DNA from: Cyanophora paradoxa CCMP329
Taxonomy: Eukaryota > Plantae > Glaucophyta
Assembly: GCA_004431415.1 (NCBI GenBank)
Contig: QPMI01000416.1
Location: forward strand, 434,001 to 498,000
Direction: 5' to 3'
DNA length: 64,000 nucleotides
Positions 1 through 64,000 of the stretch are shown piece by piece. The translations under genes and the position numbers were made by a program. The notes under the pieces are model-generated. The model ran no database searches and was not told the DNA's origin. It worked only from the letters and a program-made list of their open reading frames with translations. Each line of letters opens with the position of its first letter. The stretch's first letter is position 1.

Positions 1-1717
1 CGCTAAGCAGCCAGGGCAGCCCGCCCCGCCCCGGCCCGGGAAGAAGCAGCTCACCCCCGCCGCTCGGGGATGGGTGGGGGTGGGTTGGGGGGGGGGGGGG
101 GGGAAGGGGGGCGGGGGGGGAAGCCGGCGACGCTCGCCGCCTCGAGGGCGGCGGGCGGCCCCGCGGCGGGCCCGGCGCCTCCGGCTCCTGCGGAGGGTCG
201 GCCGTGAGGTGAGCAAGGAGGCGAGCAGGGGTACACGTACCGGCCGGCGGGGAGCTCGCCGGTGCGGCCAGCCCCGTCCCACGCGACGTGAGTCGACGCC
301 CCTCCCTTCAGTGGCAGAGAGAAGTGAGAAGTGGCAGAGAAAAAGCAAGGAGGAAACGAAAGGGGGTACCTTCGGCTAAGCGCGCACCCGCCACACTTCC
401 GGTCGACCGGGGGTACCTGTACCCCCGGTCGAGCGGGGCCGGTGGTCGATGTACCCCTCGCCTCCCTCCGCCCGCCGCCACGCCGTACCCGTCCCCGCCT
501 CCGCCTCCCGCCGCGCCGCAGCGGGGAAAGCTGCCGGCGCCGCCCCTCCTGAGCTAGAAATCAGATTTCGAGGGCGTCGACGCGAAGGAGGGGAAGGGGG
601 GGGGATGCGCGGGGGGGAGGGCAGGGAAGGGGGGTACGGTGCGCTTCGGCTAGCTATAGAGCGCGTGGTCGAACCTCGGGAAGCACCCGCGCGGCGCCCA
701 GCCGCGGCCGCTGAGCGGGGCGGCAGCTGCAGAGGCGCCATGTACCCCTCCCAGCGCGATGGACCTGGGGGGGCGGTGAGGCGCGGATCCGGGGCCTGAA
801 GAGAGGGGGGGGGGGGGGGGGGGGCCGCCTCGCCTCAGGCGACTCACCTGAGCGGCTCGGGCCGGCCGCGCGGCCGCCGGCCTCGTCTGAGCAGATGTGA
901 GCAGTCCTGGCCGAGCTTGCGGGCCACGCCGCCGCGTTGAGCTTAGAGACGCGACCCGTCCTACTAGCAAACGCGCCGCGGCGCCGGCGCCGCGCCGCCG
1001 CGGCGGGAAGTGGCCGCCGGCTGGTCAGCTCGTCAGAGATCGCGCGGGCGCCGGGCGGGGGTGTGAGAGGCGGGGTCGGAGGCCGGCACACCTGCTCGCC
1101 CGCCTCGGCGGCGCGTGCGGGGGCGCTGTCTGATCCGCCGCGTTTGAGCGGAAGCTCAAGCCCCGCCGCGCCGGCGCCTCCGCTGCGGGGCGTTGACGTC
1201 AGCGGTCGCGCGGGCGGGCGGGGGCGTGCGGGGCGGGGCCGGGGGGCAGCAGACCTGTTCGCCCGCCACGTCGGATCGGAAGCTCCGCCGCGCCGCCGCG
1301 CAGATTTGGCGGCGGCGCGTGCGGCCGTGGATCGGCGCGCGACTTGACTCGGCGGCGCGTAAGGGTAGCGGCGCTGTCTTATCCGCCGCGTCGGAACGAG
1401 CGCGCCTCCACACCGGCACCGCCGCTGCGGGACTTCGACGTCAGCGGTCGCGGGGGGGAGTCAGACGGCGCTAGCGCGGCCCAGGCGCCCATGGGAGGCG
1501 GAGGCGCGCGGCCCAGGCGCCGAGGCGGCACATCGGACGCGCCGCGGGCTTCTGACCGCCGCTTTGAGCTCACGTCTGCTGACCTGCTTTGAAGGCCTCG
1601 TCGATAAGTTCACCATCATCGCCATGGCCAAGTTGCAATTGAGGCGAGATGGCAGGCGGCGCGGCTGCTTCGCAGAAGCTGCCGCGGCTCACGCCGCTGC
1701 CGGACGAGAGACGCAGA

Positions 1718-1816
1718 CGACTCGGCGAGACTCGGGAGTCGGGACTCGGTCACTCGGGAGTCGGGACTGCAGCCGGGAGTCGGACTCGGAACTCTCGGTG
1801 ACTCGGAACTCGGGAG
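1718..1816. repeat. Short degenerate GACTCGG/GAGTCGG repeat cluster
   Basis: Repeated gactcgg, gagtcggg, cactcggg and actcgga units seen directly. Confidence 0.6.
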
Positions 1817-2092
1817 CCGCGGCCAAATCCCATGAACAGTCGGAAAGTGCATGACGTCAGCTGTAGTGGGGCATTGTGGGAGGCACTGGCCGCACTGCCT
1901 GCAGCTGCTTCGCGGGGGCTACGCGTTTCCGTGGCGGGCTACACGATCAAAGTCGCTCCCGCGAAATTTGACCGCACGACAGTTAGCGGCAGTTAGCGGC
2001 AGCTAGCCGCTCAGCATTTGTACCGTCCTTGACGCACGCACGCGCGTACACTGCGACGTGTGGTCCGCCGGCCGGCGCCGAGAAGAGTACCG

Positions 2093-5000
2093 ATGCGGCG
2101 GGCGTTCGACGAGCTCTCTGTCGGCAGCGCTGCCGGCCGCGGCGATGATACGCCGCGCCGCCTGGCACCCGCGCTGCGCGGGCAGGGCTCCGACTCCGAC
2201 CAGCCGCGGCCGGCGCAGCAGCCGCTCTGCTTGAGCATTAAGCTCATGGCGCCAGCCACGTACATCGAGCACGCTAAGGCAGTCGGGCAGCTGCCGCGGC
2301 AGTGGATCCCGCATTGGCACTCCCAGGCGGGCGTGGATTCTCCCCCGAGCTCGCTCACGTATTATTGGTGAGCGCGATCGAAGCGCTCACCGCCGCTCGG
2401 CTCGCTCCTTGTGATTGCTTCACGGCTGACGCGCTCGCATGCGCAGTTTCGAATTCCCGCTGGAGCTGCCCGCTAACGCGACGCTGGCGGCGCTCCGAGC
2501 GGGCCTCTACGAGTCCGTGGGTCGCATCATATCCGCTCCCGAGTCCCGAGTCCGCACTGTGCAAGACAGCTCCGGGTTGCGGTACACGTTCAACCCCGAT
2601 TGCGAGCCCGTTTCGGTCGACTACAACTTCTGTGTGAGGTCGTGTCCGGAAGTCCTCCTCATCGATGACGTGCTCCGCTTCCACAACCCGACCCTTGCGG
2701 AGAGGGGCATCCGCACCGGCGACACGCTCTCTTGCTCGTGCATCTGTCTCCCCCCCACCTCTTCCCCCCCCCCCTTCCACCCCCCAGCCCCGCCCCTCCC
2801 CTCCCCCCCTCCCCCCCTCCCCCCCTTCCCCTCCCCCCCACCTCTCGGCCAGCTGCGCCCTTCGCCGCTCCGACCTGCCCTGCAGTGCCTTGCCCCACCC
2901 TATCCTGCCCTGCGCTAGAACCCGGCCTGCTCATCCCCTTCTCCTCCCCTTTCCCCTGCCCCCGCTCCCGCCCCCGCTCCCGCCACTGGCCCCTGCACCT
3001 CGCCTCCTCTCCCCCTCCCCCGCCCCTCCCCTGCCCTCCCCCGCCCCCCCCCTTCCCCGCTCCCGCCCCCACCCTCCCTCCCGCTGCACCGCCCCGCCCT
3101 TATCCTGCCCTTGGCCCGCCCCGCCCTGCCCCGCCCCTCTCTTCCAGCTGCCCTAAGCCGTTCTGCCCTGCCCTGCAGTGCCTTCACCTGCCCTACCCTG
3201 CCCCCCCCCTCCCCTCCATCCCCCGTCTCTCCCCGTCCCCCCTCCCTCCCCCCCCCCCCCAACCCCGGTCCGACCCAGCCTGGCCCAACCCTGCTGGGAT
3301 AATCTGTACTTAGACCGTACTTAGACCAGACCCCGCCCTGCTCATCCCCGCCCCCCCTCCCCCCCTCTCCCCTTACTCCTGCCCCCTGCCCCTCCCCCAC
3401 CCCCGCCCTGCTCCCTTCCCCTCCCCTCCGCTCGCCCCCCCCCCACCCCCCCCCTTCCCCTCCCACCCCCCTTTTCCCCTCCCCTAAACCCGGTCCGGCC
3501 CAGCCTGGGCCGGATAATCTGTTCTGAGCTCGTCATCCCGTTTGCCCACTTCCTTCCCCCTCCCCTCCTTCCCGATCCCCTCACCGCACCCATCCTCGCA
3601 CCGCTCTGCCCTGCCCTGCTCCCCTGCCCTGCACTAAGTCCCCCATCCCCCCCCCTTCCCGCTCCCTGCCCCCCCCCTCCTCCCCCCCCTCTGCCTCCCC
3701 CAGCCATTTACGCCCATCCCACCCGCCCGTCCTGCCATTCCTCTGCCAGTTGCTCGCCTTTTCCTTCTCTCCGCTTCCCAATGTTCCCATGGCACTCTCC
3801 TCGTCATTTCGTCAAGTCTTTTTTTGAAAACATCGCGCGCAGTTTGGATGTCGAGACACTGGACTACACCATGCAATTCCATACGGGAGGCTCTGATGAT
3901 CACCCGGCACCTCTGGGACTGGCCGGCATGGTACATAATTTCAAATCAGCTTTAATTCCGTTGACGTTGTTTCTGATTTCCATCGCATACAGTCGTACCG
4001 TGACCATACCCACAAAAAAGCTGCGAGTTTCAGACAGAAGCGCCTGCTCGACCTCACTCGCGCCGTTCAAGCTTCGTCTGAAGCAACCCGAGCAGCCGAG
4101 GTCAAGCCGATTCCTCTCTAGCTTTATTATCGCTTATTCTTCTTAAGCTTTATATTATTGTTATCGCCTATTCTTCTTCAGCTTCATTATCGACTACCGT
4201 TCCTCTCTGACGAGATTCGTGCAGCTTGAGATCGCCTTGAAACTGGCGGTCAGGAATGGTGACGCGTTCAGTTCTCTCTGTTTTCTCCATTTTGGCGCCG
4301 AGTACTCTTTTGGAGTACGTGCTGGATCTATGATGTGTCTCAAACTTGTGTTTCTGGGATTTATTCTGGCTCTTGCAGGCTGACAACGGGCCGCTGAGCC
4401 TTGATTATCTCTTGGGGTGCGTACGCGCCATGAATCACATGAAGAACGACCGCATGTTTTTGCCCGTCGAGTTCCTCAACGAGTACGTGAATCGTTGCTA
4501 TTCTTATAGCATGCCGATATGATTGCACATTCTTACAGAGAACTTGCGCAGCTTTCTCTTCTGTATCTCGAATTCTTTCTCGGGATTGAGGGGGCGGTTT
4601 TCGTTCGAACGCGAGTTGCCAGACGAAGATCCGAGCCTGGACGTGCACGCTCTTTATGTATGCGCATTCAATCTTTGTCGATTGCGATCGCGGCGATGCA
4701 CACGAACATGCAGCTGACAATGACATGATTGCGTGCGGCAGGATCTTGCCTTCAACAACCAACGTCGTGTCGTCGACTTTATTCTCGACTTCGTTCAGTG
4801 CCTCCGTGCGCCATTAATATTTATATCCCGCCGGCCGTGGGCCTACGCGCTGCTTCTTGTCTGATTCCGCTTATGCAGCCGAGGGGTGGAAATCCAGCGA
4901 AATCGAGTTCTGCAACATCATCTCGGCTTGCGAGGTCCCGGTTGGACGAGCCATCATGCATGAGTCCGTGTCGGCAGGCATCCCGATCCCGCCGGAGGTC

Positions 5001-8000
5001 CTGGCCTACATTTGCTTCGCGAGGATCCCAGACGCCTACGCCGGCTATAACGGTGCGCGTAAATTTAGCTCAGCCCAATCGGGCAATTAAATTAATCCCA
5101 TGGACAGCGGACATTCCCCAGGGCCGCGGTGTAATGTTTTCGAGAGAGGTTCGAGCCGCGCGCCTTAAAACTTCGATTCAGGATTTGGCTCCTCTTACGA
5201 TCCAGATTGCAGGCTCGTGCAAGCGTATTACCTCAGCTTGCGGCGCTAGGGGAGCAAGCAAGCCTGTCCGTCATTGAGGCCCTTAAGGTCCGTCATTGAA
5301 TATAAGTCTCTTGCTGATGATGCTATCTAACGTTCACTGCATTCATAGTACTGTTGCGAGCACGGGCGCGGTCTCCATGATGTGGATTTTGGGCTCCTAC
5401 ACGAAGTTCTGCACTCCATCCCCACAGACAATCCAGCGTTGGGAGAGGCCTCTCTCCAAGCCGCCGTGAACTTCTTTCGCGCAGCACGTGGAGCCCCAGA
5501 AGGCGACATCCTCATGATGCGTTGGAAACGTGCGATGACTGAAACCATCGTGAACTGTCACGCTGCTGTGGCGGCGAGCGCCCAAACGTGGATTCAACGG
5601 GTTCAACCTCATCAATCGAGATTGAAAGCCGCCTTTTCGGAGCTCATTGAAGAGCTGTGCAAAGCCGCCGGAAGCAGCGACGAATCGCATGCGATCAACG
5701 CCGTCGCCGTGATCAAGTGCTTTATCGACTCTTATATCAGAGCCGATTCTTCTAGTAGCTTGAACATTGCAGCGTCAATTGTTGAGCGCACGCTCGAATC
5801 CTTTTTTAAGAGATTTCTCAACGATTGTAAGGCTCGGCAGAATATCCTTGGTGATGATATCGATGCTTCCCGGCAGCCAGAATTCAGATACCCACGTCAA
5901 TCGAGGAGTATTTTTTGGCTAGAGCCCTCTCCAACTTCTTTCGATTCAGCCTCTCGTATTCTGCACATCTTTTCCCCTCCGAGTAGCGAGATTTTCCTCA
6001 AAGCAGCTCGCCGACTCGTACCTGTTTTGGTTACAAGTTCACATCTAGATTCTAATTTTATCATAACTGTGTGTTATGGCTTGCGAGGCCTGATCGGCGA
6101 CCTCGAAACCGTTCTGGCTTCAAATATCCATCAGGTGCGGAAAGTCATTGGAAGTATGATTGCATGATTATGTGTGTAACTCGCGCTGGCAGCTGCAGAT
6201 CGTTTTCCAGTCGCCACCGGCATTCGTTCGATTTTACAAGGACTCTTTGCAGACCCTATCGACGCTCACAGAGCTGGGAAGTGCCATCAGTTCGATAAGC
6301 GACCATGATATTTTCGCTGCAAGTCAGAGCAATTTTGAGAGCGCGTGGCCGGTGCGTGCCTTCGCTTGTGCTTGGGCAGAACGTAATGCGATAGCGAAAT
6401 AATTGCTGCTTGCGCAGAACGTCAAGAGTCTGGTGGATGCACCCATTGTCGAAGATGAATTCGACAGATTGTCGGAAATCGGCTTCAATCATTCGAATCT
6501 AAAGCTATTCGTTCCCCACGACACGTCCCTGATTGTCAAGAGCTCGTGCGTGGCTGCAAATGCATGCCCATCTGCGAAGTTTGCTTAAGAGCTTATTATT
6601 ATGAGTCCGTTCTGGCAGAATCGATCAGCTGGAGCTTATCTATCACGGGAAATTCCCGTGGAGAACCGACCCCGACCACATTGATCAAGGAGGCTTCCAG
6701 GTTCTTCTGGAAGCAATCTAGGTCTCTAGCTGAATCTGCTGCATCTTGATCTCTGCACGCAGGTTAGATTCCAGTCTGCAGCAGAGGACGCTCGTGGGGA
6801 TCCGAGAGCCGAGGAGGGCTTCGGAATCGGCCTGACGAGAGCCTACTTCTCCTTGCTAGCAGCGGCACTGGTTGCTGATAAGGACAGCACTCCCGCCGGG
6901 CCTGAACGTCCGGAGAAGCTATTCAAAGAGAAGGACTACTTGGAGGACGGAGGGCGGGTCTACTGGCTTACAGATCGCCCCGTCCCTCTCGAGTGCGCCC
7001 CTCAATCGTGAATTCTCTGCCGATTGTAATCGCTCGCTGTGCTGCAGGATTCTTGGGCTCTGCGGCTGGGCCATGGGCATCGCTCTATCGATATCGATAT
7101 CGACGAATCATCCATGCAACTTTCCTTTGTCGTTGCCTGTTGCTTTTTACTCGCTTCTACTCAAGAACATCGACCAAATCGATCCTGACTTCGCGCTGGC
7201 GCTCCTGAAAGAGGCCGACCCTGTCTTGGCGAAAAACCTCGAGGTCCGCGCGCACTTTGATTATATTGATTATATTGACTTGCTGACGCGAAGCTGGCCA
7301 CACGTGCACGCAGAAAGCAGACGAAGAGGGCAGTGGCGTCGTCTTCGAGTACACGGGCGTCGACGGAACCGAGCTCGAGCTAGTGCCTGGAGGATCCCAG
7401 ATTCCCGTCACGGCTGAAAACAAGGACCAGTTCATGAAGCTTTACGCTAAAGCACACTTCGAGACGTCGAAGCTGCTCGAGAAGGTGCGCTCAAAACGTT
7501 TGATCAGCTACAGCATTTCCCTGGTGCGCGCTCTAATTCCTTGCCAGATGAAGCACATTCGTGAGGCGTTCTACGCTGCTGCCGTCACGTTTGCACGCAG
7601 CAGGGCAAACGTCACTCCCGACGAGTTCAAGCGGAAGATCGAGGGCGAGACGTAAGCGCGGCTCTGAACCGTATCATACAGAAACGTCAATTTACGCCGT
7701 GCAATCTAGGAGAATCGACGTCGACGACATTCGTGATGCGACGACGTACGAAGAGGGAAGCTACCCCAAAACCTCAGACCAGGTGCGATCGATATCAGTG
7801 GAATCACCAACTTTATCAACCGCCGGCTATCTTGCCCGCCAAGTCATGTCTCGCGTCTAAAATTTCATGCAGATGCGCTGGCTTTTTGAGTACCTCGAAA
7901 CCGCGAGCCAAGACGAGCTCGCGAAATTCTTACAGTTCACGACTGGCACCCCGCGCGCGCCCACTGGAGGCTTCGCTTCATCGACAAGTGCGCTTTTCAT

Positions 8001-8281
8001 CCAAAACGAAAAGACTTTGTGCAGTCCGTTTGTTTCGTGCCTGAGGTTCTGCAGAGCGGTTCAAGTTCAAGAGGTTCGAGGGAGCAAGCGATAACCGCTT
8101 CCCAACCGCCAGGACGTGCTTTTATGTGGTGACCTCCCCTCTCCCGCGGATGCTCTCTTTTGGCTTGTCGATCTCAACTGAGGCCGCCCCGGTTGCAGTG
8201 TTATTTAGTAAAGAGCGGCTCGTCGCGAAACTGCAGGAGGCTGTCGAGTGTATCGGATTCGACAAGGAAAACTTCGAGTAG
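2093..8281 (+). CDS. HECT-type E3 ubiquitin ligase with N-terminal ubiquitin-like domain (multi-exon)
   Basis: Exon translations give a ubiquitin-like signature (FEFPLELPANATLAALRAGL...TLAERGIRTGDTL, 2446-2735). HECT motifs follow: EEGFGIGLTRAYF, ELVPGGSQIPVTAENKDQF, IDVDDIRDATTY, FLQFTTGTPRAPTGGF, catalytic FPTARTCF (~8099-8122) and SKERLVAKLQEAV...GF, with stop TAG at 8279-8281. Linking the UBL exons to the HECT exons across the 1 kb C-rich intron is inferred. Confidence 0.8.
2745..3745 (+). repeat. Poly-C/pyrimidine-rich low-complexity intron
   Basis: Long C runs with internally repeated segments (ctgccctgcagtgcctt twice; aacccggtcc...cccagcctgg...gataatctgt twice). Confidence 0.75.
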
Positions 8282-8799
8282 GAATTCAGACTGTCGGATT
8301 TCATTGTTAGTCTGGACTTTGATAGCTATTGAACATCGCATCGCAGCAGATTTACAGATTACATCGCAGCAAACAGTGAATTGTACTGATCAGCTATATA
8401 TTCCTGAGAATGATCAGGCGATTTCGAACGTAGAATGCGGACAATTTAGAGTACAGTCAGTGGTCATGACCACGATGAGTAGACTTTTCACTGCAAGTCG
8501 ATGATGCAATATTAATTGCGTTTGATTGCATAGCGCAGTTTTGTCGATCCACGCATAATTTCCGCGCAGTATTGCATAGCGCGCATTACAGTTAATGTAC
8601 ATGTACATAAATAGCCTGATCATGAGCCACTAGGCTAGTCGCAGCGCATAATTCGCAGTGCACCAGTCAACTGCCAGATGTAGACCGCCGGACTAGGAAG
8701 GTAGAACTTTTTCGGAATAGAAATAGATCGAGCAGAGTAGAGCGCATGTTCAATCTTGAACGATTAGCAGAGTAGTATAAATGAAGGGCGAGTGAAACG

Positions 8800-9872
8800 A
8801 GGGTGGGCGAGTGAATTCGAAGCTCAAGTCAAGGGCCAAAAGAGGAGGCGGGCAGGAGGCGGCCGTCCGGGCTGGACCATGGCCATGCGCATGCGGGCCC
8901 ACGCAGGGGGCCGGGGGGCTGGCTATGGCCATGGGGAATTTGAAGCCCGGGTCCGGCCCGGGCCCGGACGGGGAGGAAGGGGGTGGATCGGAGGCGGGGA
9001 GGGGCCGGGGCGGGGGAGTGGCGAGGGGCCGGGGCGGGGAGCGGGGGAGGGGGGGGGGGGGGGGGAGGGGAAGCAGCACCGGCCCGCAGATCTAGAGGGG
9101 GACCGCGCGGGCCCGTACCGGGGAGGGGGGGGGGGGGGGGGGGAGGGAGGAGGGAGGCCCGAGGGGGGGGGGGGGGGCGGAGGGGGGGGGGGATGCAGCG
9201 CCGGCTCCGGGACCGGCCGCGCGGCCCGTGGACCGGCCAGGGCCGGCGAGGGGGCGGGCAGGGCGCGGCGGTACCGGTGTTCGGCTGCGGCGGCCTGGCA
9301 GGGCTGGGGGCGGGGCCTGCGCCTCACGCCGGGTGCTCTCCTACAAGGGACGCCCAGAAGCACTCCTCGGAAGAGAACGAGCCAGCGGGCTCCAGCGCAA
9401 GCAGCCAGCTGCAGGGGAGCCAGGGCCCGCCCCGCGGCGGGGCCCGCCCCGCCTCGCCACTGGGCAGGATCCCGGATCCGGAAGAAGGGGCTCGCGATCG
9501 TCTACTCCAATCCGGCGGGTGGGGCGGAAGCCGGCGGCGCGCACCGTCGCGGCCCGGGGCGCCGGGGCCCCCGCGCCGAGTCGCCAGCTGCAGGCGGGGT
9601 CCCCGGCGCCCCTGGCGCCCGCGGGGGGCCCCGGGGCCCCCGGCGAACGCGGAAGGAGGAAGGAGGCGAATTGGGGTACAGGTACCGGCTAGGGGTACCA
9701 GCGGGTGCAGTGAAGGCGGAGATCTAGAGAGGTGAGGGAAGGGCGGGTGCGGTAGGGGGGCGGGGGGTAGAGGGCAGGGGGCCCGCCATTCCGGCAGCAG
9801 GGGGACGTCGAAGGAGATCAAGCAGCCGGCTTGCCCCCTCCCTGCAGGGCCGCGCGCGGGGCGATGGCACAA
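8800..9872 (-). other. Possible uncharacterised intron-containing gene or gene remnant
   Basis: The minus strand has C-rich intron-like tracts, GTACCCC motifs and AG-bounded peptide-like segments (IGVDDREPLLPDPGSC; WLLALEPAGSFSSEECFWASL). No recognisable domain. Confidence 0.25.
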
Positions 9873-10549
9873 TATAACTAGTGATGTAAATACACACTCA
9901 TAGACTAAGGCTTCGGTTTCGTGGCTGTTTACAGCTAAGGGGACCGCACGCGTCTACCACTAGCTCTCCGCGTCGAGCCTCTATTATGGGAAACTTGAAA
10001 TCGGCTGCGATTATTCGAAATCGTCAAGCCAACTTTGGAAATGGATCATATGAACTTTTTAGGATTGAAGCCGTGTGGTTGAAAATATAAACGAATGTAT
10101 AGAGTGCCTTCGTCCGTTCACTAGGTCCACAATACCGATCCAAAATATGAAACTACTAGCTACATAGAGTGTATATAGGCTAGCGAGAATCATGATGGTC
10201 CATGCGTAAGAATTTCAGACCCTATGGCATACTACGGCACTAGAAGGTCAAGCGGCAGAGGCCGCACGGTAACACTAACCGCCACGGAACAGGGAAAAAG
10301 GATTGAATTCGGCACGCGCGTGCATACTTGATGCACGCGCGCGCGAAAAACTTGAAAAGACTAAAACTGGCACACGGAAGCTCATGATCAATATACGCCG
10401 ACGGCGCAGGCCGTGCTCGCGCTCGCGCCCGCCCACGCGCTCCCGCTCGCGCTCGCCGCGGTTTCCTCAGTAGGACCCAACCGCGCGCTCGACTTTCAGA
10501 CGAATGTTCTCCTCCGAGATCCTGCAAGTCTCGATTATGAGCTCGCGCA

Positions 10550-13500
10550 TTACAAAATAAGCTTAGATTGAACATTCTTGAGAACGTCCTCCCACAAACC
10601 CCCTGTTCTCGAGGCTTCAGTTCTAGATCTAGCTTAGACACTTGACCTTTTCGTCAAATCAAATCTAATCGGCTTAGAGAGCAATGTCGATCCTATCGAA
10701 TCGAATCTTATGCAAGCTCTTATCGAATTCCGAATCAAATAAACTAGGCTCGCGCACTTTACGAACTCCTTCTTGAGGCGAGCGAGCGCGTCGTCCTTCT
10801 CTTGGAGCTGCGGCGGGGCGGGAGCGGGGCGGCTCAGAGGCGGAAGGGGGGCGAGAGGGCCGGGCCCAGGGGGAGGGGGGGGGGGGGGAAGGGGGGGGGC
10901 GGAGCTAAGAGGCGGGAGGGAGAGGGGGGTGGGGAAGAACGGCGGGGGCGGAGCCCCAGAGCGGCTTAAGGGGCGCGGGAAGGCAGAGAGGGGCGATTCG
11001 AATCCCAACATCCCAACGGCCATCGATTGGATGGCGGCGGAGTTCTGATGGATTCTAATACATTAGACGGCGGCTGCGGCGGCACATCCCCAACATCCCA
11101 ACGGCTAATATTTCTAGTTCTAGTTCTATCGGATTCTAGTATCTAGTTCTGATGGGATCTGATTTCAACGACGGGGGCACCTGCTTGGCGAGGCGCTCGA
11201 CGGTCGCCTCGGCGGCGGCGGTGCGCTGCTGCGCAGCCTCCAGCGCCAGCTGCAGCTCGGCCATCCTGTGCGGGGGAGGAGGTCAGGCCTGGGCGGCCGG
11301 GGCGGGGCGGGGCGGGGCGGGCGGGGCGGGGCGGGCGGGGCGGGGCGGGCGGGGGGGCGGGGCGGGCGGGGCGGGGCGGGCGGGCGGGGCGGGGCGGGGC
11401 GGGCGGGGCGGGGCGGGCGAGGCGGGCGGGGCGGGGCGGGGCGGGGCGAGGCGAGGTGGAGGAGGAGGCGGGCGTGTGTGTGGGGATGGGTGGAATGTGG
11501 AGGAGGGCAGGCCCGGGAAGGAAGGAAGGGAGGGAGGAAGGAACCGCCGGCAAGCCGGGCGGGCGGAGGGCCGGGAAGCCAGTCGGGCGGGCGGGCGGGC
11601 GCACCGGCGGACGGTGGCGTCCTCGGCGCGGTAGGGCATGATGGCGCCCGGCTCGACAGGCATACCCCCGGCCGCGGCCGCCGCGGCCGCCGCCGCCGCT
11701 GCTGTGCTGGCGGGGCTGTCGGACCGCAGGTCGGCGCCGGGCGTGCCCCGCCGCCCGGGGGAGTGCGATCGCGGCGGTCGCCACGTGGACGGCCGAGGAG
11801 GAGGAGGCGCGGCCGGGCGCGCCGCCGCAGCCGTCGATCTCGCCGGCGATGGACGCGAGGAGCGAGTCGGCGCGGGCGGCGGCGGCCAGCATCGAGCCGC
11901 CCGGCAGCGGCGTCCGCGCGGGCGGGGACCGCGAGGAGGCTGAGCCGTCTGAGCGCGCTGCGGCGGGCAGGGCGAGCCGAATGGAGACCTGCAGCCCCCC
12001 CGAGAAGCTCAGGACGCGCCCAGGGCCACCCGGGACCAGCCCTGCCGCACGACCGACAAGTGAGAAAGAGAGAAAGAATGAGATTTGATCTCGCGGGTTT
12101 AATCACGTACCCTCGGCGAGGCGGCGGGCGTCCGAGGCGCGCTCGAAGCGCGCCGAGCCGGCCCGCATCGAGTGGACCGTCACCGACCGAAGCGCGCCGT
12201 ACCTGCGCCGCCCCGCGCCCCGCCACGCCGCGTCAGCGGGGCAGCAAGGCGGAGTGTATGTCTAGGCCGCGAGTTCGTGGGTTGGTTCTAGGCCCTAACT
12301 CTAGTTCTAGGTCCTCCTCCTCCTGGTTCTAGGCTCGAGGGGCGGTGCGGTGCGGTGCGGGGCGGGGCGCACGGGCAGAGCAGGTCGCGGATCCAGCGGT
12401 CGGGGTCCGGCACGACGAGCCCCCCCGCCGGCTCCCCCAGCAGCTCCAGCACGAACTGCGCGGCGGGGCAGGCGTTGGCCGAGACGGAGAGGCGAAGGGT
12501 CCAGATGATCCATTCAGCCCCAGCGCGGGCCAGCGCGCATCCGCCTCCTATCGCGGGCGAGGGAGGGGTACCGGGCACCTCGGGGGGGTCCCGCTCGAAG
12601 TTCTTCCACGCGGGGCTCCGGCTGCGGCTCCGGCTGCGCGCGCGCTTGCGGTCCGGCGAGTCCTGCGCGCGTACAGCGGCGCAGCCGGCGTCAGTTTACG
12701 TGCGGACCGAAGCTCTAGAAGCCTTTCAACTCGCTTAAGAGGCGGTGCAATCGTTCCAATCTAATCTCTAGCGGCGGCGGCGGCGGCGCATCCGCGGGCG
12801 CGGCGGGCGTCGATCTATGCATGTGTCGAATTCCTCTGAAGAGGCTTCATATCGTTGGTAAGACTTCTTGGATCGGGCCGGGGCGCAAAGAGGCCGGCGG
12901 CTGAGGAATGTTTCGAGTTTCTATGCACTTCCTTATCCACCTTTTCGAAGCTCTAATTTAACGAAAGCTCGGCTATAAGAAGCAGCTGCCTCTTCCGCGG
13001 CGCGAGCCTCGCTTCCTAAGCCCGAATTCGAGCGGGATTTAAATCAGGAAGCCCCGGCTCGTGCGGGTTTCTTATTTCGCGCGATTACGTCTGCTGGAGA
13101 GCCGCAGCCTCTAATTTGCTGCGGCGCGATCGCTCCCCGCGAACGCTCCTCCCTTATGGTTTGAGGCCCATGAGCGCCCACTGACCTCACTGGAGCGACG
13201 CGAGCGAGAGGGGGAGCGGGAGCGCCTCCTCCCCTGCGAACGAAGTCAGTCACTCGGTACCCGGCCGGACGCGGCGGCTGCGGCGAAAAGAAACGGGATC
13301 AAAAGTCGGGATCGATCACCTTGGACGGCGAGTGGGAGCGGGAGGAGAGGGGCGGCGAGTCCGAGCGCCGCTTGACGGGGCGCGCCGGGAGCGCAAGGAG
13401 GGCCTGCGGGGCCGCTGCCTGGCTCTGGGGGTGGCCCGGCGGGTGGCCCGGCGGGCACGGGCCGAGCAGGCCCTGCAAATCAAGCGGGCCGGGCCCCGTC

Positions 13501-15493
13501 AGCACGAGAAGAAGAGCGACACGACTTCTGTTTGACTTGCCTCGAGGGACTTGCCGCCCTCCTGCAGGGCCTTGCGGACAACCTCGGCGCCCCTCTGCGC
13601 GGCGCCGGCGACGCCGGTCAGAAGCTGCGGCCGTGAAGGGGGACCTAGCGGGAGCTCTTCACTACTGCGCCGCTCAGAAGCCGGCCGCTAGATCGTATTC
13701 TGTCCACCGGTCGAGTCTAAATCAGGCGTGTGCGCGCCGCTCTAAATATGATATCTATGGAACCGCCTTATACTACTACTACTGCGACTATTTCTAGAAT
13801 GTATCCACGGCGCGCGCGCGCACCCCGTTGTCCATGTCGACGTGGCAGAGGCGGGTGCCCGTCTCGAGCTTGCCGGCGAGCACCATGCGCTGGGCGTCGC
13901 CCGGCTGCGAGAAGAGAATCTGCCGAGGAGGAGGGGCCGTGAGCGGGGGCGAAGGCGAGGGGGACGGGGGGGGGCGGGGGGGGGGGGGGGGGGGGGGTGC
14001 GGGCAGGGAGGGCAGGGGGCGGAACGGCCGAAAGGGTAGAGCGGCAGCCCGTGAGCAAGCTCGGAGCGGCTTTCTGGAGCCGTCCCCGAAGCTTCTAGCG
14101 GCGTGGAACGCGCTAGGAAGCTATCTGGAGAGTGCGATCAAATGTTTCGATCGGATCGCTCACCGAGGCGCAGGTGCGCTGGAAGTTTATCACGACCAGC
14201 TCCACGGCGCCGTACCTGTCCGCCCAGCGGCCGTCAGCGCCCGCCCGCCCGCTCGCATACGGGCCGGGGCCGGGGCCCTGGCGGGGGCCGGATCGAATCG
14301 CGGAATCGTCCTTTGCGCCACGCTATGTTGCTGACGAGTAGTGCTCTAAGGGGCTCTACTAGGAACGACGCACAGGGACGCGGCGGCCCTGAGCTCTTGC
14401 TCCGTCGGGGGAGCCGTCTCGTTCATGGGCCAGCCGACCCACACGATCCGCGCCTGCAGATCGAAAGGTTAGGGGCGGCAAGGGAGGGAGGGAAGCTTGA
14501 GAAGGGAAGCGCAGGGTGTGGGTGTGGGTGGGGGGGGGGGTACAGGGACGGACCTGGAGCCGCTCGATTTGTGAATGCTCGATACCCGGGGGTACGACGG
14601 GAGCGGGTTGAGGCGCCCTTGGCGGGCCGAGCGCACGAACGGCGGCCTGTTCGCCCCCGGGGTACGTCAGCTTTCGGGCACGGGGGGCTTCGTTCGCTTC
14701 GCGCTTGCTCGCTCGCCTGCGGGTTGCTGCGGATCTCCTCGACGCGGGCGGTACCCCCGAAGTGGAGCGCCAGAACCCTTTCTTGCAGGAGCGCGTCGGC
14801 GTCCCTGCGGTTCTCGAAGAGAACGTAGGCGTGCGTATCCCCCGCCCCGACCTCGAGCTTCTCGAGCTTGCCCCGCCTGAAAAGGGGACGTGGGCGCGTC
14901 GAAACGGCGCGCGGGGGTTGGAGCGTGGGAGGGGTACGCGCGCACCGCTCGCAGGAGGCGCGGAGCTCCTCGTGGCTCGGCGGCTGGCCGGAGGGGGTAT
15001 CCCACGAGCCGACCCAGAGCGCACGGCCATCGAACGGGTCGGTACCCTGGCGGGAAGGCGTCGGCGGGGGTACGCAGCACAATCGGGCGCGGCGCACGGG
15101 AGGGGTAGAGAAATCCGTCTTGAGGATGAGGCGCTCCTCGCCCATAACGATCTCGATCTCGTGGGCGCGGGCGAGCCGCTCGGCCGTGCCAGGGTCGGAG
15201 AAGAGCGCGAACGCGCAGTTGCGCGACTTGGACCAGTTCAGGCGCTCCAGACGGCCGTGCCTGCCCGGCACTCTTAGAGACAGATGGGCCGGAACGCTCG
15301 CGGAAACTCGCGATGCGCACTTTTCGCATGCGGTTCGAATCGCTTCCTCGGGAGGCGGCGCCACCCTCCACCCTGCGTAGTCGCGATCGGTTAGGGCAGC
15401 CACGCGGCACGCCTAACGGAGGCATCGGCGGGAGCGCGGCCGGATCCCACCTCCGATCCAAACCGTCCGCTCTCTTTCATACTGAGACACCAT
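10550..15493 (-). CDS. RNA-binding protein with three divergent RRM domains, an RS tract and a C-terminal coiled coil (multi-exon; 3' extent uncertain)
   Basis: ATG at 15493. RRM1: MVSQYERERTVWIG|GWRVAPPPEEAIRTACEK|HGRLERL...CAFALFSDPGTAERL. RRM2: RALWVGSW...EELRASCER|GKLEKL...AYVLFENRRDADALL. RRM3: RIVWVGW...EQELRAAAS|RYGAVELV...|ILFSQPGDAQRMV. Downstream exons encode RKRARSRSRSRSP (~12610-12660) and MAELQLALEAAQQR...LQEKDDALARLKKEF. Confidence 0.7.
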
Positions 15494-15884
15494 TGTCTTC
15501 CGCGGCTCCAATCAGAGCACGCTCGCGCAACTGGCTGCGGCGGAACGGCGCTTCGTTTGTCTGCAACCTCGCCGCGCGCATCGTGGCGATGCTAGCGCAC
15601 GCGCACCTGTAGACTGGACAGAAATGAGAGTCTTGTAGGGTGCTCGACGCGCTTCCGTCGCGGCCGAGTGTCAGGCTGCAGGCGTTGGAGGTTTTCGATG
15701 AACTTCGAAACGAATTCCCCTGGCTGGCCTTCCACACGTGCTGAAGAACGTGTAAGTCGCAGCGAGAGAGCGCGGCGATCCCGGCGCAGCGCCTAGTCGC
15801 CGCCTAGGCGCCGTTCACACTTTTTCTACCAAACTACTTCGACCGCAGTCGACCCATTCTTGACCACGGAACGCGCACCGGAAG

Positions 15885-17197
15885 ATGCGGGGCGATGCGG
15901 GAGGATGCCCCTGTATGCGCCGACGGCTAGGTAAGCCGAAGGTCCAAAAGCGCTAGCTTCCACCAAAGGCAACCCGGGGGGAGCGGAAGGGGGGGAACTT
16001 ATCGCCAGGGGTACGCAACCCTCGCAGTTGGCCCGGCGCGTCCGCCAGGATGCAGCGGGCGTTCGTTCCGCCCCTGATGGGGGCGGGGAGCGTGTCCCGG
16101 AACATCGCTCAGGGCGCGGGGCCAGCGGCCGGAACGACCTCCACCAAAAGCGGGAAGCGCGCTGCGTCGTCGAGAACGACCTCCGCGCCTGCTAGAGATG
16201 AATCTTCGACGGACTCTTCCTGCCCGCCTGGTCCGAAGACGCCCCTCGACGCTGCGCTCCCCGCCTCACGCCGCGCCGATCCCCCAGAGGGCCACATCAT
16301 CAACCCTGGCAGTCAGGCAGTCAGCAGCATCATCGGCTGCGTGGCCGCCGGCGTCACCACGCAAATCCTTGAAAGCACCCTTCCCGCTGTCCGGGAGGCC
16401 CGCATGAACAATCCAGATGGTCTTCTCTGCAATGCCGTTGGGGTGGTCTCCGCAGGTGCGCCTCACCGGAGCGGCCAGGACACCGTCGTCTTTCCGCGGG
16501 GCCTTTAACTTGGGGCCGGCGTCGCCGTAGGCTCCGCTATTCTGGCCAGCTCGAGGGCTTCTTCGATCGCCTCGAGGTGGGCGGATAAGCTCAGGTGCGC
16601 CGCGCGCCGCGCCCGCGCAGTGCGCCGCCGCTCCTCAGGGCGCTGCTGATCGCATCTCGATCCGCAGCTTCAACGTCGGCCCCGGCATCAAGGGACAAGT
16701 AGCGTCAACGGGAATCAACATAATCGTCACTCTGGTCGCCTACGGCGCGGCCCGCAAGCTTGCGAGCTTCCTGTTCGGGTGCGGCGCCACCTTGCGGGCT
16801 GCGCGTCCTGGATCTGAGGCGCCCCTCTGACTGGCCTGCAGCCCGCCCATAACCTCTCGGAGGGAAATGTACGAGGACGAGGAAGGCCCCGCCGGCAATG
16901 AACGGACCATTGCGCACGGTGCGCCTCTGTAGACGCGCCAAGGCCTCCCGTGCTGTCGTTCACTCGGCTCCCGCGCAGAGTGCGTTGTCTGCATGGAGCA
17001 GCCGCAGTCAGTGCTGTACATTCCGTGCCGCCACGGTGCGCGCGCGGGCGCTCGCTCGCATTCCGCGCGACGCGCGCCCTGAAACGGGCGCCCCGCCAGC
17101 CGCCGTGTGCGAGAGCTGCAACGAGGGGCTCGACCTGAAACAGTGCCCTGTCTGCCGCCAGCAGATCCAGCAGGCAATCAGCATCATCCACCCCTGA
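15885..17197 (+). CDS. C3HC4 RING-finger E3 ligase (IAP/MUL1-like C-terminal RING) with putative transmembrane segments
   Basis: Spliced C-terminus ECVVCMEQPQSVLYIPCRH|AAVCESCNEGLDLKQCPVCRQQIQQAISIIHP*, plus a hydrophobic exon GINIIVTLVAYGAARKLASFLF. Start codon uncertain (15885 or 15905). Confidence 0.8.
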
Positions 17198-17875
17198 GCG
17201 CCCGGCGCCGGCTTCCCCGCTTCGTTTCCTAGGGTCAGGCGTAGACAGGACCGCTTTCGTTTTTTAAAACACTGACTTGCCGTTCATGCCGGCGCTCGCC
17301 GTTAGCTCTGTTGTATAGTTCTGTAAGCCCGACCGCGCATCTGTACTTTTACACACTAGCTACGTCCCCGAGTCCCTCTAGCTTTTACCACTAGCTTGTA
17401 GCGTTTGTCGGAACCCGCATAATCTTTCCTGTGTTACCGAGTGTGTTGGAAGACTTGAAGAACAGGATACTCTCTTTCCAGCAGGCTCTAGCCAGCGCAG
17501 AGCTCCGAGGCTCGAGCTATGTGCGCGCGGTATACGTACCGGCGCGGTCGATCTAGACCTCCGGATCCAGCAACAACACGTATGTGCTCAGGCTGCGGCA
17601 ACTCGCTGGCAAGGCTCATGACATTGATCGATATCACCGAATCAGCGAGCCAGCGTCACGGCGTGCACGAGAGCGCTAGCGATGGACAGCGTCCTAGGCC
17701 TACGGCAATTCGAATTCCAGCGACGGCGCCGCGGCGAGCACAAGCGCTCCGGGCGCCGGCGCGCACCGCGGCGAGCACAAGGCGGTGCTGCATGCGCATG
17801 CGGCGCCGCAGCGGCGGCGGCCGGGGGGTACGCGTCCGCAAGCACGAGCCAAGCCGACGTCGACGAGCTCGAGGA

Positions 17876-20800
17876 ATGGTGGCGGTCCAGCTGACGACGG
17901 CCCGCGCGCCGTTGAATGGTGCGCAGCGGCGCCGACCACGCGCGCCGAGCCCGCCGTGACCGCGCTTGCAGCTGTCCAGCAGGACGAGTCCGGCCTGCCG
18001 TGGTGCATCGTGCTGCAGCCGTTCGGAGGCAAGGCTCCCGACTGCTCCGTGGACGACGAGTTCGACGTGTTCGCCGAGGACCTCGCCCGGTGCGAGCGGT
18101 GCTACGGCTACATCAACAAGTTCGCCACGTTCGAGCGCCGGCGATGGCGTTGCCCGCTGTGCGGCGCGTGGACGACACTGTCTGGTGCGCGCGGCCGCCC
18201 GCCTCGCCGCTCAGGGCGCCAAACGAAGTCTTCGTCCGCAGAGCGCTACGCGTCCCCGCCGATGCGGACGCGCATGCCGGAGCTCTCGAGCTACGTCTAC
18301 GAATGCTTCGCAAGCTTTCCCGGTCCGACCGCGCGCCGCGCGCCTCGCCGTCGACGCTCACCGCCGCCCGATGGCTCCGCGCAGGCGACGGGCCGCGGGA
18401 CCGTCCCGCGCCCCGCGGCGACTCTGGGCCGGTCTTCCTTGCCCTCATCGACCTAGCATGTGCGTCCGCGCGCTCGGCGCCGGCCGCACCCGCCCACCGG
18501 CCCCGCAGCCAGCGAAGAGTTCGTCGAGATGGTCAAGAGCGGCCTCCTGGCCGCGCTGGAGGGTACGGCGGCGCCAAACCGAATGCGCTGTACCCCTTCC
18601 GTTTACCCCGCCTGCCGATGCGCCTCGCCGCAGGCATGCCGCCCTCTTCCCGCGTGGCGCTCATCCCGTTCTCCGACCGCGTCGGCCTCTACGACCTCTC
18701 CTCCCCCTCCCCGCACGTCCGCCACGTCTCCGCGCGGCCCGACGGACCAGTCGACGTACCCCTCCACGACCTCTTCCCCCCGGAGCGCGCGCTGGCGTCC
18801 GTTCCGTCAGCCCGCGACGCCCTTTCGTTCGCGATCGACACGCTTGCCCCGGCCCCGCCGCCGGCGCCCTTCGCCGCCGGTCCCGCCCGCCGCGCCTTCG
18901 GCTCGGCCCTCCTCGCGGCCCTCGACTTCCTTTCCTATTCCCGCCTCGCCGCCCCCGGTTCGAATCCCGCCGCGCCCCTTTCGTCGGTTTCCGCCCCGCG
19001 CGCTCACGACTCGCGACCCCGCAGCTCGAATCCTGTGCTTCCTTTCCGGTATCCCTAACTACGGCCCCGGCGCCCTGGATCCTTTCCGCGCCGCCCGCGC
19101 CGCCGAGCAGCGCGCCTCTCACCACCGCGAGGACGCCGCGGTACCCCCTCTTCTTTCTTCGAACCTGGCGAATCGCTGATCGCGTACCCCGCCACAGATC
19201 CGCGAGGCTACCCCCTTTTACAGGGAGCAGGGCGAGCGGGCGGCCGCTCTCGGAGCCGCGTGCGACGTCTACGTCGTGCGTACCCCCGGAGAGCCCGCCC
19301 CCCCCCCCGGAACCCCGGTTCGAATCCCGGCAGGTCTCCCGCGACTACGTGGACTTGGCGTCGATCGCGCCGCTCGCGTCCGCAACGGACGGAGCCCTTC
19401 GGCTGTACGACATCGAGACCACGACCCTCCCCCAGGACCTGTCCGCCCGTACCCCCTCCCTCCCCTTCTCTACCCGTACCCTCGGCCGCCCCCGACGCGG
19501 ATCGCGGTACCCCGGCAGGTTCCGAGCCGTGCACGACCCGTGCGCGTGGGACGGCGAGCTCCGCGTCCGCTGCTCCCCTGAGGCGCGCGCCCCGTACCCC
19601 GCCTCTCAACGGCGTACCCCTGGCTTCTCTGACGCGCGTACCGCCCTTCGCTGCAGTTCCGCGCGGGGGCAACTGAGCGCCCCACGCCGCGCCGCCCGCC
19701 CCGCGGCGTCTACGGGCCTCTCGCCCCCCACCCCAAGTACGAGCAGGTACCCCCCTTCCGATTCTCCCCCCGCCCGCCCGCCTCCTCCCCCTTTCTTGCT
19801 GATTCCCGTACCCCCCCCCCCCCAGGTGTACAAGCTGGCGTGCTGCCGCCCGCACACGTCCGTAGCATTCGATCTGCAGTTCTCCACCTCCCGCGGCTTC
19901 GAGAAGTCCGCCCGTACCCCCCCCCCGCGCTTCCTCCCCATCGGAACGTGACGCGTACCCCCCTCCCCCCGCAGCCTGGATCGGGACCCCTGCGTCCAGG
20001 TCGCCTTCTCGTTCACGGAGCTGGTACCCCCCGGGGAGGAGGGCAGGGCCGCGGCGGTACCGCGTACCCCCCCGGCGAGCCCTGCGAGCCCCTCCTCGGA
20101 CGCCCCGCCGCCCTCGCCGGCGCCGCGGGCGCGCCCCCGACTCCGCAGGCGCCTCCGCGTCGCCACAATCCCCATACCCGTCGCCCAAGACGCCTTCGAG
20201 CTCTACGAGGCGAGACTACCCCCCGCCCCCCCCCCGCCCCCCCCCCCCCCCCCCGCCGCCCCCTTCCCCATCCCTCGCCTTGCTTTACCGCACCCCCTGA
20301 TCATGAGCCCCCTCCCTAGCCGCGGCCCCGGCCTCTAAGCGAGGCCGCGCCCCTCCCCACCCTCTGCTTTGCTTTACTGTACCCCCTGAGCCCTCCTCCC
20401 CCCCTCCCCCAGGCGACGGACCCGAACGCGACGGTGGCGGTGCTGGCGCACAAGGCCCTCGAGGCCGTCGCCGACTCCGGCGTCGACGAGGTCCGCCCTG
20501 TTGAACTACGAAAGAAAGTGGCTGTCTAAAACTAAGAAAGAAGCTAGCATCCGCCCTCCTTAGCTCGAGGGGCTAGCTTTAGCTTCCTCGGGCGTCGACA
20601 GGGTCCGCCATCCCGCCCTTCGTTTCTCCCTTGAGCCTTTCTGAGTTCTGCGGGCTCATATGAGCTCTTCCTTTCCCCCTAGCTCGGCTAGCGCTTCTTC
20701 CTTTCTCTTGATCGAGCTTGGCTAGCTCGGCTGCTCCCCTTTACTTTCTCTTGGCTAGCTGAACTCGCCCCTTCCTCCGCTCCCCTCTGGTTGGTTCTAG

Positions 20801-21875
20801 CCCCTTAGTTCTAGCTTGGTTAGAAACTAGCACGAAACTTTCTGAACCTAAGAAAGCTACGCTTAGCGAAGCTAGCTCGGCTGGCTCGGCTGGCTCGGCC
20901 GAGCTCGCCTTCGCTCACCTGAGCTTCGTTCGCAGGCCCGCCGCCTCGTCGAGGACTGGCTCGTGTACCTCACCGCCCGCTACAACGCGAGCGTCAAGGT
21001 CGGCCCGCTCAGACCCCACCTGAGCTCGGATTTGATCTCGCCAGGCGCTGAATTTGATCCGAACCAGGCGCTGCTGGGCCCGGCCGCCGGGGGCGCCGCG
21101 TACCACCCGGAGTCGATCGCGCACTACGGCCCGATCCTGTGCGACAAGGGCGTCTCCTCGGGGTCGCGGGCGGCCGCGCTGGGGCCTATACCCCGCCTCG
21201 TGTACCTCCTCCTCTGCGACCCGCTGCTACTACCCCCGCGGCTCCCGCCCCCGCCCGCGCCCCGCGGCGGACTCCTCCCCGTGCCGGACGGGCCGCTTCC
21301 CCGCCCGCAGGGCGCGGCCGACCGCTTCTCCCCCGACTCGCTCGCGGCCCGGCGGCACGCCCTGGCCTCGAGCGAGCCTCTGACGGTGGTCCGGATGGTC
21401 CGGCCCTACCTAGAGGCCTGGGAATCCCCCGAGGCCCCCGGGACGACGGGGCTCCTACTCACACGCGAGGCAATGGCCGCCTCCTCGGGTACGCTGTTCT
21501 TCCTGGACGCGTACGACCGGGCGGCGCTCTACTACCCCCCGATGTGCACGGCGCCCTTCCCCCCGCCCCTGGACTCCCCCCTCCGCACGCGCATCAACGC
21601 CTGCCGCTCGAACCGGTCCGTCACGACCCAGGTGCGCGTACCCCCTCCACCCCACCCCGCCTCGACCCCCTACCCCCCATCTTATCTATTTTTAGATCCG
21701 GATGCTGCGGGCGGGGGTACTGGGCGCGGAGGCCTTCGACGAGGAGTGGCTCCTGGACGACGCGTTCGCGTACCCCGAGGACCCCTGCTTCCCCGCGCCC
21801 CCGCGCGTGGGCCTGGCGGCGTTCATCGCCCACGTCCTCCACCGGACCGGCGACTTTCTGAAGGAGATGAGCTAG
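17876..21875 (+). CDS. SEC23: Sec23/Sec24 family COPII coat protein, divergent SEC23D-like (multi-exon)
   Basis: N-terminus MVAVQLTTARAP..QDESGLPWCIVLQPF, zinc finger RCERCYGYINKF...WRCPLCG, and trunk PVFLALIDLASSEEFVEMVKSGLLAALE...VALIPFSDRVGLYDL. Later motifs are DGELRVRCS, CVQVAFSFT and gelsolin-like LFFLDAYD, with stop after DFLKEMS. The subfamily call comes from recalled similarity to plant SEC23D. Confidence 0.88.
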
Positions 21876-22067
21876 CGCTAGCTAGCTACAGGTAGCTAAC
21901 ATATAAAGAGAAGTACATTCGATTCGACGACACTGTGACAAGCTGAAACCTGAGCTCGAGTGGGATCATGCGCATGCTCATTCTAGATCTGAAGCGCTCG
22001 CTGCCGCGCGTTGACGTCGGCCCGCGCACTGGCGAGACTCACTTCCAGCTAGCCAGCGCCAAGCTTG

Positions 22068-22455
22068 AAGGATCGATCGCGAAGGGCCCACTTCCGCTTG
22101 CGATCCGCCGACGCCGATGCATATATATGCCGACGCCAGCGGCGTGGACGGAGCGCCCGCAGGCGCCCGGAGCGCGGACGCGAGGGCGCGAGAGAACGAG
22201 GGCTCGAGCGCGCACTGCCGTCTGAGGTGCTCGCGCTTCGCGCCTCGAGGTCAAAAGATAGGAGGCCGCCGCTCCGCCCAGGAGCCCGCCTCGCGCTACG
22301 CCTCCTCAGTGACCGCCACCCCCCATAAGGCCCTCAACGAAGGATCGAAGGGTCCGCTTCCGCTTCCGATCCGCCGACGCCGACGCCGACGCCAGCGGCG
22401 TGGACGGAGGGCCCGCAGGCGCCCGGAGAGGGCTCGAGGGCGCGCGCTGCCGTCT
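22068..22455. repeat. Imperfect direct duplication (~115-155 bp unit, two copies)
   Basis: gaaggatcga...cttccgctt..gatccgccgacgccga...gccagcggcgtggacggag.gcccgcaggcgcccggag...gctcgag.gcgc..ctgccgtct occurs at ~22068 and ~22340. Confidence 0.75.
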
Positions 22456-22929
22456 TAGGCCGGGAGTATGAGCGAGCGAGCGAGCGAGCCAAAGCAGACA
22501 ATGCGCACGAGTCTGATCTGGTCCGACGGTCACGTCCTGGTAGACACGTAGATATCGATGCCGCCTTGCAAGTGGCCGTCCTTGCCGCCTTAGCCGTCCT
22601 TGCCACTGAGGATGTTCGGCGCGCGGACGCTGAGCGCCGAGCGTCAAGCAAGCAAGCAAGCAAGCAAGCACGCCCCAGCGCGGCGGCCGAGGGGGACCGT
22701 GGGGGGAGGCGCACCCGGCCCGCGAGACCGGCCGATCTAGATCTAAGGATCCGCCTCGGACTCCGGGAGCTGGCTGCCATGCCAAGGAGTTCTGCCCTTG
22801 GGTTCGTCTTGCTCGAGCTCGCCCACTGCTCGCCCGCGGCCTCCTCTCCCTCTCTCGGCAGACGAGGCGCCCTCCTGGACGCTCGCGTCAGGCGGGCAGG
22901 CGGGGCGGGGCGGGGCGGGGCGGAAGGGC

Positions 22930-22969
<40 letters not shown>

Positions 22970-23049
22970 GTAGGGGGGTGAAGAGGGGGGGGATTGAGCG
23001 AGGCGAGCCGGAGGCGCAGCGGCGCAGCGGTCTGAATTCGAATTCGACT

Positions 23050-23150
23050 CGAGCTCCCAAGCGTCAGGCCCCCGCGTCCGTCCTGGCCATGGAAGAGAAC
23101 GCCCGCGCCTGGAAGCGTGTCCGAACGGGCGAGTAGCCTACAATTTTTCA
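23050..23150 (+). pseudogene. Orphan 3' fragment of the MATH-BTB gene family
   Basis: Encodes APKRQAPASVLAMEENARAWKRVRTGE* followed by gagtagcctacaattt. This matches the C-termini and first 3' bases of the genes ending at 32049 and 37655. Confidence 0.65.
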
Positions 23151-24004
23151 AATTATGTTCTCTTCGAATTCTTCTCGCGGAGTCGCTCTCTTCAGCTATA
23201 GTTACACATTTTCGATCATTGTGGCACTGCATATATATGCATGCGCAGCTGCTTCTTTGTATTGCACATTGTGGCACCCGCGATCGCGAGCGTGGCACTC
23301 GCATCATGATCGTCTAAGCCTGCAGCGATGAAATAATGAGAAGCGAAGCTTAAGCCAAAATCCAAATTCCGACGGCCGCGGGGCGGGACGGGGAACTCTT
23401 GAAAGGCTGGGCCCGGGGGCAGGTTTCCATGTCGATGTCGACGTCATGGAGCCTCGAGCTCCGAGCGTGAATTCGAAATTATATTACACACCGAGAAATC
23501 GATGATATCGATCGATATCATGAGCGCTTGCCCTGGCGGCCGCGGGCTGTCCCGGGAGTCCAGGCCTGGGCCATGGCCATCTTGCCCTCCCCCACCCGCG
23601 CCCCCCTTCCGCTGCAGCTGGCCCGGAAAAAACGTTTTTACAATGGGATACAAGTACAGCTAGCTCACACGAGGCGAAGCCCAAGCCAAGCACGAAACCA
23701 AAGTCTGCCGACGGGACGCTCTGCAAGGACACGACTGCTCTCTGCTTTGCACTACTACTCAGGCCCAGCTGTGCAGGCAAACCGGCTAACCACTACCGAA
23801 ACCGAACGAACGAGGATGTGTACACGTACAGACTCTACATCTGTCTGTCTGGCGCGACTCGGCGCAAACGCAGGCAGGGGGCACACGCCCGCGGCCAGCC
23901 GCCCGTGGCCGCCTGCCTGCCTGCCTGCCTGCCTGACTCTACGCCCGTATGCCGCCTCGCCTCAAAGCACAGCACAGCGCAGCTGAAAGAACACGGACGG
24001 CGCC

Positions 24005-27000
24005 CTACTGGCTGGAGGAGGAGGAGGCGCCCACGAGGACCTTGACCTGCCCCGCGCCGTCGACGTCCACGATCGCGTCGTCGCCGTCCTTGAGCTGCCC
24101 GTTGAGGATGCACTCGGAGAGCTGGTCCTCCAGGAGGGACATGATCGCGCGGCGGAGCGGGCGGGCGCCCATGGAGGGGTTGAAGCCCTCCTCGACGATG
24201 CGGTTCTTGAAGGCATCCGTCACCGACAGCTGCGCACGCCCGGATCAGATGGAGGGACGGATAGATAGATAGATGCACGGAGCAGAGTAGTAAAGGCGCG
24301 CAGGCGTGCGCACGTTGATCTGGCGCTGGTTCTTGATGCGCTCAAAGGTCTGAGCCAGCAGCAGGTCGGCGATCTGCCGGACCTCGTCCTTGTTAAGCTG
24401 CGGGGGTACACGAAAGCGCGTCAGGCAACGAAGGAAAATGCAGGAAGAGCGTAGCTATATTATATTTTACCTGGCGGAAGACGATGATCTCGTCGACACG
24501 GTTGAGGAACTCGGGGCGGAAGTAGTTCTTGAGCTCGTCGGTCACGAGGCCCTTGATCCGCTGGTAGGACGACTCCTCCTTGTCCTTCTCCGCCTCGATC
24601 GAGAAGCCGATGCCCTGGCCGCCGTCCTGGATCACCTTCGAGCCGATGTTGGACGTCATGATGATCATCGAGTTCTTGAAGTCGACGGTGCGGCCCTGCG
24701 GAGGCGGACGAGCGTCGGGGGGGGGGGGGGGGGGGGGGGGAGGGGGAGGAGCAGGGGTACAGCTTAGCGGACCTTAGAGTCGGTGAGGCGGCCGTCCTCG
24801 AGGACCTGGAGCAGCAGGTCGAAGACGTCGGGGTGCGCCTGCGGCGAAAAGGGTCAGGGGGTACGGGAAGGGGGGGGGGTACGGCGCGCCTTCTCGATTT
24901 CGTCGAAGAGGACGACGGTGTAGGGCCGGCGGCGGACGGCCTCGGTGAGCTGGCCGCCCTCCTGGTAGCCGACGTACCCCGGGGGCGAGCCGATGAGCTT
25001 GGATACGGTGTGGCGCTCCATGTACTCGGACATGTCCAGACCTGTAATAATAATAAGATTTGAGCTTGGACAAGCTTAGATTAATCTAAGAAGCTAGATT
25101 AAGCTAAGAAATTTGATTCGAGCTTGGGCAAGCTTTGATTCGAGCTTGGGCAAGCTTAGATTAGATAGGGCGCACGGATCAAGCTCAAAGCTCAATTAAG
25201 ATTAGATTAGAATAATAGTAAGATTTAAGCTCAAACAAGCTTTAGCTTAGATTAGATTGAGATTAGCTTAAGCTTGAGATTTTTAAGCTTCGATTAGATG
25301 GGGCGCACGGATCATGTTCTGCTCCGAGCCGAAGTAGTACGAGGCGAGGGCCTTGGTCAGCTCCGTCTTGCCGACGCCCGTCGGGCCCGAGAAGATGAAC
25401 GAGGCGATGGGCCGGTTCTCCGACTTGAGGCCCGTGCGCGAGCGCCGGATGGCGCGCGCGATGGCCGTGACAGCCTAAAGAGAGACATAAATAAGCTTGA
25501 GATAGCTTGTATAGCTTGAGATATATAAGGTACCTCGTTCTGGCCGATGACGCGCCCGTGCAGCGTCTCCTCGAGGTGCATGAGCTTGTCCGACTCGGTC
25601 GACGAGATCTTGGAGAGCGGGATGCCCGTCCACTGCGACACGACGTCTGCGATGTCCTCCTCGGTCACCACCGGCGTCTTGTCGTCCTCGGCGGTCGCGA
25701 GCGCGTCCTCGCCCTGCTCCGCCTCCGCCGCGCGCTTGGTCCGCACGATCTCGGCGATGCGCATCTTGAGCTCGGCCTCCTTGTCGCGCAGCTCGCGCGC
25801 CTTCTCGAAGTCCGAGGCGCGGACGGCCGCGTCCTTGTCCTTGCGGAGCGCCAGCATCTGCTTCTCGAGCTCCTTCGCCTCCGGCGGGAGCTGCGAGCGC
25901 AGCAGCCGCACGCGCGACGACGCTGCGCGGCCGTCAGTCAGTCATCAACGGAGCAGGCGGAGTCGGAGTCGGCGGCGGCGCACCCTCGTCGATCAGATCG
26001 ATGGCCTTATCGGGGAGGTACCGGTCAGCGATGTACTGCGACGAAAGCTTCGACGCCGCCTCGAGCGCCTCGTCCCTACCAGCGGCGAAGCGCGCGTTAG
26101 CTAGCTGCGGGCCGAAGCGGCGGCGAGCCTAGGGCGCACGAGATCTTCAGCTTGTGGTGGTCCTCGTACTTCTTGCGCAGGCCGTACAGAATCTCGATCG
26201 ACTCGTCCACGGTCGGCTCGCCAACTGCCGCGGGGCTAAGCGGGCGGAGCGGCGGGGCGGGGGCAGGCGGCAGGGGGGGTACCGATGACGGGCTGGAAGC
26301 GGCGCTCAAGGGCGGCGTCCTTCTCGATGTGCTTCCGGTACTCGTCCAGCGTCGTGGCGCCTGCGCGCGAGAGGGCGGGTCGGTGGGGCGCGGGGCGGGG
26401 CGGGGCCGGGTAGGGCGTCGGCCGTCTCGGGCGCGGCGGCGCACCGATGCACTGGAGCTCGCCGCGGGCAAGCGCGGGCTTGAGAATGTTCGCGGCGTCG
26501 ATGGCGCCCTCAGCCGCGCCGGCGCCGACGAGCTGCGCGCGCGTCAGCGGGCGGCGGGCGGAGGGCGGGACGGGGCGGGGGAGGCGGACCGTGTGGATCT
26601 CGTCGATGACCAGGACGATGTTGCCGTTGGACTTGACCTCGTCCATAATCTTCTTCAGACGCTCCTCGAACTCACCACGGTACTTGGTGCCGGCGATAAG
26701 CAGGCCTGACACGGGCCGGCGGCGCTAAGTGGCAAGCGGCAAGCGGCATGCGCGCCGCGCTGCGCGGCGCGGCGCGGCGCACCAATGTCGAGGCAGACGA
26801 CGCGCTTGTCCTGGAGCAGGTCCGGCACGTCCTTGTTCAGGATGCGCTGGGCCAGGCCCTCCGCGATAGCGGTCTTGCCTGCGTGCCGGCGGCGGCTCGG
26901 CGGGCGCGGGCGCTGCGAGCGCGGAGCCGGCGCGCACCGACACCGGGCTCGCCGACGAGCACGGGGTTGTTCTTCGTGCGGCGGCCGAGGATCTGGATGA

Positions 27001-28347
27001 CACGCTGGATCTCCTTGTCGCGCCCAATGACCTGCGCGACCGCAGTCAGGCCCGCCGCTTCGCCCGCGCGAAGAAGAGGATGCGCACCGGGTCGAGACGG
27101 TCCTCCTGAGCCGCCTTGGACATGTCGGTGGAGAACTCCTCGAGGGTGGCAGTGTTCGCCTTCTTAGAGTCGCCGCCAACGCCGCTGCTCGCGACGGATC
27201 GGTGCCCGCGCACCAAAAAGAGAAAGAAACGAATCGGACTCACACGCCGGCCTCGGCGGACTCGCCCTGCATGCGAATGACGGCCTGGCGGACCTTGGCG
27301 AGGTCGACGCCGAGGTTCTGCAGGACACGGCAGGCGACGCCCTCGCCCTCGCGAACGAGACCCAGGAGCAGGTGCTCCGTGCCGATGTAGTTCTGGCCGA
27401 GCTGCTTGGCTGCGCCGGACGGCGTCAGACGGTTGCGAAGGACGCGGCACGCGCGCCTTGCGGAGCGGGGCGCACCCTCGTCGAGCGACAGCTCAAGGAC
27501 GCGCTTCGCGCGCGGAGTGAACGGAATCTCGACCTGGACAAAGCCGGAGCCGCGGCCAATGATCTTCTCCACCTCCGCACGAGCGTCCTTCAGCGTGATG
27601 TTGAAAGACTTCAGAACCTTCGCGGCGATGCCGGTGCCCTCTCCAATGAGACCGAGGAGGATCTCTGAGGCGGGCGAAACGTGAGAAAGCCGCGGAGGGA
27701 CGCCGGGGACCGGCACGCGGAACGGCTAGCGGACCCTCCGTTCCGACGAAGTTGTGGCCGAGGCGGCGCGCCTCCTCCTGAGACAGCATGACGACCTTGA
27801 TGGCCTTCTCCGTGAACTTCTCGAACATCGCGCGGACGACGAAGACTTGCGCATCACTGCCGCGACGGAGAAAGCGGTCAGCGACCGGCGGGACGGACAT
27901 ACGTGCAGCGCTAAACGCCGAATGTGGCTCATTTGTGACGAAATAACGATCCGAGCGGCGGGATGGGCGAGAAAGGGGAGATCGGTTGTTAGGCAGCATG
28001 ATAGGCGGGGGGGCTCACCCGTGCGCGGCGCCCGCCGTCACGGCCCGCGAGAGAGACTCGCGGAGCTGCTGGTTGGCGTCACGGCCGGCCCGGAGCCGGT
28101 CAACGCAGTTCGTGCGACGGAGGCCAGCGAAGGCCGAGAACCGGGGGGGCGCCGGCAGCGCGGCCGGCCGAACGAAGGTCGGAACTCCGGCCGAGAAGCC
28201 ATACTGTGCGCTGACTGCCGGGCGCGCCTGAGGGATGCGAGGGGCCGGGGCAGCCGACGGCCGGAGAGACGCGAGGAACCGCTGCGGCGCCAATGACACC
28301 GACGCCGGCTGTGTGGACACGACGAACGGTGCCGCGAAGAACTCCAT
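24005..28347 (-). CDS. clpC: Plastid-targeted ATP-dependent Clp protease ATP-binding subunit ClpC (Hsp100), nuclear-encoded, multi-exon
   Basis: Transit peptide [10 protein letters not shown]... then [37 protein letters not shown]1: [50 protein letters not shown]2: [65 protein letters not shown]. Stop at 24005. Confidence 0.97.
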
Positions 28348-28512
28348 CGTTGCTGTTGGCCCTTTGCCTTTTTTCCAGGGGCCTCTGTACCCGGGGACAA
28401 GCACTGTACCCCAGCTGCACTCAGCCCCCGAATCAAACGCCTGTGACAGCGCCGAGTGAATCCGCTCGTCTCAGCAGTCAAGCCCGCCACCAACGCTCTG
28501 AGCCATCGCGCC

Positions 28513-31023
28513 ATGAACGACCTCCTCATGACCTGCCCACCAGCGCACCAACGCGCGCCATCGTTTGCCTCCGGCGCCCTGGACAGCGGTGCGCGCTTGT
28601 CTTGTTCCCTTGTGCATGATCGCTTCTTTTCTGATCGATTCTGCCCTGTCCGACAGCCCTCCCGACTTTCTCGCCCGCAACTTCGACCACCTCTCCTGGC
28701 TTGACCGCGCCCTCCTCGGCGCCGAGCGCGAAGCCACGAGCTCCCGAGCTTCTGAAAAAGCGGAGTTCAGCGTCCGTGTCCCCGCCCACCGCCTCGGACG
28801 GTTCGCCCGGGTCATCTGTATTCGATTGCGCCTCTCCCCCTGCCGCGATCCGCTCATCCGTCCGCGCGGCGCAGTCTCCTCCGGAAACGAAGGCGTTGAA
28901 AGCGCTGATGGCGCGCGCGGACGCCTCCGTGGTTCGTCCTTGACCGCACGCTTGACCTGTCATATCGCTCTCTGCCAACATCCAAGCTCGCGCGCCCTCG
29001 CAGAAGCATGTCGTGCCAAGAAGCGGTCGCGTAAGCAGGAGAGCTCGTCCCCAGAAGCCCGCGACATCGTGCTGTACAGTGCGCACGCAAGCGAAGCGCC
29101 CCTGTACAGGCCCGCGCCCTCCTGTTCCAATGGCGACCTGTCGCGCAGACAACGTTTTCAAGCAGCCTGGCGAGCGAGTCCCGCGGTCGCGTGCGCTCGA
29201 TTCGCTGCCTTCAAATCCGTCGAAGCCTGACCGCGCCCAGTCGTGGAGGCGGCGTTCAAAGCGACGCGAGACGTTGGCGGTGCCCCGAAGTTCGAGCCTG
29301 CTCTCTTCTCCCGCTACGACTTGAAGGACGCCTCGAAGCCCGGAAAGGTGCGCCCTTCGAGCGTGAAGCGTTCAAGTTGCGCTCCCAGCCACTCCTTAAA
29401 TCATTTCCGCGCGCAGACACGGGACTACCAGATCGTCCGCCTTCGCTTCCCGCCGGACGACGTGCCGACTCTCGAGAGCGCTGTCTCTGGCACGCGCGAG
29501 TACATCGTCGAGGCTCCCGTCCCATTCGCTTGCAGCGGCGCTTGGCTTTGCTGCGCCTGGGATGGTGCGCTTCTTTCGTCTTGACGCGGCTTTGCGCTGC
29601 GCGGCCTTGCGCTGCGCGGCTGACGCGAGCGCCTCGCGCAGTCTCGGGGCAGTGCGTCGTCATCGACGACGGGCTCAAGCCTGCTAACATCCGGGGCTGC
29701 CGCGTCGCGTACCCTGGTCGCGAGGAGAGCGGAGACATCGTCTGCACGGCCCTGCCCGCGGCGGAGATCATCTCGGGCCGCGTCGCTACGTTCTCGCTCC
29801 GCCTCCACTTCAAGCAGGAGAAGCCGAAGAAGACTCGCTTCCGCTTCGTCCTCATTGCGCGCGAGAAGAACGGCGGGCTTCAGCTCTTGATCTCCGACGC
29901 CTTCGCCGTCGGCACGGACTCCGCGCGTGCGCTCTCCAAGCCCTCCCGGCCCGCTTGCGTTTCGCGCCCGACCATCGCCGCAGTGTCCAAGAAGCACAGG
30001 AACGATGCACTGTGCCTGGATCTCGGCGGGCCGGAATTCTACGACGAGGGTGCGGCCTCCTGCGCCCCGCCCCGCCCTCCACGCACACGCGCCGCTGACC
30101 GGTTCCGCGCGCAGCCCGCGGCCAGCGCCGGGGCTCCGTCTCGTCGTCCCCCGCCTCTCCTGCAGGATCGGCCTTCTCATCAGAGCAGGCGTCCCCGGAC
30201 CTTGGGCCGCTGCCGCTGCCGTTGTCCGCTGCTGCCGCTCTGGGGGCCGCGGCCGCCCCAGCGCCGCCCGTGCGTCCCGCGCGCCTCGCCCTCGCCGCCC
30301 GCCCGCCTCTTCGCCCCGCCGACCCTCGCGCAGGCCTGCGCCTGCGGGCAGTTCGCCTCGCCCCTCGCCCAGGGCATCTGCATCCTGCGGCACCTGCAGC
30401 TGGGCTCCCGCGGAGTGGGCCCCCTCACTCCCGAAATGGCCCACGCGCTGGTGCGCTCTCCTTCACCGTCAACTGCGCCGGGCCCTGACAGCACCGCAGC
30501 TCGAGGCCTTGGCGGCCGCCCGCCCGGCACCCTCCCCGAACGGAGGCGGCTTCTCCGCTCCGCCGCCCGCGGCGGGTTACGGCTCCGCCCCGCCCGTGAC
30601 GGGCTTCGGCCCCGCCCCGCCCGCGGCTGGCGACGCGCCGCCCGCGGCCGCCCTTCCGCCGTCCGCGCAAAGCGGCGGTGGCCTCCCCGCTCCGCCCGCG
30701 GGAGCCGGCCCGCCCGCCCCGCCGGCAGCCGCCTTCCACTCGGCGGCGGCCGAAGAACGCCTGGAGGAGGAGGACGGGGGCGGCCTCGCCCCGTTCTCGG
30801 ATTTCACGCCGCAGCACCTCGAAGGTGCGGCTCCCTCCCCCTCTCTCGATCGTTTTTCTTAGCTAATTAAGGATCAGACGCCGAGCCCACTGGATTGGAT
30901 CTAGATCTCGATTCCTACTTGCAGTGGGATGGCGGTCAGTCCGCCCCTGCCTGCCCCCAGCGCGACGCGCTCCTGACCCTCCTCGCAGACACGGCGGGCG
31001 ACACTATGACGCAGGCCCTGTAG
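28513..31023 (+). CDS. Uncharacterised protein, putative Ig-fold (p53/RHD/velvet/CudA-like) transcription factor
   Basis: Intron-rich gene with a basic KKRSRK motif and a beta-rich block VATFSLRLHFKQEKPKKTRFRFVLIAREKNGGLQLLISDAFAV..SKKHR. A Pro/Ala-rich region precedes an acidic-aromatic C-terminus GLDLDLDSYLQWDGDTAGDTMTQAL*. The function is an inference. Confidence 0.5.
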
Positions 31024-31140
31024 CGGGCCCCGTCCGATGCCCGTTGCCCCTGGGTGATGCACCTTTGCAACACCGGGGGTAGCGGCGCATACGAACCGAC
31101 GGCCTCCTCCTCGACCTTCGAGGGGAGCGCCGACGCGTGA

Positions 31141-31467
31141 CTCGAGTCGGGACCGCGAGGAGCGCGAGGAGAACGAGCTAAGAAGGGGCTCGTTCTCCTC
31201 GCGCTCCTCGCGGTCCCGACTCGAGACGGAGCGACGCGACGCGACTCCACGCGACGCGACGCGATACGACGCGGCGGGAAGCGCCTCTGCGCTTCCCGCC
31301 GATCGGAACGCGACGGACCAGAAGCGCGGGGGCGTTCTCAGACGCCCTCGCGCTTCTCGTCCTTCGACGCCTCCGCGATCCTCGGGCGCGGAGCGGCGCG
31401 GGACGAGCGAGCTCCTTCTTGGCTCGCTCGTCCCGCGCCGCTCGGCGCCCGAGGATCGCGGAGGCGT
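31141..31467 (+). other. Four-hairpin structured element with complementary terminal loops
   Basis: A perfect 38 bp stem (31141-31225), a 13 bp stem (31272-31301), a ~16-20 bp stem (31315-31362) and a 46 bp stem with one mismatch (31367-31467), all read directly. Confidence 0.85.
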
Positions 31468-32048
31468 TCTTAGTGATTAGGCCTCCAGCCTTTATAGAGC
31501 CTTTAGATTGTAACTGCATATCTTTCATTTGCCTCTTCTTCTTGAAGCTCGGTCTTGAATTGCAGCGGCGCATTTTTTTTGTACCCTTATTTGACTGCCG
31601 TCAAGAGTAGTTCATACGCCGTAGCTGGTTTCGCCAGATCATGTTAAAGGCCTCGCCCATTCTGTAATGCCAGGACTCTCGCTCAGCGGCTGAGTTGGCA
31701 CACGGCGGCACGGTTATTTTCAACTGTGATCAATTAACTTTTTGAAACGCGCGTCAAACCTTCGCCAGTAGTCTTGAAGCGCGTCGACACTTCGCCAGTC
31801 TTAGTCTGCTGCTTATGTCACAGTGCCTCTATATTATATTAAATTATTTGAATATTAAGCTGCCAGGCTAGCTGCATAGCGCTGCTAATTGTTCTAACTA
31901 ATAATAATCTAGATCTACTGTTTCATCTGAGCAACTGACAAGGGGAAAATTGAAAGAAGTGGACCCGGCCTAGACTCTAGAAGACCCAATTGCAAGCTGA
32001 AAAAAAGAAACTAGCACTGCTGCTATGCATATGACTAAATTTGTAGGG

Positions 32049-34588
32049 CTACTCGCCCGTGCGGAATCGCTTCCAGACGCGGGCCGACTCCTCCAGGAGG
32101 CCCTGCGGGGGCGGGCGCTTCCCCGTACCCGGCACCATCCGCTCGTACTGGGCCTCGGCTAGGAGCCGGTCCAGGCAGGCGTACCCCTTCAGAACGGGGT
32201 CCTGCAGGTGCACCGGGTACTCGGCCAGGCTGATCTGCGCCCACGGGACGGAGGAGAGGACTTGCTCGGCGGCTTCGGGGGCGTAGCCGGGGTGGGCCTG
32301 GATCCAGGCGCGGGCGGCGGCGGCCGAGCTGGCGGCGGGGCGCTTGGCCGCTGCGGCTGCCTGGAGGACGCCTGCAAAGATGTGGGGCTCCAGAAACTGG
32401 AGCATCCGGACGGTGGGCGAGTCCTCGGGCTTGGGAAGCCGCGGCGGGCGCGGCCGCGCCGCGAACTCGCGCTCCGACGCGGCCGCCACAGCGCCCAGCT
32501 CGTCCCGCACGGCTGCGAGGCAGGCCAGCTGGAGCCGGAGTCCGATCGGGATCTCCAGCAAAGGCTCGCCCGCCGGCGCTGCCGCCGCCGGCGCCCCGGG
32601 CTGCTGCTGTGGCGACCGCTGCGGTGACGGCTGCGGCTGAGGCTGCTCCGGCGCCGCGGGCAGGTCGAGGAGCGGTCCGAAGGACGGCAGGAGCGATCCG
32701 ACGGGGACCTCAGCTCCGATCCGCCGCCGCGCGAGCGCCCACGTCCTTAGCAGCGTCTCCGACCCGGGCGCCACGGTCAGCTGCCCCAGAATCGCGTAAA
32801 TCCGCGAGGGCGCCGCGCCGGAGTACGCTAGGGCGTCCGGCCTTGTGAACGTGATCGTCTTTGCGAGCATCTCGGGCATGAGCTGCTCGTCGATTTCCGC
32901 CCAGGTTTCCGCGCCCGTCTCGCCCGCCACCTCCTCCGCGTTCTCCTTCACGAAGGCGCAGCAGTGGTTTACGAGGGTCCTCCAGACCGCCTCCTCGTCC
33001 TCCGGACCCTCTAGCCCGCTCTGCGAACGAAACAAGCGTCGGCGACCCAGTGAAGAAGTGAAGAAAACGAGCAAGAGCACCTGGGAGTGGGCCCAGAGGA
33101 AGGTCTCGACCACAGTCGCCGGCGTCAGCGTCTGCCGAATCGCCTCCACGCACAGCGACGGCAGGCCCCGCACGCCCCTGCCGCCGGGTCAGCCTCCACC
33201 AGCGCCGCCACCCCCCCTGCGGCGCAGGGGCCCCGCACCAGTAGCAGGCCAGCGCGAGCAGCGGCCGCAGCTCCGCAGCCGGCACCGCGGGGCTCACGTG
33301 CGTGTACATGTACCGCAGCGCCGCCTCCGCCGCCGCGAACGTCGCCGGCTGCCCGTGCGGCCCCTCGTCGTCGAGCCGCAGCACGCCCTCCTGCCCTTCC
33401 CGCATGCGCTCCAGCGCGCCGCTCCGGAAGTAGGCGCTGCCGCGCGCCAGCACCTCCCGGTGCGCCCCGAGGCTCTGCGCCGAGGCGTCGGCGGCGAGGC
33501 GGAGGGGGGTACGCGAAGCGGAGCGGGCGGGGGGTACGCGAGCGGAGCGGAGCGCACCTGACCGTCGACGACGATGCGGAAGTCGTGCGGCGTGAACGGT
33601 ACGCTCCCCACCAGCTCCGCGAGGCGGTTGAGGGGTACGCCTGAGCTGCCGGAGAGGGGTACAGCTCCTGTCGCGCGCGCGCCGCGGGTCCGGTGGAGGT
33701 TGTCGGCAGTCGCCCAGAGCTCCGGCGAAGCGACGAGCGTGTCGATCGTAAGATGTACCGTCTGCTGCGGCTGTGGCTTCTTCGCTCTGAGGGACGAGTG
33801 AGCGCGAAGAGATCGAACACGCGCAAACAGCAAAACCAGAGGCGGCGCACGGCTTGGAGGGATCCGCGGCGATAGCGGCCTTGATAGATACGCGGATCGT
33901 CAGCTTGTCGTCCTCCAAGAACGCCCCCTTGCCGCCCCTCAGCTCTTCCAAGGACACGAACTGCGTGGGGAGATCGATCAGCGAGCGCTAGCTCTGGTAC
34001 AACTGGTCGCTGGCAAACGCAGGCGCGGGAGCGCACCGTATCGAAGCGCATCTCCGCCTGAGGGCTGAACGTGAATCCGCGATTGAAAACCCGGCGGGCC
34101 TTTACGGACGCGTCCGCAGACACAAGGGACAGGCGTATGTCCGCAGTGCACTTCGCCGGTTGCGGCGGCGGCGGCGGCGGCGGTTCTGATAGCCGCTGGG
34201 ATCCGTACGCCTTGACTCGCGGCGGCGGCGGCTCGTCAAAGATGAGATCAACAGAGAGGTACCGCCCGAGCCCCTCCCGCGCGCCGAGCGGGTGGACGCG
34301 CACGCGCCTGCACAACGATGTGTTAGCGCTTGTACGAGCGTGCGCCAGCGACGCAGGCGCAGGCGAGGCGCCCGCGCGGGATGCGGACCAGTTGAAGTCG
34401 AGGCATCGCGCCCTGTCCGACAAAACCGGGCCCCTGCTCTTCGAGAAGTCTGGGAACACTACATCAAACAGTCCTTTTGCCGGCACTGCAGGCGCGCTCG
34501 GCCCTGGAGTCGGGGCGCTCGCCGGCTCTGCGGCGGCGGGGCAAGTGAGGCGGATGTGCATGTGAAGCGAGCACCGCGCACCGGCCAT
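32049..34588 (-). CDS. MATH-BTB/POZ(-BACK) protein, SPOP/BPM-like CUL3 substrate adaptor, copy 1
   Basis: MATH: FDVVFPDFSK...NW|RVRVHPLG...YLSVDL...|FVSLEELR...FLEDDKLTIRVSI. BTB: DFRIVVDGQ|SLGAHREVLARGSAYFRS...MREGQEG...ALRYMYT...LLALACYW|GVRGLPSLC. Basic C-terminus KRPP...WKRFRTGE*. Confidence 0.9.
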
Positions 34589-34911
34589 TCGAATTCAAGC
34601 TACCCAGCGCCGGCGCGTGCATGCGACCGCACGCTCGGTCTTTGGCTCGCGCTCTTCAAATTCGCTGCTATAGCTACCGTAGGCTTCGCGCTTTCGTTCC
34701 GAGCAGACTGTACCCCGGCAAGCCGGACTTCCAAACCGGCTTTGCAGCCGGCAGTTGCAACTGAGGAAGTCCGCAAGCGGTCTTCCAAGTTGCTCCGTCG
34801 ATCAGGAGCCGGCGGAGCTCGTCGGCCCGCGGCGATGGACTCCTGATTGCAGCCCGGCAGCATCCGCACGATCCAGCACGCGGAGCGACTCGCCACCGCA
34901 AAACTTCGAAC

Positions 34912-37655
34912 ATGGCTTTTCAACCCGCAGCACCCGCTTTCGGCGGTGTGTCGCGGCCCGCTCGCTTCGCCTCGCACACGCGAAGGAACTCACGCATATG
35001 CGCAGGTACAGCTGCCACAGGGTTCTCGTTTGGTGCCGCGACCGTGCAAGCTGCGCAGCCCGCCGCGCCGGCGCCGGCGCCAGCCTCCGCGGATTTCGAA
35101 GTGCGGGTCCCAGGCTTCTCGAAGCTCAGCGCGCCGTTCGAGTCGCGCAGTCAGGCGTGCATTGGGCACAACTGGTTCGCAAAGCTCGCACGCCGCCATA
35201 GGGAGCCTGCGCCGGCTCGCCGTAGCTAACGTATGCGCGACGCGCTCGGCGGCCAGGCGCGTACGCGTCCACCCGCTCGGCGCGCGGGAGGGGCTCGGCT
35301 GGTACGTCGCGGCCGATCTCATCTTTGACGAACCACCGCCACCGCCAGCTAAAGCGAGTAGAAGCTTCAGCTTCGCGGCGACGCCGCCGCCTCCGCAGCA
35401 CTGCACAGCGGACGTCACTCTGACCCTCGTCTCGACGACCGCTTCCGCGAGTGCTCGGGCCTCCAGCCGCAACTTTGCCTTCAGCCCTCAGACGGAGACA
35501 CCGTGCGCCACCCCCTGCCCCGGCGCTTGCATTCGGAGCTGCTCCAGCAACGCCGTTTGGAGCGGCTCCAGCTGCAGCCGCGGTCAAATTCCCCTGGCCT
35601 GCTTGCAAAGCAGATGTTTCCCTGGCCATTCTGTCGACCGATCCGACATCAAATGTTTGTACTTCCTGGCGCTGCGCCTCCTTCTATAGTCAGGCCTCCA
35701 ACGAGCTGCTTTTCAACGAAGTGCGCTCCCGTACCTGTGCCTGCCCCCGCCAGCAACCTCTCGCTCATCTCCGCGCAGCTCGTGCCGCTGGAGGAACTGA
35801 GGAGCAGACGCGGAGGCTTCCTGGAGGACGACACGCTGACGATCCGCGTGTCCCTGAAGACCCCGCCCGTTCCTTCGAAGCCGCGACCGTGCGCCACCCT
35901 GCCTTTGCACAGCTCGCTCGTGCTCATTTTTTTGGATACCAGGACGCAGCCGCAGACAATTGATCTCACGCTCGACACGCTCATCGCGTCTCCGGAGCTG
36001 TGGGCGACGGTCGACAACCTTCATCGTACCCGGACCGCGCCGGCGCCTGCAGCTGACAGCGTACCCCTGAACCGCCTGAAGACGCTTGCCAAGCACATCC
36101 CATTCACGCCGCACGACTTCCGCATCGTCGTCGGCGGTCAGGTGCGCTCTGCTCCGCTCGCGTACCCCCCTCCCGCTCCGCTCCGCGTACCCCCCTCCGC
36201 CCCGCCGCCGACGCCCCGGCGCAGAGCCTCGGGGCGCACCGGGAGGTGCTGGCGCGCGGCAGCTCCTACTTCCGGAGCGGCGCGCTGGAGCACATGCGGG
36301 AGGGGCAGGAGGGCGTGCTGCAACTCGAGGAAGGGTCCCACGGGCAACCGGTGACCTTCGCGGCGGCGGAGGCGGCGCTGCGGTACATGTACACGCACGT
36401 GAGCCCCGCGGTGCCGGCGGCGGAGCTGCGGCCGCTGCTCGCGCTGGCCTGCTACTGGTACGTGGCGCTGCGCCGCCGCCGCCCCCACCGCGGCGGCGCT
36501 CGCGGCGGCTGAACCGGCGGCAGGGGCGTGCGAGGCCTGCCGTCGCTGTGTGTGGATGCCATCTTGCAGACGGTGACGGTGGCGAATGTCGTCGAGACGT
36601 TCCTCTGGGCCCACTCCCAGGTTCGCGATTGCTGTATCCGGCCCTCGTTATCTGAAGTCTTTGTGAGGGGTTGTCCTTGGCAGGGCGCGGCGGACGGGCC
36701 GGAGGGCGAGGAGGCGGTGTGGCGGCTCCTACAGGCCCGCTGCCGGGACATTGTCTCGTGGAACCTGGCACAGGTGGCGAACTGGACGCCGGCGGCCTCC
36801 TGGGAGGCGATCGACGAGCAAATTGTCTTAGAGTTCCTAGGAGGACCCAACGCGAAGCCGGGCCTGGAGAGCGTGGCACTGCTGGAGGCCTGGGCGCGGG
36901 CGCGGCATCTAATCGGCCCCGCCGACCACCTTGCGACGCTCCTACCGTCGCTGGGGGAGCTCCCCCCTGAACCAGTCTCCGGCCAAGTCCAGCGCCCGGC
37001 GGCGGCGCCCGTCGTTCCCTTCGGCGCGGCGGCCGTCGCTCACTTCACCTTCGGTGCTGCGACTCCAGCGGCGCCGCCTGTCTTCGGCGCGATCGGCCCT
37101 CAGCAGCAGCAGCCCGCAGCAGCCGCCCCCGCGAGCTCATCCGAGGCACCGGCGGCCGCCGGCTCGCCGACGCTGCTCCAGCGGCTGTGCCTCCTCGGGC
37201 TCGAGATGGGCCTCGACGCCGTCGCGGCCGCGGCGGAGCGGGAGATGGCAGAGTCCGCGGAGGGGCCCGGGGGCGGACCTGCCCTCCGCCTCCTCCTTTG
37301 GATCGACGCGCCGCGGCTCGCCTCCGTCATTCGGTCCGCGGCCGCCGCCAACCGGCCCGCCGCCAGCTCGGCCGCTGCCGCACGGGCCTGGATCCGGGCC
37401 CGCCCGAACTGCCCCGCGGAAGCCGCCGAGCAGGTCCTCTCCTCCGTGCCCTGGGCGCAGATCAGCCTGGCCGAGTACCCGGTGTACCTCCAGGACCCCG
37501 TTCTAAAGGGGTACGCCTGCCTTGACCGGCTCCTAGCCGAGGCCCAGTACGAGCGGATGGTGCCGCCGGACCAGCACGGGAAGCGCCCCCCTGTCAGCGA
37601 CGGCTCGCTGGCCGAGGCCGAGAGCGCGTGGAAGCGTGTCCGCACCGGCGAGTAG
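34912..37655 (+). CDS. MATH-BTB/POZ(-BACK) protein, copy 2 (inverted paralog of copy 1)
   Basis: Same exon/intron layout and motifs: FEVRVPGFSK...HNW|RVRVHPLGAREGLG, FLEDDTLTIRVSL, HDFRIVVGGQ|SLGAHREVLARGSSYFRS, VPWAQISLAEYPVYLQDPVLKGY...WKRVRTGE*. Confidence 0.9.
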
Positions 37656-38151
37656 TCGCCCTAGGCCTGCAGCCCTGGCTATAGCTAGCAGCAGTGCTAG
37701 TTCGAATTCCTTTCTTTTGGCGCGGGTCTAGGGCCCACTTCTTTCGGATTTCCTGCACCAGCGAGTAGCCCTGCAGAATTCGAAGGAACTCTCATCGATT
37801 CCATCTCAGTTTCAGTTTCCCCTAGCCAGCATTCCTAGTGAGCTCACAGATTCATACCGTTTCAAATTCAATACATCTAGATCCAGTAACAAGCTTAAGA
37901 GCGATACCTCTAGATCGAGTTTCAAGCTAAGAGCGATACGATCAATGTCCGGCGAATCGCATATAATTGCAATACTGTGACGTAAGCGCTAAAATCGACG
38001 TCCAGGATCATAATTTGGAAAAAGGAATTCGAAGCATATGAAGCAACACTGGGGCGCTGAAGAAAATAAGTTACGCTGGCACTGGTGAAAATAATCTACT
38101 TAGGTTCAAGCTCAAGGCTGATACCTCTCTATCTGCGTGAACCTCACGTGG

Positions 38152-39736
38152 TCAAGCGGCCTCGGCGGGCGGGGCGGGCCCCTCGTTGAGCGGCCGGCCG
38201 GGCGTCGGCGCCGGCACCGGCGCCCGGGGCGTGGGGGCTACCGAATTGGACGCGCAGCGCCGCGAGGGGGGACGCTCGCGATCCAAAGGGCCTCCGCCCC
38301 CGCCCGACTGGATCCGTGGCCGCGGGGGGCGCTTGCAAGAGGCAAAGCGGCGGCGGAGGGCGGGGAGCAGGGGGGCGAGGGCGGCCGCGATCGAGACGGC
38401 CACCGCCGCCGCCGCAACGATAACCTACGTGAAAGCAAAGAGCGAGCCCGGATAAGCCATTGGATTTGCGTTAGGGCGCAGGCTTAGGGGGCGGTCACCA
38501 TTGCACCCGCGGCGTCGGCCTCCGAGAGGGATCGCCGCTGGAAAGCGAAGGCCAGCGAGTAGAAGGCGAGCTGCGCGGCCGACGCGAAGACCTCCACCGC
38601 GTTGCCCGCCGGCACGACGTGCGGCCGGCTCCACGAGACATAGAGGAGGAAGGCAAGCTTTTCGGGGGGGGTACGAGTTGTTAGGATCTAAATATAGACG
38701 AGCGGGGGGTGGGGTGGGGGGTACGGCTACCTCGAGGAGGCCGAGGGCGAGGAGGGAGGCGGGCCCGGGTGCCAGGAGGGCGAGGCAGAGTGCCAGGTAC
38801 TTCAGCTGCCGGAGCGCCCCGCAGAGATACGCGTACCGCTGCGGCGAAAAAATTCGGAGAAAATTCAGCGAACGTTCTCCGAGCTCACCTTGTAGCGGTA
38901 CCCCAGGAACAAGAAGTGGAGGTTCGGAAGGAAGTCGAGCCGGCGGATGCGGCGGGCCAGGCGGCCGAGGGGGGTACGCGCCGGCGCCTCGGGATTCCCG
39001 GCCGCGCCGGCACCCGTACCCGTCCCCGGGGCGCCGGGGGCGGCGGGTACCCCGAGAAAGAAGGCGGCGGAGGGGCTGCGGGCCAGGGAGGGGCGGCTAG
39101 CGACGAAGGAGCGGGCGAGGGAGGCCGAGGAGGAAATGCGCGAGCGGGGCCGTGGCGCGCCGGCGCCGGCGCCGCCCTCGTACCCCTCTAGATCTTCCGC
39201 CCCCTCGCCGGCGCGATCTCCGGCCTCGCTGGGGGCGCGGCTCGTCCCGCGGGACGCCCCAAAGTGGATCGAGACGTCGTCCGGGGCCCGCTCGCCCCCG
39301 TACCCCCCCTCCCCCTCGGATCCGGAGCTCTCCTCGGCGTGTACCCCGCCCGCCGCCGCGTCGCGGTCCAGCTGCCACTCGCCCTCTGCGCGGCGAGCCG
39401 TAAGCTTAGCCGAGGCGGAGGGGGATCGGATTCGGAGGGCAGGGCACAAGTACTCGCCTGCGCGGAACGAAAGGGCGCGGGCAAGGACGGCGGCGCGGCC
39501 GGCGGCGGCTCGGAGCAGGTCCCGGGCGCTGCGGGGGCGGGCCAGCGGCAGCTGCAGCTGCTGCTGCTGCGGCGGCGGCGGCGGCGCGTCCAAGGCCGAA
39601 GAGAGGCCGGGACCCAGACCGGGCCCGGCCTCGTCCTCCCGGGTGGCGAGCTCCAAGGAGCCTGGCCGGGATTCGGCCAGCGAGCGCGCGAAGCCGAGGC
39701 TGCGGCTCGTGGAGGGGCCGCTGGACGGAAGGGGTA

Positions 39737-39767
<31 letters not shown>

Positions 39768-42700
39768 CGGCCCGCCTCCGCCGCTGCTAGCGCTAGCGCC
39801 GCGAGGCGCGAGGGGGCGCCGGGAAGCTTCGGGGGCGAGGGCGCCCGGCGCCGCCGCCCCGCGGGGGCTCGACGGCGCCGAGGCGGCGGCGGCGACTGCC
39901 GCCTTCTCCATTGCTGCGTTCGCTGAGCGGGGCGAGGCCGAGGCGGAGCGCGGCATGGGCCGCAGCCGCGCCGTCGACGGCGCGCTCGCGCTCGGTGCCT
40001 TCTCCTTTGCATCGGTCGGGTCCAGCAGGAAGCGGACGGAGGGAGAGCGGGGGAGGGGCCCCGGCGCGAGCTGGCGGGGGGCGTGACGGGCTCTCCCGCG
40101 CCGGCTGGGGACGGCACTTCCAGAGCCCCGGCGGCGGCGGGGGCGGCGGCGAGGGCGGCGGCGGCTGCGGCGGCGGCCCTGCCGCGTCTGCCTCCGCCTC
40201 TGATTCGCTGAAGCCGTGGAAGCGCACGGAGGGGGGGCGCGGCGCCGGGCGCCGGGCCGGGCGGCCCGGGCCGTCCGCGTCCTCGGGGGGTACATGTACG
40301 AGGAGCGCGCCCAGCTTGGGGCTGGCAGACGCGGAGCGCGGCAGGGGCCGCAGCAGGCGATCCCCCTTGCCCCCCGACCCCTCCGCCGCGGGGGCCGCGG
40401 AGCCGAACGGGGGTACAGGGCCCGAGCCTTCGGGCCCGTCCTCAAGCTCGAGCTCGGAGCCGCTAGCCGGCGGCTCGGAGCCGTCCCCGATCCGGATTTT
40501 GAGGTACCCCGCCGAGGCGGAGCGGGGGAGGGTACGGCGCGGGCGGCCGCGCGCCGTCGGAAGCGGCGTCTCGGCCCCTTCGCGATCGTCTTCATCGTCC
40601 GATGGCGCCGCGGCGGCCGCGCCGCAGTCGGCGGGGGCGGCCTCGGAGTCGGAGGAAGGGGTACCGGTGGCGTACGCGTCCACGCGGAGCTGCAGAGCCG
40701 CGCGGATCGCACCACTGGCGTCGGCGGCGGCGGCAAGATCGATATCGATGCGGCCGCGGCCAGCGCCCCCGCGCGGGCTTCCCGGGGCAGACACGGACGT
40801 CCGCCGGTTCCCGGCCGGCGCGGGCCGCGAGCCCTCCCCTCGCTCCAGCCGCCCCACGAGCGCCTCCAGCGCGGCTTGGAGCCGCGCCAGCGAGCCGGCC
40901 CGCTCGTCCAGCACCCCGGCGAGCCGCGCGACGTCGGCGCGCCGCTGCAGGCGGCCCAGCGTCGCGCGGATGCGGCCGGCCTGGCACCCCGGCAGCGGCT
41001 CGCCGGCGGCCAGCCGCCCGCCGAGCTCGCCCAGGGCCCCCTCCAGCCGCTCGACGGCGCCGTCCTCCAGCACGAGCGGCCTGTCGGCGCGCGCCGTCGC
41101 CGGCAGCGCGGACACGAGCGACTCCAGCGTGGCCTCCAGGCGGCCCATGGCACCCTCGCGTGTCGTGAGGCCGCCCCGCAGCCGCCCTGCCGCCGCCGCC
41201 GCCGCCGCCGCCGCCTCCGCCTGGGGCTCCTTCCTCCCCGCCCCCGGGTACAGGCTCGCCATGGCTTCCAGCCGGCCCAACGACTCCCCTCGGGCCGTCA
41301 GGCTCGCCAGCAGTCGCCCCAGCGGCGAGGCGGGCCCCGCGCCGGCCTCGCCCTCGCCCTCGGGCTTGGGCTTGAGCTTAAGCTTGCGGCCCGGCTCTGG
41401 GCGCTGGATGGGCGGTAGGCGCCGCGGACTGCGGCGGGGCGTGAGGCCCTCGCCGCCCTCGCCGTGGGGCGAGGGCGGGGCGAGGCCGGAGGGCGAGTCC
41501 GGGGGGCTCGCCAGCGCCCCGAACGGGTGCTCGCAATCGGCTTCCTGTGAGGCCGGGCGCCGCCCGCGCGGGCTCGCCGGCTCCGACTTGGCCGCCGCTG
41601 CTGCTGCTGCTGCGGCCGCCCGCCTCCTCGCACGGCGCGGCGGGGATCCGGAAGGACCGCCGGCCTCCACTGAGAAGAAGAAGGGCTCCGGGGGGTACGC
41701 CGGCGCCGGCGCCGGCGCAGCGGTCGCGGCCGCCGCCATCTCTTCGGAGTCCTCAGCCTCGCTGGCTGAGGGGCCCGAGGCCGCCGGCTCGTCCCAGGCC
41801 CCGGCCCCGGCCCCCGAGCGCCGGCCGCCTAGCAGGTGGCCCGCCGAGGCCGACCGCGGCAGCGGCCGCCGCCGCCTCAGCGGACTCGCCCCGGGGCTCG
41901 TACCGCTCGTGCTCGATTTGCGGTCCGTCTTGACGTCGGACGCGTCCGAAGCGTCCGCGAAGCGCACGGAGGGGGCGCGCGAGCCCGCGGCGGGGTGCGA
42001 GCCCTGTAGATCTCCATCCGCCCCCTCGCCGTACGATGCCGCAGCCGCGGCCCACGCCGCGCCGCCGGTGCCCAGGAGGCGGGGGCTGGCCGACGCCGAG
42101 CGGGACATGGGGCGGCGGAGGAGGCGGCGGGCGGTGGGCAGCGGCGACGCGGCGGCGGCCTCGGCGTCCGAGTGCGCCGCCTCCTCTGCCGGCGCCTCCA
42201 CCCGCAGCTCGATCCGCGGAGGCCGCGCCGCCGGTGGCGTCGACGCCGCCCCGGCCGCCTCCGCCTCATCCCCCGCGGCGGCGCCCAGTGTTGCGCGGAG
42301 GTCCTCGAGGGCCGCGCCGCGCGCCTGGAGCCCCGCGAGGAGCCGCTGCAGCGGCCCCGCCACCTCCTCCGCCCGCCGGCGCTCCGTAAGGGACGACTTG
42401 GCGGGCGAGATGGGAGGAAGCCTAAGTCCTCCAAGCAAACGCGTAGGGGAGGCCGCGGCCGCCAGCTGCTGCTGCTGCTGCTGCTGTTCCGCGTCCGCAG
42501 CTGCCGTCTCCGTCTCCCATCCGCCGCCCTCCGTCAGCACGACGCGGCGCTCAGAAGCCGCCGCTGGCGCGGCCGAGGCGGCGGGGGGCAGCAGCCCGCC
42601 GAAGCTCGAACCCACGCCCGCCGGCGACATCGATATCGATGCCGCCTGGACGCGCCGCGGAGAGCCGGGGTTCGACGGCCGCTTGGGCGACCCCGGAGGG

Positions 42701-45700
42701 GTACCGGTGCCCAGGCCCAGGCCCGAGGGCGGCGCCCGCCTGCGCGCCTCGCCCCGCTCGCGAGCTCGCGACCGTTCCCCTTCGGAGGCTTCGCCGCGGC
42801 GGGAGCGCGACGTCAGCGGCGCGAATTCGAAGTCGGCCGGCCCCTCCTCCTTCTCCTCCTCTGCCTCCGCCTCCTCTGCTGCCGGCGCTGCGTACGCCCG
42901 GGCGCGGCCGGCCGCGATCGCGATCGCGAGGCCCGGCGGGTGGCGCGGCGACGCCGGCTCGGACCAGAGCGGCGATCCGTCCGCCGTCCGCACGGGCGAG
43001 AGCGAGACGACGTTGAGGGGCGAGCCGGGGAGCGCCGGGGACGAGGTGCCCACCGGCGGCGTCCCGGCGCGCGCCGCCGGTTCGGGCGGGGCGCCGGCGC
43101 CTTGAGCCTTGTAATTGGAGAGGCGGCCGGCTGCCAGAACCAGCTGTGCAGCCGAGCGGAGGCTTACGGGCCGGGCGCCAGCGCCGCCCTGCGCAAAACA
43201 TTCAGTCGAAAGTTTCAGTTGACAAGAAGCGCAAAGTACCGGTACCGTCGGCCGCTGTGGCTGCAGGAAAATCGCCCGCTTCAGCTTGCCCACCTGCGCA
43301 TGCGGACCAATTAATCAAAACTCGAAGGAAGATGCGGGGGCGAAGAAGGAGGGGGGTACACGTGCGCGCCCTGTGGAGGAGGTACCAGGCCAGGGCGGCA
43401 AGGTGAAGGCCGGGTACAAGCGCGAGGAACACGGCCGCACCGGCCACGTGCGGGGCCGAGCCCGTCCGCAGGACGCCCGCGCTGCTGAGGCAGACCCCGG
43501 GGTACGTGGCGATTCTGGGGTTGTGTGCGGCGTCAGATGCGAACGAAACATTTCAAGAAATTAAAGAAAGCTGGCTTGGCGCACAGGCACATCGTCTCCG
43601 CACGGCCGGGGTCGAGGGCTGCGGACGCTCTCAGGCCCCGGGATCGGGGCGCGCACACGCGCTCGATGCGTACCCGGGATGCGCTCGATGCGGCGCGGAT
43701 CGGGAGCCGGCCCCCCGGCGGCGTGGCGGCGGCGGGCGCGGCGCCAGCGGATCGCGACGAGGGCGAGGCGGGCGATGGGCCGCGCGATTGCGACGGCCGC
43801 CAGGAGGCAGAGCGAAAGTGCGAGTGTGTTGAGCCAGCGGGCCGTGGCGCAGGCCACCGCCGCGGGGGCGTCGGACCGCGCCGCCACGTCGGAGCGGAGC
43901 TGGCGGCGGCGGGATGCGGATCCAGAGCCCGAGACGGCGCCGTTTGCGGCGCTGACGGGGCCGCCGCCGCCCAGCACCGCCCACGACATGCTGTCCGCGA
44001 AGCTCTTGTACGCGGGCGGGAGAAGCTCGGAGTCCAGGTCGCCTGCCCCGACTCATGATTAGACGTTCGACGGCACGCGCGCCACATTTCCGACGGAAAT
44101 TCGAGTCTACGCACCGGTGAGGGCGAGCCACTGGACGACGTTGAGCAGGCTGAAGGCGGCGGTGGTCGCGGCGGAAGTGGCGACGGACGCGGTCGTGGAC
44201 GCGAGCGACGTGGCGACGGACGCGCCCGACCCGACGGCGCTGACGGCGACCGTCACGCCCACGGCCGCGCCGGCCGCCGCCGATGCCGCCTTGCCCAGCG
44301 CAGGGGCTGCGAGGCCACGTCAGATCTAATCACGAAGGCATCCAAGAAAAGGAGAGTGAGAAATTACCGTTCTCCGCAACGGCGGCTGCGGCTGCAGATG
44401 CGGGGAGCGGAGTCGACGTTTCCATGAGGGTTTCCGTCCAAAAGCGAGGCGAGACCGCGACGACAGAGCCCAGAGAGTCGCCGGGCGCGGCGATCGAGAC
44501 AGAGCAGACGTACGACACGTTCGGCGCGAGGCCCGTGACCGGAAGCGTCAGCGATACCGACGGCGGCACGGACGAGAGCGACACCGTGGCGCTCCACACC
44601 GGCGCTGCGCCCTGCAAGGACGCGCAGGACGCGGACAAAGCTGCGCCGGATCCCGAGACTGACAAGGCGCCGCTGTCGGTTCTCGGAGCGAAGGCGACAA
44701 CAAGGATGGCTGTCGTCGCCGACATCGGCTGCACTGAAACGGAGAGGACACGAACCGCATCGCCGCCGACAACTGGAGGAGGGGAGCTGGGTGATGTAGA
44801 TGCAGTCGGAGTGACGGAAGGAATGTCAATTGACCGATTACCGGTTGGAACACTCAAAGCCCCCGATGACGGGCTGGGCGACGGGCTCGGGCTCGGGCTC
44901 GCAGTCGGCGTCGGGCTGGGCGACGGGCTCGGGCGCGGGCTCGCAGTCGGCGACGGGCTGGGCGACGGGCTAGGGCTCGGGCTCGCAGTCGGCGACGGGC
45001 TGGGCGACGGGCTCGGGCTCGGCGTCTCCGTCGGCGACGGGCTGGGCGACGAGCTCGGGCTCGGGCTCGCAGTCGGCGACGGGCTGGGCGACGGGCTCGG
45101 GCTCGGCGTCTCCGTTGGCGACGGGCTGGGCGACGGGCTCGGGCTCGGCGTCGCAGTCGGCGACGGGCTGGGCGACGGGCTCAGGCTCGGGCTCGCAGTC
45201 GGCGACGGGCTGGGCGACGGGCTCGGGCTCGGGCTCGCAGTCGGCGACGGGCTGGGCGACGGGCTCGGGCTCGGCGTCTCCGACGGCGACGGGCTGGGCG
45301 ACGGGCTCGGGCTCGGGCTCGCAGTCGGCGACGGGCTGGGCGACGGGCTCGGGCTCGGGCTCGCAGTCGGCGACGGGCTGGGCGACGGGCTCGGGCTCGG
45401 CGTCTCCGTCAGCGACGGGCTGGGCGACGGGCTCGGGCTCGGGCTCGCAGTCGGCGACGGGCTGGGCGACGGGCTCGGGCTCGGGCTCGCAGTCGGCGAC
45501 GGGCTGGGCGACGGGCTCGGGCTCGGGCTCGCAGTCGGCGACGGGCTGGGCGACGGGCTCGGGCTCGGGCTCGCAGTCGGCGACGGGCTGGGCGACGGGC
45601 TCGGGCTCGGCGCTCTCGGCGACGGGCTGGGCGACGGGCTCGGGCTCGCAGTCGCGACGGGCTGGGCGACGGGCTCGGGCTCGGGCTCGCAGTCGGCGAC

Positions 45701-48700
45701 GGGCTGGGTGACGGGCTCGGGCTCGGGCTCGCAGTCGGCGACGGGCTGGGCGACGGGCTCGGGCTCGGCGTCTCCGTCGGCGACGGGCTGGGCGACGGGC
45801 TCGGGCTCGGCGTCTCCTCGGCGACGGGCTGGGCGACGGGCTCGGGCTCGGGCTCGCAGTCGGCGACGGGCTGGGCAACGGGCTCGGGCTCGGGCTCGCA
45901 GTCGGTGACGGGCTGGGCGACGGGCTCGGGCTCGGCGTCTCCGTCGGCGACGGGCTGGGCGACGGACTCGGGCTCGGCGTCGCAGTCGGCGACGGGCTGG
46001 GCGATGGGCTCGGGCTCGGGCTCGCAGTCGGCGACGAACTGGGCGACGGGCTGGGCGACGGGCTCGGGCTCGGGCTCGCAGTCGGCGACGGGCTGGGCGA
46101 CGGGCTCGGGCTCGGGCTCGCAGTCGGCGACGGGCTGGGCGACGGGCTCGGGCTCGGCGTCTCCGACGGCGACGGGCTGGGCGACGGGCTCGCGCTCGGG
46201 CTCGCAGTCGGCGACGGGCTGGGCGACGGGCTCGGGCTCGGGCTCGCAGTTGGCGACGGGCTGGGCGACGGGCTCGGGCTCGGCGTCTCCGTCGGCGACG
46301 GGCTGGGCGACGGGCTCGGCTCGGGCTCGCAGTCGGCGACGGGCTGGGCGAAGGGCTCGGGCTCGGCTCGCAGTCGGCGACGGCTGGGCGACGGGCTCGG
46401 GCTCGGGCTCGCAGTCGGCGACGGGCTGGGCGACGGGCTCGGGCTCGGGCTCGCAGTCGGCGACGGGCTGGGCGAAGGGCTCGGGCTCGGGCTCGCAGTT
46501 GGCGACGGGCTGGGCGAAGGGCTCGGGCTCGGGCTCGCAGTCAGCGACGGGCTGGGCGACGGGCTGGGCGACGGGCTCGGGCTCGGCGTCTCCGACGGCG
46601 ACGGGCTGGGCGACGGGCTCGGGCTCGGGCTCGCAGTCGGCGACGGGCTGGGCGACGGGCTCGGGCTCGGCTCGCAGTCGGCGACGGCTGGGCGACGGGC
46701 TCGGGCTCGGCGTCTCCGTCAGCGACGGGCTGGGCGACGGGCTCGGGCTCGGGCTCGCAGTCGGCGACGGGCTGGGCGACGGGCTCGGGCTCGGCGTCGC
46801 AGTCGGCGACGGGCTGGGCGACGGGCTCGGGCTCGGCGTCTCCGTCGGCGACGGGCTGGGCGACGGGCTCGGGCTCGGCGTCTCCCTCGGCGACGGGCTG
46901 GGCGACGGGCTCGGGCTCGGGCTCGCAGTCGGCGACGGGCTGGGTGACGGGCTCGGGCTCGGGCTCGCAGTCGGCGACGGGCTGGGTGACGGGCTCGGGC
47001 TCGGGCTCGCAGTCGGCGACGGGCTGGGCGACGGGCTCGGGCTCGGGCTCGCAGTCGGCGACGGGCTGGGCGACGGGCTCGGGCTCGGCGTCTCCCTCGG
47101 CGACGGGCTGGGCGACGGGCTCGGGCTCGGGCTCGCAGTCGGCGACGGGCTGGGCGACGGGCTCGGGCTCGGGCTCGCAGTCGGCGACGGGCTGGGTGAC
47201 GGGCTCGGGCTCGGGCTCGCAGTCGGCGACGGGCTGGGCGACGGGCTCGGGCTCGGCGTCTCCGTCGGCGACGGGCTGGGCGACGGGCTCGGGCTCGGCG
47301 TCTCCCTCGGCGACGGGCTGGGCGACGGGCTCGGGCTCGGGCTCGCAGTCGGCGACGGGCTGGGCAACGGGCTCGGGCTCGGGCTCGCAGTCGGTGACGG
47401 GCTGGGCGACGGGCTCGGGCTCGGCGTCTCCGTCGGCGACGGGCTGGGCGACGGACTCGGGCTCGGCGTCGCAGTCGGCGACGGGCTGGGCGATGGGCTC
47501 GGGCTCGGGCTCGCAGTCGGCGACGAACTGGGCGACGGGCTGGGCGACGGGCTCGGGCTCGGGCTCGCAGTCGGCGACGGGCTGGGCGACGGGCTCGGGC
47601 TCGGGCTCGCAGTCGGCGACGGGCTGGGCGACGGGCTCGGGCTCGGCGTCTCGACGGCGACGGGCTGGGCGACGGGCTCGCGCTCGGGCTCGCAGTCGGC
47701 GACGGGCTGGGCGACGGGCTCGGGCTCGGGCTCGCAGTTGGCGACGGGCTGGGCGACGGGCTCGGGCTCGGCGTCTCCGTCGGCGACGGGCTGGGCGACG
47801 GGCTCGGGCTCGGGCTCGCAGTCGGCGACGGGCTGGCGAGGCTCGGGCTCGGGCTCGCAGTCGGCGACGGGCTGGGCGACGGGCTCGGGCTCGGCTCGCA
47901 GTCGCGACGGTGGCGACGGGCTCGGGCTGCATCGGCGGCTGCGAGGCTCGTCGGCTCGCAGGCGAGGCTGGGCGAAGGGCTCGGCTCGGCTCGCAGTCGG
48001 CGACGGGCTGGGCGACGGGCTCGGGCTCGGGCTCGCAGTCGGCGACGGGCTGGGCGACGGGCTCGGGCTCGGGCTCGCAGTCGGCGACGGGCTGGGCGAC
48101 GGGCTCGGGCTCGGCTCGCAGTCGGCGACGGCTGGGCGACGGGCTCGGCTCGGGCTCGCAGTCGGCGACGGGCTGGGCGACGGGCTCGGGCTCGGCTCGC
48201 AGTCGGCGACGGGCTGGGCGACGGGCTCGGCTCGGGCTCGCAGTCGGCGACGGCTGGGCGACGGCTCGGCTCGGGCTCGCAGTCGGCGACGGGCTGGGCG
48301 ACGGGCTCGGGCTCGGGCTCGCAGTCGGCGACGGGCTGGGCGACGGGCTCGGGCTCGGGCTCGCAGTCGGCGACGGGCTGGGCGACGGGCTCGGGCTCGG
48401 GCTCGCAGTCGGCGACGGGCTGGGCGACGGGCTCGGGCTCGGGCTCGCAGTCGGCGACGGGCTGGGCGACGGGCTCGGGCTCGGGCTCGCAGTCGGCGAC
48501 GGCTGGGCGACGGGCTCGGGCTCGGGCTCGCAGTCGGCGACGGGCTGGGCGACGGGCTCGGGCTCGGGCTCGCAGTCGGCGACGGGCTGGGCGACGGGCT
48601 CGGGCTCGGGCTCGCAGTCGGCGACGGGCTGGGCGACGGGCTCGGGCTCGGGCTCGCAGTCGGCGACGGGCTGGGCGACGGGCTCGGCTCGGGCTCGCAG

Positions 48701-51700
48701 TCGGCGACGGGCTGGGCGACGGGCTCGGGCTCGGGCTCGCAGTCGGCGACGGCTGGGCGACGGGCTCGGGCTCGGGCTCGCAGTCGGCGACGGGCTGGGC
48801 GACGGGCTCGGCTCGGGCTCGCAGTCGGCGACGGGCTGGGCGACGGGCTCGGGCTCGGGCTCGCAGTCGGCGACGGGCTGGGCGACGGCTCGGGCTCGGG
48901 CTCGCAGTCGGCGACGGGCTGGGCGACGGCTCGGGCTCGGCTCGCAGTCGGCGACGGGCTGGGCGACGGGCTCGGGCTCGGGCTCGCAGTCGGCGACGGG
49001 CTGGGCGACGGGCTCGGGCTCGGGCTCGCAGTCGGCGACGGGCTGGGCGACGGGCTCGGGCTCGGGCTCGCAGTCGGCGACGGGCTGGGCGACGGGCTCG
49101 GGCTCGGCTCGCAGTCGGCGACGGGCTGGGCGACGGGCTCGGGCTCGGGCTCGCAGTCGGCGACGGCTGGGCGACGGGCTCGGGCTCGGCGCTCGCGACG
49201 GGCTGGCGACGGCTCGGCCGGCTCGCAGTCGGCGACGGGCTGGGCGACGGGCTCGGGCTCGGGCTCGCAGTCGGCGACGGGCTGGGCGACGGGCTCGGGC
49301 TCGGCTCGCAGTCGGCGACGGGCTGGCGACGGGCTCGGGCTCGCAGTCGGCGACGGCTGGGCGACGGGCTCGGGCTCGGCTCGCAGTCGGCGACGGGCTG
49401 GGCGACGGGCTCGGGCTCGGGCTCGCAGTCGGCGACGGGCTGGGCGACGGGCTCGGGCTCGGGCTCGCAGTCGGCGACGGGCTGGCGACGGGCTCGGGCT
49501 CGGCTCGCAGTCGGCGACGGGCTGGGCGACGGCTCGGGCTCGGCTCGCAGTCGGCGACGGGCTGGGCGACGGCTCGGGCTCGGTCGCAGTCGGCGATCGG
49601 GCTGGGCGACGGGCTGCGAGGCTCGGGCTCGCTTGGCGACGGGGCTCGGGCTGACGGGCTCGGGCTCGGGCTCTCGCAGTCGGCGACGGGCTGGGCGACG
49701 GCTCGGGCTCGGGCTCGAGTCGGCTGGCGACGTGGCTGGCAGTCGCGACGGGCTCGAGGCTCGGGCTCGGTCGCAGTGCGAGCGGGACGGGCTCGGGCGC
49801 AGTCGAGGCTCGAGGTCGCTCGGCGTCGAAGTCGGCAACGGGCTGGGCGACGGGCTCGGGCTCGGGCTCGCAGTCGGCGACGGGCTGGGCGACGGGCTCG
49901 GGCTCGGGCTCGCAGTCGGCGACGGGCTGGGCGACGGGCTCGGGCTCGGGCTCGCAGTCGGCGACGGGCTGGGGGGAGTAGGTGCAGTCAAGGTTGTGAA
50001 AGTGATCGATGCCCAGGCTCCAACGCCCAAAGCGTTTCTGTTTTCTTTCGCGATAAGCGTTTCTGGTCCTCATGAACAAACACACACATGCGTACCTCCC
50101 TGCAAAGCCCGTCGTGTATAACGTCGAGGCGTTCAGCGACGAGAAAGTGTGCGTGAAAGTCGTGTTTGGGAGTGATGCGACCAGAGTTCCGTCCAAGTAG
50201 ACCAGCCACTCCAGAATCGGAAAGCCCCCCGTGTTCCCGGCGCTCCAGCGTGCGCTGCCCGAAGAGGAAGACAGGGCGGCGATCGACAGGTTTGTCGGCG
50301 CTCCGGGCACGTCCGTCGGCGTCGTGATCGTGATCGGCGCGCGGGAGGTGCTGGATCCCAGCGGGTTCGAGCACGAGGCGTTCACCTGCGTCAGCGCGCG
50401 GTAGTTATATACAGTTACAAGAAGCCCATTCCTGTACGGCGCCAATTACAACTGCGAACCACGTATGTTGTGGCAGAGGTCAGCCCTCCGATGCTCTGAG
50501 AGCCCTCTCTGGCGGGGAAGGTCTTGTAGTTCGTGGTGCTTGCGCCCATCGTTTGCACCGTACAGTCTGCGGCGGCGAAGGTCGACCATGCGTCCCAGAG
50601 AGCTCGCGACCAAATACAACACTCACTCGTGTTGTCGAAGTTTCCGTTCGAAATGGAAACGGTAACATTCAGAGTCGTCGAGTTGATTGCAGTGACGGAG
50701 ATGCTGGGAGTGCCGGGGCTCTGGTATCGTACTTCGTAAGAAGTTGATGATCATATGCATGATATCCGCGTAATTATATATATAAATACACAGCGCACGA
50801 ACCGAGACGGTCCTCATTATGCGCATCCGAGCGCCCGTCAACTCGCCGAGAACGATGGACGTCCCGTCCACTGCGCAACTTCGCATCAGCGCGAGCGTCG
50901 ACGTCGACGTCGACGCATGAAGTCGGCCGGGCGGCAGGATCCGGACCGGCGGCGAGGACCCGGGGGTCGTTCAGGCCCCCGGCGGGAAGGGTCCCGTCCA
51001 CCGAGAACGAGGGGCTCGACAGGATTGTCGCGAGGGCCGGCGCGGCGCTGTTGACGTTCACATCTGAGAGAGGGTTGATGAGTTCAGGGCGCTCGAAATT
51101 CGAAAATTCGGGACTCGATGTGCGCACAGTACAGCACCGAGCCGCCGGTCGAGTTGCGCCCGGCGACAAAAAGGTTGCCCGTGATCTGCACAAGAGAAAA
51201 TCCAACCTACATAAGCTGAAAGCAAATTGAACCCAGCCGATGCACACCTGCTCGATGGTCATTGCGTAGGCGTTCGTCGGCCCGAGGCGAGCGTCCGACA
51301 GAAACGGGAATGATTCGCCTGGGACAGTCGTCATCAGCACGGACACGTGCGGGATAAATTGACCGTGAGCAGTACCTGTGGCGGGGTCGATCCTGCGGAT
51401 GGCACTGCAGCCGTTGTCCAGCAGATAAAACATACTCTGAGGTGTTAGACAGTCAACAGATCTAGATGCGTGAAGCCGCGTCAGGAAATGGCCGCGGCGG
51501 GGCGCGAACCGTGGCCTCGTAGAAGGCGCTGCCCTGGAGCACCGTGCTTATCCTGACAAGGTTCCTGCGCGAGGATCGACCGGAGTTCGTTCTGCGTCTG
51601 TACTTGTGTACTATAGATCATTAGAACAGCGCTGGCGCACCTGTTGGAGGAATCTACACAACCAGACTGCGCGAAAGATAATAAGCGGTACCCGGTGGCC

Positions 51701-53574
51701 ATGGGGGGCAAGGTGCAGTACAAGTGGGAAAGGGGGGGGAGAGGGGAAGGGGGATGCCTAGCGGGGGGGGGGGGGGGGGAGGGGGGCTGGGCTCAGTAGG
51801 TGAACAACGGGGCCAGGGCGGGAGGGATGGGGGAGGGAGGGAGAAGGAGGAAGGGGAGGGGGGCGGGGGAGGGGCGGGCCAGCGGGGAGGTGGGGACTGG
51901 GCGCAGTATTAGCACGGGGGAGGGGGGGGGGGGGGGGGGAGGGGGGAGGGGAAGGGGGGGGGGCGGCGCGGGGCGCGCGGGGGGCTGGGGGGGAGGGGGA
52001 GGGGGGCTGGGCGCAGTACCAGTGGGGGAGCTGGGCGCAGGGTAGCTATAGGGGCGGGAAGGGGGGAAGGGGCGGCGGAAGGGGGGGGGGGGGGGGCGGG
52101 GAAGAGGGGGGGGCGGGGTGGGGGGAAGGGGGGCGAATTCGAACCTGCTTCGAAGCCGTTCCAGCTATCGACTCTGTCTGGGCTGCGAACCGCCACAGTC
52201 AGATCGATGCGCGATATTAATGCACATGTGGGGCCGGCGGATCGAGGACGAACTCGTGTCTATGTGAATGGCGTTGATCTCAAAATCGAAGGCGATGAAG
52301 ACCTGGCGGGTGGAGACTCGAAAGGCGACTGACTGGGGCACCTGCGGACGCGCGCGCGCGCGCGGGGCTCACGATCGCAGAACAGACGGATCGCGATCGA
52401 TGAGAAATTAAATCTAGAGGCCCCGCGCGGCGTGCAGGGGACACAGCTAGATCGCACGGCGGGCAGGCCGCATAGCTAGGCTTCCCTCCGCTCTTCCCTC
52501 CCCGCTCCCCCCTTCCGCGCACGTCTCTGATGTCCTGGATCTTCGCAACGGCGCCCGTCGACAGCGTGATTTTGCGCAGCAGCTTCGACGTCTCCGCCAC
52601 GATAACGGCATCGTCCGAGAAGCCCGTGCCGGCGTCGTAAACCATCCCAGTGATGGTCGAGAATCTGCAGCGGCGTACGCGTCAGCGCTCGCGCGCGCGT
52701 TGGGCAGAGGCAGCGCGGGCGACGGTAGAGATATAGAACGCATGCGCACGTGGCGATGGTCCCTGTGCCTGTGCACGTTCCCGGCAGTCCCGAAACCAGC
52801 GTTGCTGTGAGGGTGGCTGAAAACGACGCGTTGTCAGTGCGCATGCAAATGTTTCTTTCGCGCCCGCGCGAGCGGCCGGCGCGGGCCCCCGGCCCCGGCC
52901 CAAGGTTTATCATGATAATTAGCACGCACTGGAGGAGGAGGAGGGCGAGAAGGGCGAGATGGCCCGAACGGCGCAGTTGTCGGCAAGGTACAGGGCGCCC
53001 CTCTGCGGAGCGTACACGGCGGCTGCGGGACGGAACGCCGGAGTGAGAGGGGGGAGTGGGGGGGGAGGGAGGAGCGGGTGGAGCGGGGGGGGGGGGGGGG
53101 GCGGGGGGGGGGGGGGGGCGGGGGGGGGAAGCTGAAGTGGCGCGCCCGTGATTCTGTTGAAGGTGGCTACAGAGGCGCAGGCGCCGTTGGTCGAGCCCCC
53201 TGCGCCCGTGCCGCAGAGAGTCGCGAGCCGCGCCTGGCAATCTGCACCCGCACGCGCGCGGCGCGGTCAGATCTAGAGCGTCGAAGAGGGGGCAAGAAGA
53301 ACGGAAGCTGGGCATGCGGACCGGTGCCGGCGCAAGAGAACTGCGCGAGGGCTGCGGGCGACAGCAGCGCCAGCAGCACTGCAAGCAGGGCCGCGGCCGG
53401 CCCCGCTGCCGCCACGCACGCTGGCGCCGGCGCCGGTCTTCTCCGCTTCCGCCGCCAGCCATGAAAGCGGGACTGCTGAGACTCAGAACTGCCGGCGCGT
53501 CGGCGGCCGCAGCCGTGCCGCCCCTCGCAGCGCCCGCAGCTCATCGAAATCGCTGCCGGCCGCGGGCTCTCCAT
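38152..53574 (-). CDS. Giant multipass membrane protein: signal peptide, NHL beta-propeller, FN3 domains, (Ser-Pro)n stalk, FN3-like domain, Flc/Pkd2-type TRP-like membrane domain with very long loop
   Basis: Signal [19 protein letters not shown]; NHL-like [13 protein letters not shown]...[35 protein letters not shown]; FN3 PGAPTNLSI...[14 protein letters not shown]...LNASTLY. Membrane exons: [14 protein letters not shown]|..[67 protein letters not shown]|[58 protein letters not shown]. Joining all exons into one gene is inferred, and the start codon is uncertain (53544, 53574 or 53631). Confidence 0.7.
44867..49972 (-). repeat. Coding tandem repeat, 42 bp unit encoding [14 protein letters not shown] (extensin/HRGP-like), roughly 120 units
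   Basis: The + strand unit is ggcgacgggctgggcgacgggctcgggctcgggctcgcagtc, with TETP/TATP/RETP variants. Scattered small indels shift the frame. Confidence 0.95.
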
Positions 53575-54467
53575 GCTTCCAGGCTGCAGCTGCAGCTGGT
53601 CCGCTGCACCGCAGCTGCCCGCGACGGTCATCGCCGCTTGCTGACCGCACGGCCCGCGCTCCGGCACCGATCGCGGCCACCTGCCCTTTCGCGCATGCTT
53701 CTCGTCGGCTCACTCTAGATCTGCGCATGCGCATGCGCGAGCGATCAGGTTCCGCGTGTGCCAGAGCACAGGATGATCATGAGCAGTCAGCGGACCACGC
53801 CTCGGCAACGCACCTTCATCGCACGCCAGCGCCGCGGGCGCGCCGATGAGCCCGCGGCCGCCGCGGCGGCCGCGCGGCCACAAGAGTCAAGCTGCGGACG
53901 CGTGCTGCTCCGCGGCGCCGAACCTGCAGCTATTTCGCTCCAGTGTCATTCGGATTCGCTTCCCCGCTTAGGGCAGTATAGCTAGCTGCAGCTGGTGGCC
54001 ACGGAATCGAGAAGCTGCTCCCGCGGCCGCGCGCGGCCGGCGCCCCCGGGCCGCCGGGAAACAGTAACTAGTACTAGTACGTACTGCCGGGGGCTTCGGC
54101 GCCTGCTCGGAGCTGTGTGCGAGCTCGAACTGGCGATTTCTGCGGCTGACGTCGACGCGACGGAGACGCGTGCGCACGCGTACGGCCACCGGTACCGCGT
54201 GTGCGCCCGCGCACGGATTTAGGTCGACGTCTGGAGCGCTCCGAAGCCTCCGATGTTGTTCTAACCCGCTGCAGATCATTGCCGAGGCGCACCGCCGCGT
54301 ACGGCGCAGTGGGCGCACGGGTCCCGCACCCTATGGCAGCCGGCGGCGCCGGAGCAGGAAGCCTCGACGGTCGCGAACGAAGCGAGCTCCGTGCAGGGTA
54401 GAGAATTATTCTGAGTAGCTAGCCTGTGCGGCTGTGTTCTCGGGGCACAGCGGCACTGCGGTGGCAG

Positions 54468-54865
54468 TAGGGTTGCCGTGTCCGATGTCAATTGACATTG
54501 ACATGTCAATGTCAGTTGACATGTCATGTCAATGTCCACGGGTCCGGGTTGACATGTCCATTGACATTGGGGGGGATACCCCTCTAAACAAGCTAAAACG
54601 CCTGCAAATCATGATTAAAACATGTAAGCAGCACTCTGCAAGCGTTAGCAGCACGTTTCTGATGTTAGGAAGGAGGCAGAAGGCAGCAGGGAGGCGCTGA
54701 GGACCTCGCCCAAGCTGCCCCGCCGCCTCACTTTTGGAATATAATATAATATAATATAATATAATAATCAATGTCAGTTGACATGTCGGTTGACATGTCA
54801 AATGTCCGATGTCAATGTCCACAGGGTAGACTGACATGTCAATTGACACGTGCACGGCAACCCTA
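54468..54865. mobile_element. Non-autonomous hAT-superfamily MITE (398 bp)
   Basis: Perfect 13 bp TIRs TAGGGTTGCCGTG / CACGGCAACCCTA and an identical 8 bp TSD GGTGGCAG (54460-54467 and 54866-54873). Subterminal TGACATGTCA palindrome arrays flank an AT-rich core with no transposase. Confidence 0.92.
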
Positions 54866-55106
54866 GGTGGCAGGCGCCGGTAACTACTAAGTTAGTACTA
54901 ACTAGCCTAGCCTGCGCACGTGCGGCGTGCCACGTACGTGCACCCTGGGCACAGAGAGCAGCCCCCGGGCCCCGGGGCCCCGGGCCCCGGCCCCCTGCAG
55001 TGCTGGTGTTTAGAGACTGTGGCTGGTATAAGTAATTCACCAATTGCGGTGCCATCGTTCTGCGCGGAATGTATCATGGCTCGATCACGGGTCGAGCCCA
55101 AACGAG

Positions 55107-55287
55107 CTAACGCCGCAGGGAGGCGGAGCGGGGCGGGGCGCCCCGGCGCAGGTCCTTGCGATCGACCGCGGGCCCGCCGGCGGACGCGAAGAGCTCGAGG
55201 CTCGCCGCGCGCCTCAGCGCCGCCCGCCGCCGCGGCCCCGGCGCACCCTGCGCCCCTACTACCACAGGAGCCGAGCCCCGCCGAGTC

Positions 55288-55345
<58 letters not shown>

Positions 55346-58300
55346 TCGCGGCCGCCTCTTCGTCGGAGGGCGGAGGCGGGGGCGCCGCCGCCGCCGCCCT
55401 GCGGCGGCCGGCCCCGGCCCCGTCTTCGTCGTCGCCCTCAATCGCGGCGACCTCATCGTCCACCTCCGCCCGCGCGTCGTCCGGATCGCTGTGGCGAAAG
55501 AAGAAAGAAAGAACGTGAGGGGGGTACGGCCGCAACAGAGCGAAGGGCCGTGCCTGTCGTAGTCGGCGGGGTCGGCGGCGGCGGAGCGGGCGAGGCGCGC
55601 CTCCAGTTCGCGGGCGACAGAGGCCGGCGTGGCGGCCGGCAGCGCCAGGCGCGGCGTGGACCGCGCCGATCCGGAGCCCGGCCCACCGGCGCCGGGCTGC
55701 CGCGCCCGTCCGCGGCGCCGGCGCCGGCGCCGGCGCCGCGGGCGCATCCGCCGAAGCCGACTGCTCGTAGAGTCCGGCGAAGCCCGCGGCGGCGACGACG
55801 TGGGCGGAGTGCCGGCAGGGCGGATCGCCCCTTCCCAGAGGTGCGCGGGGCCCGCCCCGGCGGGGCTCGGGAGGTGCGGGAGGCTCGAGGGCCGTGGCCC
55901 TCGGGGAGGGGCGCGAGGCGGCGTGCCCGCGGCCGCGGCCGCAGCCGCCCAGCGACAGCGACGGGAGCGGCCCCGCTCGCGGCGATTCCGCCCACGAGCG
56001 AGATCGTCGCAGAGCGCCGGAGGGTGCGCCTCGTCTGCCGCGGCGGCCCCTCGCCCGCAGCCGCCGAGTCCGACTCGCTGCGCGGGCGGACCGCGCCGGC
56101 AGCGCCTCCAACAGCGGCCGCCGGCAACGGCTGCGGCTGCGGAGACGGCTGCGGAGACGGCTGAGGGTGAGGCTGCAGGTGAGGCTGGCGGCGCGGCGTG
56201 CCAGTCGCGGGCGCGGTTGCCGCGCTGCCCCTTCGGGCGTCGCGCGGGAGCGGGGCGGGGTACCCCCGCCCGGCCCCGGCCCCGGCCCCAACAACGCCCG
56301 CCAGGGACCGGGCCGACCCGCCCTCGCCCTCGCCCTGCTCGGGCGCCCAGGACCAGGACGGGCTGCCGCCCTCGCCCTGCGCCGGGCGGGGCGAGGGCGT
56401 CGGGGGCAGCCCGCGCGCCTTGCGCTCGCGCCGCTGCGCCTTTCGGTCCCGCCGCCCCCGCACGTCGTCCGGGTCGCTGCGGCGAAAATAAATAACCGAG
56501 TGAGTCGCTGCGCCCGAAGACTCAAGCAGAATCTCTGTCCCCTCTATCTACCCCCTCCGGCCGCTGCCTCTGACCGGATCCGAAGAAGCAACTCGAAGGG
56601 CAGAGCGGCGCGTGGGGGGCGGGCGGGCGGGCAAGCGGGCGGTCGGGCCTGTCGTAGTCGTCTATCCCCTCTAACATTCTATCTAACTAGTCTTAACATA
56701 TATAGTGCCGGGCACAGCCTAGTCTTAACCTCAGGCTATCTATCTACCTCTCCGCGGGCGGGCGGGCGGGGGTGCGGACCTGTCGTAGTCGTCTATCCCC
56801 TCCAACCCTCTATCCAACTAGCCTTAGGGCTATCTATCCATCTCTCCGCGGGCGGGCGGACCTGTCGTAGTCGTCGGGGTTGGCGGCCTCGCAGCGCGCC
56901 AGCTTGGCCTCCATCGCCCGCGCCGACCGCGCCGTCGGCGTCGGCGGCCTAAGCACAGCGTTAGAACTTATAATAGCATTCTAGATAGATAGATTCAAGA
57001 TAGATCGTAATAGCGTGGCGCGGGCGTTAGCGTGCGTGTGTGTGTGTGTTCTAGAATTCCTGATAGCACTCTAGATAGAATCAAGATTATGTAGCATACT
57101 AATTAAAACTTTATGAGATGCTCTAAGATTAGCAGCAGCGGCGAACCCAACCGAACTCGATAAGATTAGCATCCTAGCTTCTTCTTCTTCTTCTTCTTAG
57201 TCTGATAGCTTCGTCTTCTATAAGATTCTATCAAAGACTCGGGCAGCGCACGGGGATGCGTCGGACGCGTCGCCAGAGGATGCGCCGCTGGCGCCGCCGC
57301 CGCCGCCGCCGCCGCCGGTGGAGCCGCGGCGCGGGCGGCGGCGCCGTAGGCCGAGTCCGAGGCCGGCGAGGGCGCCGTCCACCTCGACCTCGAGGGAGCG
57401 GCGGATGCCTTGCACCCCCGCTTCACACGCTGGAAGGAGGTAGGTTTAGGAAAGAACAGAGACGAGAGCGGAGGGCGGATGTGTATGTACCCCGCCGATC
57501 GAGCGGTCGCTCTTGGGGCTCGGGAGTGGGAGGGGAAGCGGGCGGGGCGAGCCCGCCGGCCCCGGCCGCGGATCCGGCCGAGCCGGCGGCCGCGGCCCGC
57601 GGGACGGCGAGGGCCCGAAGCGTTGGCAGCGGCGCCGCCGGACTCTTCCGCCCCACCGGCACATCGATGCGCAGCGCGGGGGGAAGGCGGCGCCGCGGGC
57701 GGCCCGCGGCCGGCGCCTCCTCCCTCCCCTCCTCCCCCTCCCCCTCCGGCGGCGGCGAGAACGTCCCAGCGCCCCTTCGGGCGACGCGAGACCCGCCGAC
57801 TCCGCAGTGGGCGCCGTGAGCAGCAGCGACGGCGGGCCGCGCGCCCCCGCGCCGCTGCCGCTCGCGGTCGACGCCCGCCGCTCCGACCCCGGAGCCGGCG
57901 ATTCCTCGTCTCCCCCCTCCGCCCCTTCCTCCTCCTGCCCGCCGCGCGCCCGCGGCGACTCATCTCCGTACCCCTCCTCCAGCTCCTCCCCCTCCTCCTC
58001 CTCCTCGCCTTCGTCGGAGGCGGGCGCGGGGGCCGCGGAGGGGCGCCGCGCTGCCTGCGCGGCCTGCCGGCGGCGGGCGACGATGCCGCGCCAGCGCGCC
58101 TGCAGGCACACCGCCGCGAACGCCTCCGCGACCTGAGCTCGCCTCGCTCAGATCAGATCGGCTCAAATCAGATATGATCTGAGCGGACCGTTGGGGCATC
58201 TGCGAGGGCGCCGGGGGCGGAGAAGTGGCGGAGGACTGGGCAGCCTTCCATGTACTCGAAGCGCGCCCGCTCCTCGATCTCCGGCACCAGCGGCACCAGC

Positions 58301-61300
58301 CTGGGGGGGGGTACAGGTGCAGGTAAGGCCCGAGGGAGCGGGGGGGGGGGCAAAGGTGCGGGGTACGGGAAGGGACGGACGAGAGGAGGTACGCGCGGTC
58401 GACGAGGGCGTGCAGGAGGATCTTGTAGTGCACGTGTACACCGTCCCCGACCTGCGCCGGGCTCGGGCTCAGGGGGGTACGGGAAAGAATATGGAGGGGG
58501 TACAGGGTGCGAACGGTGGGGATGTGGAGGGACGTTAGGAAGCGGTACGTCTCGAGGCGGTCGGCGTTGGGGCCGAGGCCGAGCGGCAGGCCGACCTCCC
58601 GGAGCAGCGCCGGAAGCACGCGCTGGAGGCGGGGTACGAGAATGAGCCGCGGGGGGGGTACGGCGTGCAGAGAGAGAGAAAAGCGGGAGCACCGGAGCGG
58701 AGACGAATCCGGAGGCGGTCGGGTCGTGCCGCTCCCACGCGCGCAAGAACGCGCGAACGTCCCTAAAAGGACGACGGCTCAGGGGGGTACGTCGAACTGG
58801 GAGGGGAGGGAAGGGAAGGGGGTACCGGTGCCGGACGAGGTAGAAGCGCTGGCGGACGTTCACGGCGAAGCGGTCGATCACGACGGCGACGAACAGGTTC
58901 AGGTACACGACCTGTTATTGTAAAGAGATTTTAAGATAGAACACTTAAGGATCTTGAAGAAAGAAAGAAAGAAAGAGTTATCGAACCTGGGCGACCCACA
59001 TCCAGCTCGCGAAGTAGAGGATGGCAGACGGGAGCCCGCAGTCGCCCCCGCCGCCCGCTCCCACGCCCGTACCCCCACCTCCTCCTGTACCCCCGCCCGC
59101 GCCGTCCCCGGGGCAGGCGTCGGGCGAAGCGATGGCCCACATGATCTCGTTCCAGTTCTCTGCGCGCGCGGCCCCGCGCCCGGCGGCGGCGCCGGGGTCA
59201 GCCCTCTAAGAAGGAAGGCAGGGAGGAAGCGGGGGCGGACCGCCAGTGATCATGCGGAAGAGGGTGAGGGTGGCGTAGCCGACGTTGGAGAAGTTGACGT
59301 GCTCCGAGAGCGGGCCCGACCACGGCGCCTGCCCGAACGCCTGCGAACAAGGGCGGGAGCACGCTCTCAACGAGACCCGAGACCCCATCTAGACGCCTCG
59401 CCCCGGCCTGGAGCCTAGACCCTTGAGCGGAGACGCTCATCTAAACGAGAACCCATCTGCCTATCTTATCTGCGTCTAGCCTCCGCGCCGCACCTGGACG
59501 CCGAGGACGGCGTAGACGAAGAAGAGCAGGGCGAAGGCCGCCGTCACCTCCGCCAGCTGCGGCAGGCAGCCCCTGCGCGAGGGGGAGAGGAGGGGGGCGG
59601 GGGAGGAGGAGGAGGTCAGAGGGACGAAGATGGAATTGTGAGATCTTGGCATCGTATTCTAAGCTGGCTTCTAATGTATGCTCTGCCTCGGGAATACGGC
59701 AAGGCGGCGGGGGCGGCGGCGGCGGCGGCAGCAGCAGCGAGCGCACATGATGGTCTCGAAGAGGAGGAGGAGGCCCCGCGTGCGGGCGAAGAGGCGGAAG
59801 ACGCGGGCCACGCGGAGCACCCGCAGCGCCCGCACCGCCGACACCGACCCCTGCGCAGGGGGGCGGGGGCGGCTCAGTGGGGTCGTGGCGGGGCGGGGCA
59901 GGGCGGGGCGGGGCGGGGCGCAGGACGAGCTCCTTAGAAGGGGGGCCGGCGCTAGCTAGTATCATTTATCGCCCTTCAGTATCGCCCTTCAGCCCACTAT
60001 ATCGCCCTATATATACAGCCCACTAATGATACTAGCTAGCTAGCTAGAATCAATTATCGCCCTTCAGCCCACTCCCCCCTGTCTTTGTCTTCCTTACGAG
60101 AGCTATTATCAGGGGCCTTTATTACAGCCTTAAAGGCTATTAAAGGCTATAGAGGATGTAAAGGCCGTATTAATGAGAGCTATTATCATCCCCGCATGGC
60201 TTCTCCTTCCCCTTCCTCTTATTACAGCCTTTAATACGGCGCGAGTGGGCGCACGCCAAGGTTGGAATCGTCGCCGCCGCCGCCGTTATACTATAAGAGC
60301 TTCTTATAGGAGCTTTCTTCTAAAAGGGCTTCTTATAAGAATAAGAGCTTCTCATATAGGGCGCACGCCGAGGTTGGAGTCGTCGCCGGCGGCGCCTGCA
60401 TAGAGCAGGGCGAGGTCGAGCAGCGCCCCCGCCGAGCAGACGACGACGATCACGAAGTCGCTGCGCCGCCACGCGTCCAGGAAGAACGCCTGCGGGAGGT
60501 GAGGGAGGGGGGGGGGAGGGGAGGGAGGAGAAGGTTAGGGTGGAGGGGCGCGCGCGAGTGACGAGTAAGGGGCTAACAACCAGAACCGATCCGGACGCCA
60601 GGCTATGCTACGCTAGACTGGCTAGGGTCTAGTCCTGTGGCGATTACCGGACGAAAAGAGGGGGGAGCGCGCGAGTGCCCTAATGGACTGAGGAGTCCAG
60701 CGAGATAGCTAGAGAGCCAGCGTGGACGCGTTAAGCGGAGGCGTCGAAGAAGCGTCCGTCTCCCGGGAGGCGCGCGCGGCAGCGGGAGGGGCGGTGAGGG
60801 AGGAGAAGGTTAGGGTGGAGGGGCGCGCGCGAGTGAGTGGCTGACTGAGGACCGAGGACTGACGCTAGCAGCGAGTTAGGGACTGAGGGGTTCGGGGAGC
60901 GAGCTAGGGAGCTAGTGTGGAGGGGTCCCGGGGGGTAGAGGGGGGAGGGGTGGGCGTGGGAGCGCCTAGGTGGCTAGAGAGCTGGCTAGCGTGGAGGGAA
61001 TAAGAGGAAAATGAGGCGTGGAATATGCGTCGGGAGGGGCGCCCGGACCGTGCGGCCGAAGGCGGCGAGCTTGACGAAGGCCTCGGCAAGGAAGAAGAGC
61101 GAGAAGGCGACGTTCAGCCACTGCGAGGGTCGGAGCGGGTCAGGTCAGATCACATCGGATCAGATCAGATCAGATCAGATCAGATCAGATAGATCAGGTC
61201 AGATCAGATCGCGGTCTGCTTAGAGTAGCTCTGAGGGGGGGAGGCGGGCAGAGCTCGGCCGGGCGCCCGAGCGCGGAGTGCAGGAGGCCTCTTTTTCTTG

Positions 61301-64000
61301 ATGGGGACAAGGGCGGGGGGGCGGGCGGGGGGGCGGGCACCACGAAGGTGTGGTTCCAGGCGGGCGTGCCCCCGTAGTGGTCGGCGACGAGCAGGGCGAC
61401 GTTGAGCGCGATCATCACCACGATCGCCGGCTCGAACCTGGAGGGGGAGATTTTGAGAAAGGGGAGACGAGGCCAGGCCGTGCCTCGCATTTCTAAGCTG
61501 GCCTAGTCAGGCTTCGAGGCTAGCCTAAGCCGAGCCTAGTCAGGCTTCAGACTTGCGGTCCACGACTTGCGGACGCAGTTCTTGCGGACGCCTTTCTAGC
61601 CCTTGGGTTCGCGTCTCTAGGCCGGGCTAGGCCAGACTTGTGCTTGCTCGCTTGCGGACCAGGACTTGCGGACGAGGCGGTAGAGGCGGCGGCGCCACTG
61701 GGCGCGGGGCTTGCGCATGCGGGGGCGGATCCCCGTCGACGTCGCGTACTGCAGCACCTGCCGGGGGCCGGGGGTCGGGCGCGGAGGCGCAGAAGGGCGG
61801 AAAAGGGCGGGGCGAGGCGAGGCGGGGCTAGGCGGCGCGCGGGCGCTCTTGGCATCCCAGCGGCCCCAGCGGCGGAGCGGCGGTGGGCGGGAACGGAGCG
61901 GGAGGGAGGGACGGCGGGCGGGTGCGACGGGGCGCCCGACGAACGAACGAACCTCCGCCCACTGCTTCTGGTCGTGGGAGAGCGCGTCCGCGTCGTACCC
62001 CTGCAGCGAGCGTGAGGAAAGAAGGAGGAGCGACAAGGAGTAGGAACGAAGGGGAAGCGCGCCTGGGAGGCGGCGGCGAGGGACATCTGCTCGCGGGACG
62101 GACGGCTCAGACGACATCGTCGCGGGGGGGAGGGGGGGGGGGTAGGAGGACCTGCTCGCGGGCGCGGGAGAAGGCGGAGACCACCACGGCGATGTACCAG
62201 TTGAGCACCACCTGTCGGGGGTGGGAAAAGGTGCAGGAGTTAGGAGTTAGAAGTTAGGCGACGAGCCTAGACTAATCTAGTGAGGAGAACCAAAGAGGAC
62301 TGATAGCTGAAGAAACTCATTTAGCAACTTGGAAGCCCTCCGACCTCGCGAGCTAAGAGCGAGACCAGCGGGGGCCGCCCAGCGCTCGGATTAACTAGTG
62401 AGTTAGTTATCACTAGACTAATCTAGTGAGTTAGTAATAAGACGAATCTAGTGATTTAGTTAGATCCGAGGACCGAGGAGGACTGATAGATAGCCAAAGA
62501 AACTCGTTTAACAACTCGGAAGCCTCCCGCCTCGCTAAGAGCGGGGGCTGCCCAGCGCTCGGACCCGGGAGAGCGACTAACGCCCGATCGAGGGGGGGTA
62601 CACTCGGACTCGGACTCGGGGAAGCCTCCGACCTCGCTAAGAGCGAGACGAGCACTCGGACCCGGCCGAACGACCAACGCCCGATCGAGGGGGGGTACAG
62701 GGCGCACGAAGACTCCTAGGAGGACGAAGGCGAGGAAGAAGACGGAGGCCGCCATCCCCGCGTTCGGCTCCGGGCCCTCGTCCACCTGGGGGGGGTACAG
62801 GGTTAGGGATATTTTCTTTTTTTTGGGGGGGGGGGTAAGCGGACCCCGCGGGCGTCGACGGCGTTCCACATGATCGCCATCCATCCCTGAGGCAGCGCGG
62901 GGTACGCCGAAAGTAAGATAAAACTAGATCGCGCCGTGTCTGGCGATAGAGAGGGGCTCCCGACGGGATCCGCTCGCGAACGAAGGGTGAGATGCGAGCG
63001 GGTCCCGTCCGTCGCGGAAGGGGATCGACAGGAGCTGGAAATAGATAGACAGAGAGAGAGAGGGCGGAATCCTATCGCTAGGGGGAAAGGGAGGGAAGCG
63101 CTCGCCTCGAACATGGCGACTTCGAAGCACGTCAGGAGCGCGTTCAGCACATTGTCGAAGCTGCGCCGGGGAAGAGAGGGAGCCGGGGTCAAGGTGTGGG
63201 GGGGGGGGAAGAGGAAGGACGAGGGGGGTACGCGCTTCGCGTGGTGGACGAGCCACCGCCTCTGCTGCTCCGTCTGCGCTCGCGCGGCGTCAGAATCGAA
63301 GAGAAGAAGTGGGCCCGAAGGGATTCGAACCCGGGTACTGGGATCGAGGAAGGAGCCGGAGCAGTCGTCCCGGAACTGAATCGAGCCGTCGTTGCAGTAC
63401 CCGTACCGGCCCATGAAGAGCTGTTCGGGGTAGGAGAAAATGAATCAGCGATGGGGGGGGAGCGAATGTGGCGGGGGGTACGCGGCGAGCCTGCACGCCG
63501 AGGGTGGCGAAGAAACCCCAGAACATCCAGATGAGACTGTACCCCCGGGGCGTAAGACAAGCGAGGCAGGCCGTTCGAATCAGGCGCAAGCAGGCCGTTG
63601 GGCATTAGCACTAGGCAAGCAGGCGCAAGGCCTGGAGCAAGCAAGCAGGGCGCGCGCGCGTCGTCGTAGATGGCGCACAGGGAGACGCGGAAGATGTAGG
63701 GGACCGCCTTGGCGACCGACATGACGATCACCTGCGCGGGGCGGGGCGGGGCGTGAGGCGGGCCGGGCGAGGGTACGGGAGAAAGGAAGGAAGGGGCGGG
63801 GCGCGCGGCGTAGGCGCGTGTATATCGTAGCTGGTTAAGGCTCGAGCTCTCTAAGAGCAGCTAAGCTTCTTTTCGAGCCCAATCAAGCTTCTCAGCGAGC
63901 TCAAACTCAACCGGGCTTCGAGCCGAGCTGGCTTCGAATCGAGCTGATCAAGCTCAAGCTCAACCAGCCTCAATCTCATCTTAGCTTGAGAGCGGATCGT
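55107..64000 (-). CDS. Four-domain voltage-gated calcium channel alpha subunit (Cav-like): domains III-IV and C-terminal tail; 5' part outside the window
   Basis: DIII pore SFDNVLNALLTCFEVAMFE|GWMAIMWNAVD with S6 FFLAFVLLGVF|VVLNWYIAVVV, and III-IV linker LSHDQKQWAE. DIV: FEPAIVVMIALNVALL, S4 LRVLRVARVFRLFARTRGL, pore VNFSNVGYATLTLFRMIT|GENWNEIM, S6 YLNLFVAVVIDRF. EF-like FLRAWERHDPTASGF and IQ motif AAVCLQARWRG follow. Inclusion of exons 55107-57430 is inferred. Confidence 0.9.
55289..55344 (-). repeat. (GGC)n trinucleotide repeat encoding poly-Gly in the channel tail
   Basis: Uninterrupted ccg run on the + strand, in frame with the last exon. Confidence 0.8.
61146..61210. repeat. (CAGAT)n pentanucleotide microsatellite in a channel intron
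   Basis: tcagatcagatcagat run seen directly, with a shorter similar run at ~58148-58180. Confidence 0.85.

Follow-up and report, generated by a model that had tools for sequence, protein, structure and literature searches.

The 64-kb stretch of the Cyanophora paradoxa genome analysed here (the window) is eukaryotic DNA with a GC content of 68% and short GT-AG introns; in gene density, intron length and the overlap of 3' UTRs it agrees with the published description of this genome (PMC6704402). Positions 4001-8000 have a GC content of 0.52, compared with 0.61-0.80 in the rest of the window. At 31141-31467, between two convergent genes, lies an element of 327 nt composed of four hairpins, which is the subject of this report.

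The exons of the + strand gene are defined by spliced RNA contigs (...30500-30824, 30878-30934 and 30989 onward): a contig of run X15 contains the GT..AG joints 30824/30878 and 30934/30989 and runs to 31147. The contigs of the RNA-type runs are spliced and therefore represent RNA. Translation of the joined, RNA-supported exons in frame places the stop codon (TAG) at 31021-31023, which is 117 nt from hairpin 1 and so bears out the distance of approximately 120 nt given in the initial annotation. That annotation also described the gene as a putative transcription factor, an assignment that our searches do not confirm: the exons, searched separately, have no Pfam match, and comparison of 29231-29925 with a protein atlas gives weak Ig-like/CARDB-type leads only (best score 0.81). 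The product has an acidic C-terminus. At 30296-30629, a contig shared by RNA run X15 and DNA run X4 connects the two ends of this interval through 27 other letters and lacks GT..AG ends; rather than a splice, it probably represents a similar low-complexity (Pro/Ala-rich) sequence from another part of the genome.

The second gene lies on the - strand and ends with a stop codon at 32049-32051. This ORF end and the RNA-supported + strand gene confirm that the flanking genes are convergent, as had been proposed. The upstream ORFs of the - strand gene (32049-34588) look MATH/BTB-type by eye; its raw ORFs have no Pfam match, and a protein word search with its last exon (E <=0.001) found no relatives and no orthologous locus for comparison. 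Within this last exon, at 32130-32243, X4 contains a 114-nt contig with four differences (at 32172, 32190, 32205 and 32210) and a higher depth (81 vs 59), and the RNA and DNA contigs of all runs break in this interval, which points to a paralogue or a second allele.

All four hairpins, together with a spacer of the (CGCGA)n type, were found at the positions that the initial annotation had given them. The features of the locus are as follows:

30989-31147, + strand: last exon of the + strand gene, with the stop codon TAG (31021-31023) followed by as much of the 3' UTR as RNA contigs support.
31141-31225: hairpin 1; arms 31141-31178 and 31188-31225, 38/38 Watson-Crick pairs; 9-nt loop TAAGAAGGG, purine-rich on the + strand.
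31174-31192, + strand: apex copy 1; CGAGC, T-AAGAAGG-G, GCTCG.
31226-31271: spacer of (ACGCG)n-like repeats.
31272-31301: hairpin 2; arms 31272-31284 and 31289-31301, 13/13 pairs; loop CTCT.
31311-31366: hairpin 3; arms 31311-31335 and 31342-31366 (25 nt each), 88% paired; loop TCTCAG.
31367-31467: hairpin 4; arms 31367-31412 and 31422-31467, 45/46 pairs, the exception being a G.G mismatch; loop of 9 nt, TCCTTCTTG, in which purines predominate on the - strand.
31408-31426, - strand (read on that strand): apex copy 2; CGAGC, C-AAGAAGG-A, GCTCG.
31450, - strand: fixed fragment end in run X19, located 18 nt into hairpin 4 within its outer arm.
31468-32048, - strand: 3' UTR of the - strand gene, AT-rich (44% GC), covered by RNA contigs of X15, X17 and X19.
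31509-31513, + strand: TGTAA, candidate 3'-end signal of the + strand gene.

The four-hairpin structure is far beyond chance on both strands. Folding of a 371-nt region gives -315.1 kcal/mol for the + strand (z = -19.5) and -312.8 kcal/mol for the - strand (z = -19.9), and none of 100 dinucleotide shuffles folds equally well. As DNA, hairpin 1 has an energy of -57.1 kcal/mol (z -14.3) and hairpin 4 an energy of -73.7 kcal/mol (z -13.8), with values of approximately -57 and -74 kcal/mol, respectively, on either strand. Only six hairpins with at least 14 pairs are present in the 64-kb window, three of them in the element; five shuffled windows contain none. The 25-nt arms of hairpin 3 form 22 Watson-Crick pairs, two mismatches and one G-U pair (on the + strand only). 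Hairpins 1 and 4 are separated by 141 non-coding bases.

The element also stands out in composition. It has a GC content of 72.5% and a CpG observed/expected ratio of 1.58, compared with a GC content of 44% in the adjoining non-coding DNA, and the shift at 31467/31468 is sharp. The pentamer CGCGA is enriched approximately 11-fold within the element, and a CCTCGCG..CTCG-like motif is common to the stems of hairpins 1, 3 and 4. Taken with the CpG ratio, this motif and the CGCGA enrichment make the element look built from one CG-rich short repeat. Smaller palindromes are nested in hairpin 1: its base (31139-31148) is a small palindrome, GACTCGAGTC, with an XhoI site, and its 3' base (31217-31228) is a second quasi-palindrome, CCGACTCGAGACGG. 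The few other strong hairpins in the window include an AT-rich nested palindrome of TGTCAAT/ATTGACA units at 54485-54526 (stems of 9-16 pairs) and, near the window start, a 16-pair hairpin (13 perfect) with the loop CCTG at 399-436.

Sequencing runs were compared as contigs of 31-letter words. The independent DNA run X4 tiles the locus with unitigs at 29500-31178, 31149-31217, 31215-31402 and 31432-32159, one of which (31149-31217, 69 nt) is centred on the loop of hairpin 1. Since these unitigs carry the element, it is real in DNA and not an assembly artefact. The DNA depth of X4 falls approximately five-fold, from about 60 outside the element to 12-15 inside it. Across fourteen DNA runs, 0.91-0.99 of the sampled words of 30600-31900 are present: the share is 0.99 in three runs, which may be the source of the assembled sequence, and 0.91-0.93 in eleven, among them X5-X14. 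The X4 unitig that matches 31215-31402 does so with one other letter and then continues with 15 letters unlike the window, and the next unitig starts symmetrically at 31432; there may be a strain variant at the apex of hairpin 4 (31403-31431).

RNA enters the element from both sides. The 3' UTR of the + strand gene reaches 31147 in an RNA contig, 7 nt into hairpin 1, and the RNA contigs of the - strand gene (31500-32159 in X15, 31525-32500 in X17 and 31450-32243 in X19) reach at most 18 nt into hairpin 4. On 31148-31449 there is no RNA contig in these three RNA-type runs, and the word shares of six RNA-type runs (0.31-0.53) are consistent with none of them holding the element interior. This gap is not proof of silence, because the DNA depth of X4 also falls here, the RNA depth of the + strand gene is low (5-7), and GC-rich perfect hairpins defeat reverse transcription and short-read chemistry. 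The earlier suggestion of a structured 3' UTR or small-RNA precursor is still the strongest functional interpretation, although the support is partial: RNA contigs extend into each outer hairpin, and no contig lies over the interior.

At the fixed fragment end at 31450, adapter letters directly abut the sequence of the - strand gene, with no A/T run between them. The assignment of X19 to RNA is a guess, as its piece of this gene contains no intron. The depth of the + strand gene in X19 is zero, and the end therefore belongs to RNA of the - strand gene if X19 is an RNA run. Such an end is as consistent with a stop in priming or reverse transcription as it is with a cut 18 bp above the stem base.

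No AT-rich stretch is present within the element, and the first signal-like sequence, TGTAA at 31509, lies beyond hairpin 4 (42 nt past it); the 3' UTR of the + strand mRNA therefore most likely includes hairpins 1-4 and extends over the end of the - strand mRNA. TGTAA, which we treat as a lead only, is of the type that serves as a poly(A) signal in green algae such as Chlamydomonas, and might have this role in a glaucophyte. Many overlapping 3' UTRs have been described in C. paradoxa (PMC6704402).

Hairpins 1 and 4 have different outer stems and the same core, CGAGC-[9 nt]-GCTCG, as the initial annotation had observed. This common apex is 19 nt in length with the loop core AAGAAGG, and the pattern, searched with up to two mismatches, is found at only two sites in the 64-kb window, one on each strand. 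The chance probability of this sharing is approximately 5e-7. Outside the apex, the likeness of the two stems is not significant (p 0.13, dinucleotide shuffles), and the 20/30 identities that can be aligned between them are a composition effect. Hairpins 2 and 3 were likewise considered as homologues of each other and rejected: they have GAAGCGC alone in common (p 0.31). A perfect stem is identical on both strands, and therefore the loop alone gives a hairpin its orientation: the apex of hairpin 4 is the apex of hairpin 1 reversed.

Because the two apexes are inverted copies of one 19-nt motif, their loops are necessarily complementary. As + strand RNA they would pair through seven Watson-Crick pairs and two terminal G-U pairs, exactly as the initial annotation had stated, which provides the six or more complementary bases that kissing loops require. 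The preference for the + strand that was read from the G-U pairs is weak. It depends on three positions, namely two T..G pairs that close the loops and a single pair within hairpin 3, and amounts to -9.6 vs -9.4 kcal/mol for the loop duplex and 2.3 of 315 kcal/mol for the whole fold.

The kissing interaction itself, in which pairing between the loops of hairpins 1 and 4 in + strand RNA would draw the element together as a compact regulatory fold, is feasible on both steric and energetic grounds. The seven Watson-Crick and two G-U pairs, worth -9.6 kcal/mol, are consistent with it, and loops of 9 nt suit kissing complexes of 6-7 bp such as those of the HIV-1 DIS and ColE1 RNA I/II. We nevertheless consider this fold very improbable, as the same complementarity arises automatically from the inverted apex and is just as strong on the - strand (-9.4 kcal/mol). 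In addition, no homologue was found in the window, among the metagenome matches listed or among the viral matches, and hence there is no covariation; the presence of both hairpins on one RNA is an assumption, with RNA contigs entering the outer hairpins only. The simplest explanation of the loop complementarity is that it results from the mirrored arrangement, and it is not evidence for a selected kissing contact. More generally, complementary loops in paired hairpins need not imply a kissing interaction.

The element does not belong to a known RNA family, in keeping with the initial annotation: an Rfam search of the 64 kb gave no matches at gathering thresholds. Sub-threshold matches (E up to 1) were generic miRNA-precursor shapes only and occurred on both strands, the best being mir-4667 with 49.2 bits against a threshold of 68; the supplements of PMC3700990 contain no miRNA sequences for comparison. 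Scans for bacterial-type terminators and promoters, which do not apply to a eukaryote, found none. A BLAST search of 31000-32050 against the window returned the self match and arm-to-arm matches only, with no second copy of the element, and no other loop of the AAGAAGG kind is present in the window on a stem of at least nine pairs. Exact matches to the apex number at least 120 in metagenomes (one of them from a gut metagenome) and 78 in a viral collection, and lie mostly in coding DNA. All of the metagenome matches listed and all of the viral matches have stems of eight pairs or fewer, and are therefore chance matches.

The stems carry information on their own origin. Hairpins 1, 2 and 4 together contain 96 Watson-Crick pairs, no G-U pairs and one mismatch. 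An RNA helix under long selection tolerates G-U pairs and drifts, and this record therefore argues for copying at the DNA level; the exact repeats are also what template switching predicts. With zero or one mismatch per 76-92 stem bases, the stems must either be young, with a neutral divergence of no more than approximately 1%, or have their match maintained at the DNA level. Template switching is documented to produce, in a single event, perfect stems that are tens of bases long, and to invert loops without altering the stems (Monttinen and Loytynoja 2022, PMC8794818); such hairpins have also been described by Loytynoja and Goldman (2017, PMC5453318). Copying alone leaves the apex unexplained: its presence on two unrelated stems needs a constraint on the apex, a small seed hairpin of which two copies existed prior to stem growth, or an origin from a mobile element.

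Our preferred interpretation, held tentatively and with somewhat less than even confidence, is that the element is a young, DNA-level palindrome cluster lying where two convergent genes share 3' sequence, and that RNase III-type enzymes cut its transcripts. One CG-rich short motif would have been copied in inverted orientation, by template switching or fold-back repair, giving rise to a palindrome cluster situated where the 3' ends of the two genes meet. The + strand mRNA would then carry hairpins 1-4 in its 3' UTR, and the end of the - strand mRNA would fall at hairpin 4 or slightly within it. Transcribed, hairpins 1 and 4 would form perfect or near-perfect duplexes of 38 and 46 bp, which are likely substrates for RNase III or Dicer, and cutting would yield small RNAs along with lowered or trimmed host transcripts, as with DCL3 in Chlamydomonas. 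C. paradoxa has homologues of Dicer, Argonaute and RdRP as well as abundant small RNAs (PMC3700990). Weighing against this interpretation are the lack of RNA contigs on 31148-31449, the conserved apex that copying alone leaves unexplained, the weakness of the strand evidence, the single locus, the lack of any homologue in our searches and the lack of covariation.

The same palindromes could instead be inert, that is, neutral products of palindrome-making mutation that are tolerated between two genes and have no role in RNA or DNA. The perfect Watson-Crick pairing of the large stems, the low-complexity CG-rich motif, the single locus in the window and the lack of an RNA contig over the interior would all be expected of such a by-product, and were this the correct explanation, the locus would be a large and well-preserved example of palindrome making. 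We regard it as unlikely, if still a serious contender. A 19-nt apex on unrelated stems is not expected from independent random copying. The contrast between an element of 72.5% GC with a CpG ratio of 1.58 and the adjoining non-coding DNA of 44% GC also speaks against it. Moreover, both transcripts reach into the element, and the hairpins therefore cannot be without effect on those RNAs. The mirrored apex has a further possible reading, in which the element is a symmetric module that ends transcripts in both directions: each convergent mRNA first meets a long hairpin with the same purine loop in its own sense, and an apex reader (RNase III or Dicer-like) would cut the stem at a fixed distance, with 31450 as a candidate site, ending both transcripts and blocking read-through. 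The apex (N-AAGAAGG-N on CGAGC/GCTCG) is indeed identical in the sense of each transcript, the RNA contigs of each gene extend no further than the hairpin nearest to it (to 31147 and to 31450-31525), and the fixed end in X19 lies 18 nt inside the stem without an A-tail. However, these stops may be technical, given the failure of reverse transcription and sequencing in GC-rich hairpins and the drop in DNA depth, and the RNA status of X19 is guessed. The motif is on no other hairpin in the window, and such a module is therefore not a general device. We consider it improbable that the element acts in this way, or that it represents a eukaryotic hairpin-defined bidirectional 3'-end signal, possibly mobile in origin. 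If it does, the mirrored apex presented in the same sense to both transcripts would be a two-way transcript boundary defined by hairpins, in a genome with frequent overlap between 3' UTRs.

Two further explanations treat the outer hairpins as DNA sites. In one, the element is a miniature or remnant of a hairpin-ended mobile element, with hairpins 1 and 4 as its mirrored ends, which accords with the strand of the purine loop (+ in the left hairpin, - in the right one), with a conserved apex on stems that are free to vary and with the sharp composition change at 31467/31468. The initial annotation had raised a related idea, namely that the element holds two recombination or nicking sites belonging to a mobile element. 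Our searches gave no support for it: the 64 kb contain no second copy, and no apex match with a long stem occurs among the at least 120 metagenome matches as listed or the 78 viral matches. The outer ends of the element, CTCGAGTC... and ...GGAGGCGT, are not complementary and hence do not form terminal inverted repeats; the only inverted copies are the sub-terminal 19-nt apexes. The flanks, GCGTGA and TCTTAG, differ and give no clear target-site duplication, as a 4-nt GTGA is obtained only if the right end is moved by 5 nt. The interior consists of a microsatellite and two hairpins, with no transposase or integrase gene seen nearby. On balance a mobile origin appears doubtful, slightly less so than transcript ending in both directions. 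Least probable of all, to the point that we give it very little credence, is inversion of 31188-31412 by site-specific recombination between two oppositely oriented sites of the lox type, each having inverted arms around an asymmetric core. The locus does offer two sites in inverted orientation, with cores of 7 nt that are asymmetric and inner arms that are identical over 5 bp, but the arms are alike over these 5 bp only, the outermost loop positions differ between the copies and the long palindromic arms are not needed by the model. No recombinase gene was seen nearby, the neighbouring ORFs being without a Pfam match, and the X4 unitigs are colinear with the window on 31215-31402, a comparison in which 31-letter words are blind to loop orientation within a 38-bp perfect stem.

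Several known systems resemble parts of the element. In the HIV-1 DIS, ColE1 RNA I/II and Ty1, as here, two hairpin loops have at least seven complementary bases, but in those RNAs the complementarity is conserved and covarying, whereas in C. paradoxa it is a geometric consequence of an inverted motif and is equal on both strands. For Ty1, kissing loops are treated in the context of RNA dimerisation (PMC5454406).

Hairpins behind genes can also be processing signals. Stem-loops recognized by the yeast RNase III Rnt1p provide fail-safe termination of Pol II transcription, and Drosha cleaves hairpins in mRNAs such as that of DGCR8. The latter case is cited in PMC4817775. As in these systems, the C. 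paradoxa hairpins lie behind a gene; in those of Rnt1p and Drosha, the geometry of the loop or stem is recognized and the cut falls at a set distance, so that the transcript is terminated or destabilized. In contrast to the AGNN tetraloop of Rnt1p substrates, the C. paradoxa loops are 9 nt in length and purine-rich, and the sole candidate cut, at 31450, comes from one run of uncertain kind.

The hairpins attributed to template switching (PMC8794818, PMC5453318) are a close match at the DNA level, with perfect reverse-complement stems of tens of bases. Their loops are invertible and they arise in one event, whereas such an event in C. paradoxa is deduced from the present sequence of the element. 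The template-switch account also differs from this locus in that two hairpins with different stems share a 19-nt apex.

At the RNA level, the nearest counterparts of the preferred reading are the targets of Chlamydomonas DCL3, which cuts at least 43 mRNAs with hairpins in their UTRs or exons, producing small RNAs and lowering the host mRNA (Valli et al. 2016, PMC4817775). In both cases a unicellular alga with Dicer has a protein-coding gene with long fold-backs, almost completely paired, in 3' UTR sequence. Cutting has been demonstrated for the DCL3 targets, whereas the C. paradoxa element is known from its sequence and from RNA contigs at its outer edges; it further differs in having two stems with a shared, mirrored apex together with two small hairpins, and glaucophytes are far from green algae. 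If the element is cut as RNA, it would be a clear natural case, from the little-studied glaucophytes, of a gene with a Dicer-type substrate in its own 3' UTR. It would thus extend a mechanism shown mainly in Chlamydomonas and animals, and would link that mechanism to the making of its substrate in one step at the DNA level.
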